A stretch of 44,865 nt of DNA, taken from positions 1-44,865 of the forward strand of contig JALWKJ010000155.1 in assembly GCA_027081495.1 (NCBI GenBank), written 5' to 3'. Below are positions 1 through 44,865 of this stretch, piece by piece. Both the position numbers and the translations under genes were made by a program. The notes beneath the pieces were generated by a model, which saw only the letters and a program-made list of their open reading frames with translations, made no database searches and was not told where the DNA came from. Within the stretch, counting starts at the first letter, position 1. The number at the start of each line of letters is the position of its first letter. The stretch is from Campylobacterales bacterium. GTDB lineage: Bacteria; Campylobacterota; Campylobacteria; Campylobacterales; QNZT01.

Positions 1-78
1 TATAAAAAATCTAATATCTTATTTGAATATGTTTTACATATTTTAGAATATTATAATAGGTAAATATTTTTTTGATAT

Positions 79-1704
79 TCATGGATTAAAAAATCTTCTT
101 ATTTTACACACGCCATCTACGACCGTAAGTTTTTTGGAGCTGTTATATGTATGTATAGCCTTTACGCCGTTTATGAAATCGGGAGTTATTTCGCTCACAA
201 ACTCTTCTTTAAACTCTTTTGCGTTTAATTCAATTATTTTGTTGAAATTGGTACTATATCCGTATCCTCCGGCAGAATTTTGAGAAGGTCTATACAAATC
301 GCCTTTATATGATATTATTTTACCGGCGGGTCTTGATGTTCTTATATCCGAAATGATCGGATTTTTTTCATGCGCTATCCATTCGTCTTTTAAGAAATCA
401 TTACAATAATAGATATAAAGCTCTTCATTTAACGATTGTCCGCTTTTATCGATGATATTCGTAAATAACCACCATTTACCATCGTTAAAAAAGAGCGTGA
501 CATCAACCGCTTCGATATCTTTCATTAAAACTCTTTGAACCTCCCATTTGTATGGAAATTCTACAGCCTTGTAAAGTTTTACATCTTTATCCTTCGACCC
601 CTCGGGTATCATATATATCTCATTCTCATGCTCAAATATGAACGGATACGATTGATGATAATCAGTATCGATTACAACAGTCGGCTCGGAAAGTTTTTTA
701 TTGTCATGATTATACTCTATAACGGATATATGTCCTTTTTTTGTTTTGTAAACATAGTCTTCAAAAAATATATAACTTTTATTCTCTTTGTCTATGACAA
801 AAGGATCGGCCCAAAAAAAGGCGTTAGGAGTATTTATTTTTTTAAATTTACTCATATCTCTTTGAAAGGGATAATCTGTTTCATTTTCCGCAAAAAATAT
901 TGACCATTGAACTTTATAAAAAAGACGATCCAACCTACTTGCGATATTTTTATATAAAAGTTTGCATACGGGTTTTATCATCTCTAAATTCGAAGGACAT
1001 TTATCAATTTTGTCTTTAAAAAAATAGAGATTTTGCGATTTCTCTTTTATGAAAGCTTCCGGATTTTTTGCCAATCTCGTCAAATTTCGAGGAAGCATCA
1101 TGTGTGTTTTCCAACAAATTAGATTTTTATTGTTATACGCGGATAATTCATCGCAAACGCCGACAAACGAATCAATAGTATATCCGTTATTATCCGTATC
1201 GGGTAATTTTTCCAATGTCGTTTTTATCGTCAAATCACCCTCAAGAGTTTCCCAAAGACCCGCGAAATCTGAATGAGTTCCTCTTTTACCGTAAGAGTAC
1301 TCCCATATTCCATATTTTGCAACGGAAAGTATTTCGCCTTTTAGAACGGTATCGGCAAATTTTATAATCAAATCTACTTCATGCTTTTTTATTATGCTCA
1401 AATCTTCATCTTTTACATATTCACGACCGCTCTTGCTTGTTGTTTCTATATCCAGCGTCTTTATATTTAACTTTTTTAGACTTTTTGGCAATAAATAGTT
1501 TTTACCTCGTCCATAAATAAAACCGTCCGCCTTACTATAGAGTTTATATAAAAAACTTTGTTGCGATTCTAAACAGTTGGTTTGATTTACAACTAAAACC
1601 ATCTCAAATAAATCTGAATTTATAATAGTTTCAATTATTTCATATTCAAAAGCTTTGATTCTGTTTTGTTTTGCGTATAGTGCGATTTTTATTTTCTTGG
1701 GCAC
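79..1704 (-). CDS. Polysaccharide-locus protein: formyltransferase-like N-domain fused to a WADPF / beta-propeller-like C-domain
   Basis: 541-aa ORF. GTG start at 1704 has AGGAG 6 nt upstream. The N-terminal ~170 aa resemble the Formyl_trans_N fold (DLIIKF...GIWEYSYG) without an obvious N/H/D catalytic triad. The C-half has WADPF, YPF, GKWWLF and GGYGYS blade-like motifs, as in GINT1/GH43-like proteins. Confidence 0.55.
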   Translation of the reverse strand: MPKKIKIALYAKQNRIKAFEYEIIETIINSDLFEMVLVVNQTNCLESQQSFLYKLYSKADGFIYGRGKNYLLPKSLKKLNIKTLDIETTSKSGREYVKDEDLSIIKKHEVDLIIKFADTVLKGEILSVAKYGIWEYSYGKRGTHSDFAGLWETLEGDLTIKTTLEKLPDTDNNGYTIDSFVGVCDELSAYNNKNLICWKTHMMLPRNLTRLAKNPEAFIKEKSQNLYFFKDKIDKCPSNLEMIKPVCKLLYKNIASRLDRLFYKVQWSIFFAENETDYPFQRDMSKFKKINTPNAFFWADPFVIDKENKSYIFFEDYVYKTKKGHISVIEYNHDNKKLSEPTVVIDTDYHQSYPFIFEHENEIYMIPEGSKDKDVKLYKAVEFPYKWEVQRVLMKDIEAVDVTLFFNDGKWWLFTNIIDKSGQSLNEELYIYYCNDFLKDEWIAHEKNPIISDIRTSRPAGKIISYKGDLYRPSQNSAGGYGYSTNFNKIIELNAKEFKEEFVSEITPDFINGVKAIHTYNSSKKLTVVDGVCKIRRFFNP

Positions 1705-1736
1705 CTGTTTCTCCTGAGACGATAAAGATTTATCTA

Positions 1737-2840
1737 TTATTTTGTTATTTTATCCTGATAAAGTTTTCTGTATTTAGCCGCACATTTTTCTATAGTATAG
1801 TTATTATTAAAAAGATCGATAAGTTCATTTGAATCGATCTTTTTATCGTCAATTATTTTTTGAAGCGCCAAACAATAAGACTCAGGACTCATGTCTTTAG
1901 AAAGATAACCGGTTTTACCCTCTTTTATGATATCCGGTATGCCGCCTACGGGCGTTGAAACAGTGGGGATTCCCATAGAAAACGCTTCAAGTATCGTAAT
2001 AGGCATACCTTCGTAAATAGAAGAAAAACACAGCGCATCCGCTTCTTTGAGATAATCCGCTACATTATTTTTTTCGCCAAGTAGATGAATGCGATCCGTT
2101 GTTTTAATTTTTTCCCTGCACTCTTTCGTAAACTCGGGTATAACATCATAAGAGCCTAAAATAAGAAGATGCGCATCATACCCTTTTTTTAAAAGCAGCT
2201 CGAAAGCGTCGATAAGCAATCCCTGATTTTTTACATTAAAAAGCCTACCTATGCTTACAAATATTTTACTGTTCTCATTTTCTTTTAAATTTTCGATAAA
2301 TCTTTTTGTATCTTCATATTTTGGCGTAACACACAACGCTTTAGCGCCGTTGTCTATTTTAACATTGTACTTCTGCCCATACTCTTCTTTCATGGATCTA
2401 AGAACCATATCGCTTATCGCTACCGGTGTAAAATCAAAAAAATCATATAAGAACTTATATAGCTTTCTACGCGCTTTTGGAGTCTCTTTTTGAGCGACAC
2501 TATGGATCGTATGGATATTTGGCTTTCTCATCAACACAAGCGGCAACGCCGCAAAAAACTGAGCTCTAAGATGCGTATGGGTTATATCGGGCTTTTGAGA
2601 CAAAAGCATTTTAAATATTTTCCAAATGATTTTAGGACTATTTGTTACTTTATCAAGGCAGACAAATTTTACATTTGGATTGATTTTGCCAAACATGATC
2701 TTTTGTTTGTCGTTCATTTTTTCCAATGAACATAAAACTACCTCATCCTCGGGGTTTTTAGCCAATTCATTACAAATATCGACACAAAAATTTTGAGCCC
2801 CTCCCGTATGAAGATCAGGAGTGATATGAACTATTTTCAT
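1737..2840 (-). CDS. Glycosyltransferase family 4 (GT-B)
   Basis: C-terminal EGMPITILEAFSMGIPTVSTPVGGIPDII is the classic GT4 E-x7-E region. I prefer the ATG at 2840 (MKIVHITPD) because AGGAGG lies 6 nt upstream; the ORF track extends to 2858. Confidence 0.85.
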   Translation of the reverse strand: MKIVHITPDLHTGGAQNFCVDICNELAKNPEDEVVLCSLEKMNDKQKIMFGKINPNVKFVCLDKVTNSPKIIWKIFKMLLSQKPDITHTHLRAQFFAALPLVLMRKPNIHTIHSVAQKETPKARRKLYKFLYDFFDFTPVAISDMVLRSMKEEYGQKYNVKIDNGAKALCVTPKYEDTKRFIENLKENENSKIFVSIGRLFNVKNQGLLIDAFELLLKKGYDAHLLILGSYDVIPEFTKECREKIKTTDRIHLLGEKNNVADYLKEADALCFSSIYEGMPITILEAFSMGIPTVSTPVGGIPDIIKEGKTGYLSKDMSPESYCLALQKIIDDKKIDSNELIDLFNNNYTIEKCAAKYRKLYQDKITK

Positions 2841-3996
2841 ACTCATCCTCCTTTTCATTCATCGAGATGACAAATATCGCGTTTGCCAATAAGGCCAAAC
2901 TCATCCAAAAATATTTTTCATAAGTTATAGAAAGAGTCAAACCCATAAAAAGATTAGCATACACCACCAAACTAAGCCAATAATAGTCACTTTTAAGTAT
3001 AGCTAAAAACTTTGTTTTCAATAAAACATAAATAAATATCAAAAAAGCTACAAAAGGGAAAAAGCCCGTTTCGGCAAAAATCTTTACCAAAATATTATGT
3101 GGAGCGAGCGAACCTTCGGCAATAAAGTCAACCGCATATTTCCTGGCATACTTTTCATAATTGTCAACTCCCACGCCCAATATAAAATTATCCTGTATCA
3201 TTCTGCTTCCGGCCTTCCATGAAATAAATCGTTCATGGGCGGTACCTAGATTGCCGGCTCTCTCCTGCATACCTTTGATGGCCGTCATTTTGGAAAAATC
3301 GTATTGAGCCGCGAATATTCCGGCGATCAGGAGTAAAACTATCACTTTAAATGAAAAAAGCTTTTTAAGTAAAAAACTAAATCTTACAAAAATCGTATAT
3401 ATTACCAATAACGCCAAAGCCAACATTGCCGTTCTTGAACCGGCATAAAGCAAAGCATACAAAAAAAGTAACGATGTCGATAACAAAACAAACAGATTTT
3501 TATGTTTTTGAAATAGATATATTCCGATCCCCAACCCCGTCAAAAGATGGACGGAAAATTCGTTTTGATCGTTTGTACCGCCTGAAATTCTATATGTCCA
3601 CTGATCTGAAGGTTCATTAAAAAGAGATATTATAGCCGATATAATAACTGCCGTCCATACGAAATAAAGCAGCTTATCCAAGTTTGGATAGCGGCTTAAA
3701 TAGACAAATACCACACTTATCGCGATAATAACCTGCAATCCTTTTATCAAAGTAGTATAACCGAGCAATGCATTTATCAAAACCGAAATAGACAAAACAA
3801 CGATAAAAAGATAAAAAAATCTCATAACATTATTTGTCGGAGATTTAAACGCAAGAATAATATCTTTAATATACACTAAAATAAACAGACCGAATATTAT
3901 TTTCAAGGAATTTTCACCGGCTAAATCAACGACAAAATCATCATTTATAAAACTAACAATCAGCAAAAATAAAACAATATCTTTTAGCAACCGCAT
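2815..3996 (-). CDS. O-antigen polymerase/ligase family (Wzy/WaaL-like) polytopic membrane protein
   Basis: 393 aa with about 10 hydrophobic segments. Has a Wzy_C-like AGSRTAMLALALLVIY motif followed by a large loop. Lies between glycosyltransferase and sugar-nucleotide genes. Confidence 0.7.
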   Translation of the reverse strand: MRLLKDIVLFLLIVSFINDDFVVDLAGENSLKIIFGLFILVYIKDIILAFKSPTNNVMRFFYLFIVVLSISVLINALLGYTTLIKGLQVIIAISVVFVYLSRYPNLDKLLYFVWTAVIISAIISLFNEPSDQWTYRISGGTNDQNEFSVHLLTGLGIGIYLFQKHKNLFVLLSTSLLFLYALLYAGSRTAMLALALLVIYTIFVRFSFLLKKLFSFKVIVLLLIAGIFAAQYDFSKMTAIKGMQERAGNLGTAHERFISWKAGSRMIQDNFILGVGVDNYEKYARKYAVDFIAEGSLAPHNILVKIFAETGFFPFVAFLIFIYVLLKTKFLAILKSDYYWLSLVVYANLFMGLTLSITYEKYFWMSLALLANAIFVISMNEKEDEYENSSYHS

Positions 3997-4032
3997 GAAA
4001 CTTCCTTATTCGCTTTTATTCGCATTGAAATA

Positions 4033-5259
4033 TTATAAGACGGGAATTCTTTTCCTTACATTCAATTTACAAAATGTCAAGACCTCTTTCGTATCGTCTA
4101 TCTCAATCTCTTTAAACTCTTTGTGTCCTACCAAAAATACTACTATATCCGCTTCATCAATCGCCTTTTTATAATCAACGATTTCAAATTCCGAATACGA
4201 TTTGATATTTGGCTCGACAGCTAAGACTTTTATCGACTCGCTTATCAATCTTTTAGTGATATAAAGTGCGGGCGACTCTCTAAGATCATCTATGTCGGGT
4301 TTGAAAGCCAATCCCATACAAGCGACTTTCGCTTTTCGCTTTTCACGATTTTCAAATTTCAACGCGGCGTTTTTTATTTTTTCGACTACCCACTGCGATT
4401 TATAGTCGTTTACTTCCCTTGCGGATTTTATAATCTTCGCGTCGCCTTTTGCCGCATCCACGATAAACCAGGGATCAACGGCGATGCAGTGACCTCCGAC
4501 GCCGCATCCGGGTTGCAAAATATTTACTCTAGGATGTCTGTTCGCAAGATCGATCAACTCCCATACATTGATTCCAAACTTATCGCTTAACATCGAAAGT
4601 TCATTCGCAAAAGCGATATTTACATCTCTAAAGCTATTTTCGGTAAGCTTTGCCATCTCCGCCGTTCTTGCATCGGTTTGAAGCACTTCGCCTTTAACGA
4701 AACTTTTATAAAATTCGACAGTCGCTTTTGTCGCTTCTTTTGTCGTTCCGCCGACTATTCTGTCATTGTGTACAAGCTCATGCATAATTTTTCCCGGCAA
4801 TACTCTCTCGGGACAATGAGCAAAATGTATTTTGGAAGTATCGATACCCTCTTTTCTTAAGGTCTCTTCCATCAAGTCGGTTGTGCCTACGGGTGAAGTC
4901 GATTCTAAAATAACTATATTTTCGTTTTTAACATACGGCGCTATACTTTTTGTCGCATTTACTATATAATCGACATTTGGCACATGACCGTCTTTAAACG
5001 GCGTGGGAACCGCTATTATAAATATATCCGCTTCGACCGGCTTTGTGTCGGCTACGAGATTTCCCGAATTTACGGCCGACTGCACAAATGTATCAAGGTC
5101 TGGCTCGACTATATGGATTTTCCCCTGATTGATAATATCAACCGTCTCTTGAACAACATCCACTCCATGAACTTTATATCCGCGGTTAGCGAGTAGTGAA
5201 GCGGTAGGAAGACCTATATAGCCTAAACCCATTACGCAAATTTTTTCAATTTTCATCAT
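4033..5259 (-). CDS. wecC: UDP-N-acetyl-D-mannosamine dehydrogenase
   Basis: N-terminal Rossmann motif VMGLGYIGLPTA and the UDP-glucose/GDP-mannose dehydrogenase family core (GGHCI catalytic Cys region). Directly downstream of wecB. Confidence 0.85.
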   Translation of the reverse strand: MMKIEKICVMGLGYIGLPTASLLANRGYKVHGVDVVQETVDIINQGKIHIVEPDLDTFVQSAVNSGNLVADTKPVEADIFIIAVPTPFKDGHVPNVDYIVNATKSIAPYVKNENIVILESTSPVGTTDLMEETLRKEGIDTSKIHFAHCPERVLPGKIMHELVHNDRIVGGTTKEATKATVEFYKSFVKGEVLQTDARTAEMAKLTENSFRDVNIAFANELSMLSDKFGINVWELIDLANRHPRVNILQPGCGVGGHCIAVDPWFIVDAAKGDAKIIKSAREVNDYKSQWVVEKIKNAALKFENREKRKAKVACMGLAFKPDIDDLRESPALYITKRLISESIKVLAVEPNIKSYSEFEIVDYKKAIDEADIVVFLVGHKEFKEIEIDDTKEVLTFCKLNVRKRIPVL

Positions 5260-5262
5260 TTT

Positions 5263-6396
5263 TCATTTCCCTTTTAAAAAAAGTACGATTCTCTCACAGG
5301 CTCTACCGTCTCCATAAGGATTATGCGATTTGGACATAATTTCGTAAGCGTCTTTATCTTCAAAAAGCATTTTGCATGCGTTGATAATATCGTTTTTATT
5401 CGTTCCGACCAGTTTTACCGTGCCGGCTTCCACGGCTTCGGGTCGCTCCGTAGTCTCGCGCATGACCAAAACTGGTTTTCCGAGACTTGGAGCTTCTTCC
5501 TGTATGCCGCCGCTGTCGGTCAAAATAAAATAGGATTGATTCATCAAGTAAACAAACGGCTCATAATCAAGAGGATCTATCAAAAAAACATTATCCACAT
5601 TAGATAATATCTCTTTAACAGGTTTTTGAACATTCGGATTTAGATGTACCGGATATACTATATCCGCGTTAGGATATAAAAGAGCTATATCCTTTAGAGC
5701 TTCGCAAATATTTAAAAATCCCTGACCGAAATTTTCTCTTCTATGTCCCGTTACGAGAATAAGCTTTTTATCACTGTTTACCACATATCCTTTTTTTGCG
5801 ACAAACTCCCAAAGTTTTTTTTCAAGATCTTTGTCTGATTCGATTTTAGATACGACACTTACAAGCGCGTCTATCACCGTATTGCCTGTTACGATTACAT
5901 TTTCTATATCGACATTTTCTTTTATGAGATTAGTTTTGCTCTCTTTTGTCGGAGCGAAATGATAAGTTGCCAATCTGCCCGTCACTTGCCTATTTCCCTC
6001 TTCGGGCCAAGGAGAATATACATTTCCGGTTCTAAGTCCGGCTTCTATATGACCGACTGCGATTTTTTGATAAAACGCGGCAAGAGATGTTGCGAGAGTA
6101 GTCGTCGTATCTCCGTGAACCAATACGATATCGGGCTTAACATCTTCAAAAACTTTTTGAAGCCCCAAAAGTATATTGGCGGTAACTTCATAAAGATTTT
6201 GTCCCGGTTTCATGATGTTTAAATCATAATCCGGTTCGATATCAAATAGATCCAGTACCTGATCTAGCATTTGTCGATGCTGGGCTGTAACGCATACTAT
6301 GGTTTTAAATTCATCTTCTTTTTCAAAAGCCTTAACCAGCGGCGCCATTTTTATCGCTTCGGGTCTAGTGCCGAAAACGAGCATCACTTTTTTCAT
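5263..6396 (-). CDS. wecB: UDP-N-acetylglucosamine 2-epimerase (non-hydrolysing)
   Basis: [23 protein letters not shown]-like (HIEAGLRTG) and [21 protein letters not shown] motifs. The ATG at 6396 forms an ATGA overlap with the galE stop; the ORF-track start at 6411 is a GTG. Confidence 0.9.
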
Positions 6397-7373
6397 ATTT
6401 TCTTTTCCCACTCCAATCCTGTTTTGCAGATAAGCTCAAGGTCGTCATATTCGGGCGTCCACTTCATGACATCTCTAATTTTGCTGTTATCCGATATAAG
6501 TATCGCGGGATCCCCCGCTCTTCTTTCTTTAAGCTCAACGGGAAAATCGATACCGCTTACTTTTTTCATTGTCTCTAAAACTTCCTTAACGCTAAAGCCA
6601 TGCCCGTAACCGCAGTTAAAAACCCCGCTTTCTTGAGAATCTTCAAGGTACTCCAAAGCTTTAATATGAGCTGAAGCCAAATCTTCGACATGAATATAAT
6701 CACGAATACAGGTACCGTCTTGCGTCGGATAGTTGTCTCCGAATATATACATCTTTTTTCGCTTACCAAGCGCGGTTTCAGCCGCTACCTTTATAAGCAA
6801 AGTCGCATCTTTTGTCGATTGACCTATTTTGCCGTCAACACTCGCGCCGGCGACATTAAAATATCTAAGCGCAACATAATTAAAATCTTCATAAGCGTTT
6901 GCCGTGTCTCTTAATACCGTTTCACTCATAAGTTTACTGCTTCCGTACGGATTGATAGGAGAAGTCATACTCTCTTCGGTAACGGGAATCATCTCAATCG
7001 GAGGCTCGCCATATACGGCGGCGGTAGATGAAAATATAAATTTATTCACGCCGTTTAAAACACACTGTTTTATCAAATGAGCGGTATTTGCGGTGTTGTT
7101 TAGATAATACTTTAAAGGATTTTCCACACTCTCGGGCACGACGAGACTAGCGGCAAAGTGTATAACGGCGTCCAACTCGTTTTCTTTGAAAATTTTTTCT
7201 ATTTGCTCAAAATCGCTTAAATCCGCATTTATAAAATCTCCATATAAAATCGACTCTTTAAAACCTGTTACAAGATTATCTAAAACGATAATCTTATGAT
7301 CGGTTCGTTCTCCGAGTTGTTTGACTACATGACTGCCTATATAGCCCGCTCCTCCCGTTACCAGAATATTCAT
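6393..7373 (-). CDS. galE: UDP-glucose / UDP-GlcNAc 4-epimerase (SDR family)
   Basis: [15 protein letters not shown] Rossmann motif, YGSSK catalytic YxxxK, length 326 aa. Confidence 0.85.
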
Positions 7374-7374
7374 C

Positions 7375-8517
7375 CTAATTCTCCTTTAACAGTTTGTTGA
7401 CTATATCGACCATTTTCATGCTTTGTTTTTCGCGAATAAAATTAGCCTGAATAAATTTTTTATTGTTCACCGAAAGCGCGATCGGCTTATCTTTATACTT
7501 CTTAATCGCCACCTCTATCGCTTTTACATCTCCGGGGTTTATAGTAGTACAATTTTCGAGCCTATTTATAAAACTTCTCGCTTCACCCAGACCCGCATAG
7601 ATTATAGGCAATCCCGTTGAGGCGTATTCGTAAAGTTTCGACGGCATGGCGGCTTTGAATTTTTCATCCAGCTGCGCAAAAAGCACGGAAGTTTGTTCAT
7701 AAAACTTTATAATTTCATCTCGATTCACTTTACCGTAAAAAGTGATATTAGTGATTTGGTTTTTTCTGGCATAATTTTTCAATTCCAGATATTTGTTTCC
7801 CTCACCGATAATATTTATTTTAATATCTTTTATTTTTTTAGCAATATCAACTAGCACTTTTATATTTTGGGCGATTCCTACATTTCCTATGTATGTTAGA
7901 GTAAAAGGTTTGACCTCTTTTTCTTTAAGAGCGTTAAGTTCGGTAAATTTGAACGATTCTATTCCGTTAGTAATTTTTTCGACTTTGGCATTTGGAATAT
8001 TTGAGACTATCCATTTATATTCATGCGTATTGGTTACGGTAACATAATCGTATAGTTTTATAGTCTGTTTCATAAAAACCGTTATAACTTTTTTAACGAG
8101 TTTATTATATAAAGAGTTCTCGTCGATATATTCCCAAACAAGATCTCTTATATCAATAATTTTCTTTCCCCGTGAAAACATTCCGGCGGAGGGGATTATG
8201 AACATTTGAGGAGATGTCGCGATTATTATATCCGAGGGAAACATATTTGATTTAAGCGCCAGCTTTATCGCATAATAAAACTCATGAACCGCTCTGGTAT
8301 AAAATTTTTCACTATCGTAATTTTTTTGATGAATATAATATACATTGACATTATCGCTAAATTTTATTATATCCGCAGGTTTTTTCCCTTTTTCACTAAT
8401 ACAGATAACATTTATTTTATAGTTTTTTTCAAGCTCTTTAACCAGCGCCAATATACGATTGGTACCCGCGCAATTTTCAGGTATAAAATTCCCGGTCAAA
8501 AAATTTATCGTTTTCAT
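7375..8517 (-). CDS. Glycosyltransferase family 4 (WbuB-like)
   Basis: 380 aa with GT-B architecture and a C-terminal PSKLYEYASTGLPIIYAG acceptor/donor region. First gene of the minus-strand polysaccharide operon, downstream of a 220-bp AT-rich intergenic region. Confidence 0.75.
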   Translation of the reverse strand: MKTINFLTGNFIPENCAGTNRILALVKELEKNYKINVICISEKGKKPADIIKFSDNVNVYYIHQKNYDSEKFYTRAVHEFYYAIKLALKSNMFPSDIIIATSPQMFIIPSAGMFSRGKKIIDIRDLVWEYIDENSLYNKLVKKVITVFMKQTIKLYDYVTVTNTHEYKWIVSNIPNAKVEKITNGIESFKFTELNALKEKEVKPFTLTYIGNVGIAQNIKVLVDIAKKIKDIKINIIGEGNKYLELKNYARKNQITNITFYGKVNRDEIIKFYEQTSVLFAQLDEKFKAAMPSKLYEYASTGLPIIYAGLGEARSFINRLENCTTINPGDVKAIEVAIKKYKDKPIALSVNNKKFIQANFIREKQSMKMVDIVNKLLKEN

Positions 8518-8739
8518 TTATAGCACTGTAACCTTTTTAGCAAATCCAAGTTTTTTACTACTTTAATGTATTAAATATAATATATAAATAGTTTTTTGTT
8601 TCAGGTTAGAAACTAAAGAACTATAACTATAAAACTAATTAATCTTTATTTTATATCATTTTCGTAACATTAAATTTTACAAAAAATAATAAGTTATTTA
8701 AATATAACTGAAATAACAACAAATATATTTCACATATAA

Positions 8740-10722
8740 TTATATCTTACAATTTGTTACACTTTCGTCTTTATATGGTAAATTAAGTAGATTGCATACA
8801 CTTTTTTGGATATTTTTAACCGTAAAGCCGTAATGCTTAAAAAGTTCGTTCGCATCGCCGCTGGCGCCAAAACTCTTCATTCCCAATACCTTATCGGCAT
8901 ATTTGTACCATTCGATCGCACTCGCCGCCTCGACCGCCAATACTTTTGTATCGGTATCGATAACCTCTTTTTTATACTCCTCGTCTTGCTCTTCAAAAAG
9001 TTCCATACAAGGTACGCTGACTATGTTCGCATTTATTCCCGACGCTTCAAGATGACATCCCGCTTGAAGAGACGGCATCACTTCGCTGCCGGTGGCGATG
9101 ATGGTAACAACCGCGTTTTTTCTTTTTTTTATCAAATATCCGCCCCTGCTCGCATCTCCAAAATCGATTTTTGCTTTTAAAGTTTTAAGCTTCTGACGGC
9201 TTAAAACAAATGCGCTCGGAGCATCGAGCTCAAGCGCCTTTTTCCAGCATATAACATTTTCCGTAGCGTCTGCCGGTCTAAAAACATAAAGATTCGGTAA
9301 CGCGCGAAACTGACTTAAATGCTCGACGGGCTGATGCGTAGGACCGTCTTCTCCCACACCGATACTATCATGAGTCCAGACAAAAAATGTTTTTAGCCTC
9401 ATAAGGGCGGCAAGTCTCACGGCGGGCTTAAGATAATCGCTAAAGACAAAAAATGTCGCGCAAAACGGCATAAACAACCCATATAAACTTATAGCGTTAC
9501 ATATCGCTCCCATAGAGTGTTCGCGAATTCCAAAGTGAAAGTTTTTTCCGTTTGGAAAATTTCCCATATTTTCAAGATGGGTTTTATTTGACGGAGATAG
9601 ATCCGCGCTTCCTCCGATAAACCCCGCAAGAGCTCTTGATATAGCGTTTAATATCTTATGATTACTGTCTCTTGTGGCAACCATGCCGCCCTCGTCAAAT
9701 GTAGGCCATGATATTTTTGAATAATCGGGATTTTGCAAAATATTCAAAGCTTCGTTTTGCTCTTTCAAAGGAGCTTCGCTTAAAAGCTTTTTCCACTCTC
9801 TCTCGTAAAGCTCCCCTTTTTCCACTGCGCACCTAAATCTAATCATAACTTCATCGGGAATAAAAAAATGCTCGTCAGGATCGAACCCGGCTTTGATTTT
9901 TGATTTTTTTATCTCTTCTTCGCCCAGCGGAGCGCCGTGAGTATGCGCCTGCCCTTCCATCGTAGCCGAACCTTTCGCTATAATCGTTTTTGCTATGATA
10001 AGCACGGGCTTTGACTGAGAGGCGTTTATCTCACTAAATGCAAAATCTATTTCGCCGTAATCATGTCCGTCTATTTTATAAACTTTCCATCCTTGGGCTT
10101 CAAAGCGTTGTTTAATATTTTCGCTTAAAGCTATTTGAGTATCGCCTTCGATAGTGATTTCATTAGAGTCGTAAATTAAAACAAGATTATCAAGCCCATG
10201 ATGTCCCGCGAGCGACGCCGCCTCATAACTAATACCCTCTTCTAAATCGCCGTCGCCGCAAAAACAATAGACCTTATGATCTATTATCGAAGCCGTTTCA
10301 CTATTTAAAAGTTTTGCCGCATATTTTGACGCCATTGAAAAACCGACGGCGTTTGCCACTCCTTGCCCTAGAGGTCCGGTTGTGACTTCTACGCCCGGTA
10401 CTTCACCGAATTCGGGATGACCGGGAGTCTTTGAGCCAAATTGCCTGAACTTTTTTAAATCTTCAAGGCTTAAATCGTATCCCCATACATGAAGCAACGA
10501 GTATATCAAAGCGCTCACATGTCCTCCGCTAAAAACGAGTCTATCGCGATTGATCCATTTTGGATTTTTGGGATTGTGTTTTAGATAAAAACTTAAAACC
10601 GTAGCTATATCCGCCAGCCCCATCGCCGCTCCGGGATGTCCGCTATTGGCCCTTTGGATCATGTCAGCTGACAAAAACCTGAGCGTATTTGCCATTTGTG
10701 ACAATATCTGCTTATCTTCCAT
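8740..10722 (-). CDS. tkt: Transketolase
   Basis: 660 aa with RFLSADMIQRANSGHPG and GDGDLEEGISYEA (TPP-binding) motifs, plus the C-terminal transketolase domain. Confidence 0.95.
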   Translation of the reverse strand: MEDKQILSQMANTLRFLSADMIQRANSGHPGAAMGLADIATVLSFYLKHNPKNPKWINRDRLVFSGGHVSALIYSLLHVWGYDLSLEDLKKFRQFGSKTPGHPEFGEVPGVEVTTGPLGQGVANAVGFSMASKYAAKLLNSETASIIDHKVYCFCGDGDLEEGISYEAASLAGHHGLDNLVLIYDSNEITIEGDTQIALSENIKQRFEAQGWKVYKIDGHDYGEIDFAFSEINASQSKPVLIIAKTIIAKGSATMEGQAHTHGAPLGEEEIKKSKIKAGFDPDEHFFIPDEVMIRFRCAVEKGELYEREWKKLLSEAPLKEQNEALNILQNPDYSKISWPTFDEGGMVATRDSNHKILNAISRALAGFIGGSADLSPSNKTHLENMGNFPNGKNFHFGIREHSMGAICNAISLYGLFMPFCATFFVFSDYLKPAVRLAALMRLKTFFVWTHDSIGVGEDGPTHQPVEHLSQFRALPNLYVFRPADATENVICWKKALELDAPSAFVLSRQKLKTLKAKIDFGDASRGGYLIKKRKNAVVTIIATGSEVMPSLQAGCHLEASGINANIVSVPCMELFEEQDEEYKKEVIDTDTKVLAVEAASAIEWYKYADKVLGMKSFGASGDANELFKHYGFTVKNIQKSVCNLLNLPYKDESVTNCKI

Positions 10723-10734
10723 TAAATACTTTCC

Positions 10735-11598
10735 TTATTCAAAATAGTCATCTATCATATTTTGTAGTTTTATTTTTATTTTTTCATCAAACAATGAGAG
10801 CTGTTCTCGTATTTGCGTGATCATTTTCTCTTTTTCCTTTATCGCGCCTTTTACGCCGAGTAGATTCGTAAAAGAGTTTTTTGCCGTATCGTTAGCCGTA
10901 GGTTTACCGGCATCTTGGGAACTCATAGTAGCATCGATAATATCATCCTGTATCTGAAATAAAAGCCCGATTTTAAGTCCTATATCATAAAAGAGATCTT
11001 GTTTATATTTATCAAGATCAACTATAATCGCTCCCATCTTAAGAGACGCCGCTATCAATTTTGCCGTCTTATGTATATGTAAAAACGACAACTCTTCAAG
11101 ATTTAATTTTTTATTTTCAAAAAAACAGTCTATAGCCTGTCCGAGAACCATTCCGGCGGCTCCGCCGTTTAACGATAACTCTTTGATAAGCGCGATTTTA
11201 CAATCACTATCAAGAGGAGCGTTTGCAATCATGTAAAAACTGTGGGAGTTTAGCGCATCTCCGATAAGAGTAGCGGTAACTTCGTCATAAGTTACATGAA
11301 GCGTAGGATGGCCTCTTCTTAAATTTGCGTCGTCAAATGTAGGCAAATCGTCATGAATCAACGAATAAGTATGCAGCATCTCTACGCCCGCACCCACATA
11401 AAATGCCGCGGGCACCAATAAAGGCTCATACGAATCGACGACTTCAAGCAAAATCATCGGTCGAAACCTCTTCCCTCCCGCTTGAAACATTTCTGTGAGA
11501 GCCTGTTGATATGTAGGGTGAAAACTTTCCGCCGAAGGTAGGTTTTTTTGTAAAAAGTTTTCAAAATTTTTAAGCAACGCCGAGCTTTTTATTTGCAA
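10735..11598 (-). CDS. ispA: Polyprenyl (farnesyl/geranyl) diphosphate synthase
   Basis: First and second aspartate-rich motifs LIHDDLP and QIQDDIID. TTG start with AGGAT upstream; there is no in-frame ATG until about residue 36. Confidence 0.85.
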   Translation of the reverse strand: MQIKSSALLKNFENFLQKNLPSAESFHPTYQQALTEMFQAGGKRFRPMILLEVVDSYEPLLVPAAFYVGAGVEMLHTYSLIHDDLPTFDDANLRRGHPTLHVTYDEVTATLIGDALNSHSFYMIANAPLDSDCKIALIKELSLNGGAAGMVLGQAIDCFFENKKLNLEELSFLHIHKTAKLIAASLKMGAIIVDLDKYKQDLFYDIGLKIGLLFQIQDDIIDATMSSQDAGKPTANDTAKNSFTNLLGVKGAIKEKEKMITQIREQLSLFDEKIKIKLQNMIDDYFE

Positions 11599-11618
11599 AA
11601 AATATCCTATTGTTTATT

Positions 11619-11927
11619 TTAAAATTTACCGCCGAACCCGCCAAGCATTTTTGAAGCCGCCAATTTTTTATCCTCTTCTATCATTTTATTGACATCGTTG
11701 ATAGCGCTGATAAGCAAAATTTGCAGCGAATCTTTATCTTCAAGCAGCGAATCGTCAATCTCTATATCGATAATTTCACCTTTACCGTTACCCGTAACTT
11801 TTATAAGTCCGCCGCCGCTTTTTGCCCTAAACTCTTTGCCTGCGCTCTCTTCTTGCAGCTTTTTCGCCTCTTCTTGCGCTTTTTGCAGCATTTCGCCCAT
11901 TTTACTAAAATCCATATTTTCAAACAT
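11619..11927 (-). CDS. ybaB: YbaB/EbfC family nucleoid-associated protein
   Basis: 102 aa with [21 protein letters not shown] and a family-typical C-terminal helix. Confidence 0.85.
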
Positions 11928-12285
11928 AATCTCTGATCTCTTCTATATCGTTTTTATCATCCAATAGCACAACATACGGCTTAAATTGTTCAGCTTCTTC
12001 AAAATCCATTGAAGCGTATGCTATAATAATGATTTTATCTCCAATTTCAGCCTTTCTAGCCGCCGCACCGTTTAAACATATATCCCTTTTACCGCGTTCG
12101 CCTTCGATAACATAGGTCGAAAACCGTTCTCCGTTATTTATATTGACAATATCTACTTTTTGTCCGACACGAAGTTTTGCCGCATCCATCAACTCTCTAT
12201 CTATAGTGATGGATCCGACATAATTTAAATTTGCATCTGTTACAGCAGCACGGTGAAGCTTGCTATATAACATCGTGATGTTCAT
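11920..12285 (-). CDS. panD: Aspartate 1-decarboxylase
   Basis: [25 protein letters not shown] contains the G-S self-processing site; 121 aa. Confidence 0.9.
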
Positions 12286-12289
12286 AAAT

Positions 12290-12664
12290 CTATCTTCCGG
12301 CCATTTTCATAGCTTCTTCTACCGAAAGCGGCTCGTCCCAAAACTCATCCGCTATAAGATATTCCCGTATGACTTTCCCGCCGATAATGTGCTCGTCGAT
12401 TATTCTGGTAATCTTCTCTTTCGTTAAATTCACATACATATAGTGTCCGGGTTCAATCAGCATAACCGGACCTTGTTGACATCTGTTAAGACAAGCCGTT
12501 CTGACCGGATGCACGGTCGCTATGAGTCCCTTTTGCATTATTATCTGACTAAGATGCGCGAATAGATCTCTTGTTTGTTCATTTACGCAACTTGGTTTTG
12601 GCATGCCCGGAGGCGACGACTGTTCGCATTTAAATATATAAAACGCCGGTTGTGGTATTCCCAT
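12290..12664 (-). CDS. Thioredoxin-like [2Fe-2S] ferredoxin
   Basis: Cysteine pattern C-x12-C ... C-x3-C ([16 protein letters not shown] ... [12 protein letters not shown]), typical of Trx-fold 2Fe-2S ferredoxins. Confidence 0.7.
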
Positions 12665-12704
12665 TTTATTTCCCCTATATTGAAATGAAAGTCATTTTAA
12701 TCAA

Positions 12705-14009
12705 TTATCTATTAAATTTTTCTTTCATAATAGCTCTAACTACCTCACGATCGTCAAAAGGTATTTTTTGCTTGTTTATTTCAATATATTCTTCGTCTCC
12801 TTTACCTAAAATCATTAAAATCTCTTCATCTTCAAGTTCGCTTACCGCTTCATATATGGCTTCTTTTCGATCCGGTATCACTTTTAACTTTTTTGTGTCT
12901 AAAATCCCCTTTTTTATATCATTGATTATAGAGATAGGATCTTCGCTTCTGGGATTGTCGTTTGTAAGATAAATTTTTTTTGCGTATCTATTCGCGACCC
13001 TGCCCATCATGACTCTTTTACTTTTATCGCGTTCTCCGCCGGCTCCAAAAACTATCGATATTTTTTTCTCTTTCAACGAATCGAGCACCTTTTCCATACC
13101 GTCTGGAGTATGCGCGAAGTCAACGATTACAAGAGGTCTTTGACTTACCGCCTCCATTCGTCCCCCGACTCCGGCAAAATTTTCGACTTTAGCGCAAATT
13201 TCAAAAAGCGAATAATTAGTTATCAATTTTACGGCGGCAATGGCGGCGGTTATATTGTAAAGATTGAAAAATCCGTAAAGCGGCGAATGAAACTCTTCTT
13301 GAGTTTCAAAATGTTTGATAACCGCGGTAATGCCGTTGTTCAACGAATATGCAAGTATGTTAAACGACGCCGGAACATCAAGAGCGTAGGTATATGTATT
13401 TTTTATATTAAAATCTATTTTTTTTGCGTCTTTGTTTATGAGTTTTAACGCGTCGTCCATAAAAAAGCCGCTTTTTATTCTCATATATTCCTCAAAACTA
13501 CCGTGATAGTCAAGATGATCCTGAGTTATATTCGTAAATATTTTCAGTTTAAAATCAAGACTCTCGATTCTTTTTTGCGCGATCGCATGAGAGCTTACTT
13601 CCATTATGAAAAATTCACAACCCGCTTTTTTCGCCAAATACATATGATAAAGAGTAGTCAAAATCGGAGGCGTTGTATGTGTCTTTTTCGCTATTTTTTC
13701 ATCATTTATAAATAACCCTCTACTTCCTTGAAACGCCGTCTTAACACCAAGATCAAGCAAAATGGAATAGATAGCCGCCGAAGTCGTAGTTTTACCGTTC
13801 GTGCCCGTAATACCGACGATTTTTAGATTTTTTATATCATAAATATCCTGCACGATTTTTGGAGAGAGAATTTTCACATTTTTCTTTTTTTTAATAGTCT
13901 CAAGATAACGAAAGTTCTGCTCAGTAAGAACAAATGCGCATCTATCGTCGCATATTCGCGAATCGTCGGTTAAATAATCAAAAGGCTGATTTTCGACAGG
14001 GTATTTCAA
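12705..14009 (-). CDS. murE: UDP-N-acetylmuramoyl-L-alanyl-D-glutamate--2,6-diaminopimelate ligase
   Basis: GITGTNGKTTT P-loop, Mur ligase middle and C domains, and a DNPR motif (LTNDNPRSEDP) typical of meso-DAP-adding MurE. TTG start; there is no ATG before the P-loop. Confidence 0.9.
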   Translation of the reverse strand: MKYPVENQPFDYLTDDSRICDDRCAFVLTEQNFRYLETIKKKKNVKILSPKIVQDIYDIKNLKIVGITGTNGKTTTSAAIYSILLDLGVKTAFQGSRGLFINDEKIAKKTHTTPPILTTLYHMYLAKKAGCEFFIMEVSSHAIAQKRIESLDFKLKIFTNITQDHLDYHGSFEEYMRIKSGFFMDDALKLINKDAKKIDFNIKNTYTYALDVPASFNILAYSLNNGITAVIKHFETQEEFHSPLYGFFNLYNITAAIAAVKLITNYSLFEICAKVENFAGVGGRMEAVSQRPLVIVDFAHTPDGMEKVLDSLKEKKISIVFGAGGERDKSKRVMMGRVANRYAKKIYLTNDNPRSEDPISIINDIKKGILDTKKLKVIPDRKEAIYEAVSELEDEEILMILGKGDEEYIEINKQKIPFDDREVVRAIMKEKFNR

Positions 14010-14012
14010 CGC

Positions 14013-14600
14013 TTAGGAAATCTCGGCTTTTTTCAGAAGATCGTAAAAGACTTTGTCGTCCGGATAAAGCAAAAGCGCGCTTTCGATATACTCGTATGCT
14101 AGATCTCTGTAACCGTTAGAGAGCAATATTTTTATAAGCTCCGTAAAATCTTCTTTTTTATAAATTATAATCTTTGAACTAAACATCAAATCCTCAAGCG
14201 CCCTTTTGACATCTTCTCTACTATTGACATGAGCTATAAAATCACTGTAAAGTATCCCGTCTTCAATAGCGCCGATTCTCTCTTCTATCGTCGAAAGCAA
14301 ATTGTTTAACGGATCCGATTCATACTCGATCGAATCTATTATCTGTTCAAGGGTTTCAAGCGCATTGTCGATTTTCATGGACTTTGAGACTTCATAGTAT
14401 TCAAAAAGAGCGACCGCTTCTTCTTCCTTTTCAAACGCCATATCAGCCAAAAGCGCGCCGATTCTAGCCTCTTTATCTTCGGGTTTTTCTTTTAACGCAA
14501 GGGAATAATTTAAAAGCGCTTCTTTATACTCTCGTTTAAAAAAGCTCATGTTTGCAAGATCTTTAAACTTACTCACCGTCGCCGCCTGCAATTTTGTCAA
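14013..14600 (-). CDS. TPR-like helical repeat protein, function unknown
   Basis: 195 aa, all-helical, with TPR-like N- and C-terminal repeats (YKEALLNYSLALKEKPEDKEA; LAYEYIESALLLYPDDKV). The TTG start at 14600 has GGAGGA upstream; an alternative ATG at 14549 has no SD. Confidence 0.5.
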   Translation of the reverse strand: MTKLQAATVSKFKDLANMSFFKREYKEALLNYSLALKEKPEDKEARIGALLADMAFEKEEEAVALFEYYEVSKSMKIDNALETLEQIIDSIEYESDPLNNLLSTIEERIGAIEDGILYSDFIAHVNSREDVKRALEDLMFSSKIIIYKKEDFTELIKILLSNGYRDLAYEYIESALLLYPDDKVFYDLLKKAEIS

Positions 14601-14862
14601 TCATATCCTCCATCCCTTCAGCTATATTTATAACTTCAAGCTCAGGGTGGATGTCCATTCTCAACTGTCTTTCTATTCCGTATTTGAGCGTTTGGTTACT
14701 AGCTGAACATCCCACACACGCACCTTGCAGCTGAACAAAGACTTTTCCGCCTTTAACAGCCAAAAGTTTCATACCGCCGCCGTCAAGCGCGAGCATCGGT
14801 CTTACTTTTTCAAGTGATTGTTCGACAACCGGCAATAACTCTTCATCTGTAAACGGAATCAT
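14569..14862 (-). CDS. NifU-like (Nfu C-terminal domain) Fe-S cluster carrier
   Basis: 97 aa with DGGGMKLL...GACVGCSAS, which carries the CxxC motif of the NifU C-terminal domain. Confidence 0.8.
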   Translation of the reverse strand: MIPFTDEELLPVVEQSLEKVRPMLALDGGGMKLLAVKGGKVFVQLQGACVGCSASNQTLKYGIERQLRMDIHPELEVINIAEGMEDMIDKIAGGDGE

Positions 14863-14885
14863 ATATAACCTCGCGTTAATTTCAT

Positions 14886-14916
14886 AAAAAACGATATAGA
14901 AATATCGTCTTTTTCC
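14886..14916 (-). terminator. Bidirectional rho-independent-type hairpin downstream of rplQ
   Basis: ACGATAT-AGAA-ATATCGT 7-bp stem flanked by an A5 run on one side and CTTTTT on the other, so a U-run follows the stem on either strand. It lies between rplQ and the nifU-like gene. Confidence 0.5.
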
Positions 14917-15009
14917 TTATAATAAATTGTATCAAAAATTATTTAAATAAGCAGTCTAATAGACAAATTGTAGATGTTGTTTAAGTAAACAGTTACCTTC
15001 GGTACAGGT

Positions 15010-15037
15010 ATCACAAAAGAGTCGCTTCTTTTGTGAT
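15010..15037 (-). terminator. Hairpin immediately after the rplQ stop
   Basis: 11-bp inverted repeat ATCACAAAAGA / TCTTTTGTGAT with a 6-nt loop, starting 5 nt from the rplQ stop. No clean U-tract follows, so its function (terminator or stabiliser) is uncertain. Confidence 0.35.
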
Positions 15038-15041
15038 ATAT

Positions 15042-15392
15042 TTATACTAACTCTATAAAAGCCATCTCTGCGGCGTCGCCGCGTCTGATTCTAGTTCTGG
15101 TTATTCTGGTGTAACCGCCTTTTCTATCTTTATATTCAGGAGCGATTTCATTTAAAAGTTTTTTTGTACTCTCCTTATCCTGCAACGCGGCAAAAACAGC
15201 TCTATGAGCGTTAAAATCTCCTACTCTCGCCTTAGTTACAAGTTTCTCAAAATAACTTCTAAGCTCTTTTGCTTTAGGAACGGTCGTCTCTATTTTGCCG
15301 CTTTTTATCAACGCTATAGAGAGATTCTTCAACAAAGCTTTTCTATGGCTCGAAGTTCTACCCAGTTTTCTATATCCATGTCTATGTCTCAT
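15042..15392 (-). CDS. rplQ: 50S ribosomal protein L17
   Basis: [21 protein letters not shown] is the canonical L17 N-terminus. The ATG at 15392 sits just after the rpoA stop; the ORF track extends 3 codons further. Confidence 0.95.
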
Positions 15393-15393
15393 A

Positions 15394-16407
15394 TTACACA
15401 TCCCCGTTTTGTGATTTTAATTCTTGCAGCTTTTTGTTTAGTGCGGCTAAAAAATCTTCATCAAATTTATAGCCCACAGGAAAGCCGATAGATTCAAGTT
15501 TGCTTGTTATCTCTTCAAAAGATTTTTTGCCGAGATTTTTGAGTCCTTTTAGTTCTAACTCGCTCATTAACGACAATTCGGCTACATATTTTATGTTTGC
15601 GCGATCAAGACAATTAAAGCTTCTAGCGCTTAGTCCCAACTCTTCGACATTTTGGATAAGTTTTTTCATCTCAACAGAATTTTTATAATCGTCTTGTGGA
15701 GCGCTTACACCTATATCTATAGCTTTGGAAAATATCGAAATTTGCTCGTTAAGAGCTTCTATCGCCTCTTTAAAAGCCTGAACCGGAGGTATTTGACCGT
15801 CCGTTTCGATATCGAATATTATCTTTTCAAATGTCGGATCATCTTCTACAAGCATATTTTCAATCGAATACACGGCTTTTCGAACAGGAGTAAAAAATGC
15901 GTCAACTCCGATATATTCGTCGGCTAGACTCTCTCTTAACTCTTCACTCGGCACATATCCTATTCCTTTTTCGATAATTATCGAAAAATTAAGCTCCGCG
16001 TCTTCATTGATCGTAGCCAAATGAACATCCGGAGTTACTACTTCTACGCTTTCGTTTTCAAGGTCGCTGCCGTTTATCTCTTTATAGCCGGTAAAAGAGT
16101 ATTTGACTTCTACTTTGTTCGACTCGTTTTTTATTTTAAAACGAATATTTTTCAGATTCAAAATAAACAGCGATACATCTTCAAGCATACCCCTGATAGA
16201 ATCAAACTCATGTTTTACTCCCTCGATCTTAATCGCGGTGACCGCATAACCGGCAGAACTTCCAAGAAGAAGGCGGCGAAGCGGATGCGCAACCGTTACC
16301 GCAAAGCCGGTTTGAAAGGGATAAGTTATGATCTTAACCCTATTTTCATTGACTTTTTCTATCTCGATTTCATGCGGCATATACAAAGATGTTGTAATCT
16401 TTTTCAT
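15394..16407 (-). CDS. rpoA: DNA-directed RNA polymerase subunit alpha
   Basis: 337 aa, N-terminal assembly domain plus a C-terminal alpha-CTD ([23 protein letters not shown]). Confidence 0.96.
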
Positions 16408-16424
16408 CTTTTAATCCCTTATGC

Positions 16425-17051
16425 TTATTTAGAGTAAAGCTCTACGATGAGTCTCTCTTCTACAGGTATGACAACCTCTTCTCTCTCAGGCAATCTCGTA
16501 AAAATGCCGTATTTTTTATCTATCTCGACATCAACCCAAGGCGCTATTCCCGTTTGAGCGGTTAGCTCCCCGGCTCTAACGATTTGCGGATTTTGCTTTG
16601 ATTTTTCTCTCACTTCGATTTTTTGACCGGGTTTTACTCTGTATGAGGGAATATTGACCTTTTTGCCGTCAACCAGGATATGTCCGTGAGTAACAAGCTG
16701 TCTCGCGAAGTTTCTCGTAGTCGCAAAACCCATTCTATAAACGGCGTTGTCTAGTCTTCTTTCCAAAAGGCTGATCAAGTTAGCGCCCGTGTTCCCTTCC
16801 ATTCTATTGGCATCTGAGAAAAGTCGTCTAAACTGTTTTTCGCTAACGCCGTACATAAATTTCGCTTTTTGCTTTTCACGAAGCTGCAAACCGTATTCGC
16901 TTACTTTTGTTCTTCTTTGACCATGTTGTCCCGGAGGATAAGGTCTTTTATCTATTGCGCTTTTGCCGGCTAATCTTCTTTCGCCCTTAAGCGAGAGAGA
17001 AACTCCAAGCCTTCTTTCGATTTTTTCTACCGGTCCTCTATATCTTGCCAT
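16425..17051 (-). CDS. rpsD: 30S ribosomal protein S4
   Basis: MARYRGPV... with an S4 RNA-binding domain ([31 protein letters not shown]). Confidence 0.96.
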
Positions 17052-17060
17052 ATCTCACCC

Positions 17061-17453
17061 CTACACTCTTCTTCTTTTTGGAGGTCTGCATCCGTTGTGC
17101 GGCAACGGTGTAACATCCTTTAAAAATAGCACCTTAATACCTTCGATAGCGCCAACGCTTTTTACGGCTGTTTCACGACCCGAACCCGGTCCTTGAACTT
17201 TTATACCTACCTCTTTGATACCATGCTCCATCGCTTTTGCCATAGCGTCTTCAACGGCTTGTTGAGCGGCATACGGAGTGGATTTTTTGCTTCCTTTAAA
17301 ACCTAAACCGCCCGCGCTGCTCCATGCGATAGCGTTACCCATCTCATCTGTTATGGTTATCATCGTGTTGTTAAATGTAGCCGCTATATGAACGATACCT
17401 CTTGCGATATTTTTCTTGACTACTTTTTTTCTAGTAACTTTTCTTTTTGCCAT
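17061..17453 (-). CDS. rpsK: 30S ribosomal protein S11
   Basis: [18 protein letters not shown]...[14 protein letters not shown]...[13 protein letters not shown]. Confidence 0.96.
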
Positions 17454-17465
17454 TATTTTACTCCG

Positions 17466-17834
17466 TTACTTAGATGCAGAGCCGACAGTCTTTTTTCTGC
17501 CTTTTCTGGTTCTTGCATTCGTTTTTGTTTTTTGACCGCGTACCGGCAATCCTCTTCTGTGTCTGAGTCCTCTATAATTGCCAAGATCCATCAACGCCTT
17601 GATATCCATAGCGACTTTTTTTCTCAAATCACCTTCTACCTGATATGAATTTTGAATCTCGTTTCTGATAGCCGCTATTTCATCTTCACTTAACTCAAAT
17701 ACTCTCTTATCGAAAGAGATGCCCGCTTTATTTAAAATATCCCTTGAACTTGCTAGTCCAATTCCGAAAATATATGTAAGTCCATACTCTATTCTCTTTT
17801 TTTTCGGCAAATCTACACCTGCGATTCTAGCCAT
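17466..17834 (-). CDS. rpsM: 30S ribosomal protein S13
   Basis: [26 protein letters not shown]...[26 protein letters not shown]. Confidence 0.96.
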
Positions 17835-17837
17835 TAT

Positions 17838-17951
17838 TTATCCTTGTCTCTGTTTATGTTTCGGGTTTTTGCAAATCACTCTGACTGCTCCTCTTCGTTT
17901 AATAATTTTACAACTATCGCACATTTTTTTAACTGATGGTCTAACTTTCAT
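17838..17951 (-). CDS. rpmJ: 50S ribosomal protein L36
   Basis: Hand-translated 37-aa [40 protein letters not shown], too short for the ORF track. It has the canonical L36 zinc-ribbon C-x2-C...C...H pattern and the expected position between infA and rpsM. Confidence 0.92.
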
Positions 17952-18022
17952 CGTTGTCTCCTATATTTACTCTTTTCCACTTAACAAATAACGAACGAAT
18001 AGGCTTGGCGAATTTTCCTGCC

Positions 18023-18098
18023 AGCGATTGAAAAAGCAGTGGTTCTTTTGCAATCGCTCTTCTTGTAGTCTCGTCATTCGAAAAAGAGAGCGATTATA
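18023..18098 (-). promoter_or_regulatory. Structured infA-rpmJ intergenic leader with a TATAAT box and mutually exclusive stems
   Basis: On the minus strand there is a TATAAT at 18098..18093. The segment AGAGCGATT (18060..18052) can pair either with AATCGCTCT (18096..18088) or, as part of a 13-bp stem with one mismatch, with 18023..18036. Confidence 0.4.
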
Positions 18099-18117
18099 CC
18101 TAAATAAAAATAAATAT

Positions 18118-18336
18118 TTACTTATACCTAAATGTAATCCGCCCTTTATCGAGACTGTACGGCGTTAATTCGACCTTTACCTTATCGCCTAGCATAATTT
18201 TTATATAATGCATCCTCATTTTACCAGCGATGTGACACAATACTTTATGACCGTTTTCAAGCTCGACCATAAATGTCGCATTCGGCAACGCTTCAATAAC
18301 CGTGCCGTCAACCTCTATAACATCATCTTTTGCCAT
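18118..18336 (-). CDS. infA: Translation initiation factor IF-1
   Basis: 72 aa, [22 protein letters not shown]...[10 protein letters not shown]...ELTPYDL-like S1 fold. Confidence 0.96.
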
Positions 18337-18368
18337 ATATCCTCCTAAATTTTTTTATATCGCCACAT

Positions 18369-19130
18369 TTACATCTGTGACAAAATCTCCGCTTTGTTAC
18401 CGACGATCGCTACCGTATGCTCGTAATGACTGCTTTTTAGTCCGTCTTGTGAACGAACCGACCATTTATCTTTTTCGTCAACGATCGCCGTTGGGTCTTT
18501 TTGACAAATCATCGGCTCTATACAAAAAACCATACCGTTTTTCATCTTCGGTCCCTGCTTGGGGTTTTTCCCCTCAAGATAATTTGGGATTTCAGGCTCT
18601 TCGTGCGGTTTTTTGCCTATTCCGTGACCGCAAAAACCCCGAAGCGGAACATATCCTCGACCGATTATGAACTTCTCGAGTTCAAAACTAAGCTCCTTAA
18701 ATCTCATACCCGCTTTGATGATCGAAATCGCGTAAAAAAGAGCGTCTTTTGCGCATGCGATTAAATCTTCGTCTTCTTTGCTGATCTTTCCGATACCGAT
18801 AGTAATGGCGGAATCTCCATACCATCCGTCTTTTTCCACACCTATATCAAGTCCTAAGATATCGCCTTCTTTGACTTTGGTATCGTCGGGCACGCCGTGT
18901 ATGACTACTTCGTTAAGAGATGTACAAACTCCGGCCGGAAAACCGTAAAGCCCTTTAAAAGCGGCTCTAGCTCCAAGCGATCTTATATACTCTTCGCCCA
19001 TTTGATTTATCTCTTTCAATGTCATGCCGGGTCGGATATATGTTTTTAAGTGATCAAGAGTTTTTGCGACATAAGAGTTTGAAACCCTCAGTTTTTCAAT
19101 TTCCAAGGGTTTCTTGATAGATATCGCCAT
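18369..19130 (-). CDS. map: Type I methionine aminopeptidase
   Basis: 253 aa with metal-ligand regions VIHG, DIGV..DGWYGD, GHGIG and EPM. Confidence 0.93.
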   Translation of the reverse strand: MAISIKKPLEIEKLRVSNSYVAKTLDHLKTYIRPGMTLKEINQMGEEYIRSLGARAAFKGLYGFPAGVCTSLNEVVIHGVPDDTKVKEGDILGLDIGVEKDGWYGDSAITIGIGKISKEDEDLIACAKDALFYAISIIKAGMRFKELSFELEKFIIGRGYVPLRGFCGHGIGKKPHEEPEIPNYLEGKNPKQGPKMKNGMVFCIEPMICQKDPTAIVDEKDKWSVRSQDGLKSSHYEHTVAIVGNKAEILSQM

Positions 19131-19135
19131 TAACC

Positions 19136-20395
19136 TTACAATCCTAGCGAATTTAGCGTATTGTATTTATTCATGTAAATTTGCGCTTCGATTTTTCTCA
19201 TCGTATCAAGCGCAACTTGAACAACGATAAGCACGGCAGTACCGCCAAAATAAAAAGGCACGCCCATAGTTTTTACCAAAATCCACGGCAGAGTCGAGAT
19301 CAATCCTAAATAGATAGCGCCGCCGAATGTCAGTCGGCTCGCAACCTCATTGATAAATTCCGCCGTACTTTTTCCGGGTCTTACTCCCGGTATAAATCCG
19401 CCCTGTTTTTTCAGGTTTTCGGATATATCTTTCGCATTAAAGACGATCGATGCATAAAAGTATGCGAAAAATACTACGCCCAAAAACATCAATATATTAA
19501 ACAGATATCCGTTTGGACTCAAAAGATCGGCAACTTTTTGAACATACGGATTTGTACTCCCAGACAGCAAAGTCGAAGGCATCATCAAAACGGCGGACGC
19601 AAAGATAGGCGGAATAACACCGCTTAGGTTTACCTTGATAGGAATATAATTCATAACTCTTTTGTTTTGATTTTGCATCATCGTTTTTCTCGAATACGAA
19701 ATTGGAACTCTTCTCTCTCCAAGCTCTACATATATAATTACGCCGATCGTAACGATTATAACGGCTAAAATACCTATAACTACAAGAAAATTAAGCTCAC
19801 CCGTATTTACAAGATTTACCATGCCTCCTATAGCGGCCGGAATACCCGATACGATTCCCGCAAAAATTATCAACGAAATACCGTTTCCGATTCCTCTTTG
19901 GGTAATCTGCTCGCCAATCCACATAAGCATCATCGTACCGGTTAGCATAGAAAACGCCGCGATCGGCACAAACAGACTCATGTCTATCATGATGGCGCTT
20001 TGCCCGCCGCTTCCCATACTTTGAAGCCCCATCGATACTCCTATCGCCTGAACAAGTGTGATAGCTACGGTTGCATAACGGATAATTTGCATATATTTCG
20101 TCATACCGTCTCTCTCTTTTTTCATTTGACCTAGAGTCGGAAAGGTGGCGGCAAGAAGTTCCATGATGATAGAGGCGGTGATGTAGGGCATAATTCCAAG
20201 CGAGATGATACTCAAACGACTAACGGCGTTACCGCTGAACATATTGACCATACCTAGGGCGTTATTGGAGTTTGAATCAAAAAAAGCTTTGATCACATCG
20301 ACATTGACGCCCGGTACCGGCACATACGACAAAATCCTATATGCAAACAAAAACCCGAGCGTAATCAGGATTTTGTTTGTTAAGTCTTTTCCCAT
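19136..20395 (-). CDS. secY: Preprotein translocase subunit SecY
   Basis: 419 aa, 10 TM segments, GIMPYITASII and GEQITQRGIGNGISLIIFAGI motifs. Confidence 0.96.
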   Translation of the reverse strand: MGKDLTNKILITLGFLFAYRILSYVPVPGVNVDVIKAFFDSNSNNALGMVNMFSGNAVSRLSIISLGIMPYITASIIMELLAATFPTLGQMKKERDGMTKYMQIIRYATVAITLVQAIGVSMGLQSMGSGGQSAIMIDMSLFVPIAAFSMLTGTMMLMWIGEQITQRGIGNGISLIIFAGIVSGIPAAIGGMVNLVNTGELNFLVVIGILAVIIVTIGVIIYVELGERRVPISYSRKTMMQNQNKRVMNYIPIKVNLSGVIPPIFASAVLMMPSTLLSGSTNPYVQKVADLLSPNGYLFNILMFLGVVFFAYFYASIVFNAKDISENLKKQGGFIPGVRPGKSTAEFINEVASRLTFGGAIYLGLISTLPWILVKTMGVPFYFGGTAVLIVVQVALDTMRKIEAQIYMNKYNTLNSLGL

Positions 20396-20397
20396 CG

Positions 20398-20796
20398 TTA
20401 GTTACCGCTGGTAGTAATATTTTCGTCTTTGATCTTAGATGCAAGATTTTTTGCACCCTTGCCTATAAGCTTTATCTTCTTTACGCTTGCTTGCAGTTTA
20501 TGAACGGATTTGATACTCTCAAAAGAGATTTCATCAAGTTCGGCTACTTTTTTTACTTTTTCTATGTTTATAACATAAGGTTTTTCCACTCTCGAAGTAA
20601 ATCCGACTTTAGGCAATCTTCTTTGAAGCGGTTGTTGTCCGCCCTCAAATCCTCTTTTGCGGCTAAAGCCGGTTCTGCTTCTTTGACCCTTGTTACCCCT
20701 AGTGGCAGTTTTACCCATTCCGCTACCCTGACCGCGACCTACCCTTTTTCTGTTTTTGACAGATCCGCTTGCGGGAGTTAGATTATGAAGTGCCAT
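20398..20796 (-). CDS. rplO: 50S ribosomal protein L15
   Basis: [22 protein letters not shown]...[14 protein letters not shown]. Confidence 0.95.
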
Positions 20797-20809
20797 TGAC
20801 TATCCTTTG

Positions 20810-21259
20810 TTATTGTTTGATCATGCTAAGCGCTTTTACGGTCGCTCGCACAAGATTGTTAGGATTGTTTGAACCCAGTGATTTTGTTAAGATATCTTTA
20901 ATGCCGGCAAGTTCAAGCACGGGTCTCGTTGCGCCTCCGGCGATTACTCCGGTACCTTCGCTCGCAGGTTTTAATAAAATTCTGCTCGCGTTATATTTAA
21001 GCTCGATATCATGAGCTATAGTCGAGCCTTTGACATTTACTTTTACAAGGTTTTTAAACGCGTCGTCCACGCCTTTTTTAATCGCGTCGGGAACCTCTTT
21101 AGCTTTACCCGTTCCAAAGCCTACTATTCCATCTTTGTTGCCAACAACGACAAGAGCGGTAAATCTAAATCTTCTACCGCCCTTGACGACTTTCGTCACC
21201 CTGCCGATGTTAACGATAACTTCTTCAAAATCTTCTCTGTTAATATTTTCCATTATCAT
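20810..21259 (-). CDS. rpsE: 30S ribosomal protein S5
   Basis: [39 protein letters not shown]. Only 13 nt separate it from rplO, so there is no rpmD. Confidence 0.96.
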
Positions 21260-21264
21260 TGACC

Positions 21265-21621
21265 TTATAGTGTTATTCCATTTTCTCTGAGTGCTTCCGC
21301 AAATGCCGCAACGGTACCGTGATATCGATTGCCTCTTCTATCAAAAACAACCTTTTGTATACCTTTTTCTTTCAAAGTCGCCGCAAAAGCTTCAGCGACT
21401 TTTACCGCCGCTTCTTTGTTTGAGCCAAGCCCCAGTTTTTTACCGTCAACACTTGCCAGCGTAGTAGAGCTAACATCATCTATCGCCTGAGCGTATAGAT
21501 GTCTGTTTGATTTAAAAAGAGCCAATCTAGGAGTTTCGGGCGTTCCTGAAATCTTTGCGCGAATTCTTTTAATTCTTTTTGCTTTAAGTGCGTTTTTCTG
21601 CTTTAATAATTTAGTTCTCAT
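21265..21621 (-). CDS. rplR: 50S ribosomal protein L18
   Basis: [18 protein letters not shown]...[24 protein letters not shown]. Confidence 0.95.
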
Positions 21622-21630
21622 TCTCTACCC

Positions 21631-22167
21631 TTACTTCGCTGCTGTCTTACCGGCTTTTCTGACAATAATTTCATCAGCATATTTAACCCCTTTGCCTTTA
21701 TAAGGCTCAGGCGGTCTAAAACCTCTAATTTCCGCCGCTATTTGTCCAATGACTTGCTTATCGTCGCCTTTTATGGTTATCAGGTTTTTTTCAACCGCGA
21801 TAGAAACATCTTTTGAAAATTCATAATTGATCGGATGCGAAAATCCAAGCTGCAGTTCAAGAACATTGCCCTTTACCGCCGCTCTATAACCGACTCCGTT
21901 TATTTCAAGTTTTTTCTCGTAACCTTTAGTCAAACCTATAACTATATTATTCGCCAAAGACCTAAATGTTCCCCAAAAAGCTTTAGACTGTCTATCTTCG
22001 CCTTTTGGAGCAAAAGAGATTTCGCCGTTTTCCACTTTTACATTAACAAGGTCTTTCGTGTCGAGCGCTTTTTCGACATTGCCTTTTTTAAACTTTAAAA
22101 CCGCTCCATCAAGTTTCACATCAATTCCCGATGGAATTATTACCGGCTGCTTACCAATTCTTGACAT
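21631..22167 (-). CDS. rplF: 50S ribosomal protein L6
   Basis: [17 protein letters not shown]...GVGYRA...[11 protein letters not shown]. Confidence 0.96.
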
Positions 22168-22221
22168 ATTTTTCCTTTTTACTTGTCTACGATTAAATCG
22201 AATGCCGTAAAAACATTGACT

Positions 22222-22617
22222 CTACCATATACTACAGATAACTTCGCCGCCGACATTTTCTTTATGCGCGGCATCGTTACTCAGTACGCCTCTTGAAGTG
22301 CTAACTACGATCGTACCGTAGCCGTTTTTAAATCTTTTTATCTCCGATGCGCCTTTATATACGCGACGACCGGGTTTAGAAATTTTTTTAATTTCGTTTA
22401 TAACGCGATTTCCGTTGTCATCGTATTTAAGTACAACCGAAATAAACTTTTTATTACCGTTTTCTTTCACATTATATGATTCTATGTAGCCTTTTTCCTG
22501 AAAAATCTTTACTACAGACTCTACAAGTTTAGAGTGAAGAAGCTCAGTAACTTCAAGTTTTCTCATCGAAGCATTTCTTATTCTCGTCAATGCGTCTGAT
22601 ACGAGATCGTTTACCAT
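22222..22617 (-). CDS. rpsH: 30S ribosomal protein S8
   Basis: DALTRIRNA...ISKPGRRVY...GGEVICSIW. Confidence 0.96.
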
Positions 22618-22626
22618 ATCTTTTCC

Positions 22627-22812
22627 TTACCAGCTTGATTTTTTGATTCCGGGCAATTTGCCTTCGTTTGCCATTTTTCTAAAACAAACTCTACAAATTC
22701 CAAAATCTCTATATACCGAGTGAGGTCTTCCGCAGATTTGACATCTGCTATAGCCTCTCACAGCAAACTTAGGTTTTCTCTTCGCTTTTGCGATCATTGA
22801 TTTCTTTGCCAT
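22627..22812 (-). CDS. rpsN: 30S ribosomal protein S14, zinc-binding type Z
   Basis: 61 aa, C-x2-C ... C-x2-C ([23 protein letters not shown]). Confidence 0.95.
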
Positions 22813-23363
22813 TATTCACGACCCTTTGCAAATGGAATTCCGATTAATTCTAATAATTTAAATGCCTCTTTATCATCTTCGGTTGTTGTTACGATAGTGA
22901 TATTCATACCATGCGTTTTGATAATATCATCAAACTTCACTTCGGGAAAAACCAATTGTTCGTCAAGCCCGAAACTATAGTTTCCATGTCCGTCAAAACC
23001 GTTTCTCGGCAAACCTCTAAAATCCTTAACGCGAGGAAGCGTAATCGCAATAAGTTTATCTAAAAAAGTGTACATTCGATCACCTCTAAGCGTAACCTTT
23101 ACGCCTATGGGAAACCCTTCTCTTAGCTTAAATCCCGCTATCGATTTTCTAGCTCTAGTAACCACCGCATGCTGACCGGCGATAAGAGAGATGGTGTCTT
23201 GAACATTTTGAAGAATTTTCGAATCCTTCGCCTCTTCGCCGGCGCCTACGCTTATGGAAATCTTTTCGATACCCGGAATGCGCATCGGATTTTTGATATC
23301 AAATTCGCTAACAAGCGACGGTTTTATATCGTTTGCGTATTTTTCTTTTAATCTTACAGTCAT
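22812..23363 (-). CDS. rplE: 50S ribosomal protein L5
   Basis: RLKEKY...[22 protein letters not shown]...PRVKDFRG. Confidence 0.96.
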
Positions 23364-23366
23364 TTT

Positions 23367-23600
23367 CTACCCTTCAACTTTTGCCACATTTGAAATATGA
23401 ATAGGCATCTCTTTGTTTTCAAAACCGCCTTTTGGATTTTCTTCGGTAGGCTTAGTCGCTTTTCTCGCGATTTTACAACCGGCTACGATTACCTGTGAAG
23501 TTTTAGGCATAACTTTTAATACTTCCGCAACTTTGCCTTTATCGTCACCGGCGATAATTTTAACGGTATCGCCTTTTTTGATTTTGAATTTTACAGCCAT
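23367..23600 (-). CDS. rplX: 50S ribosomal protein L24
   Basis: 77 aa, KOW motif [18 protein letters not shown]. Confidence 0.94.
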
Positions 23601-23968
23601 TACAACACCTCCGGAGCGAGTGATACTATTTTCATATATCCGGCATATCTCACTTCACGACCTATGGGACCGAAGATTCTAGTGCCGATAGGCTCTTTTT
23701 TCGCATCGAGTATAACCGCCGCATTTTCATCAAATCTGATAAGCGAACCGTTTTCTCTTTGAACCTCTTTTTTTGTTCTAACAACCACCGCTTTTATTAC
23801 CTGACCTTTTTTAACTTTTCCGTTTGGAATAGCTTTTTTGACGGAAGCCACGATAACATCTCCGACACTCGCGTATCTTCTTTTAGAACCGCCGAGCACT
23901 TTAATACACATGATCTCTTTGGCGCCGCTATTGTCCGCAACCGCCAATCTTGTAAATCCCTGTATCAT
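23600..23968 (-). CDS. rplN: 50S ribosomal protein L14
   Basis: [33 protein letters not shown]... Confidence 0.97.
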
Positions 23969-24216
23969 TATTTCACTCCTGCTGCAACAATCTCTTTTAA
24001 CCTAAAAGATTTTGTTTTTGAAATAGGTCTGCACTCGATTGCAGTAATCGTATCTCCGACATTCGTCTCGTTTCTCTCATCATGAACAAGATATTTTTTA
24101 AATCTTTTTACGATTTTATGATATCTTGGATGAACCACTTTTCTCTCTACCAAAACCGTAGCCGTTTTATCTCCGGCTTTCTTAACTACTGTGCCTTGTA
24201 TCTCTTTTAAAGCCAT
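23968..24216 (-). CDS. rpsQ: 30S ribosomal protein S17
   Basis: [40 protein letters not shown]. Confidence 0.95.
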
Positions 24217-24218
24217 CG

Positions 24219-24428
24219 TTATGCCTTAACTTCGCTATTTTTTAGTGAAGATATAGCCGTTTTGATTCTGGCGATATCTTTTCTAATCTCTTTAATCTCG
24301 TTAGGATTACTTAATTGCATAGTTCTAAGCTTCGATTTTACTTTGAACAGCAACAACTTTTTCTCTTTTAACAGCTCGTTCAATGCTTTAGCATCTTTAC
24401 CTTCTAAATCAGTATATTTCATTTTCAT
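24219..24428 (-). CDS. rpmC: 50S ribosomal protein L29
   Basis: L29-like helical hairpin ([38 protein letters not shown]). The real start may be the third codon (MKYTDL, 24422). Overlaps the rplP 3' end. Confidence 0.9.
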
Positions 24429-24834
24429 TCTCTCGGGTTACGATTTTTGTTTTAAAAGGCAGTTTGTGTTTTGCAAGGGTCAGCGCTTCTCTTGCCAACT
24501 CTTCCTTGACACCCGCCATTTCAAATATGATTCTTCCTGGCTTGATATTCATTACCCATCTGTCAACGGCGCCTTTACCTTTACCCATTCTTGTCTCAAG
24601 CGGTTTTGCGGTTAAAGGCTTATCGGGAAAAACACGAATCCAAGACTTCGCTTCTCTTTTTACATGTCTTGTCATCGCGATCCTCGCGGCCTCGATTTGA
24701 CGAGAATCAATTCTTCCGCCTTCGGTCGCTTTAAGCGCTATCTCGCCAAAAGCTATGGAATTGCCTCTGTAAGACTTACCTCTATTTCTGCCTTTTTGCT
24801 GTTTTCTATATTTTGTTCTTTTTGGCATAAGCAT
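24409..24834 (-). CDS. rplP: 50S ribosomal protein L16
   Basis: [19 protein letters not shown]...[13 protein letters not shown]. Confidence 0.97.
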
Positions 24835-24836
24835 AG

Positions 24837-25520
24837 CTATTCACCTCTTCTTTTTCTTACTCTCGGGTTTTTAGGCTCGGGAGCTATACCTTTAGCAAGC
24901 ACTTCGCCTTTAAAAATCCAAACTTTCACACCAATAATCCCGTATGTCGTCTGCGCTTCCGCAAAACCGTAATCAATTCTGGCTCTTAGCGTATGAAGAG
25001 GAACTCTTCCTTCAAGATACCACTCGGTTCTAGCCATTTCCGCGCCGCCGAGACGACCCGCTACTTGAACCTTGATTCCTTTTGCTCCGCTTTTCATAGC
25101 CCCTTGAATTACTTTTTTCATAGCTCTTCTAAACGCGACGCGGCGCTCAAGCTGCGTAGCGATATTTTCTGCCGCAAGTTGTGCTGAAATTTGAGGTTTT
25201 CTTTCCTCTTTGATATTTACATTAACGCTTTTTCCGATAAGTTTGTTTAACTTCTCTCTCAGTTTTTCGATATCCGCGCCTTTTTTACCGATAATGATAC
25301 CGGGTCTTGCGGCTACGATAGTAACGCGAAGTTTTTTCGCGGTTCTTTCTATGATTATCTGGCTAACACCCGCATAATACAACTCTTTTTTGATAAAAGT
25401 TCTGATTTTATGGTCTTCGCCGACATTAGCAACAGCAGTCTCAGAAGATGGATACCATCTTGAATCCCAGTTTCTGTTCAGCCCAAGTCTTAGACCAATA
25501 GGATTAACTTTTTGACCCAT
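24837..25520 (-). CDS. rpsC: 30S ribosomal protein S3
   Basis: [25 protein letters not shown] domain, [26 protein letters not shown]. Confidence 0.97.
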
Positions 25521-25522
25521 CT

Positions 25523-26179
25523 TTAAGACTCCTTCTTATTTTTATTTATAAGCTCGTTAGCTTCTTTTTGCCAGGTATCTTCGATTTTACCCTTAATACC
25601 GATTTTCGCGTCAAGCTCGGCAATCTCTTCTTTTGACATTTGCGCAATCTGTTCGATAGAGGTAATACCCTCGGCATTGAGTTTTTTCTCCATTGCGGGA
25701 CCGACGCCGGAAAGAAGTTTAAGATCATTTAAATCCGTCTCTTTTTTAACCGTGCTTTTTTTCGAAACCTCTTTCTCTTTGGGCTGATCTTTTTTTGAAG
25801 CCTCTTTTTCGTTTAGATCTTTTTTTTCTTTCTTAACCGGCGGTGTCGAAGCCTTAGTCTCGGATACCGTCGCAACCTCTACATATATATGAGAGGTGGG
25901 TTTAAGAATTCTTGAGGCCGAACCTCTGGCTCTGGGCTTGAATCTTCTTAAAACCGGACCTTTGTCAACTCTACAAGATACTATACTAACTTCTTCAGGC
26001 TCGTAATCGCCGTTTGCGACTGCGGACGCGATCACTTTGGAAATAATCCCCGCGGCTTTATTGGGCATAAATTCCAAAGACGCCAATGCGAGTTCCGCGT
26101 TCATTCCCTGAACTTCTTGCGCTATCAATCTCGCTTTTGTAGGAGAGAGTCTGATAAACTTCAATGTTGCTTTACTCAT
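25523..26179 (-). CDS. rplV: 50S ribosomal protein L22 with a ~115-aa C-terminal Lys-rich linker plus a helix-hairpin-helix-like extension
   Basis: Residues 1-103 are a normal L22 ([16 protein letters not shown]...[25 protein letters not shown]). Residues ~104-218 are a KE-rich linker followed by [53 protein letters not shown]. Confidence 0.93.
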
Positions 26180-26189
26180 TCTCTTCCCC

Positions 26190-26468
26190 TTAACCTATTT
26201 TCTTCTGAACAGAGCCTTTATGACCCTTAAATGTTCTTGTAGGCGCAAACTCACCCAGTTTATACCCGACATGATTTTCGGTAATATATACCGGTATAAA
26301 ATTTCTTCCGTTATGCACGGTAAAAGTCAAGCCGATCATATCAGGAAGAATAACACTTCTTCTAGACCATGTTTTGATAGGTTTTTTATCGCCGGTCTCT
26401 TGCGCTTTAATCACTTTTTTCATAAGGTGAGCATCAACAAATGGACCTTTTTTTAAACTTCTAGCCAT
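26190..26468 (-). CDS. rpsS: 30S ribosomal protein S19
   Basis: [12 protein letters not shown]...[32 protein letters not shown]. Confidence 0.97.
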
Positions 26469-27299
26469 CTATCTTCCTTTTTTTCTAGAAATAATAAGTT
26501 TATCGCTAGCTTTTTTTCTTCTGGTTTTGTAACCTTTAGTCGGCATACCCCATGGACTTACGGGGTGTCTGCTAGCGTTTGTTTTACCTTCGCCGCCGCC
26601 GTGAGGGTGATCGATCGGGTTCATCGCCGAACCTCTAGTTTGAGGTCTGATTCCTCGGTGTCTATTTCTACCGGCCTTGCCTATAACGACATTCGACCAA
26701 TCTTCATTTCCAACCGTTCCGACCGTAGCCATGCATTCTGAAAGAATTTGTCTCATCTCACCGCTTGGAAGTCTGAGGATTACATATTTCTCCTCTTTAC
26801 CCATAAGTTGAGCATATCCGCCGGCGCTTCTTGCGATCTGTCCGCCTTTACCGGGTTTCATCTCGATATTGTGAATAATAGTACCGATCGGGATATTTTT
26901 CATCTTCATCGCATTTCCCGCTTTTATATCCAAACCGCTTTCGGCGGCTTCTATTTTATCGCCCACTTTCAAACCCGAAGGCTGGATGATATATCTCTTT
27001 TCTCCGTCCGCGTATGTTACAAGAGCGATTCTACAATTTCTATAAGGGTCGTATTCGATCGATGAAACGGTCGCGGGAATTCCCCATTTTCTTCTTTTAA
27101 AATCTATAATTCTGTATTTCTTTTTTGCTCCGGCTTCTCTGTGACGCGAAGTAATTCTACCGTTTGAATTTCTCCCCGCGCTTCTTGAAAGAGTTTTAAG
27201 GAGTCCGGCTACGCTCGGTTTTGCCGTTATATCGCTTGAATCCAATCCTGTCATATAACGGCGGCTGGGCGTATATGGTCTATATGATTTTATCGCCAT
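26469..27299 (-). CDS. rplB: 50S ribosomal protein L2
   Basis: [14 protein letters not shown]...[17 protein letters not shown]. Confidence 0.97.
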
Positions 27300-27300
27300 C

Positions 27301-27582
27301 TTATACCTCCAAACTTTCTATTTTCGCGCCTTCGGGCAATTTTACATAGAATTTTTTATAATCTTCTCTTTTACCCTCTACGCCTCTAAACTTTTTCACT
27401 TTTCCGCTCATTCTCATCGAGTTGACTCTCAAAGGAACAAATCCGAAATATTCTCTTAAAACTTCTTTCAAGCCGTTTTTAGTCATTCTCGGACTTGTCT
27501 GTATAACTACGACGCCGTCTTCTTGAAGACCTAAGCTTTTTTCAGTGTATAAAATTGTTTTAATATCCGTAATATCTGCCAT
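27301..27582 (-). CDS. rplW: 50S ribosomal protein L23
   Basis: 93 aa, position between rplD and rplB, L23-like core ([24 protein letters not shown]). Confidence 0.92.
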
Positions 27583-27583
27583 C

Positions 27584-28198
27584 TTAGCCCTCTTTTGTTA
27601 ATTGATCATATACGCTTTTTTCGATTACGATTGAATCAAAAGCCGCCACTGTAAAAGCATTTACTTCATTTGGCTCTACAAGATACGCGTTTGAAAGATT
27701 TCTAAAAGCGTAAAAACTTTTTTCATCTATAAGGTCTTTGACTATCAATGCGTCTCTAACGGCCAAATTTTTAACGATTGTCGCGGCATCTTTCGTTTTG
27801 CCTGATTCAACAGCTATATTTTCAACAATAAACAATTTCCCGTTTTTCGCTTTTTCGGCTATCGCGCACTCAAGAGCGGCTCTTTTTTGTTTCTTGTTTA
27901 TTTTTTGATTATAGTTTCTGTTGTTTTTTGGACCATGAGCGACTCCACCGCCTACCCATATAGGACTTCTTGTTGAACCGGCTCTTGCTCGTCCGCCTCC
28001 TTTTTGGGCATAAGGTTTTTTACCGCCGCCTCTTACCTCTGATCTTGTTTTTGTTTTTGCGCTGTTGGCTCTAAGAGCCGCCTGATAAGATTTTACATAC
28101 AAGTATAAATTGTGAGGATTCACTTCAAAAAACGAAGCGGGCAATTCCGCCTCGCCGCTTTTTTTAAGGTTGTTATCCAATACTATAGCTTTACTCAT
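27584..28198 (-). CDS. rplD: 50S ribosomal protein L4
   Basis: [41 protein letters not shown]. Confidence 0.96.
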
Positions 28199-28776
28199 TT
28201 TACTATCCTTATCTTACCTAACGCTCCATTGGCTCCGGGAATCGCGCCTTTTAACGCAAGCACGCCGGTTTCGCCGTCAAATGAAACGATTTCGTTTTTA
28301 ACCGTTACTTTTACATTTCCATACTGTCCGGGCATCTTTTGACCGGGCTGAACACGACCGGGCCACTCTGCGTTTCCGATAGATCCTACTCGTCTATGAA
28401 ACCTTGATCCATGCGCTCCGGGACCTCCGGCAAAGCCGTGTCTTTTAATCGCGCCGCTAAAACCTCTACCTTTGGTGTTAAAAGTCGATTTTACCGTTTT
28501 AGCCTCTTTCAAAGGCGCCGTATCGAGATCTCCGATCTCTTCGTTTGAAACACAAAGCGTTATAAACTTGTTGTATTCCGGGGTCAGGTTATATTTTTTT
28601 TGCTGACCTTTTATAGCTTTATTGCTTTTCTTGCCGCCGCTATAAGCCACAACCGCTTTTTTATTCTCACCGACTTCACACACTTTAGCATCTACTATCT
28701 TTACTAGCGTGACGGGAACCGACGGAACCGCAACCGTTCTTGACATTCCGATTTTTTCTACTATATATTCCATCAT
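28195..28776 (-). CDS. rplC: 50S ribosomal protein L3
   Basis: EKIGMSRT...[22 protein letters not shown]. The start may be the second Met (28773). Confidence 0.96.
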
Positions 28777-28782
28777 CTATCC

Positions 28783-29094
28783 TTATTTCATCGCTCGAAC
28801 TTCAACATTTACCTCTGGCGCGAGGTCAAGTTTCATTAGCGAATCAACCGTATCCGTTGTTGCCGACACGATATCTATAAGTCGTGCATGCATTCGCATT
28901 TCAAATTGTTCGCGTGAATCTTTGTTTACATGAGGAGATCTAAGTACCGTGTACTTTTTAATCTTTGTAGGTAGAGGAATAGGACCTCTAATTTCCGCAC
29001 CTGTTCTCTTGACGGCATCAACTATAGCCGCAACAGACCTGTCTAAAACTCTGTGATCATAAGCCTTAAGCTTAAGTCTAATTTTTTCCATCAA
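28783..29094 (-). CDS. rpsJ: 30S ribosomal protein S10
   Basis: [15 protein letters not shown]...[10 protein letters not shown]...[28 protein letters not shown]. Confidence 0.97.
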
Positions 29095-29146
29095 TTTCCC
29101 TTAAAAGAACTTGTCAAACTATAATCTGACACAAATTTGAACCCGG

Positions 29147-29175
29147 AGTATACAACATTAAGTATTGAAAGTCAA
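29147..29175 (-). promoter_or_regulatory. Sigma-70-type promoter of the S10 operon
   Basis: The minus strand reads TTGACT - 17 nt - TATACT, ending about 52 nt upstream of the rpsJ ATG. Confidence 0.55.
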
Positions 29176-29297
29176 TAATTTTCGGGCTTTTTTACGAAAC
29201 AATTTTAAATTTGTTTCCTTTATGCAAGGAAACAAATAAATGTAAAGTGAAATAGATTAAATATAATAACTCTCTTTTCTTAAGAAGTATTTCATGA

Positions 29298-29849
29298 TTA
29301 CGGGTGAGGTATTTTTACTTTCGAGTTCAAAAGATAAGCAATCAAAACAACTAAAAGTAGTATAAAATAGATATTTGAAACTATTTCATAACTATAAAGC
29401 AGATATAAAACCCACAGAAGTATAGCTCCAAGCGGGGTTGGAATCCCTTCAAAATACTTAGCGACACTGCCCGCTTCACTTTTGAGATTAAATTCGATTA
29501 ATCGTCTCAATCCGCTTATAATGTAAAAAATAAAAACGACTCCCCCAAGCAACAATTCAAATTCATTACTCTTCTTTAATGCATAAAAGAGTAAAAAAGC
29601 CGGCATCAATACGAAAGAGACAAAATCGGCGAACGAGTCAAGCTGCACGCCGAATTCACAGGAGAGATTAAAACGCCTTGCTATCTTGCCGTCGGCGATG
29701 TCTAAAGCGCCGGCGATCCAAGCTAAAATAATAGCCGCCGTAAAATTATTCTTTTGGATAAAGTAGATAGCGATAACGCCCAAAGAGATATTGGCAAATG
29801 TAACGATATTTGCTAAATTAAATCTATTGTCTTTATCATATAAATTCAT
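29298..29849 (-). CDS. pssA: CDP-alcohol phosphatidyltransferase, phosphatidylserine-synthase-like
   Basis: Has D-x2-DG-x2-AR-x8-G-x3-D-x3-D (DIADGKIARRFNLSCEFGVQLDSFADFVSF) with the PssA-type LDSxAD..SF context. 183 aa and multi-TM, which is short for PssA. Confidence 0.7.
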   Translation of the reverse strand: MNLYDKDNRFNLANIVTFANISLGVIAIYFIQKNNFTAAIILAWIAGALDIADGKIARRFNLSCEFGVQLDSFADFVSFVLMPAFLLFYALKKSNEFELLLGGVVFIFYIISGLRRLIEFNLKSEAGSVAKYFEGIPTPLGAILLWVLYLLYSYEIVSNIYFILLLVVLIAYLLNSKVKIPHP

Positions 29850-29943
29850 GTAAAAACCTTTATCGATATCTTAGTGATATTATATCCAAGTCGATGTTTT
29901 AATTTGCTATACTTTTAGCGTTATTTTAACACTAAGGAAAACA

Positions 29944-30234
29944 ATGGCGCAAACTAAAAAAGTGGTATTCGTAGCCAAAGAGGGCTGTATAGAGGATTTA
30001 AAACGGCTTTTAACCGATATGGTCAAGCCTTCGAGAGCCGAAAAGGGATCTCTTTTGTATCATATATATCAGATGAAAGAAAAACCCGATACTTTCGTGG
30101 TTATTGAAACTTGGGAAAACGAAGAGGCGCTTGAGGGGCATAGAAATTCGAGTCACTACAAATATTATAAAAGTCATTTTGAACAATTTACGGCTGAAAA
30201 ATACTCGGACGAACTAATTGAGCTGGGAGAATAA
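29944..30234 (+). CDS. Antibiotic-biosynthesis-monooxygenase (ABM/YgiN-like) domain protein
   Basis: 96 aa ferredoxin-like fold signature: FVVIETWENEEALEGHRNSSHYKYY. Confidence 0.7.
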   Translation: MAQTKKVVFVAKEGCIEDLKRLLTDMVKPSRAEKGSLLYHIYQMKEKPDTFVVIETWENEEALEGHRNSSHYKYYKSHFEQFTAEKYSDELIELGE

Positions 30235-30242
30235 TCCCCGGC

Positions 30243-30950
30243 TCACAGCTCATCGGCTATCGCGATCATTTGACAAAAAGTGTCGATATCCCAGCTTGCG
30301 GTTCCCACAAGAACACCGTCACACTCTCGTATCTGCAAAATCTCTCTCGTGTTTGCGACTTTGACGCTTCCACCGTACAACAGAGGAGCTTTTATCTTTT
30401 CTCTAAGCTTTGTCAAAGTCTCGTCAATCTGCTCTATCGAAGCGCTAAGCCCCGTTCCGATCGCCCATACCGGCTCATAGGCGATAATTAACTTTTCATA
30501 AGTCAAGTCTATCCCCTCAAGCTGAGCTTCGCAATATTTCATAACGGACTTTATACCCTCTTGTCTTACCTCTTGCGGTTCTCCTATACAATAAACTATT
30601 TCAAATCCGTTTTGCTTAAAAAAATCAAATTTTTTAGAGCAAAGTTCCTGAGATTCTTTGAAGATATGGCGTCTTTCACTATGACCTACAAGAGTGGTTT
30701 TTAAATTAAACTCCTCTATCTGCTCCAAACCTATTTCACCCGTAAAAGAGCCGTTTAAAACAGGATATGCGTTTTGCGCGCCGACGATGATTTCACTTGA
30801 GAACTCAAACGAATCAAGCGCGCTGGAAGGAGGAAAAACCATGACTTTTTGTTTGCTGCCGCTTTCATTCATAAAATTATCGAGTTTTTTTAGATACTCT
30901 TTTGTGCCGGCTCTCGTATTGTTTGTTTTAAAATTTGAAGCTATTATCAT
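30243..30950 (-). CDS. tpiA: Triose-phosphate isomerase
   Basis: [26 protein letters not shown] and YGGSV motifs. Confidence 0.93.
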
Positions 30951-32155
30951 GACATATTAGCCTTTCTAACCGCTTCGATACCGGGAAGCATTTTTCCCTC
31001 CAAAAGCTCCAGACTCGCGCCGCCGCCCGTGGAGATAAAAGTCATCTCGTCGATATCTCCGGCTCTTTGCACAACATCCGCCGTATCTCCTCCTCCGACA
31101 ATCGTCGTCGCATGCGATTCGGCTATATAATGACTCATCATCAAAGATCCTTTGGAATATTTATCCATCTCATAAACACCCATTGGACCGTTCCATAAAA
31201 TCGTCTGCGCGTCATTGAGAGCTTCTCTAAAAAGTCTGTTTGTAGCAGGTCCCACATCAAGTCCCATCCACCCTTTGGGCACCTCTTGAATCGGTAGATA
31301 TTTCACCGGAGCGCTCTCGTTAAGCTCGGGAGAAACAACCAAATCAACCGGTAAATACAACTTCACGCCCCGACCCATCGCGCGGTATATAATTTTTTTA
31401 GCGTCTTCGATCAAATGATCCTCAACCAATGAATTTCCGACCTCGTAACCTTGCGCTTTTAAAAAAGTAAACGCCATCCCTCCGCCGATAATGAGCTTGT
31501 CTATCTTATCGATCAAATTCACGAGAGCTTGAAGCTTGCCGGAAACCTTACTTCCGCCTACAACGGCTACAAACGGTCGTATGGGAGTCATAACGGATTT
31601 ATAGAAAAAGTTAACCTCTTTTTGCATCAAAAAACCGGCGGCTTTGTGATCCTTGTCAAAAAGCGCCGGAAGGGCGAAAATGGAAGCGTGTTTTCTGTGA
31701 CTGGCGCCAAACGCGTCGTTTACATAAAAATCCGCCATAGAAGCAAGCCGCTTGGCAAACTCTTCGTCGTTTGCGGTTTCGCCGGGATTATATCTGAGAT
31801 TTTCAAGCAATAACACATTGCCTGATTCAAGACTTTGCGCCGACTCTATCGTATCGTCGCCGACAACATTTTCCGCCATTAAAACATCTTGCTTTAAAAG
31901 AGTTTTCAATCTTTTGGCGACGGGCTTTAGGGAATCTTTCTCTTCATTCCACTCTCCCGGTTTTGGACGACCGTAGTGACTTGCGAGTATGATTTTACAA
32001 TCTCTGTCTATACAATAGCGAATCGTCGGTAAAGCGGATCTGATTCTCCTATCGTCGCTTATATTTCCAAATTCGTCTTTTGGCACATTGAAATCGCACC
32101 TGATAAGTACTCTTTTGCCTTCTAAATCAAGCTCTTTTATAGATAAAAGTTCCAT
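30947..32155 (-). CDS. pgk: Phosphoglycerate kinase
   Basis: [27 protein letters not shown] and [14 protein letters not shown] motifs. ATGA overlap with tpiA. Confidence 0.96.
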
Positions 32156-32164
32156 TGCCTTCCT

Positions 32165-33169
32165 TTATGATTTTGCGATATGTAAAGCCATATCTATAAG
32201 TCTGCAGCTATAACCCCATTCATTGTCGTACCAAGCCATGACTTTGACGAAATTGCCCTCAACCACCTGAGTCAAATCGGCAGCCACTATAGCGCTGATA
32301 GGAGACCCGATAAAATCGGACGACACCCTTTTGTCGTAATCTACCTCTATATAGTTTTTCATATTCGCTTTTTGCGCCGCTTCAAAAGCCGCGTTTACCT
32401 CTTCTTTGGATGTCTTCTTTTTTACTACGACATTTAAATCGATCATGGAGACATCGGGAGTCGGCACGCGAATAGACTGACCGTTTAGTTTTCCCTTAAG
32501 ATGAGGCAAGACCAGACCTATGGCTTTTGCGGCTCCTGTAGTCGTAGGAATCATATTTACCGCGGCGGCTCTTGCCCGTCTTGGATCTTTTTTGTGCTTG
32601 ACATCGAGAATATTTTGATCGTTCGTATATGAATGAACCGTAGTCACAAGCCCTTTTTCTATTTCGAAAGAGTCGTCTATGACTTTTGTAACCGGCGCGA
32701 GACAGTTTGTCGTACAACTGGCGTTTGAGACGATTTTTTGACCGTTATATTCATGTTCGTTTACACCCATGACGAATGTCGCCGTCTCTTTATCTTTTGC
32801 GGGAGCCGAAAAAAGTACTTTTTTTATGCCTTTGTCCAAGTAAGGCTGCGATTTTTCCTGTGTATAAAACGCTCCGGTACACTCGAGCAAAACCTCGGCG
32901 CCATACTTCGCGAAATCAAGATTTTCGGGATCTCTATCGTTTAAAAATTTTACTTTCGATTTTCCAATCCGCATATAATCGTCTTCCAATATCTCTACGG
33001 TATCGTCAAATGTACCGTGAACGCTATCGTATTTTAAAAGATATCTCGTCATCTGCCGATCTGTCGTGTCGTTCACCGCAACAAGCTCGATATCGTCTCT
33101 GTCGTTAATGATTCTCGCGACACATCTTCCTATGCGCCCAAAACCGGTTATAGCCACTTTCAAAGCCAT
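32165..33169 (-). CDS. gap: Glyceraldehyde-3-phosphate dehydrogenase
   Basis: GFGRIGR, SNASCTTNCLAP catalytic Cys, WYDNEWGYS. Confidence 0.96.
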   Translation of the reverse strand: MALKVAITGFGRIGRCVARIINDRDDIELVAVNDTTDRQMTRYLLKYDSVHGTFDDTVEILEDDYMRIGKSKVKFLNDRDPENLDFAKYGAEVLLECTGAFYTQEKSQPYLDKGIKKVLFSAPAKDKETATFVMGVNEHEYNGQKIVSNASCTTNCLAPVTKVIDDSFEIEKGLVTTVHSYTNDQNILDVKHKKDPRRARAAAVNMIPTTTGAAKAIGLVLPHLKGKLNGQSIRVPTPDVSMIDLNVVVKKKTSKEEVNAAFEAAQKANMKNYIEVDYDKRVSSDFIGSPISAIVAADLTQVVEGNFVKVMAWYDNEWGYSCRLIDMALHIAKS

Positions 33170-33289
33170 TTATACCCCTTTAGTAAATTTTATGATAATA
33201 TATTTATCCAAACGGTCAAATATATTAAAAATATCGTAATAATATTTTATATTAATATTTTAAGTTAAATAAGGTTTAAAACAGTTTAA

Positions 33290-33877
33290 ATGAAAATAGC
33301 AATTTTCGGAGGAAGCTTCGATCCGCCGCATATAGGTCATCGACAAATCATACAAAAAGCCCTTCAAAAGCTTGATATAGACACGCTATTTGTCGTGCCG
33401 ACTTATTTGAATCCTTTTAAAGAAAATTTTTTCGCACCGCCGCATTTGAGATATAAATGGGTAAAAAAGTTACTTTTACCCTACAAAAAAGTAAAAGTTC
33501 TTGACTATGAGATAAAAAAAAACCGTCCCGTCTCTACATACGAAACACTATCTTATATTCAAAAAAAATACAATCCAAAAAAGATATATATCATAATCGG
33601 AGCGGATAATATCAAATCTTTAAAAAAATGGAAAAACTATAGAAAACTTGAAAAAAAAGTCGAATTTATCGTCGCTACGAGAAAAAATATTAAAATTCCC
33701 GCCAACTTGAAAAAACTCGAGGTAAATGCTAATATAAGTTCAACGGATTTAAGGGAAAAACCTGATTTAAAAGCTCTTCCGAAATCTATTGCAAACAAAA
33801 TTTTAAAATATTACAAATCTAAAAAACAAAAGGAACAAAATGGACGACAAAATCGAAACTATAGTACGCCTGCTTGA
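33290..33877 (+). CDS. nadD: Nicotinate-nucleotide adenylyltransferase
   Basis: IAIFGGSFDPPHIGH (HxGH) and ISSTDLR motifs. A Lys-rich tail overlaps rsfS by 38 nt. Confidence 0.88.
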   Translation: MKIAIFGGSFDPPHIGHRQIIQKALQKLDIDTLFVVPTYLNPFKENFFAPPHLRYKWVKKLLLPYKKVKVLDYEIKKNRPVSTYETLSYIQKKYNPKKIYIIIGADNIKSLKKWKNYRKLEKKVEFIVATRKNIKIPANLKKLEVNANISSTDLREKPDLKALPKSIANKILKYYKSKKQKEQNGRQNRNYSTPA

Positions 33878-34187
33878 CGATAAAAAAGCGGAAAATATAC
33901 AGGTATTTGACATGAGAGGCAAAGATTATCTAGTTGATGATGTAATCATAGCCACGACTTTAGGGCAAAAGCACGGCGACGCGCTGCTTGATTATTTAAA
34001 ACCGATTATTAAAGAACTCGGAGAATCCGTCCTTCATACCGATAAAGCCGATGAATGGATCGTCTTGGATCTCGGCGATATGCTAATTCACCTTATGACT
34101 CCCGAACACAGAACGAAATATAGTATAGAAGAGTTTCTCACTCGGCAAAAACAACAAAAAAATATTACGGATAGTTACATCGAGTAA
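33840..34187 (+). CDS. rsfS: Ribosome silencing factor RsfS/YbeB
   Basis: 115 aa with KKAENIQVFDM...DDVIIATTLGQKH...WIVLDLGDMLIHLMTPEHR. The nadD-rsfS pairing is conserved. Confidence 0.88.
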   Translation: MDDKIETIVRLLDDKKAENIQVFDMRGKDYLVDDVIIATTLGQKHGDALLDYLKPIIKELGESVLHTDKADEWIVLDLGDMLIHLMTPEHRTKYSIEEFLTRQKQQKNITDSYIE

Positions 34188-34265
34188 CATGATTTTATAG
34201 ATTGTAAATATTTTTGTTCAAATCGTAAATAAAAAGGCTAAACCGACCGATCTGTTTGAAGATCA

Positions 34266-34310
34266 ATCACCGCACCAACAAACATTCTTAATTTTTATTG
34301 GTGCGGTGAT
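34266..34310. repeat. Perfect 13-bp inverted repeat (copy 1 of a two-copy palindromic element)
   Basis: ATCACCGCACCAA - 19 nt AT-rich spacer - TTGGTGCGGTGAT, 20 nt upstream of the PAS gene ATG. A near-identical copy is at 44673..44714. Confidence 0.8.
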
Positions 34311-34329
34311 AAACAAATAAGGTTTTTAA

Positions 34330-34995
34330 ATGTTAGCCAGTAGAAAATATATATATCAAAATCTCGAAGAGAAAAAAGAGAGTATAGATATACCCGAAAA
34401 AGAGATAAAAAAGGTCAAAATAAAAAGACCTAAGCCTCTCGATGAAGAGATTGAGCTTTCCGCGAAAAAATATATCATGAGCAAAACCGATCCAAAAGGA
34501 ATCATAGAATACGGCAATGAATATTTTGTTGAAATAAGCGGTTACAAAGAGAGCGAACTTGTCGGAAAACCCCATAATATCATCAGACATCCCGATATGC
34601 CCAAAGTTATTTTTAAACTATTGTGGGATCGTCTCGAAAGCAGAAAAAATATCTACGCGATAGTCAAAAACCTATCAAAAAGCGGTCGTTACTACTGGGT
34701 TATCACCGATTTCGATATCAAAATAAACCGTGCGACAAATGAAGTTTTAGGCTATTTCGCATATAGAAAAGCCGCTCCTAAATACGCCGTCAAAGAGATC
34801 GAGAAACTCTACAAAAAATTAACGGAAATCGAAGCGGAAAGCGGAATGGACGGCTCGCAAAAATATCTAACGGGCTTTTTGGAAGCTAGAGGACAAACTT
34901 ACGACGAATATATAGACGATATTACACGAAATAAAGGCATAGCGAAACTTTGGTTTAAAGCGATGAAAAAATTCTTTTCAAAAAAAGGGCATTAA
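34330..34995 (+). CDS. Soluble Aer/CetB-type (FAD-binding class) PAS domain protein
   Basis: TDPKGIIEYGNEYFVEISGYKESELVGKPHNIIRHPDMPKVIFKLLWDRL...VKNLSKSGRYYWV closely follows the Aer N-terminal PAS signature (PHNxxRHPDMP). There is no TM, HAMP or MCP signalling domain. Confidence 0.8.
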   Translation: MLASRKYIYQNLEEKKESIDIPEKEIKKVKIKRPKPLDEEIELSAKKYIMSKTDPKGIIEYGNEYFVEISGYKESELVGKPHNIIRHPDMPKVIFKLLWDRLESRKNIYAIVKNLSKSGRYYWVITDFDIKINRATNEVLGYFAYRKAAPKYAVKEIEKLYKKLTEIEAESGMDGSQKYLTGFLEARGQTYDEYIDDITRNKGIAKLWFKAMKKFFSKKGH

Positions 34996-36098
34996 AACTT
35001 TTTCTCTAAAACGGCGGTAAATATCTTTTGACTAAGTTTTATTCTACGAATGAAACTCTCTTTGTTGGCTCTCTCATGCACGGTATGATCGCCGTCGCCG
35101 TAAGGTCCAAATCCGTCAAGCGTTATAACGCCCGCGCTTGAGACGATATTTGCATCGCTTACTCCGCCTCTTTTTTCCGCCTCGAGTTTAAAGCCGGATA
35201 TCTTTTCTATTTTTCGTAAAAAGTCAAGCTGCGCCGCAAAACTTTGCATCACATCTCTTTGTATATCTCCGCTAAGAGTCGATGAAGCGCCCTCGACAAA
35301 CGAACTGTTTACGATCTCAAAAAGCGACTTTAAAACTCTGTCTCTCTCGGTTGATAGAGCGTAACGAACCTCCAGCGTTAACCTTGCGTGAGGAGAAACG
35401 GTATTTGCTCCTATACCGCCCTCGATTATTCCCACATTTACGGTCGTCTCTTTTTCAAGATCGCTTAAATCCGTCAACGCGATCAATTTTCTTGCCGCTT
35501 CGAGATTTGCGTTTACGCCTTTTGTATAATGATTTCCGGCATGAGAAGCTCTGCCTTTTATATCTATGAAAAATGTTCCAACCCCTTTGCGCCCAGATAC
35601 GACTTCGTCATTTGCTCCCGCCGCCTCATATACGAGACAATAATCGTAATCTTTTGCGATATCTTTTGTTAAAAATTTAGAATCGTCGCTGCCGGTTTCT
35701 TCGTCGCTTACAAGCAGCATATCTATATTTACTATTTTTCCAAACTCTTTATAAGCGTTTCTAAGCGCGCTTAGGGCTACGAAATTTCCGCCTTTCATAT
35801 CGCAAACCCCCGGACCGTAAATCCACTCTTCGTCTTCGCTAAAATGTTCGAAGCTATTTGGAGGAAAAACCGTATCGAGGTGTCCTAGCAAAAGAAGCTT
35901 TTTCCCATCCTCCTTTTTACTTATAAAATGAAGATGATCTCCTATCTCTTCTCTTTTGTGTATAACCGTTTTAAATCCCAGCTCTTTCATCCAAGCGGTA
36001 AAAATTTTACCGTTTTTATCAACGCCTTCTTTATTTTTCGTATATGAATTGATATTTACGATTTTTGACAAGTCCGAAAAGTCAAACTTATTTTTCAT
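34992..36098 (-). CDS. M20 family metallopeptidase, glutamate-carboxypeptidase (CPG2)-like
   Basis: LLLLGHLDTVFP, GPGVCDMKGG, LLVSDEETGS and a C-terminal GDGDHTVHE, the full set of M20 metal and catalytic motifs. No signal peptide. Confidence 0.8.
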   Translation of the reverse strand: MKNKFDFSDLSKIVNINSYTKNKEGVDKNGKIFTAWMKELGFKTVIHKREEIGDHLHFISKKEDGKKLLLLGHLDTVFPPNSFEHFSEDEEWIYGPGVCDMKGGNFVALSALRNAYKEFGKIVNIDMLLVSDEETGSDDSKFLTKDIAKDYDYCLVYEAAGANDEVVSGRKGVGTFFIDIKGRASHAGNHYTKGVNANLEAARKLIALTDLSDLEKETTVNVGIIEGGIGANTVSPHARLTLEVRYALSTERDRVLKSLFEIVNSSFVEGASSTLSGDIQRDVMQSFAAQLDFLRKIEKISGFKLEAEKRGGVSDANIVSSAGVITLDGFGPYGDGDHTVHERANKESFIRRIKLSQKIFTAVLEKKF

Positions 36099-36178
36099 AT
36101 AATTCCTTTTTATATAGCGACCATTAATTAAAATTTACCTATAATTATACAACTAATATCATTTAGAAAGGATATCTT

Positions 36179-37099
36179 ATGTCCTCATATAATATCGGAA
36201 TGTGGATGTACCAAAACAGCGGCGGCGATAAAATCCAGCGGCGATTGATCGAGCTATTGAAAGAGAGGGGTATAACCGTGCATCCCAATCTTAATCTAAG
36301 ATACGCGAAGGTTCGAAACGGAAAAATAAATTGTGAAAATATCGTCATGGAAGAGCTTGATCTCTTCTTCTCCTACAATGCCGGAGAACAAACCCTTTAC
36401 CAGGTATATCTGTATGAAATGATCGATAAATTTATACCGACGATAAACAGTTTTGAAGCTTTCAGTCTCAGCGAAGATAAATTTAAAACCGCTCATCTGC
36501 TTAAACGAAACGGCGTAAACACGGCGGACTATGTACTTTGCCATAGAGACGAAGTAACGAATATCAGAGAAATTTTAAAAGAGTGGGGAGGAAAAGTAGT
36601 ATATAAACCGACCGACGGGTGGGGAGGCGTGGGACTTGTAAAGATAGAAAACGAAGCGGCTTTAGATATGCTTCTTCCGTTTTTAAATCAAACCGATATT
36701 CGCTACTTTTATCTCGAAAGATTTATCCAATACGACAACACGGACTTTAGAATAGACATCGTTGACGGAGAGTTTGTTTCATGTTACGGTCGTCGCGCTC
36801 CAAAAGACAACTGGAAAACAAATATCACAAGCGGCGGCTCCATCATGCTAAGAGAAGCAAACGACGAAGTTGTGGAAATAGCGAAAAAAGCGGTAAAAAT
36901 ATGCGGTTTGGACATAGCCGGGGTCGATTTGATCTATGACCTTGAAAAAGAGGAATACATTGTGCTGGAAGTTAATGGAATTCCCGCTTTCGCAACTCCG
37001 CAGCAAGAAAAAATGGGACTTGATTTCAATGAAAAAAAGATAGATCTTATCGTAGATCTGATCGAAAAAAAAGTAAAAGGACGCTTCCAAAATGGGTAA
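36179..37099 (+). CDS. RimK-family ATP-grasp ligase (alpha-L-glutamate-ligase-like) 1
   Basis: EDKFKTAHLLKRNGVNT, VYKPTDGWGGVGLVKIE, DFRIDIVDGEFVSCYGRRAPKDNWKTNITSGGS and GLDIAGVDLIYD...YIVLEVNGIP (D/E/N Mg ligands present). Confidence 0.82.
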   Translation: MSSYNIGMWMYQNSGGDKIQRRLIELLKERGITVHPNLNLRYAKVRNGKINCENIVMEELDLFFSYNAGEQTLYQVYLYEMIDKFIPTINSFEAFSLSEDKFKTAHLLKRNGVNTADYVLCHRDEVTNIREILKEWGGKVVYKPTDGWGGVGLVKIENEAALDMLLPFLNQTDIRYFYLERFIQYDNTDFRIDIVDGEFVSCYGRRAPKDNWKTNITSGGSIMLREANDEVVEIAKKAVKICGLDIAGVDLIYDLEKEEYIVLEVNGIPAFATPQQEKMGLDFNEKKIDLIVDLIEKKVKGRFQNG

Positions 37100-38510
37100 A
37101 AAGAGAAAAAACAGACAAAAATTGCCGAAAATCGGTTTTTTATATCTTGATTTCGTATTGAGATTTTTTGACAAATCAAATTTCCGCGGCTGGCCGGACA
37201 AAATAGAGACCGTCACTTATCACTGGAAAAACGATAAAAACAGATTTATAAAAGAGGTAAAACGAAAAAAGATCGATGTGTTGATAGGAAATATTCCCGC
37301 AACGGCTTACGAAACTTTCAGAGAGATAGCAAAAGAGCTTCCCCATGTACGGTTTATCCCCTCTTTGGATACTCAGTTTTCAAATAAATCCAAAGAGAAT
37401 GTAACGAGATTTTGCTGGAAATACGACATACCCGTACCTCAAACCTATATCTTCTACGACAGAAAAAAAGGTTATGAATTTATAGAAAAAACCACTTATC
37501 CGAAAATCGTCAAAAAGAGCTACGGTCCATCAAATTACGGAGGGTATTTCGTACACAAAGTCGATTCGAAAGAGGAAGCGAAAAAACTGTTTGATATAAA
37601 AAAATACCATCCTATGTATATGCAGGATTTCGTACCTATGCAAGCGGATGTCAGGGTTATGCTTATCGGACATAAGCCCGTTTGCGCTTTTTGGAGAAGA
37701 CCGCCGAAGGGAGAGTGGCTTACAAATACTTCTCAAGGCGGAAGTATGGATTATCAAAATGTTCCAAAAGAGCTTTTGGATTTGGCGGTTAAAGTTTCAA
37801 AAGCGGCAAACGCGGAGTATTGGGCATGCGACATAGCGGTGGGCAAAGACGGAAAATACCGAATATTGGAGTGCGCTACCGCATTTGCGGCTTTTCCTTA
37901 CATAAGAGACTGGATAGGACAATACCTGATGTGGAAATTAAGCGACGGGAGATTTAAAAAACCGAATATTCCGCTTTACAACTGGGAAGAACTCGGAAAA
38001 ATCGACACATCGCTTCTAAGAACCATGCGCTATATCACTTTCGGCAAATATACTCCAAGCTTTGACGGCGAATATTTCATGAAGAAGAAAAAAGCGACCA
38101 TAAAAGGTCAAAAAGAGGTTTTCGTACTGGATTCACTCTATCCTATGCTCGATACGAAAGATAGAAAAGGCGAAGAGTGGCCAAGCCGAAAATGGAATTT
38201 TCAAGACAAATATAGGCTAAAAAGTATTAAAACGATGGAAGTAGAACGAATCGACGGCGACGAATCGTCTATAAACACCGAATCGGTAAGCGACGAAGCT
38301 TTTTTCGAATATCTCTCGACCGCCGCCAAAGAAGAGGGTTTTGGAAAGAAAAAAGCGAAACGGCTTCTTCAAGAACACGGTAAAGAGGAGTTAATAAAAA
38401 CTCTTGAAAAGAGTCCCGAAAAATTAAAACGGATGAAAGGAATCAAGAAAAAAAGATTTAAAAAACTACTCGACGGATGGGAGAGATTTAAACGGATATT
38501 TATGGTATAA
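37092..38510 (+). CDS. Divergent RimK-like ATP-grasp protein 2 with a long C-terminal extension ending in a basic (HhH)2-like tail
   Basis: KKSYGPSNYGGYFVHKV, DVRVMLIGHKPVCAFWRRPPKGEWLTNTSQGGS and ACDIAVGKDGKYRILECATAF; the usual E-x-N reads E-C-A. About 190 extra C-terminal residues end in GFGKKKAKRLL...LKRMKGIKKKRFKKLL. The start overlaps the stop of ligase 1 by 8 nt. Confidence 0.75.
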   Translation: MGKKRKNRQKLPKIGFLYLDFVLRFFDKSNFRGWPDKIETVTYHWKNDKNRFIKEVKRKKIDVLIGNIPATAYETFREIAKELPHVRFIPSLDTQFSNKSKENVTRFCWKYDIPVPQTYIFYDRKKGYEFIEKTTYPKIVKKSYGPSNYGGYFVHKVDSKEEAKKLFDIKKYHPMYMQDFVPMQADVRVMLIGHKPVCAFWRRPPKGEWLTNTSQGGSMDYQNVPKELLDLAVKVSKAANAEYWACDIAVGKDGKYRILECATAFAAFPYIRDWIGQYLMWKLSDGRFKKPNIPLYNWEELGKIDTSLLRTMRYITFGKYTPSFDGEYFMKKKKATIKGQKEVFVLDSLYPMLDTKDRKGEEWPSRKWNFQDKYRLKSIKTMEVERIDGDESSINTESVSDEAFFEYLSTAAKEEGFGKKKAKRLLQEHGKEELIKTLEKSPEKLKRMKGIKKKRFKKLLDGWERFKRIFMV

Positions 38511-38511
38511 T
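38503..38511 (+). promoter_or_regulatory. Extended -10 box (TGGTATAAT) overlapping the stop of ATP-grasp 2
   Basis: TGnTATAAT consensus 34 nt upstream of the M14 ATG, with GGAG 5 nt before the ATG. The same 12-mer TATGGTATAATC recurs at 42494. Confidence 0.45.
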
Positions 38512-38544
38512 CACCGCTTAGCATCTAACCCACTATGGAGCATT

Positions 38545-41130
38545 ATGAAACAACAATATAAATCTTATGAACAGACATGCTCTTTTTTAAAAGAGTGTGT
38601 TCAAAAATTTCCCAATCTTATCAAAATAGAATCTATCGGCAAAAGCTGGGAAGGCAGAGAGATACTTCTGGCGACCCTGACGATAGGAGTGGAAAACGCC
38701 GATCTTAAATCCGCCCTTTTATACACGGGCACTATTCACGCTAGAGAGTGGATCGGAAACGAACTTAGCGTCGCTTTTATAGAATATATACTTAAAAATC
38801 ATCAAAGCGATCCGAAAATCGCGGCTGCGCTGACAAAAAATACCCTCTATATGGTTCCGTGTTTAAATCCCGACGGTTTTGAATATTCCAGAACGCACTT
38901 CTCTTTCTGGCGCAAAAACCGCCGCGATAATAAAGACGGCACATTCGGAGTGGATCTAAATAGAAACTTCAGCGTCGGTTTTACAAAAATAAAAGATACC
39001 TCTTCAAATGTTTACGGAGGAGTCGAACCCTTTTCGGAACCGGAAACCAGAGCCATCAAAGAGTTTGTTGACGCTCATCCAAATATTACGATGGCGCTTG
39101 ATTATCATTCTCAGGGAAATGTTTTTTTCCCGGCTCACAAATTTAATCATGAAGCAGAGATAGAGGGAACCGATTTAAATGTTTTATGCGCGAACATGAA
39201 CTATGAAATTAAAAAAATCACGGCTAGACAATACGGTATCCATAGAGGAAAACCCCCCGTAAAACTCATCAGCGGAAGCGGTCGCGAGTACTACTACTCA
39301 AAAGGAATCATCGCCGCCGTCGTGGAAGTCGGAACGAGGAATATTCCCGATTATATGCAAAATATGACCGAAAGCATCCATGAAAATATTCCGGCTTTAC
39401 TCTATGCCCTCTCCGAAGCAAAAAACTATGCCAAAAACGCGCCAAAAAGAGTAGAAAACTTTTATATCTCTTCATTCTCGAGCAACAGCGTTACGCTTGA
39501 ATGGGAAGATAGCGGCGACAACCCGAATCTTTTTTATCAGATATACAGAAGCACCAAACATAAAGAGGCTTGCCGGGAAGAAAATCTCATAGCGACCACT
39601 ACGAAAAAAAGCTTTACGGACATCGAGCTTGAGAGCGCGACGGAGTATTTTTACTATCTTAGATCAGTTGACAAGATCACAAATACGAGATCGCCTTTCG
39701 CGCCTCAACTAAAAGTAAAAACGGATCTTGAAAGAGACGAATTTTCAAAAACGATTTTTCCGCCCCCGTCCGAAATCGGCTATGTAGCCGAAAAATCGAT
39801 AGAACAAAACAGAGAGCATTTCGGCAAAAACTCGATCTTTGTGGGAATAAACCAGACAAAAGGCATCAGTTACGGAGTTTTGGCGTTTTCTCTGGCAAAT
39901 ATCCCCGAAAACGCTATCATACAAGAAGCTTCGATTTCGATGTACCCCATGAACCGCGTAAATGTCAAAATAGAAAAATACGGCGAATGGTCGCTCTCTT
40001 TTATAGACAAAGAGAGCGTGAGCGAGATTACCGATTTTTACCAAATACACGAGGCGGAAATCATTCAAACTCTGGGAGAAACCATACCCTCCGAAAAACT
40101 CACTCAAGGGATTTGGAGAGAGTGGCATTTTAACGATTATGAGAAAAAATTGCTTGAGAGCCAAATCGCCGGCAAAAAAGTTCTCTTTCGTTTTCAAGGT
40201 CCCACAAAACTTCCCCTTGGAAGAGATTCTCAAATGATGCAGTTTGATTTAGGGTACGGACCTTTTGGAGGAGGTATTCACTACAGACCTCATCTGGATA
40301 TAAAATATACCCTTCCCCCGACAAAGATTGAAATAAAGCCGACGATTTTAAGCGCGGTAACCAAAGATAAAATTCTGCCCGACAAACTATCTTGCGGGTT
40401 TGACAAAAACGGCGACAAAATCTACGGATATATGGAGTTTTCGCTTGACACCCTGCCCGATCCCGACACTACGGTCATAACCGACGCCTACATAGTAATC
40501 CAAAACAAAAATAGACCCAAGCTCTCCGTCGATGCGAGATACAATATAGAATTTATAGATACGAAAAGCCATGAGTGGGAAGATATAAAAAATAGAGATA
40601 GAATCGAGTTTATAGGATACGAAGTAAGCATCGCCGATCTAAAAAAAAGAGACAAGCACTATTTTTTGTTTGATACTCTAAGCAAACTTGAACTGGAAAA
40701 TTTTCACAAACAAAACCATAGCGCAAATTTCGTCATAAAAGCGACGACTCCGGCAGACGCGAAAAACCATCGGGTTGACTGGCATGACAAACACGACGAC
40801 AAAGAGGTAAAACTTGTCATAAAATATATAAAACGGCGAAAGTACGCTCCCTCTTCGTGCAAAAACCTAAAGACATCGATAGAAAAAGGCATGGTCAAAT
40901 TGACCTGGGAAAATCCGAAAGACGAAAGCTTTGTAGGAGCGTATGTAGTAAGAAATCGTTTTCATCCGCCTAAAAATCCGCTTGACGGCGTAAAACTGTA
41001 TGCGGGAAGCGACAACTATACATACGATAACTTCGGCTCGACGAAAATCGATAAATATTACGCGGTTTTTTCCTATGACGATGTGCCAAACTACTCAACC
41101 CCCCTAGTTTTGGAATACAAAGGAAAATAG
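38545..41130 (+). CDS. Multidomain M14 zinc carboxypeptidase (M14 - FN3 - two repeated beta-sandwich-like modules - FN3), no signal peptide
   Basis: H65-x2-E68 (HAREW), NPDG, WRKNRR, DLNRNF, SEPETRA, DYH188S and VVE261VG, a complete M14 catalytic set. FN3-like regions at aa ~300-392 and ~768-861. The N-terminus MKQQYKSYEQTCSF is not hydrophobic. Confidence 0.85.
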   Translation: MKQQYKSYEQTCSFLKECVQKFPNLIKIESIGKSWEGREILLATLTIGVENADLKSALLYTGTIHAREWIGNELSVAFIEYILKNHQSDPKIAAALTKNTLYMVPCLNPDGFEYSRTHFSFWRKNRRDNKDGTFGVDLNRNFSVGFTKIKDTSSNVYGGVEPFSEPETRAIKEFVDAHPNITMALDYHSQGNVFFPAHKFNHEAEIEGTDLNVLCANMNYEIKKITARQYGIHRGKPPVKLISGSGREYYYSKGIIAAVVEVGTRNIPDYMQNMTESIHENIPALLYALSEAKNYAKNAPKRVENFYISSFSSNSVTLEWEDSGDNPNLFYQIYRSTKHKEACREENLIATTTKKSFTDIELESATEYFYYLRSVDKITNTRSPFAPQLKVKTDLERDEFSKTIFPPPSEIGYVAEKSIEQNREHFGKNSIFVGINQTKGISYGVLAFSLANIPENAIIQEASISMYPMNRVNVKIEKYGEWSLSFIDKESVSEITDFYQIHEAEIIQTLGETIPSEKLTQGIWREWHFNDYEKKLLESQIAGKKVLFRFQGPTKLPLGRDSQMMQFDLGYGPFGGGIHYRPHLDIKYTLPPTKIEIKPTILSAVTKDKILPDKLSCGFDKNGDKIYGYMEFSLDTLPDPDTTVITDAYIVIQNKNRPKLSVDARYNIEFIDTKSHEWEDIKNRDRIEFIGYEVSIADLKKRDKHYFLFDTLSKLELENFHKQNHSANFVIKATTPADAKNHRVDWHDKHDDKEVKLVIKYIKRRKYAPSSCKNLKTSIEKGMVKLTWENPKDESFVGAYVVRNRFHPPKNPLDGVKLYAGSDNYTYDNFGSTKIDKYYAVFSYDDVPNYSTPLVLEYKGK

Positions 41131-41781
41131 TTGGCGAAAAAAGCTTCGAAAAAAGAGATAGAGGAGATAAGAAAAAGATTTATCGAGCGCTATAAAGACG
41201 CGAAAACGGAGTTAAACTATACGAATCTTTATGAACTTTTAGTATCCGTAATGCTCTCGGCTCAATGCACCGACAAGCGGGTAAACATCATAACTCCCGC
41301 TCTTTTTAAAAAATATCCCTCGCCTAAAGAGTTGGCCGCCGCGAAAATAGAAGAGCTAAAAGATCTCATAAAAACCTGCTCTTTTTTTAATAACAAAGCC
41401 GCAAATCTCATAAAAATGGCAAAAAGCGTCGAAGAGATATATAACGGTGAAATTCCGCTGGATGAAAAAGAGCTTGTCAAACTTGCCGGAGTAGGACAAA
41501 AAACGGCTCATGTAGTCATGATAGAGTTTACTCAAAAAAATTTGATGGCGGTAGATACTCATGTTTTTCGCGTTGCGCATAGGTTGGGTCTTAGTTTCGC
41601 AAAAACGGTAAAACAGACCGAAGAGGATCTGGTTAACGCCTTTAAAACCGATCTATATATACTTCATCAGGCGATGGTGCTTTTTGGGCGATATATCTGC
41701 ACCGCCAAAAACCCAAAATGCGACAGCGAGTGTTTCATGAAAGATCTTTGCAAAACAAAAGAGAGCTTCAAAGCCGGCTGA
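41131..41781 (+). CDS. nth: Endonuclease III (HhH-GPD DNA glycosylase/AP lyase)
   Basis: LVSVMLSAQCTDKRVN, HhH LAGVGQKTAHVV, catalytic-Asp region VDTHVFRVAHRLG and a C-terminal Fe-S cluster CTAKNPKCDSECFMKDLC. The TTG start immediately follows the M14 TAG stop. Confidence 0.88.
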   Translation: MAKKASKKEIEEIRKRFIERYKDAKTELNYTNLYELLVSVMLSAQCTDKRVNIITPALFKKYPSPKELAAAKIEELKDLIKTCSFFNNKAANLIKMAKSVEEIYNGEIPLDEKELVKLAGVGQKTAHVVMIEFTQKNLMAVDTHVFRVAHRLGLSFAKTVKQTEEDLVNAFKTDLYILHQAMVLFGRYICTAKNPKCDSECFMKDLCKTKESFKAG

Positions 41782-42287
41782 TGAAAATAAGTCTCAAAAA
41801 AACAGCGATACAACTTCTGCAACTCGTAATCATAGTCGCGATCATCACGAACCTAATAAGCTATTTTAAAAAACCTCCCATAGCGAACGAAAGTCTGCCC
41901 GATATAAAGGTTCGGTTTTTGGACAAAAAAGAGCTCTCGCTATCCGATTTTAAAACAAAACCTCTTGTTCTCTATTTCTGGGGTTCTTGGTGTCCGGTTT
42001 GCAAGATAAACTCTTTGGCGATAAATAGCTTGACAAAAGATTTCAATGTCGTAACCGTAGCGGTAAACAGCGGCGGCGATGACGAGTTGAAAAAATATCT
42101 AAAAGATCATGATCTAAATTTTAAAGTCATAAACGACAATGACGCCAAACTGGCAAAGAAATTTGCCGTAACGACTTTTCCAACCACTTTCACATACGAC
42201 TCCAAAGGGGAAAATATCTTTGTTGACAGCGGCTATACATCCGCGTTGTCGCTTAGGTTTAAACTATGGATAGGGGAATTTTTTTAA
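41781..42287 (+). CDS. TlpA/ResA-like membrane-anchored thioredoxin (thiol:disulfide oxidoreductase)
   Basis: N-terminal TM helix (LLQLVIIVAIITNLISYF), WGSWCPVC active site and FPTTF cis-Pro loop. The ATG at 41781 overlaps the nth TGA; the ORF-track 21-codon extension lies inside nth. Confidence 0.82.
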   Translation: MKISLKKTAIQLLQLVIIVAIITNLISYFKKPPIANESLPDIKVRFLDKKELSLSDFKTKPLVLYFWGSWCPVCKINSLAINSLTKDFNVVTVAVNSGGDDELKKYLKDHDLNFKVINDNDAKLAKKFAVTTFPTTFTYDSKGENIFVDSGYTSALSLRFKLWIGEFF

Positions 42288-42374
42288 ATTGCCTCCTATG
42301 AAATCCAAACCTCCCACATGATCTATATATTAAAAATATAGTAATTTAATTAAAATATATTAAATAATTTGATG

Positions 42375-42395
42375 TTTGACACAACTTTGACACAA
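42375..42395. repeat. Tandem direct repeat TTTGACACAA x2 (11-bp period)
   Basis: TTTGACACAA-C-TTTGACACAA in the intergenic region upstream of the dehydrogenase gene. Confidence 0.7.
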
Positions 42396-42417
42396 TTTCT
42401 CGTTATACTTCTTTTGT

Positions 42418-42476
42418 AAATTGACTCTAACTATATCTTTTTCACCCGCCTCTTTTATATATAGTTAGGTCAATTT
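42418..42476 (+). terminator. Long AT-rich hairpin followed by a T-tract (probable terminator of the nth/tlpA-like transcript)
   Basis: AAATTGAC(T)CTAACTATAT / ATATAGTTAGGTCAATTT, 18 bp with one bulge and a 22-nt loop, followed by TTCTT. Confidence 0.45.
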
Positions 42477-42495
42477 TTCTTATAAAATGTACCTA

Positions 42496-42504
42496 TGGTA
42501 TAAT
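42496..42504 (+). promoter_or_regulatory. Extended -10 promoter (TGGTATAAT) of the dehydrogenase gene
   Basis: TGnTATAAT lies 27 nt upstream of the ATG at 42532, with AAAGG as RBS. This supports the internal ATG over the ORF-track start at 42487. Confidence 0.55.
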
Positions 42505-42531
42505 CTCTCAACAAATTTCCAAAGGTTTTTA

Positions 42532-43719
42532 ATGTCAAATATACTTATCGTCGGAGCCGGGGGCGTCGGTAGAGTCGTTGTTCACAAATGCGCGCAAAAC
42601 AGTGATGTTTTTAAAAAAATCACTCTCGCAAGCAGAACTCTTTTTAAATGCAAACTATATCAAAAAGAGGTAAAAGAGAGATACGATACAGATATCGATA
42701 TAGCCCGCGTCGATGCCGACGATATCGATGAGCTTACAAAGCTCATAAAAAAAACCAAAGCCGATCTTGTCTTGAACATCGCTCTGCCCTATCAAGACCT
42801 AAGCATTATGCAAGCCTGTCTTGAGTGCGGCGTCAATTATCTCGATACGGCAAATTACGAACATCCCGATACCGCAAAATTTGAGTACGAACAACAATGG
42901 GCGTTTGATGAAAGATACAAAAAAAAGGAGATATTGGCTCTTCTTGGAAGCGGATTCGATCCGGGAGTGACAAATGTATTTTGCGCATACGCTCAAAAAC
43001 ACTTTTTCGACGAAATTCACACTATCGACATACTAGATTGCAACGACGGAGATCATGGATACGCTTTTGCCACAAATTTCAACCCGGAAATCAATCTTAG
43101 AGAAGTAAGCTCAAACGGAAGATATTGGCAGGAGGGAAAATGGATAGAGACAAAACCGATGGAGATCAAAACGGTATGGGACTATCCTCAAATAGGAAAA
43201 AGAGACAGTTATCTGCTCTATCATGAAGAGATCGAAAGCCTTGTTAAACATATAAAAGGCATTAAAAGGATCCGATTTTTCATGACATTTTCACAAAGTT
43301 ACTTGACGCATATGAAGTGTCTTGAAAATGTAGGAATGCTCGGTATCAAAGAGGTGGAACATAACGGATGCAAGATAGTTCCGATCCAATTTTTAAAAAC
43401 GCTCCTTCCCGATCCCTCTACTTTAGGAGAGAGAACAAAAGGAAAAACAAATATCGGCATAGTGGCCGAAGGGATTAAAGACGGAAAAAAGAAAAAAATC
43501 TATATCTACAATGTTTGCGACCATCAAGACAGCTACAAAGAAACCCTCTCGCAAGCGGTGAGTTATACCACCGGAGTTCCCGCGATGATAGGAGCCAAAC
43601 TCATAAGCGAGGGCGTATGGTTCAAAAAAGGGGTTTACAATATGGAACAATTTGACCCCGATCCTTTTATGGATGAATTAAACAGACAAGGTTTACCGTG
43701 GTTTATAAAGGAGTTATGA
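42532..43719 (+). CDS. Saccharopine dehydrogenase family protein, carboxynorspermidine/carboxyspermidine dehydrogenase-like
   Basis: MSNILIVGAGGVGRVV Rossmann motif, ~395 aa, GSGFDPGVTNVF motif typical of CANSDH/LYS1-like enzymes. Confidence 0.78.
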   Translation: MSNILIVGAGGVGRVVVHKCAQNSDVFKKITLASRTLFKCKLYQKEVKERYDTDIDIARVDADDIDELTKLIKKTKADLVLNIALPYQDLSIMQACLECGVNYLDTANYEHPDTAKFEYEQQWAFDERYKKKEILALLGSGFDPGVTNVFCAYAQKHFFDEIHTIDILDCNDGDHGYAFATNFNPEINLREVSSNGRYWQEGKWIETKPMEIKTVWDYPQIGKRDSYLLYHEEIESLVKHIKGIKRIRFFMTFSQSYLTHMKCLENVGMLGIKEVEHNGCKIVPIQFLKTLLPDPSTLGERTKGKTNIGIVAEGIKDGKKKKIYIYNVCDHQDSYKETLSQAVSYTTGVPAMIGAKLISEGVWFKKGVYNMEQFDPDPFMDELNRQGLPWFIKEL

Positions 43720-43752
43720 TAAAATCATAAAAATATTTAATAAAGGCGCGAT

Positions 43753-44085
43753 ATGGTACAAATCGACATGAATTCAAAAGAGTTTTTAAACGAGCTTGAA
43801 AAAACAAAAAAATTTACCGACAAAGTAAACAAACAATTCGGCTGGGTATATAATCCGAATGAAGATGTAAACGAAGGCGTCATAATGGGTCTAGCGCGGC
43901 ATAAACTTCTTTACGGAAAAAGATTTTGTCCATGTTTTATGGTTATAGAAGATGAAAAAACGGGCAAACATAAAAGCGCCGACGATCGTATATGTCCCTG
44001 TAAACCCGCTATAGAGAGAGAAATTCCCGAAAAAGGAGTTTGTCACTGCGGGATATTTTGCACTCCCGAGTTTGTTCAAAATTAA
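43753..44085 (+). CDS. Ferredoxin:thioredoxin reductase catalytic-subunit-like protein
   Basis: CPC-x16-CPC-x14-CHC spacing (RFCPCFMV...RICPCKP...GVCHCGIF), matching the FTR beta-chain 4Fe-4S/disulfide motif. Confidence 0.72.
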   Translation: MVQIDMNSKEFLNELEKTKKFTDKVNKQFGWVYNPNEDVNEGVIMGLARHKLLYGKRFCPCFMVIEDEKTGKHKSADDRICPCKPAIEREIPEKGVCHCGIFCTPEFVQN

Positions 44086-44086
44086 A

Positions 44087-44614
44087 CTATCTGTGAAGCT
44101 CTATAGAACCGTCAAAATCAAACGCCTTAAATTTTATAGAGTTTTCATTGTCGGCGTCTATATAAAAATCGTTTTCAAAAAAAGCCAATACCGCGTCGTC
44201 GGCGTATTGTGACTCCACACATACGGGAAGTTCGAGCGCGGGAGCTACAACAATATTTGAAAATGTCATCTCGTTATCTTTTATTCTATAGCGCGCCGTT
44301 ATTTTTTGACAATCCGCATAAGTCGAAACTTCTCTTTTTGAAAAGCTCATCTTGATCGTATAATATCTTAAAGAGGGAAAATTTTCATTTTCATAAAAAA
44401 GAGAGACATCCGCTTTTATCTTTGTCCAAAGACCTTTTTGCAATACCTCGTTTATATCCCGATTTTCACTTAGAGATTGTAAATTTTCATCATTTTGTTT
44501 ATCTGAAATCTTTATCGATGAGTCTAAAGAGCCGTCCGAAGAGATCGAAGAGTCGCACCCCGTAAAAAAAGAGAAAATCAAAACGGTTAAAATTATCGCT
44601 TTCATAGAGTTCAT
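44087..44614 (-). CDS. Lipoprotein, META (HslJ-like) domain candidate
   Basis: MNSMKAIILTVLIFSFFTGC is a signal peptide with a lipobox Cys. The C-half has a META-like pattern (ADCQKITARYRIKDNEMTFSNIVVAPA...PVC). The ORF-track GTG start at 44677 lies inside the palindromic element, so I prefer the ATG at 44614. Confidence 0.6.
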   Translation of the reverse strand: MNSMKAIILTVLIFSFFTGCDSSISSDGSLDSSIKISDKQNDENLQSLSENRDINEVLQKGLWTKIKADVSLFYENENFPSLRYYTIKMSFSKREVSTYADCQKITARYRIKDNEMTFSNIVVAPALELPVCVESQYADDAVLAFFENDFYIDADNENSIKFKAFDFDGSIELHR

Positions 44615-44672
44615 GAAAAGACCTTTTTTTGTTTTTATATCGACAATTTTTAAAATAATTTCAGTAAAACTT

Positions 44673-44714
44673 ATCACCGCACCAACAAATATTTTTAATT
44701 TTTGATGCAGTGAT
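44673..44714. repeat. Copy 2 of the ATCACCGCACCAA palindromic element (second arm degenerate)
   Basis: ATCACCGCACCAA - 16 nt - TTGATGCAGTGAT. Two G-to-A changes relative to copy 1. Lies upstream of the minus-strand lipoprotein gene. Confidence 0.75.
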
Positions 44715-44865
44715 TTTGTTCATAATCAAGGCAGATTTTTGAAGGACTCGCCGTAGCGAATTCGAAAAAATCTAACGCGGAGTATGGACAAAAGCACCGC
44801 ACCCTTCGGGGAGTACGGGAAGAAGCGATCTATGCATCTAAAAAACTTTGAATTAACTAGTTAGT

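What the first reader, a model, noticed from the sequence alone, without database searches (positions are those of the whole stretch)
34992..41130. M20 peptidase divergent from two coupled RimK-like ATP-grasp ligases and a giant cytoplasmic M14 carboxypeptidase: candidate amino-acid-tail writer/eraser system
Two ATP-grasp ligases of the RimK type sit side by side, and the second ATG overlaps the first stop by 8 nt (ATGGGTAA). They are followed 34 nt later by an 861-aa M14 carboxypeptidase with an intact catalytic set and no signal peptide. An 80-bp divergent promoter region separates them from a CPG2-like M20 glutamate carboxypeptidase. From established knowledge, RimK adds C-terminal poly-Glu to ribosomal protein S6, and in eukaryotes TTLL ATP-grasp ligases are opposed by M14 CCP carboxypeptidases. 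A locus that pairs two ligases with two intracellular carboxypeptidases fits reversible C-terminal (poly)amino-acid tailing of a protein or peptide. I see no precursor peptide gene, no transporter and no small-molecule pathway genes nearby. I do not recognise this combination as a described system.
Basis: partly seen in the sequence, partly recalled or inferred. Interest (0 to 1): 0.8.

Follow-up and report, generated by a model that had tools for sequence, protein, structure and literature searches.

The report
Conserved glutamate ligase–carboxypeptidase gene module
Marine sulfur bacteria and some gammaproteobacteria share a tightly conserved four-gene set: two RimK-like ligases (one carrying a DNA-binding-type domain) and two carboxypeptidases that by sequence should remove acidic residues, so it probably adds and removes glutamate tails on an unidentified cellular target.

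Summary
The region holds a CPG2-like M20 peptidase, divergent across 80 bp from LigA (306 aa). LigB (472 aa) overlaps LigA by ATGGGTAA, and an 861-aa M14 carboxypeptidase starts 34 nt after LigB. None of the four has a signal peptide.

Synteny is strong. LigA sits directly upstream of LigB in 56 of 57 metagenome loci with enough flank, and M14 lies within 1 kb downstream in 54 of 62. The module occurs in many Campylobacterota and in Cycloclasticus, Marinifaba and Shewanella, in otherwise unrelated surroundings.

Three points are new:
- The M14 specificity position (255 in carboxypeptidase A/B numbering) is an invariant Arg, which predicts removal of acidic C-terminal residues.
- LigB invariably lacks the Asn of the ATP-grasp E-x-N motif.
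- LigB always ends in a swappable DNA-binding-type module: HhH, ComEA-type HhH, or DUF1643.

Neither ligase reaches the curated cut-offs for RimK, LysX, MptN, CofF or cyanophycin synthetase.

A reversible acidic-tail system on a macromolecule is the best reading (about 0.4). A small-molecule or free poly-glutamate role is not excluded. The target is unknown, and I found no published description. I rate it a new variant of a known kind.

The parts
34992..36098 (-). M20 peptidase, 368 aa, carboxypeptidase G2-like, no signal peptide. Predicted to hydrolyse a C-terminal or N-acyl glutamate.
   Evidence: Pfam Peptidase_M20 1.7e-19 plus M20_dimer 1e-16. 1cg2 at 1.5e-34, with all metal ligands and the catalytic Glu aligned, and the alignment starts after the CPG2 signal peptide. 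Below the NCBIfam cut-offs: glutamate carboxypeptidase 192.6 against 349, PRK07338 217.9 against 357. Next to LigA in 37 of 42 loci.
36099..36178 (.). 80-bp AT-rich divergent intergenic region between M20 and LigA. Presumed to hold the promoters.
   Evidence: Sequence read. The promoter-like matches in it are not more frequent than in shuffled sequence, so promoter function is inferred only.
36179..37099 (+). LigA, 306 aa, RimK-family ATP-grasp ligase with the canonical Mg-binding motif (LEVN at residues 263-266).
   Evidence: Pfam RimK 1.2e-18. NCBIfam rimK_fam 124.3 against 143.4, MptN 134 against 350, LysX 105.7 against 275.6, and E. coli-type RimK 54.9 against 331. PDB RimK 3e-15 and ArgX 4e-15. 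'LEVNGIPAF' or a near variant in 125 of 125 copies.
37092..37099 (+). 8-nt overlap, ATGGGTAA, of the LigA stop with the LigB start (translational coupling).
   Evidence: Overlaps or short gaps are also seen in Nitrosophilus labii and Cycloclasticus.
37092..38510 (+). LigB, 472 aa. An ATP-grasp core of about 330 residues (the most conserved protein of the module), then a disordered linker and a C-terminal helix-hairpin-helix pair.
   Evidence: Pfam RimK 1e-14 and HHH_5 0.0013. The family is narrow, with about five full-length 50%-identity clusters. AF2 model pLDDT 72.7. Best fold matches are LysX/ArgX, then RimK.
37869..37877 (+). LigB residues E260-C261-A262. This is the equivalent of the ATP-grasp E-x-N Mg site, with Asn replaced by Ala.
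   Evidence: Invariant in the 48-sequence alignment and in 92 of 92 copies across the fetched loci. Coordinates checked.
38289..38501 (+). LigB C-terminal (HhH)2-type module with the hairpins GFGKKKA and KGIKKKR. Predicted to bind nucleic acid.
   Evidence: HHH_5 hit and RecD2 N-terminal hit. In other LigB subfamilies it is replaced by ComEA-type HHH_3 (1e-13 to 4e-28; TIGR00426 58.8 against 53.1), and in Cycloclasticus by DUF1643 (1.3e-31).
38511..38544 (+). 34-nt spacer with a GGAG ribosome-binding site ahead of the M14 start.
38545..39429 (+). M14 catalytic domain (residues 1-295), carboxypeptidase A/B/T-like, with no pro-domain and no signal peptide.
   Evidence: Pfam 1.6e-53. PDB CPA4/CPT about 3e-25. 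Foldseek CPB/CPA/CPT/CPO, TM-score to target 0.75-0.82.
39283..39285 (+). Codon for Arg247 of M14. It aligns with specificity position 255, which is Ile in carboxypeptidase A and Asp in carboxypeptidase B.
   Evidence: Two independent HMMER alignments place it there. 'SGSGRE' is found in 131 of 131 family copies, including subclades at 49-57% identity.
39442..41127 (+). M14 C-terminal 560 residues: fn3 (300-392), two DNRLRE-type beta-sandwich domains (398-590 and 593-765), and an fn3-like domain (770-861). Presumed substrate-recognition module.
   Evidence: AF2 model pLDDT 82.6, pTM 0.80. fn3 hits. DNRLRE domain at 28.8 bits here, and 34.7 against a cut-off of 34 in the Sulfurimonas ortholog. 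Many invariant columns.
41131..41781 (+). nth (endonuclease III). It starts at the base after the M14 stop. A lineage-specific neighbour, not part of the core module.
   Evidence: TIGR01083 at 223 bits against 211.7. Directly downstream of M14 in 13 loci, all in the Sulfurospirillum-like clade.

Best explanation
This is a self-contained cytoplasmic module that builds and trims a short acidic tail, most likely alpha-linked glutamate, on the C-terminus of a macromolecular substrate encoded elsewhere in the genome.

Proposed roles:
- LigA is the catalytically canonical RimK-type ligase.
- LigB is made in fixed ratio with LigA through start/stop overlap. It is a diverged RimK/LysX-like subunit that is tethered to nucleic acid by its C-terminal HhH or DUF1643 module. 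It either carries out a second ligation step or targets LigA to the substrate.
- The 861-aa M14 enzyme removes acidic C-terminal residues one at a time. Its four beta-sandwich domains would recognise the substrate.
- The CPG2-like M20 enzyme removes a remaining glutamate that the M14 cannot take off.

Shown: gene order, domain identities, intact catalytic sites, the invariant Arg at the M14 specificity position, the LigB E-C-A substitution, the swappable C-terminal module, conserved synteny, and the absence of export signals.

Inferred: glutamate as the added residue, a protein as the substrate, nucleic-acid tethering, and the division of labour among the four enzymes.
For: Synteny across two phyla in otherwise unrelated surroundings:
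- LigA is adjacent to LigB in 56 of 57 loci, M14 is within 1 kb of LigB in 54 of 62, and M20 is next to LigA in 37 of 42.
- Isolate genomes carry the module: Nitrosophilus labii AP022826.1 and a Cycloclasticus isolate genome, CP005996.1.
- The genes are translationally coupled.

Enzyme features:
- Both ligases belong to the RimK/LysX/MptN alpha-L-glutamate-ligase superfamily but to none of its curated equivalogs.
- The nearest folds to LigB are LysX/ArgX and RimK, which act on protein C-termini.
- M14 Arg247 sits at position 255 and is invariant in 131 of 131 copies. From established knowledge of M14A enzymes, Ile255 gives hydrophobic specificity, Asp255 basic, and Arg at this position (as in carboxypeptidase O) acidic.
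- M20 is closest to CPG2, a glutamate-releasing enzyme, and all metal ligands are present.
- All four proteins lack signal or transmembrane segments.

Signs of a macromolecular target:
- The M14 has a large and highly conserved accessory region.
- LigB evolves very slowly. It keeps 69% identity where M14 is 54% and LigA 51%.
- Three unrelated C-terminal modules, at least two of DNA-binding type, occupy the LigB C-terminus in different lineages.

Precedent: RimK with the glutamate-removing protease RimB in one operon (PMC11957791).
Against: - No substrate has been identified, and no biochemical data exist.
- 24 of 67 M14 loci have no LigB upstream, 13 of them with at least 7 kb inspected. Sulfurimonas sp. 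CS5 has M20-LigA-M14 without LigB. The parts are therefore separable, and the M14 may have a role independent of the ligases.
- LigB lacks the Asn of the E-x-N motif and may be a poor catalyst or inactive.
- The M14 residue aligned with Tyr248 is not conserved.
- RimK-family enzymes also act on cofactors (MptN, CofF) and can polymerise free glutamate, and CPG2 is a folate hydrolase. The same enzymology therefore fits a small-molecule substrate.
- bS6 in the Sulfurovum loci ends in -E-A rather than the -E-E that E. coli RimK extends.
Confidence: 0.4

Rival explanations
1. The substrate is a small molecule or a free peptide. In this reading the ligases add alpha-linked glutamates to a carboxylated cofactor or metabolite (folate- or pterin-like, as MptN and CofF do), or they polymerise free glutamate into oligo- or poly-alpha-glutamate. 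The M14 and the CPG2-like M20 then recycle the product to free glutamate. Such a system could serve as a glutamate, osmolyte or nitrogen buffer in marine bacteria.
For: - The best NCBIfam hit of LigA is MptN (134 bits), then rimK_fam.
- CPG2, the closest solved relative of M20, hydrolyses the glutamate of folates (established knowledge).
- RimK makes free poly-alpha-glutamate (PMC11957791).
- No substrate gene travels with the module.
- All hosts are marine or hydrothermal.
- Pterin- or folate-related neighbours occur in some lineages: MoaA, PTPS and MoeA in Nitrosophilus, and ThyX in Sulfurovum-type loci.
Against: - All small-molecule equivalog scores are far below cut-off: MptN 134 against 350, CofF 63.5 against 300, cyanophycin synthetase 51.7 against 850.
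- A DNA-binding-type module that is retained through three domain replacements on LigB is hard to explain for a metabolite enzyme.
- The M14 carries 560 residues of conserved beta-sandwich domains, which is unusual for a small-molecule hydrolase.
- The pterin and folate neighbours are lineage-specific.
Confidence: 0.28
2. The module is a LysW-type amino-group carrier pathway. LigA and LigB would act like LysX/ArgX, attaching an amino acid to the C-terminal glutamate of a carrier protein. The M20 enzyme would act like LysK and release the product.
For: The best fold matches of LigB are LysX and ArgX. LigA matches ArgX at 4e-15. M20 weakly matches [LysW]-lysine hydrolase and N-acetyl-lysine deacetylase models.
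Against: - LysX model scores are 105.7 and 71.8 against a cut-off of 275.6.
- No LysW-like small zinc-ribbon ORF was found in the part of the window scanned (28-45 kb), and no kinase, reductase or aminotransferase gene (LysZ/Y/J) in the window or in 160 related loci.
- M20 is much closer to CPG2 (123 bits) than to LysK models (51 bits).
- An M14 carboxypeptidase has no role in that pathway.
Confidence: 0.04
3. The M14 is an exported or cell-wall enzyme like Csd4/Pgp1 or MpaA, trimming peptidoglycan peptides, and the ligases and M20 are only loosely related neighbours. More generally, the four genes would not form one functional unit.
For: - fn3 and DNRLRE-type beta-sandwich domains are typical of extracellular proteins.
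- M14 occurs without ligases in about a third of loci.
- Campylobacterota are known to have M14 peptidoglycan carboxypeptidases (established knowledge).
Against: - There is no signal peptide, lipobox or transmembrane segment, and the M14 fold starts at residue 5-7 in all orthologs.
- The M14 gene follows an ATP-dependent ligase gene closely: 34 nt apart here and a 17-nt overlap in Nitrosophilus labii.
- Linkage persists in two phyla while the surroundings change completely.
- The catalytic domain is closest to M14A/carboxypeptidase T.
Confidence: 0.05

Closest known systems
RimK / RimB (RimABK) ribosomal protein bS6 poly-alpha-glutamylation system of Pseudomonas and E. coli
   Same: It has an ATP-grasp ligase of the RimK family encoded next to a dedicated peptidase that removes the added glutamates. 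It is cytoplasmic, and the operon encodes no substrate (PMC11957791; Pfam RimK hits).
   Different: - This module has two ligases, neither orthologous to RimK (54.9 and 15.9 bits against a cut-off of 331).
- The erasers are two metallo-carboxypeptidases (M14A-like and M20) rather than a retropepsin endopeptidase.
- There is no RimA (EAL) protein.
- One ligase carries a DNA-binding-type domain and an altered Mg site.
- The substrate is unknown.
Eukaryotic TTLL glutamylases with CCP (M14D) deglutamylases
   Same: The logic is the same: ATP-grasp ligases with initiating and elongating roles are opposed by M14 zinc carboxypeptidases specific for acidic residues that carry beta-sandwich accessory domains.
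   Different: - The ligases here are RimK/LysX-like, not TTL-like.
- The M14 is carboxypeptidase A/T-like (M14A). All best PDB matches are CPA, CPB, CPT and CPO, and no CCP appears.
- The beta-sandwich domains are C-terminal.
- The resemblance is convergent, not homologous.
LysX/ArgX-LysW amino-group carrier system with LysK (M20)
   Same: These are the closest folds to LigB. That system also combines an ATP-grasp enzyme acting on a protein C-terminal glutamate with an M20 hydrolase that releases the product.
   Different: There is no LysW and no downstream pathway enzymes. Scores are below cut-off. An M14 enzyme is present here.
MptN / CofF cofactor alpha-L-glutamate ligases and carboxypeptidase G2
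   Same: MptN is the best-scoring curated model for LigA, and CPG2 is the best solved relative of M20. The chemistry is the same: addition and removal of an alpha-linked terminal glutamate.
   Different: The scores are less than 40% of the equivalog cut-offs. From established knowledge, not tested here, the hosts are bacteria without methanopterin or F420 pathways. CPG2 is periplasmic, whereas this M20 has no signal peptide.
Carboxypeptidase O and other M14A enzymes specific for acidic residues
   Same: The M14A fold is shared (5mrv Foldseek TM-score to target 0.81), with no pro-domain and a basic residue at the specificity position 255.
   Different: This is a bacterial, cytoplasmic enzyme with a 560-residue C-terminal extension. 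The Arg assignment rests on alignments to carboxypeptidase A4 and B, not on a direct alignment to carboxypeptidase O.

Membership tests
RimK (30S ribosomal protein S6--L-glutamate ligase) | ATP-grasp fold with the RimK-type domain | tested here: met
   PF08443: LigA 1.2e-18, LigB 1e-14. PDB RimK 5zct at 3e-15 for LigA.
RimK (30S ribosomal protein S6--L-glutamate ligase) | Score above the curated cut-offs (NF007764 331 bits; TIGR00768 143.4 bits) | tested here: not met
   LigA scores 54.9 and 124.3. LigB scores 15.9 and 79.3.
RimK (30S ribosomal protein S6--L-glutamate ligase) | Adds glutamate to the C-terminus of bS6 | not testable with these tools
   There are only contextual hints. M14 lies next to rpsF-ssb-rpsR in 7 genome loci plus one metagenome locus. 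In those loci bS6 ends in -E-A.
LysX/ArgX carrier-protein ligases | Equivalog score, an adjacent LysW carrier gene, and LysZ/Y/J genes | tested here: not met
   TIGR02144 scores 105.7 and 71.8 against 275.6. No LysW-like ORF and no pathway genes.
MptN / CofF cofactor glutamate ligases | Equivalog score | tested here: not met
   MptN 134 and 70.9 against 350. CofF 63.5 and 53.9 against 300.
Cyanophycin synthetase | ATP-grasp domain fused to a Mur-ligase-like domain, about 870 aa | tested here: not met
   51.7 bits against 850. The proteins are 306 and 472 aa and have no Mur-ligase domain.
Canonical catalytic ATP-grasp ligase | Mg-binding Asp ... Glu-x-Asn triad | tested here: met
   This row refers to LigA: D...LEVN, conserved in 125 of 125 copies.
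Canonical catalytic ATP-grasp ligase (LigB) | Mg-binding Asp ... Glu-x-Asn triad | tested here: not met
   LigB has D247 ... E260-C261-A262. The Asn is replaced by Ala in 92 of 92 copies. The other nucleotide-binding motifs are conserved.
Peptidase M14, subfamily A (carboxypeptidase A/B/T/O type) | HxxE...H zinc site, Arg127, Asn144/Arg145 and Glu270 equivalents, and the funnelin fold | tested here: met
   H65, E68, H188, R123, N139/R140 and E261. Foldseek TM-score to target 0.75-0.82.
Peptidase M14, subfamily A (carboxypeptidase A/B/T/O type) | Tyr248 equivalent | tested here: not met
   It aligns with Lys240, which varies in the family (K, G, H, Q, A, S, T). This loop has low model confidence.
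Cytosolic carboxypeptidases (CCP, M14D) | M14D-type catalytic domain with an N-terminal beta-sandwich domain | tested here: not met
   No CCP appears among 54 PDB sequence hits or the top 50 fold hits. The accessory domains are C-terminal.
Csd4/Pgp1-type periplasmic peptidoglycan carboxypeptidases | Signal peptide and periplasmic location | tested here: not met
   There is no hydrophobic N-terminal segment, and the fold starts at residue 5-7.
Carboxypeptidase G2-type glutamate carboxypeptidase (M20A) | Di-zinc ligands, catalytic Glu and dimerisation domain | tested here: met
   The alignment to 1cg2 conserves H, D, E, E and H ligands and the catalytic Glu. M20_dimer 1e-16.
Carboxypeptidase G2-type glutamate carboxypeptidase (M20A) | Curated subfamily score (NF004788, 349 bits) and periplasmic export | tested here: not met
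   192.6 bits. No signal peptide, and the alignment starts at CPG2 residue 24.
ComEA-type (HhH)2 DNA-binding domain | Score above the TIGR00426 / PF12836 cut-off | tested here: inconclusive
   Met in the LigB subfamilies P0363-65 and P0369 (PF12836 1e-13 to 4e-28; TIGR00426 58.8 against 53.1). The window's own LigB gives only a sub-threshold HHH_5 hit (19.7 against 27), although two GhG hairpins are visible.
Known anti-phage defence systems | Match to any PADLOC model | tested here: not met
   No hit for any of the four proteins. LigB is absent from viral contigs.

The most novel reading that the evidence does not exclude
Bacteria have a nucleic-acid-tethered, reversible glutamylation system that is convergent with eukaryotic TTLL/CCP. 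LigB docks on DNA or rRNA through its swappable HhH or DUF1643 module. LigA and LigB then add a poly-glutamate tail to a DNA- or ribosome-bound protein, with bS6 as one candidate, to change its binding to nucleic acid. An acid-specific M14 and a CPG2-like M20 erase the tail.
Probability: 0.25. Interest if true: 0.85.

Novelty: new variant of a known kind. Interest (0 to 1): 0.62.

Why it matters
The only characterised bacterial case of reversible protein glutamylation is RimK/RimB acting on ribosomal protein bS6.

This module would be a second, differently built system, with these features:
- two ligases and two metallo-carboxypeptidases;
- a ligase that carries a DNA-binding-type domain;
- conservation at housekeeping level, with spread between Campylobacterota and marine Gammaproteobacteria.

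It occurs in cultured isolates (Nitrosophilus labii, Cycloclasticus, Marinifaba aquimaris, Sulfurimonas), so the hypothesis can be tested directly.

If the substrate turns out to be a cofactor or free poly-glutamate, the module would instead define an uncharacterised glutamate-conjugate cycle in chemolithotrophs of vents and sediments.

In either case, several hundred genes now annotated as 'hypothetical protein', 'peptidase' or 'S6 glutaminyl transferase' would receive a function.

Tried and rejected
- **Anti-phage defence:** no PADLOC hit, and LigB is absent from viral contigs.
- **Non-coding features:** there are no Rfam matches in 28-45 kb, and promoter- and terminator-like sites are not above the shuffled expectation.
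- **Hidden precursor or carrier gene:** a scan of small ORFs (25-130 aa) for acidic or Cys-rich candidates found only an ABM-domain protein at 29944-30234 ending in -ELGE. Its orthologs end in -SLG, so it was rejected as a carrier. No window protein has a striking acidic C-terminus.
- **Folds of the M14 C-terminal domains:** the PDB fold search was dominated by the catalytic domain. A sequence search of residues 296-861 gave only marginal fn3 hits.
- **Iyer et al. 2009 amidoligase survey (PMC3268129):** this paper may list a similar neighbourhood, but it is not held in the library.
- **Literature searches:** combinations of RimK, ATP-grasp, M14, carboxypeptidase and the host genera returned nothing that describes this module.
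- **DUF1643:** I recall it as a member of the uracil-DNA-glycosylase superfamily. Neither Pfam, PDB nor the literature confirmed this here, so it is reported only as a recollection.
- **Ligases in genomes where M14 stands alone:** Loci with M20-LigA-LigB and no M14 within 7 kb do show that the module can be split.

Full report
**Observation**

The ORF list and the raw sequence confirm every stated coordinate.

- M20 peptidase: 34992-36098, minus strand.
- An 80-bp AT-rich gap separates it from LigA.
- LigA: 36179-37099.
- LigB: 37092-38510. Its ATG lies inside ATGGGTAA, which also holds the LigA stop codon.
- A 34-nt spacer with a GGAG follows.
- M14 gene: 38545-41130, encoding 861 aa.

Pfam gives Peptidase_M20 plus M20_dimer, the RimK ATP-grasp domain for both ligases, and Peptidase_M14 at 1.6e-53. 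M20 aligns with carboxypeptidase G2 at 1.5e-34. All metal ligands are conserved, and the alignment starts after the CPG2 signal peptide.

The M14 domain aligns from residue 5-7 with mature carboxypeptidases A, B and T. The zinc ligands H65, E68 and H188 are present, as are R123, N139/R140 and E261. The Tyr248 equivalent is not conserved.

None of the four proteins has a signal-like or membrane-spanning segment. The window is contig JBPNCO010000160.1 of assembly GCA_054008755.1, a Sulfurospirillum-like member of the Campylobacterota.

**Is it a unit?**

A genome scan with the M14 protein found 544 relatives. I examined the 80 best loci, all from assemblies other than the window's own.

- Of 67 such loci with at least 1.7 kb upstream, 39 have LigB within 1 kb, 4 have it 1.6-6 kb away, and 24 have none.
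- The reverse scan, centred on LigB in metagenome contigs, found 517 relatives.
- In that scan LigA is directly upstream in 56 of 57 informative loci.
- M14 is within 1 kb downstream in 54 of 62.
- M20 is next to LigA in 37 of 42, divergent in 34 and co-directional in 3.

The module is present in isolates:
- Nitrosophilus labii, with 4-nt and 17-nt gene overlaps;
- a Cycloclasticus isolate genome, CP005996.1;
- Marinifaba aquimaris, and also a Shewanella MAG.

Flanking genes differ completely between lineages. The four genes therefore travel as a self-contained module, and no fifth gene travels with them. Sub-combinations exist: LigB-M14 in some Sulfurovum loci, M20-LigA-M14 in Sulfurimonas sp. 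CS5, M20-LigA-LigB without M14, and M14 alone.

All four proteins are conserved at or above the level of neighbouring housekeeping genes. In L010, for example, the identities are LigB 75%, LigA 71%, M14 70% and M20 67%, against NadD 59% and RsfS 68%.

**The ligases**

Neither ligase reaches a curated cut-off for any characterised member of the family:

| Model | LigA (bits) | LigB (bits) | Cut-off (bits) |
|---|---|---|---|
| E. coli-type RimK | 54.9 | 15.9 | 331 |
| rimK_fam | 124.3 | 79.3 | 143.4 |
| LysX | 105.7 | 71.8 | 275.6 |
| MptN | 134 | 70.9 | 350 |
| CofF | 63.5 | 53.9 | 300 |
| Cyanophycin synthetase | 51.7 | 15.5 | 850 |

LigA has the canonical Mg-binding LEVN motif in 125 of 125 copies.

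LigB forms a very narrow family. There are only about five full-length clusters at 50% identity, after which the matches drop to generic RimK-like proteins at about 33% identity.

LigB's first 330 residues are the slowest-evolving part of the module. They keep 69% identity in a locus where M14 is 54% and LigA 51%. However, the Asn of the E-x-N motif is Ala (E260-C261-A262) in 92 of 92 copies, while the other nucleotide-binding motifs are kept.

The AlphaFold model (pLDDT 72.7) matches LysX and ArgX best, then biotin carboxylase, synapsin and RimK.

After a disordered linker, LigB ends in a pair of helix-hairpin-helix motifs. This module is replaced in other lineages:
- In other LigB subfamilies it is a ComEA-type HHH_3 domain, at 1e-13 to 4e-28 and above the TIGR00426 cut-off.
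- In Cycloclasticus it is a DUF1643 domain at 1.3e-31.

The HhH and ComEA-type modules are of DNA-binding type. I recall DUF1643 as a relative of uracil-DNA glycosylases but could not confirm that here. Replacement of one such module by another at the same position argues that nucleic-acid binding is a selected property of LigB.

**The peptidases**

The M14 catalytic domain is of the A/B/T/O type, not the CCP type.

Two independent alignments, to carboxypeptidase A4 and to bovine carboxypeptidase B, place Arg247 at specificity position 255, which is Ile in A and Asp in B. The motif SGSGRE is invariant in 131 of 131 family members, including subclades at only 49-57% identity. From established knowledge of M14A enzymes, a basic residue at this position predicts a preference for acidic C-terminal residues, as in carboxypeptidase O.

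The remaining 560 residues fold in the model (pLDDT 82.6, pTM 0.80) into an fn3 domain, two DNRLRE-type beta-sandwich domains and a final fn3-like domain. They contain many invariant positions.

The M20 enzyme is closest to CPG2, which releases glutamate. Both peptidases therefore point to C-terminal acidic residues, in agreement with the glutamate-ligase family of the two ligases.

**Most likely mechanism**

The best-supported reading is a cytoplasmic add-and-trim system for an acidic tail, probably alpha-glutamyl, on a substrate encoded elsewhere.

I favour a macromolecular substrate associated with nucleic acid, for three reasons: the nucleic-acid-binding-type module of LigB, the large conserved accessory region of the M14, and the housekeeping-level conservation.

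A precedent exists. RimK is encoded together with RimB, a protease that removes the glutamates from bS6 (PMC11957791).

Hints at a ribosomal link are weak and lineage-specific:
- M14 lies directly upstream of rpsF-ssb-rpsR in Sulfurovum-type loci.
- In Sulfurimonas the module sits between rpsP-rimM-trmD-rplS and an rRNA operon.
- A degenerate LigB-like ORF occupies the same site after rplS in another lineage.
- In the window, rsfS lies about 800 bp from the module.

Against bS6 as the target, bS6 ends in -E-A in the Sulfurovum loci.

**Rivals**

The same enzymology fits a cofactor tail (as with MptN and CofF, and with CPG2 acting on folate) or free poly-alpha-glutamate turnover. I give this about 0.28. 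It leaves the LigB C-terminal module and the M14 accessory domains unexplained.

A LysW-type carrier pathway is unlikely, because there is no LysW and no pathway genes, and the scores are below cut-off. An exported cell-wall role for the M14 is unlikely, because it has no signal peptide and follows an ATP-dependent ligase gene closely (34 nt here, a 17-nt overlap in Nitrosophilus labii).

**Novelty**

I found no description of this module in the searchable literature. Databases call the proteins hypothetical, generic 'peptidase' or 'ATP-grasp domain-containing protein', or by automatic transfer 'S6 glutaminyl transferase'.

The general idea of ATP-grasp ligases linked to peptidases is known, and so are RimK/RimB and TTLL/CCP. 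I therefore class this as a new variant of a known kind. The function is unproven.

Noticed in passing
L051, L055, L059, L060, L062, L071, L081 (downstream of M14, about 10.6-12 kb in locus coordinates) and L156:9650-10854: In Sulfurovum-type genomes the M14 gene is followed on the same strand by rpsF (bS6), ssb and rpsR, with a gap of about 100-150 bp and sometimes a small ABM-domain gene in between. bS6 there has a long acidic C-terminal extension ending in -x-E-A, and SSB ends in -DEDEIPF. This is probably a single evolutionary event, but bS6 is the known RimK substrate.
   Followed up: partly
L089:5000-19300 (Sulfurimonas sp. CS5, CP180409.1): All on one strand: rpsP-khpA-rimM-trmD-rplS, then M20-LigA-M14 (M14 only 49% identical, no LigB), then a complete 16S-tRNA-23S-5S operon.
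   Followed up: partly
L171:8001-9224: A 287-aa, GC-rich, degenerate LigB-like ORF (P0371, 44% identity, no Pfam hit). It keeps 'LLECSTAFA' but has lost the RRPP..W.TN.SQGGS motif. It sits directly after rplS, at the same site as the module in Sulfurimonas. It may be a decaying remnant.
   Followed up: no
L088:10912-12531; L069:6183-7799; L074:6146-7795: Cycloclasticus LigB carries a C-terminal DUF1643 domain in place of the HhH pair. Its 'ITLHPT' / 'IALHPS' motif resembles the G-I-N-P-G motif of MUG/TDG glycosylases, with His in place of Asn. The link of DUF1643 to the UDG superfamily is my recollection and was not verified.
   Followed up: partly
window 38172-38207 (LigB residues 361-372) and orthologs: A short acidic-aromatic motif, EEWPSxKWNFQD, inside the otherwise disordered and variable LigB linker is conserved from Campylobacterota to Cycloclasticus, Marinifaba and Shewanella. 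It could be a docking motif for a partner.
   Followed up: no
window 41131-41781: nth (endonuclease III) starts at the base after the M14 stop codon with a TTG start. The next ORF, a TlpA-like thioredoxin (41718-42287), overlaps it. nth therefore seems to be co-transcribed with the module in this clade (13 related loci).
   Followed up: partly
window 34330-34995: A 221-aa single-PAS-domain protein converges on the M20 gene, and their 3' ends overlap by 4 nt. It is conserved next to the module only in the Sulfurospirillum-like clade, after nadD-rsfS.
   Followed up: no
window 29944-30234; L051, L055, L062, L081: A 96-aa ABM-domain protein lies 5 kb upstream of the module in the window. Its ortholog lies immediately after M14 (a 2-3 nt gap) in Sulfurovum loci. 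Its C-terminus (-ELGE here, -SLG there) is not conserved.
   Followed up: partly
window 8700-29100: The minus strand carries a long run of short ORFs, and the same contig has S10 and L3 just beyond them. This looks like the S10-spc-alpha ribosomal protein super-operon, so the module sits in a region rich in translation genes.
   Followed up: no

Follow-up and report, generated by a model that had tools for sequence, protein, structure and literature searches.

The window, a 44,865-nt stretch of DNA from a Campylobacterales bacterium, encodes an 861-residue M14 carboxypeptidase (P0001) that, with chances we hold to be about evenly balanced, works in the cytoplasm as a carboxypeptidase on acidic C-termini and erases glutamyl chains added by partner ligases. 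New here are the conserved gene cluster to which P0001 belongs and an invariant arginine at its S1' specificity position. Database annotation of the protein is generic only ('M14 family zinc carboxypeptidase'), and in the RimK, CCP, DNRLRE and deglutamylase literature that we searched no paper on the protein or the cluster was found; peptidase partners go unmentioned in an ATP-grasp survey (PMC4431377). P0001 comprises five domains, in the order M14 catalytic domain, FN3 domain, two duplicated jelly-roll modules and a second FN3 domain (Table 1).

Table 1. Features of P0001 and its partner genes, with positions in the window
Feature	Position	Strand	Basis
M20 peptidase, 368 aa (P0271), carboxypeptidase G2-like	34992..36098	-	family match, structure, synteny
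ATP-grasp ligase 1, 306 aa (P0272), RimK family type	36179..37099	+	HMM, structures, synteny
ATP-grasp ligase 2, 472 aa (P0273)	37092..38510	+	family and structure matches, co-occurrence
Whole gene, 861-aa M14 carboxypeptidase (P0001), stop codon included	38545..41130	+	ORF list, Pfam, homologues
M14 catalytic domain, aa 1-295, M14A (CPA/CPB/CPT) lineage	38545..39429	+	Pfam, PDB profile, Foldseek
Arg247 codon, aligned to bovine CPA Ile255, base of S1' specificity pocket	39283..39285	+	alignment
First FN3-like domain, aa ~303-392	39451..39720	+	Pfam fn3, model
Module A, aa 396-592, DNRLRE/CBM96-like beta jelly roll	39730..40320	+	HMM, hhalign, Foldseek
Gly-rich loop of module A, aa 556-582, LPLGRDSQMMQFDLGYGPFGGGIHYRP	40210..40290	+	invariant columns
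Module B, aa 593-766, diverged duplicate of module A	40321..40842	+	hhalign, conservation
Second FN3-like domain, aa 767-861	40843..41127	+	repeat homology, model

The P0001 ORF starts at the first ATG, GTG or TTG codon after the upstream in-frame stop, so that an N-terminal extension is impossible, and GGAG lies 4 nt 5' of the ATG. The M14 domain begins at residue 5, with no pro-domain or anything else ahead of it, and is matched by Pfam Peptidase_M14 (PF00246) over aa 13-266 (E 1.6e-53, 182.6 bits versus a cut-off of 21.6), the only PF00246 match in the genome from which the window derives. More than 120 full-length homologues (856-882 aa) share 64-92% identity with P0001, full-length identity between classes is 46-70%, and the catalytic domain is the best conserved region (70% identity, 31% invariant columns). 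When the family profile was compared with PDB sequences, it matched CPA4 (2.3e-40) and CPT (6.8e-40), with the M14A structures CPA4, CPT, CPO and CPB at 1e-36 to 1e-40 (carboxypeptidase O 5mrv at 8.7e-37), the M14B structures CPD, CPM and CPN at 1e-16 to 1e-20, and no M14C or M14D chain, CCP included, at E <= 1e-10. Foldseek with the P0001 model likewise retrieved CPT (3prt, E 6e-17). The question of M14 subfamily, raised by the first-pass annotation, is thus answered in favour of M14A, a placement that denotes the closest relatives in sequence and fold and not a position in a formal subfamily tree.

In the alignment of 29 + 41 orthologues, the Zn ligands (H65, E68 and H188), the counterparts of bovine CPA R127, N144 and R145 (R123, N139 and R140) and that of E270 (E261) are all invariant. 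To this extent the earlier statement that every catalytic motif is kept stands; it does not extend to Tyr248, which is missing, K240 being aligned there and the orthologues varying among K/R/N/A/H/Q/G/S, while 6/13 other bacterial M14s in the same alignment have Tyr. Loss of the aligned Tyr248 may alter or lower M14 activity. Nearby, SGSGREYYYSKGI of P0001 aligns with SGSSIDWAYDNGI of CPA4, and by this alignment Arg247 sits at the S1' position equivalent to CPA 255. Arg247 is invariant in the 29 + 41 orthologues, whereas the 13 other bacterial M14s all lack an Arg there. For the CCP deglutamylases, acidic specificity is predicted to be set by an Arg at 255 (PMC4230590). Since the invariant Arg lies in the S1' pocket, P0001 most likely takes off acidic C-terminal residues, that is Glu and perhaps Asp. 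Both this arginine and the missing Tyr248 had been overlooked in the first-pass annotation.

The two FN3-like segments noticed from the sequence alone are in line with homology and with models in which each forms a 7-strand sandwich. Pfam fn3 (PF00041) matches aa 303-380 of P0001 below cut-off (18.2 bits, cut-off 25, E 0.003) and the same segment of the orthologue P0050 above it (32.8 bits, E 8.3e-8), and the second segment (aa ~767-861), to which we found no direct Pfam match, is homologous to a repeat of large fn3/DUF4959 proteins with up to 11 copies each. Between the two FN3 segments the hhalign match is weak (E 1.7e-3, 41 columns, probability 15%), and we make no claim of a duplication there. 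The suspected duplication of the two ~170-aa modules, by contrast, is real: hhalign aligned aa 428-558 with aa 612-738 (probability 96%, E 4.4e-9) and, with a more diverse alignment, 148 columns of A and B (probability 97.3%, E 2.2e-11), and the single-sequence Smith-Waterman score of 61 was reached by none of 500 shuffles (30.6 +/- 5.3). The two motif strings proposed as their common core (aa 442-463 and 627-650) align exactly with each other. Module A is the better kept copy (mean identity among orthologues 56% versus 41% for module B), and its near-invariant Gly-rich loop, which mostly lacks a counterpart in module B and is modelled with low confidence at aa 573-578, is among the two most conserved non-catalytic stretches of P0001. 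Across classes the accessory domains retain 41-57% identity, which in our judgement is high for decorative extracellular modules.

The likeness of the modules to DNRLRE domains, also pointed out earlier, is upheld by a sub-cut-off match to NCBIfam DNRLRE_dom (NF033679) at aa 421-469 (27.4 bits, cut-off 34; profile positions 9-58 of 164) and by predicted structure. The full-length model (pTM 0.80) suggests that the packing between domains is fixed, with active-site loops weakly modelled (aa 119-159, 236-244 and 265-269 have pLDDT < 50), and fold searches with it matched M14 catalytic domains alone. A separate model of aa 396-766 was built (pLDDT 89.3), for which the best Foldseek match was a chondroitin-sulfate-binding CBM (8wab, E 2.3e-7, TM 0.71-0.74), followed by the alginate-binding CBM96 7vbo (E 4.9e-4, TM 0.62) and then a TGF-beta prodomain; the predicted jelly-roll fold agrees with that of solved DNRLRE/CBM96-like members, and the best fold matches of the model are binders of polyanionic polymers. 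For CBM96, ~30% identity to DNRLRE domains has been reported, as has ligand binding within a positively charged groove (PMC9971899). With a pI of 5.6, module A as a whole is acidic, which is not what a polyanion binder would lead one to expect. Relatives of module A occur in S8 subtilase-CAP proteins which, given their fervidolysin-type pro-domain, look secreted.

The order M20-ligase 1-ligase 2-M14 is kept in Nitrosophilus, Sulfurovum, Halarcobacter and Poseidonibacter as well as in Photobacterium, Paraglaciecola, Pseudoalteromonas, Agarivorans and Magnetococcales, and the genes flanking the cluster change between these taxa. The M20 gene is divergent in the window and co-directional in other taxa, the two ligase genes overlap by 8 nt, and the intergenic gaps within the window cluster are 34-80 nt; promoter-like and terminator-like matches in 34900-42400 were no commoner than in shuffles, so that only the spacing and overlap of the genes and their synteny speak for an operon. 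M14 adjoins ligase 2 in most loci, some Arcobacteraceae loci have M14 without ligases nearby, and in one lineage M14, the modules and M20 are fused into a single protein (P0126, 1243 aa). Among 301 Campylobacterota species genomes M14 is present in 28, and ligase 2 in exactly these 28, with a decayed ligase 2 fragment in one further genome; in three of the 28 the two genes are unlinked (~0.8 Mb apart in two complete genomes). The first-pass annotation had set the protein, with its unusual architecture, against the M14 enzymes known from the phylum (Csd4/Pgp1, periplasmic and about 450 aa). Within the phylum it is not unusual, being a conserved orthologue in 17/58 sampled Campylobacterota genera, and it is also present in marine Gammaproteobacteria and one Magnetococcales genome. 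All named hosts of the M14 protein are marine or vent organisms, and carriers of the four-gene module include vent and sediment Campylobacterota.

The solved structures nearest the partner enzymes are RimK (5zct and 4iwx, E 3e-15) for ligase 1, Thermus RimK/LysX (E 1e-9) for ligase 2 and carboxypeptidase G2 (1cg2, E 1.5e-34) for M20. As ligase 1 (124.3 bits) and ligase 2 (79.3 bits) both score under the curated RimK-family cut-off (TIGR00768, 143.4), glutamate as the substrate of both is an extrapolation. In ligase 2 the RimK/LysX-like core is conserved to ~aa 335 and is followed by a variable basic tail, of which aa 400-468 weakly match the RecD2 N-terminus (E 4.5e-6). The nearest relatives of ligase 1, of ligase 2 and of M20, together with Arg247, are four separate pointers to glutamate.

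We propose that P0001 is an M14A-lineage zinc carboxypeptidase, made without signal peptide or inhibitory pro-domain, that would act in the cytoplasm as the hydrolase of a four-gene module, itself conserved and horizontally mobile. The two RimK-like ATP-grasp ligases would build alpha-glutamyl chains, either on a protein C-terminus or as free oligo-/poly-glutamate, the M14 enzyme would trim these chains from the C-terminus, and the carboxypeptidase G2-like M20 would remove the last glutamate or split small products. The four beta-sandwich domains are predicted to pack against the catalytic domain and, we infer, to limit access to a polyanionic substrate and to select it; with access so restricted, the cell could safely keep an unguarded carboxypeptidase in its interior. 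A more far-reaching form of this proposal, which we consider possible but on the doubtful side, is that marine bacterial lineages possess a self-contained, mobile and reversible polyglutamylation system with RimK-like writers, an M14A deglutamylase convergent on the Arg255 of CCPs, intracellular poly-Glu-reading modules and an M20 finisher. The DNRLRE/CBM96-like modules would then have been repurposed from polysaccharide binding to poly-Glu reading, and the system would target at least one cytoplasmic protein, possibly one associated with nucleic acids.

It is rather unlikely, in our estimate, that the four enzymes instead synthesise and break down a small molecule containing glutamate (a cofactor glutamyl tail, an N-acyl-glutamate, a compatible solute or a storage oligopeptide), with the M14 enzyme being merely a catabolic peptidase. 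This explanation draws on the best NCBIfam match of ligase 1, MptN (tetrahydromethanopterin:alpha-L-glutamate ligase, 5.6e-39), and on its match to CofF, enzymes that add glutamyl tails to H4MPT and F420, as well as on the proximity of M20 to carboxypeptidase G2, which acts on folate and N-acyl-glutamates. The marine or vent origin of the named hosts would fit an osmotic role, and no conserved candidate substrate gene was found in the four-gene cluster among the loci compared. Moreover, RimK makes free poly-alpha-glutamate in vitro (PMC10375531). However, 861 residues with four conserved binding-type domains seem excessive for such a task, the basic tail of ligase 2 with its RecD2 match hints at a macromolecular setting, and the cofactor-ligase matches all fall far under their cut-offs.

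The location of P0001 was assessed by Kyte-Doolittle hydropathy of the orthologue sequences. By this measure 41 + 28 orthologues, drawn from three classes, show neither a signal peptide nor a membrane segment: among the 41 homologues no 10-residue mean in the first 45 aa exceeds 1.06 and no 19-residue mean anywhere exceeds 1.24, and all 41 start with the hydrophilic MKxQYxSY, so that the signal-less, hydrophilic N-terminus originally described for P0001 alone holds in ~70 orthologues. The M20 peptidase of the cluster likewise lacks a signal peptide. Given its co-inheritance and usual adjacency with two ATP-dependent ligases and a signal-less M20, and the M20 fusion, P0001 is most likely cytoplasmic, and the puzzle implied earlier, of extracellular-type decorations on a protein somehow exported, is probably misconceived. 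Against a cytoplasmic reading counts the fact that secreted enzymes are where FN3 and CBM-like modules typically occur. Non-classical export, with P0001 acting on a peptide bound to, or lodged within, an anionic polymer such as capsule, peptidoglycan or extracellular matrix, and with the CBM-like modules and FN3 domains as anchors, would accommodate these domain types and their nearest folds, the module A relatives in S8 subtilase-CAP proteins with a pro-domain, and the LPS-core genes that adjoin the gene in one locus (L004). We nevertheless judge it very improbable in view of the hydropathy of ~70 orthologues, the start of the M14 domain at residue 5, the strict co-inheritance with ATP-grasp ligases, the fusion to a signal-less M20 and the high full-length identity between classes (46-70%).

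We have as little confidence in a LysW/ArgW-type carrier-protein or ATP-grasp RiPP (graspetide) pathway. There, the ligases would act on a small peptide whose gene lies elsewhere, joining amino acids to it or cross-linking them, and release or maturation of the product would fall to M20 and M14. Ligase 1 does match LysX (2.2e-30), M20 weakly matches [LysW]-lysine hydrolase (1.3e-13), and ligase 2 weakly matches ATP-grasp RiPP maturases (TIGR04187, 4.7e-7; MvdC, 2.7e-5), but all these matches are far under cut-offs, the conserved cluster is without a LysW-like or precursor-peptide ORF, LysZ, LysY or LysJ, the intergenic gaps in the window are short, and 50-70% identity between classes is in our judgement rare for RiPP clusters. 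Slightest of all is the chance that the M14 domain is weak or a pseudo-enzyme and P0001 mainly a binding or scaffold 'reader' for the ligases and M20. In favour of this, M14 pseudo-enzymes are known (PMC7706225), Tyr248 is absent and its position variable, and the non-catalytic domains are strongly conserved, yet H65, E68, H188, R123, N139, R140 and E261 are invariant in ~70 orthologues and the catalytic domain is the best conserved part of the protein.

Should P0001 indeed erase glutamyl chains, it would represent a second, independent writer/eraser system in bacteria, acidic specificity at position 255 would have evolved convergently, DNRLRE/CBM96, a domain type so far tied to extracellular polysaccharide binding, would have an intracellular role, and a bare 'M14 family zinc carboxypeptidase' label could give way to a fuller one in thousands of database entries. 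The question is directly testable, since the module is carried by marine Gammaproteobacteria in culture that should serve as workable hosts (Photobacterium, Pseudoalteromonas, Paraglaciecola and Agarivorans). Reversible amino-acid tailing is well studied in eukaryotes, with TTLL ligases, CCP peptidases and tubulin, and to our knowledge what is known of it in bacteria comes essentially from the action of RimK on S6, countered in Pseudomonas by a retropepsin. Like P0001, as we predict its location, the CCP/Nna1 enzymes (M14D) that oppose TTLL glutamylases are cytoplasmic M14 proteins without a pro-domain, they share the Arg at the CPA-255 equivalent (PMC4230590), and the functional CCP-TTLL pairing resembles the genetic pairing of P0001 with ATP-grasp amino-acid ligases. 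Unlike CCPs, P0001 has a catalytic domain of the M14A lineage with no CCP structure at E <= 1e-10, lacks the N-terminal beta-sandwich, carries accessory domains of other kinds at the C-terminal side and is partnered by RimK-like ligases, not TTLL. In Pseudomonas, RimK is co-encoded with the protease RimB, proposed to counter S6 polyglutamylation (PMC11957791). This RimK/RimB (and RimA) arrangement, as in the cluster, sets a RimK-like ligase beside a counter-protease, but the Pseudomonas eraser is a small retropepsin-like aspartic protease in place of an 861-aa metallocarboxypeptidase plus M20, and here there are two ligases, both under the RimK-family cut-off. Nor is an S6 substrate supported here: when S6 C-termini were compared for a Glu-Glu acceptor end among five genomes, some having the system and some lacking it, they showed no pattern and were set aside as evidence (with the system, ...ADE in the genome of the window, ...AAE in G010, ...TEA in G291; without it, ...GEA in G057).

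CPT, CPA4 and CPB (M14A) are nearest to P0001 by sequence (E 1e-40, family profile) and fold (Foldseek E 6e-17, TM about 0.74-0.80) and have in common with it the Zn ligands, R127, N144, R145 and E270. In contrast to P0001, they are secreted as zymogens, bearing both a signal peptide and a pro-domain at the N-terminus, keep Tyr248, carry Ile or Asp at 255 and are without FN3 and DNRLRE-like modules. The acidic specificity of carboxypeptidase O is attributed to Arg275, not Arg255. This enzyme, too, is M14A-type, without a pro-domain and with an acidic C-terminal preference (PMC6214572), but unlike P0001 it is eukaryotic, membrane- or lipid-droplet-associated and free of accessory beta-sandwich domains. 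Finally, DNRLRE/CBM96 modules (TM6-N4 7vbo; 8wab) have the jelly-roll fold predicted for P0001 (TM 0.62-0.74 relative to target) and occur as sugar-binding parts of secreted polysaccharide lyases, whereas P0001 holds two diverged copies in a signal-less peptidase, module A having an invariant Gly-rich loop of its own.

The first-pass annotation had credited the M14 domain of the 861-residue carboxypeptidase with every catalytic motif, a claim that proved slightly too strong: the zinc ligands and the equivalents of R127, N144, R145 and E270 are invariant, but the Tyr248 position is taken by K240 and varies among orthologues, with Tyr found there in 6 of 13 other bacterial M14s under the same alignment. 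The segment SGSGREYYYSKGI pairs gap-free with SGSSIDWAYDNGI of CPA4, so that Arg247 corresponds to residue 255 of bovine CPA, which lies at the base of the S1' pocket. This Arg is invariant in ~70 orthologues; each of the 13 other bacterial M14s alignable at its position has a different residue. In the tubulin-deglutamylating cytosolic carboxypeptidases, Arg at 255 is taken as the determinant of the preference for acidic residues (PMC4230590). Sequence comparison gave scores of 1e-36 to 1e-40 for the M14A relatives CPA4, CPT, CPO and CPB, with CPT and CPA4 the closest, and of 1e-16 to 1e-20 for M14B, and returned no M14C or M14D chain at 1e-10 or better; by this measure the catalytic domain is of the M14A lineage, despite the Arg at 255. 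The protein departs from M14D in sequence and domain order and from typical M14A enzymes in lacking a pro-domain and Tyr248, and it agreed with the M14 family in all other tests.

The M14 gene stands beside genes for two ATP-grasp ligases, which overlap each other by 8 nt, and an M20 peptidase. The same four genes are found together in other gene neighbourhoods, namely in Nitrosophilus, Sulfurovum, Halarcobacter and Poseidonibacter, in the Gammaproteobacteria Photobacterium, Paraglaciecola, Pseudoalteromonas, Agarivorans and Veronia, and in one Magnetococcales genome, the M20 gene being co-directional with the rest of the cluster in some of these taxa. Within the phylum, the M14 was detected in 28 of 301 species genomes and 17 of 58 genera, and in none from the two largest families (90 and 124 genomes). 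With these counts and a recurrent cluster, the presumed rarity of the M14 could not be upheld. Ligase 2 occurs in exactly the 28 genomes that carry the M14. In a maximum-likelihood tree with provisional midpoint rooting, six gammaproteobacterial M14s form one clade (100/100) beside that of the window's protein (98/95), within campylobacterotal diversity, and the Arcobacteraceae M14s fall at two separate positions; the module therefore moves horizontally, in one direction or the other.

Features of the M14 protein and its gene cluster (nucleotide positions in the window, aa positions in the M14 protein; mean identity to the window's protein, 28 orthologues)
Feature	Position	Strand	Match or mean identity
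M20 peptidase gene	34992-36098	divergent from ligases	nearest solved relative carboxypeptidase G2, E 1.5e-34
ATP-grasp ligase 1 gene	36179-37099	+ (M14's strand, upstream)	nearest solved relative RimK, E 3e-15
ATP-grasp ligase 2 gene	37092-38510	+ (M14's strand, upstream)	nearest solved relative Thermus RimK/LysX, E 1e-9
M14 carboxypeptidase gene	38545-41130	+	ORF, 861 aa
Peptidase_M14	aa 13-266		Pfam, E 1.6e-53
fn3	aa 303-380		Pfam, weak match
DNRLRE_dom	aa 421-469		NCBIfam, sub-threshold match
M14 domain	aa 1-295		mean identity 70%
FN3a	aa ~303-392		mean identity 43%
Module A	aa 396-592		mean identity 56%
Module B	aa 593-766		mean identity 41%
FN3b	aa 767-861		mean identity 57%

Several loci deviate from this arrangement. 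M14 and ligase 2 are unlinked and both retained in three genomes of genus g11, lying ~0.8 Mb apart in the complete genomes G010 and G169 and on separate contigs in G262, and a fourth genome of this genus without M14 carries a 103-aa ligase 2 remnant with TGA and TAA stops (G041:C1:157167-157469), which appears to be what is left of the system as it decays. In Sulfurimonas CS5 (locus L028) and at locus L027, M20 and ligase 1 lie directly upstream of M14, and ligase 2 is absent from the flank. In Veronia nyctiphanis (L036:6001-7047), the M14 frame stops after 349 aa downstream of an intact M20 gene and two intact ligase genes, so that the M14 gene is either a pseudogene with a frameshift or misassembled. 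Two Arcobacteraceae-type loci (L003, L004) have M14 orthologues of the window's clade with no ligase genes within 6 kb, and three Arcobacteraceae loci (L025, L032, L033) have the complete cluster with an M14 of the divergent clade, a pattern that could result from two acquisitions or from paralogues. Within ligase 2, aa 1-335 alone are conserved across families; the C-terminal ~140 aa form a lysine-rich tail of varying length with a weak match to the RecD2 N-terminal region (aa 400-468, E 4.5e-6).

The ATG of the M14 gene is the earliest start possible after the upstream in-frame stop, so an N-terminal extension is impossible, and GGAG sits 4 nt 5' of it. The signal peptide already reported missing from the window's protein is likewise missing from 41 close homologues and 28 further orthologues, all of which begin MKxQYxSY and none of which is hydrophobic enough at any point for a signal peptide or membrane segment; the M20 peptidase also lacks a signal peptide. 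A library search with aa 396-861 retrieved P0126 (1243 aa), in which M14, FN3, modules A and B, FN3 and M20 are naturally fused and which is 38% identical to the window's protein over aa 398-857 of the latter. Because export signals are absent in three bacterial classes, the partners are ATP-dependent and the fusion is to a signal-less M20, the M14 protein is most likely cytoplasmic, and the extracellular setting in which its accessory domains had been framed is probably the wrong one. At the gene's borders, TGGTATAAT, an extended -10 form at window 38502-38510, overlaps the ligase 2 stop codon (38508-38510) 34 nt before the M14 start and is not listed by the consensus promoter scan, which demands a -35 hexamer; the endonuclease III gene (nth) starts at a TTG immediately adjoining the M14 stop codon (window 41128-41133), a junction that is not conserved, other taxa having a different downstream gene.

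Four independent pointers, namely the two RimK-like ligases, the carboxypeptidase G2 relative and the Arg at 255, lead to glutamate, and read jointly they suggest, with about an even chance of being right, that the cytoplasmic M14 erases acidic C-terminal glutamyl chains written by the two ligases. The ligases would build alpha-glutamyl chains, the M14 exopeptidase would shorten them, and M20 would handle the last residue or small products after trimming. The proposal allows the chain to be on a protein or free, and S6 C-termini gave no signal for S6 as acceptor. That the four enzymes instead serve the metabolism of a small glutamyl molecule is unlikely, yet the best placed of the alternatives. 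We give little credence to a LysW-like or RiPP pathway, and equally little to export of the M14 by a non-classical route, considering its ATP-dependent partners and signal-less fusion partner. A pseudo-enzyme scaffold, hard to square with the invariant zinc site, is the least plausible. A pro-domain-less carboxypeptidase in the cytoplasm must be tightly restricted, which might be achieved by the Arg at S1' and by the compact shell of four accessory domains in the model (pTM 0.80). The closest functional analogues of the cluster are the eukaryotic TTLL/CCP pair and Pseudomonas RimK/RimB (PMC11957791), and the cluster would, if this reading is right, make a second case of reversible glutamate tailing in bacteria. 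The hypothesis is specific and testable in cultured marine bacteria. No description of the M14 protein or the cluster was found in the literature searched, and the protein's database labels go no further than 'M14 family zinc carboxypeptidase', 'peptidase' or 'predicted deacylase'.

Of the anatomy described earlier for the M14 protein, the duplication was confirmed and the DNRLRE-like fold was supported. A full-length AlphaFold2 model built on 41 homologues (mean pLDDT 81.7) has an alpha/beta catalytic domain and, after it, four domains that are wholly or mostly beta, the active-site loops (aa 119-159, 236-244 and 265-269) being modelled with low confidence. Modules A and B matched each other in profile-profile comparison, with a probability of 96% (E 4.4e-9) on close homologues and of 97.3% (E 2.2e-11, 148 columns aligned) on 28 more diverse orthologues; their single-sequence Smith-Waterman score of 61 was reached by 0 of 500 shuffles (30.6 +/- 5.3), and the two motif strings quoted for them align to one another. 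When aa 396-766 were modelled on their own (pLDDT 89.3), the best match was the chondroitin-sulfate-binding CBM 8wab (E 2.3e-7, TM 0.71-0.74 on target), followed by the alginate-binding CBM96 module 7vbo (E 4.9e-4, TM 0.62) and the TGF-beta1 prodomain. This fold, common to binders of polyanionic polysaccharides, suggests that the modelled jelly-roll modules may bind poly-Glu. CBM96 is reported to share ~30% identity with DNRLRE domains and to have a binding groove of positive charge (PMC9971899); a purely electrostatic account of polyanion binding is weakened by the overall acidity of module A (pI 5.6).

The two proposed FN3-like segments fared differently: FN3a scores above the Pfam cut-off in orthologues and falls short of it in the window's protein, whereas FN3b has no direct Pfam match and is homologous to a repeat of which large fn3/DUF4959 proteins have up to 11 copies. 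Each is modelled as a 7-strand sandwich, and profile-profile comparison demonstrated no duplication between them. Outside the catalytic domain, conservation is highest in KYYAVFSYDDVPNYS of FN3b and, within module A, in PMNRVNVKIEKYGEW and a Gly-rich loop, QMMQFDLGYGPFGGGIHYRP. For most of this near-invariant loop (LPLGRDSQMMQFDLGYGPFGGGIHYRP; aa 556-582, window 40210-40290) module B has no counterpart; part of the loop is modelled with low confidence, and it may be where module A touches the substrate or the active site. Library proteins P0165, P0178, P0188 and P0249 (1325-1431 aa), S8 subtilases with a fervidolysin-type pro-domain and CAP domains, also contain relatives of module A (25-29% identity, E 1e-14 to 1e-26); module A is thus common to two unrelated peptidase families.
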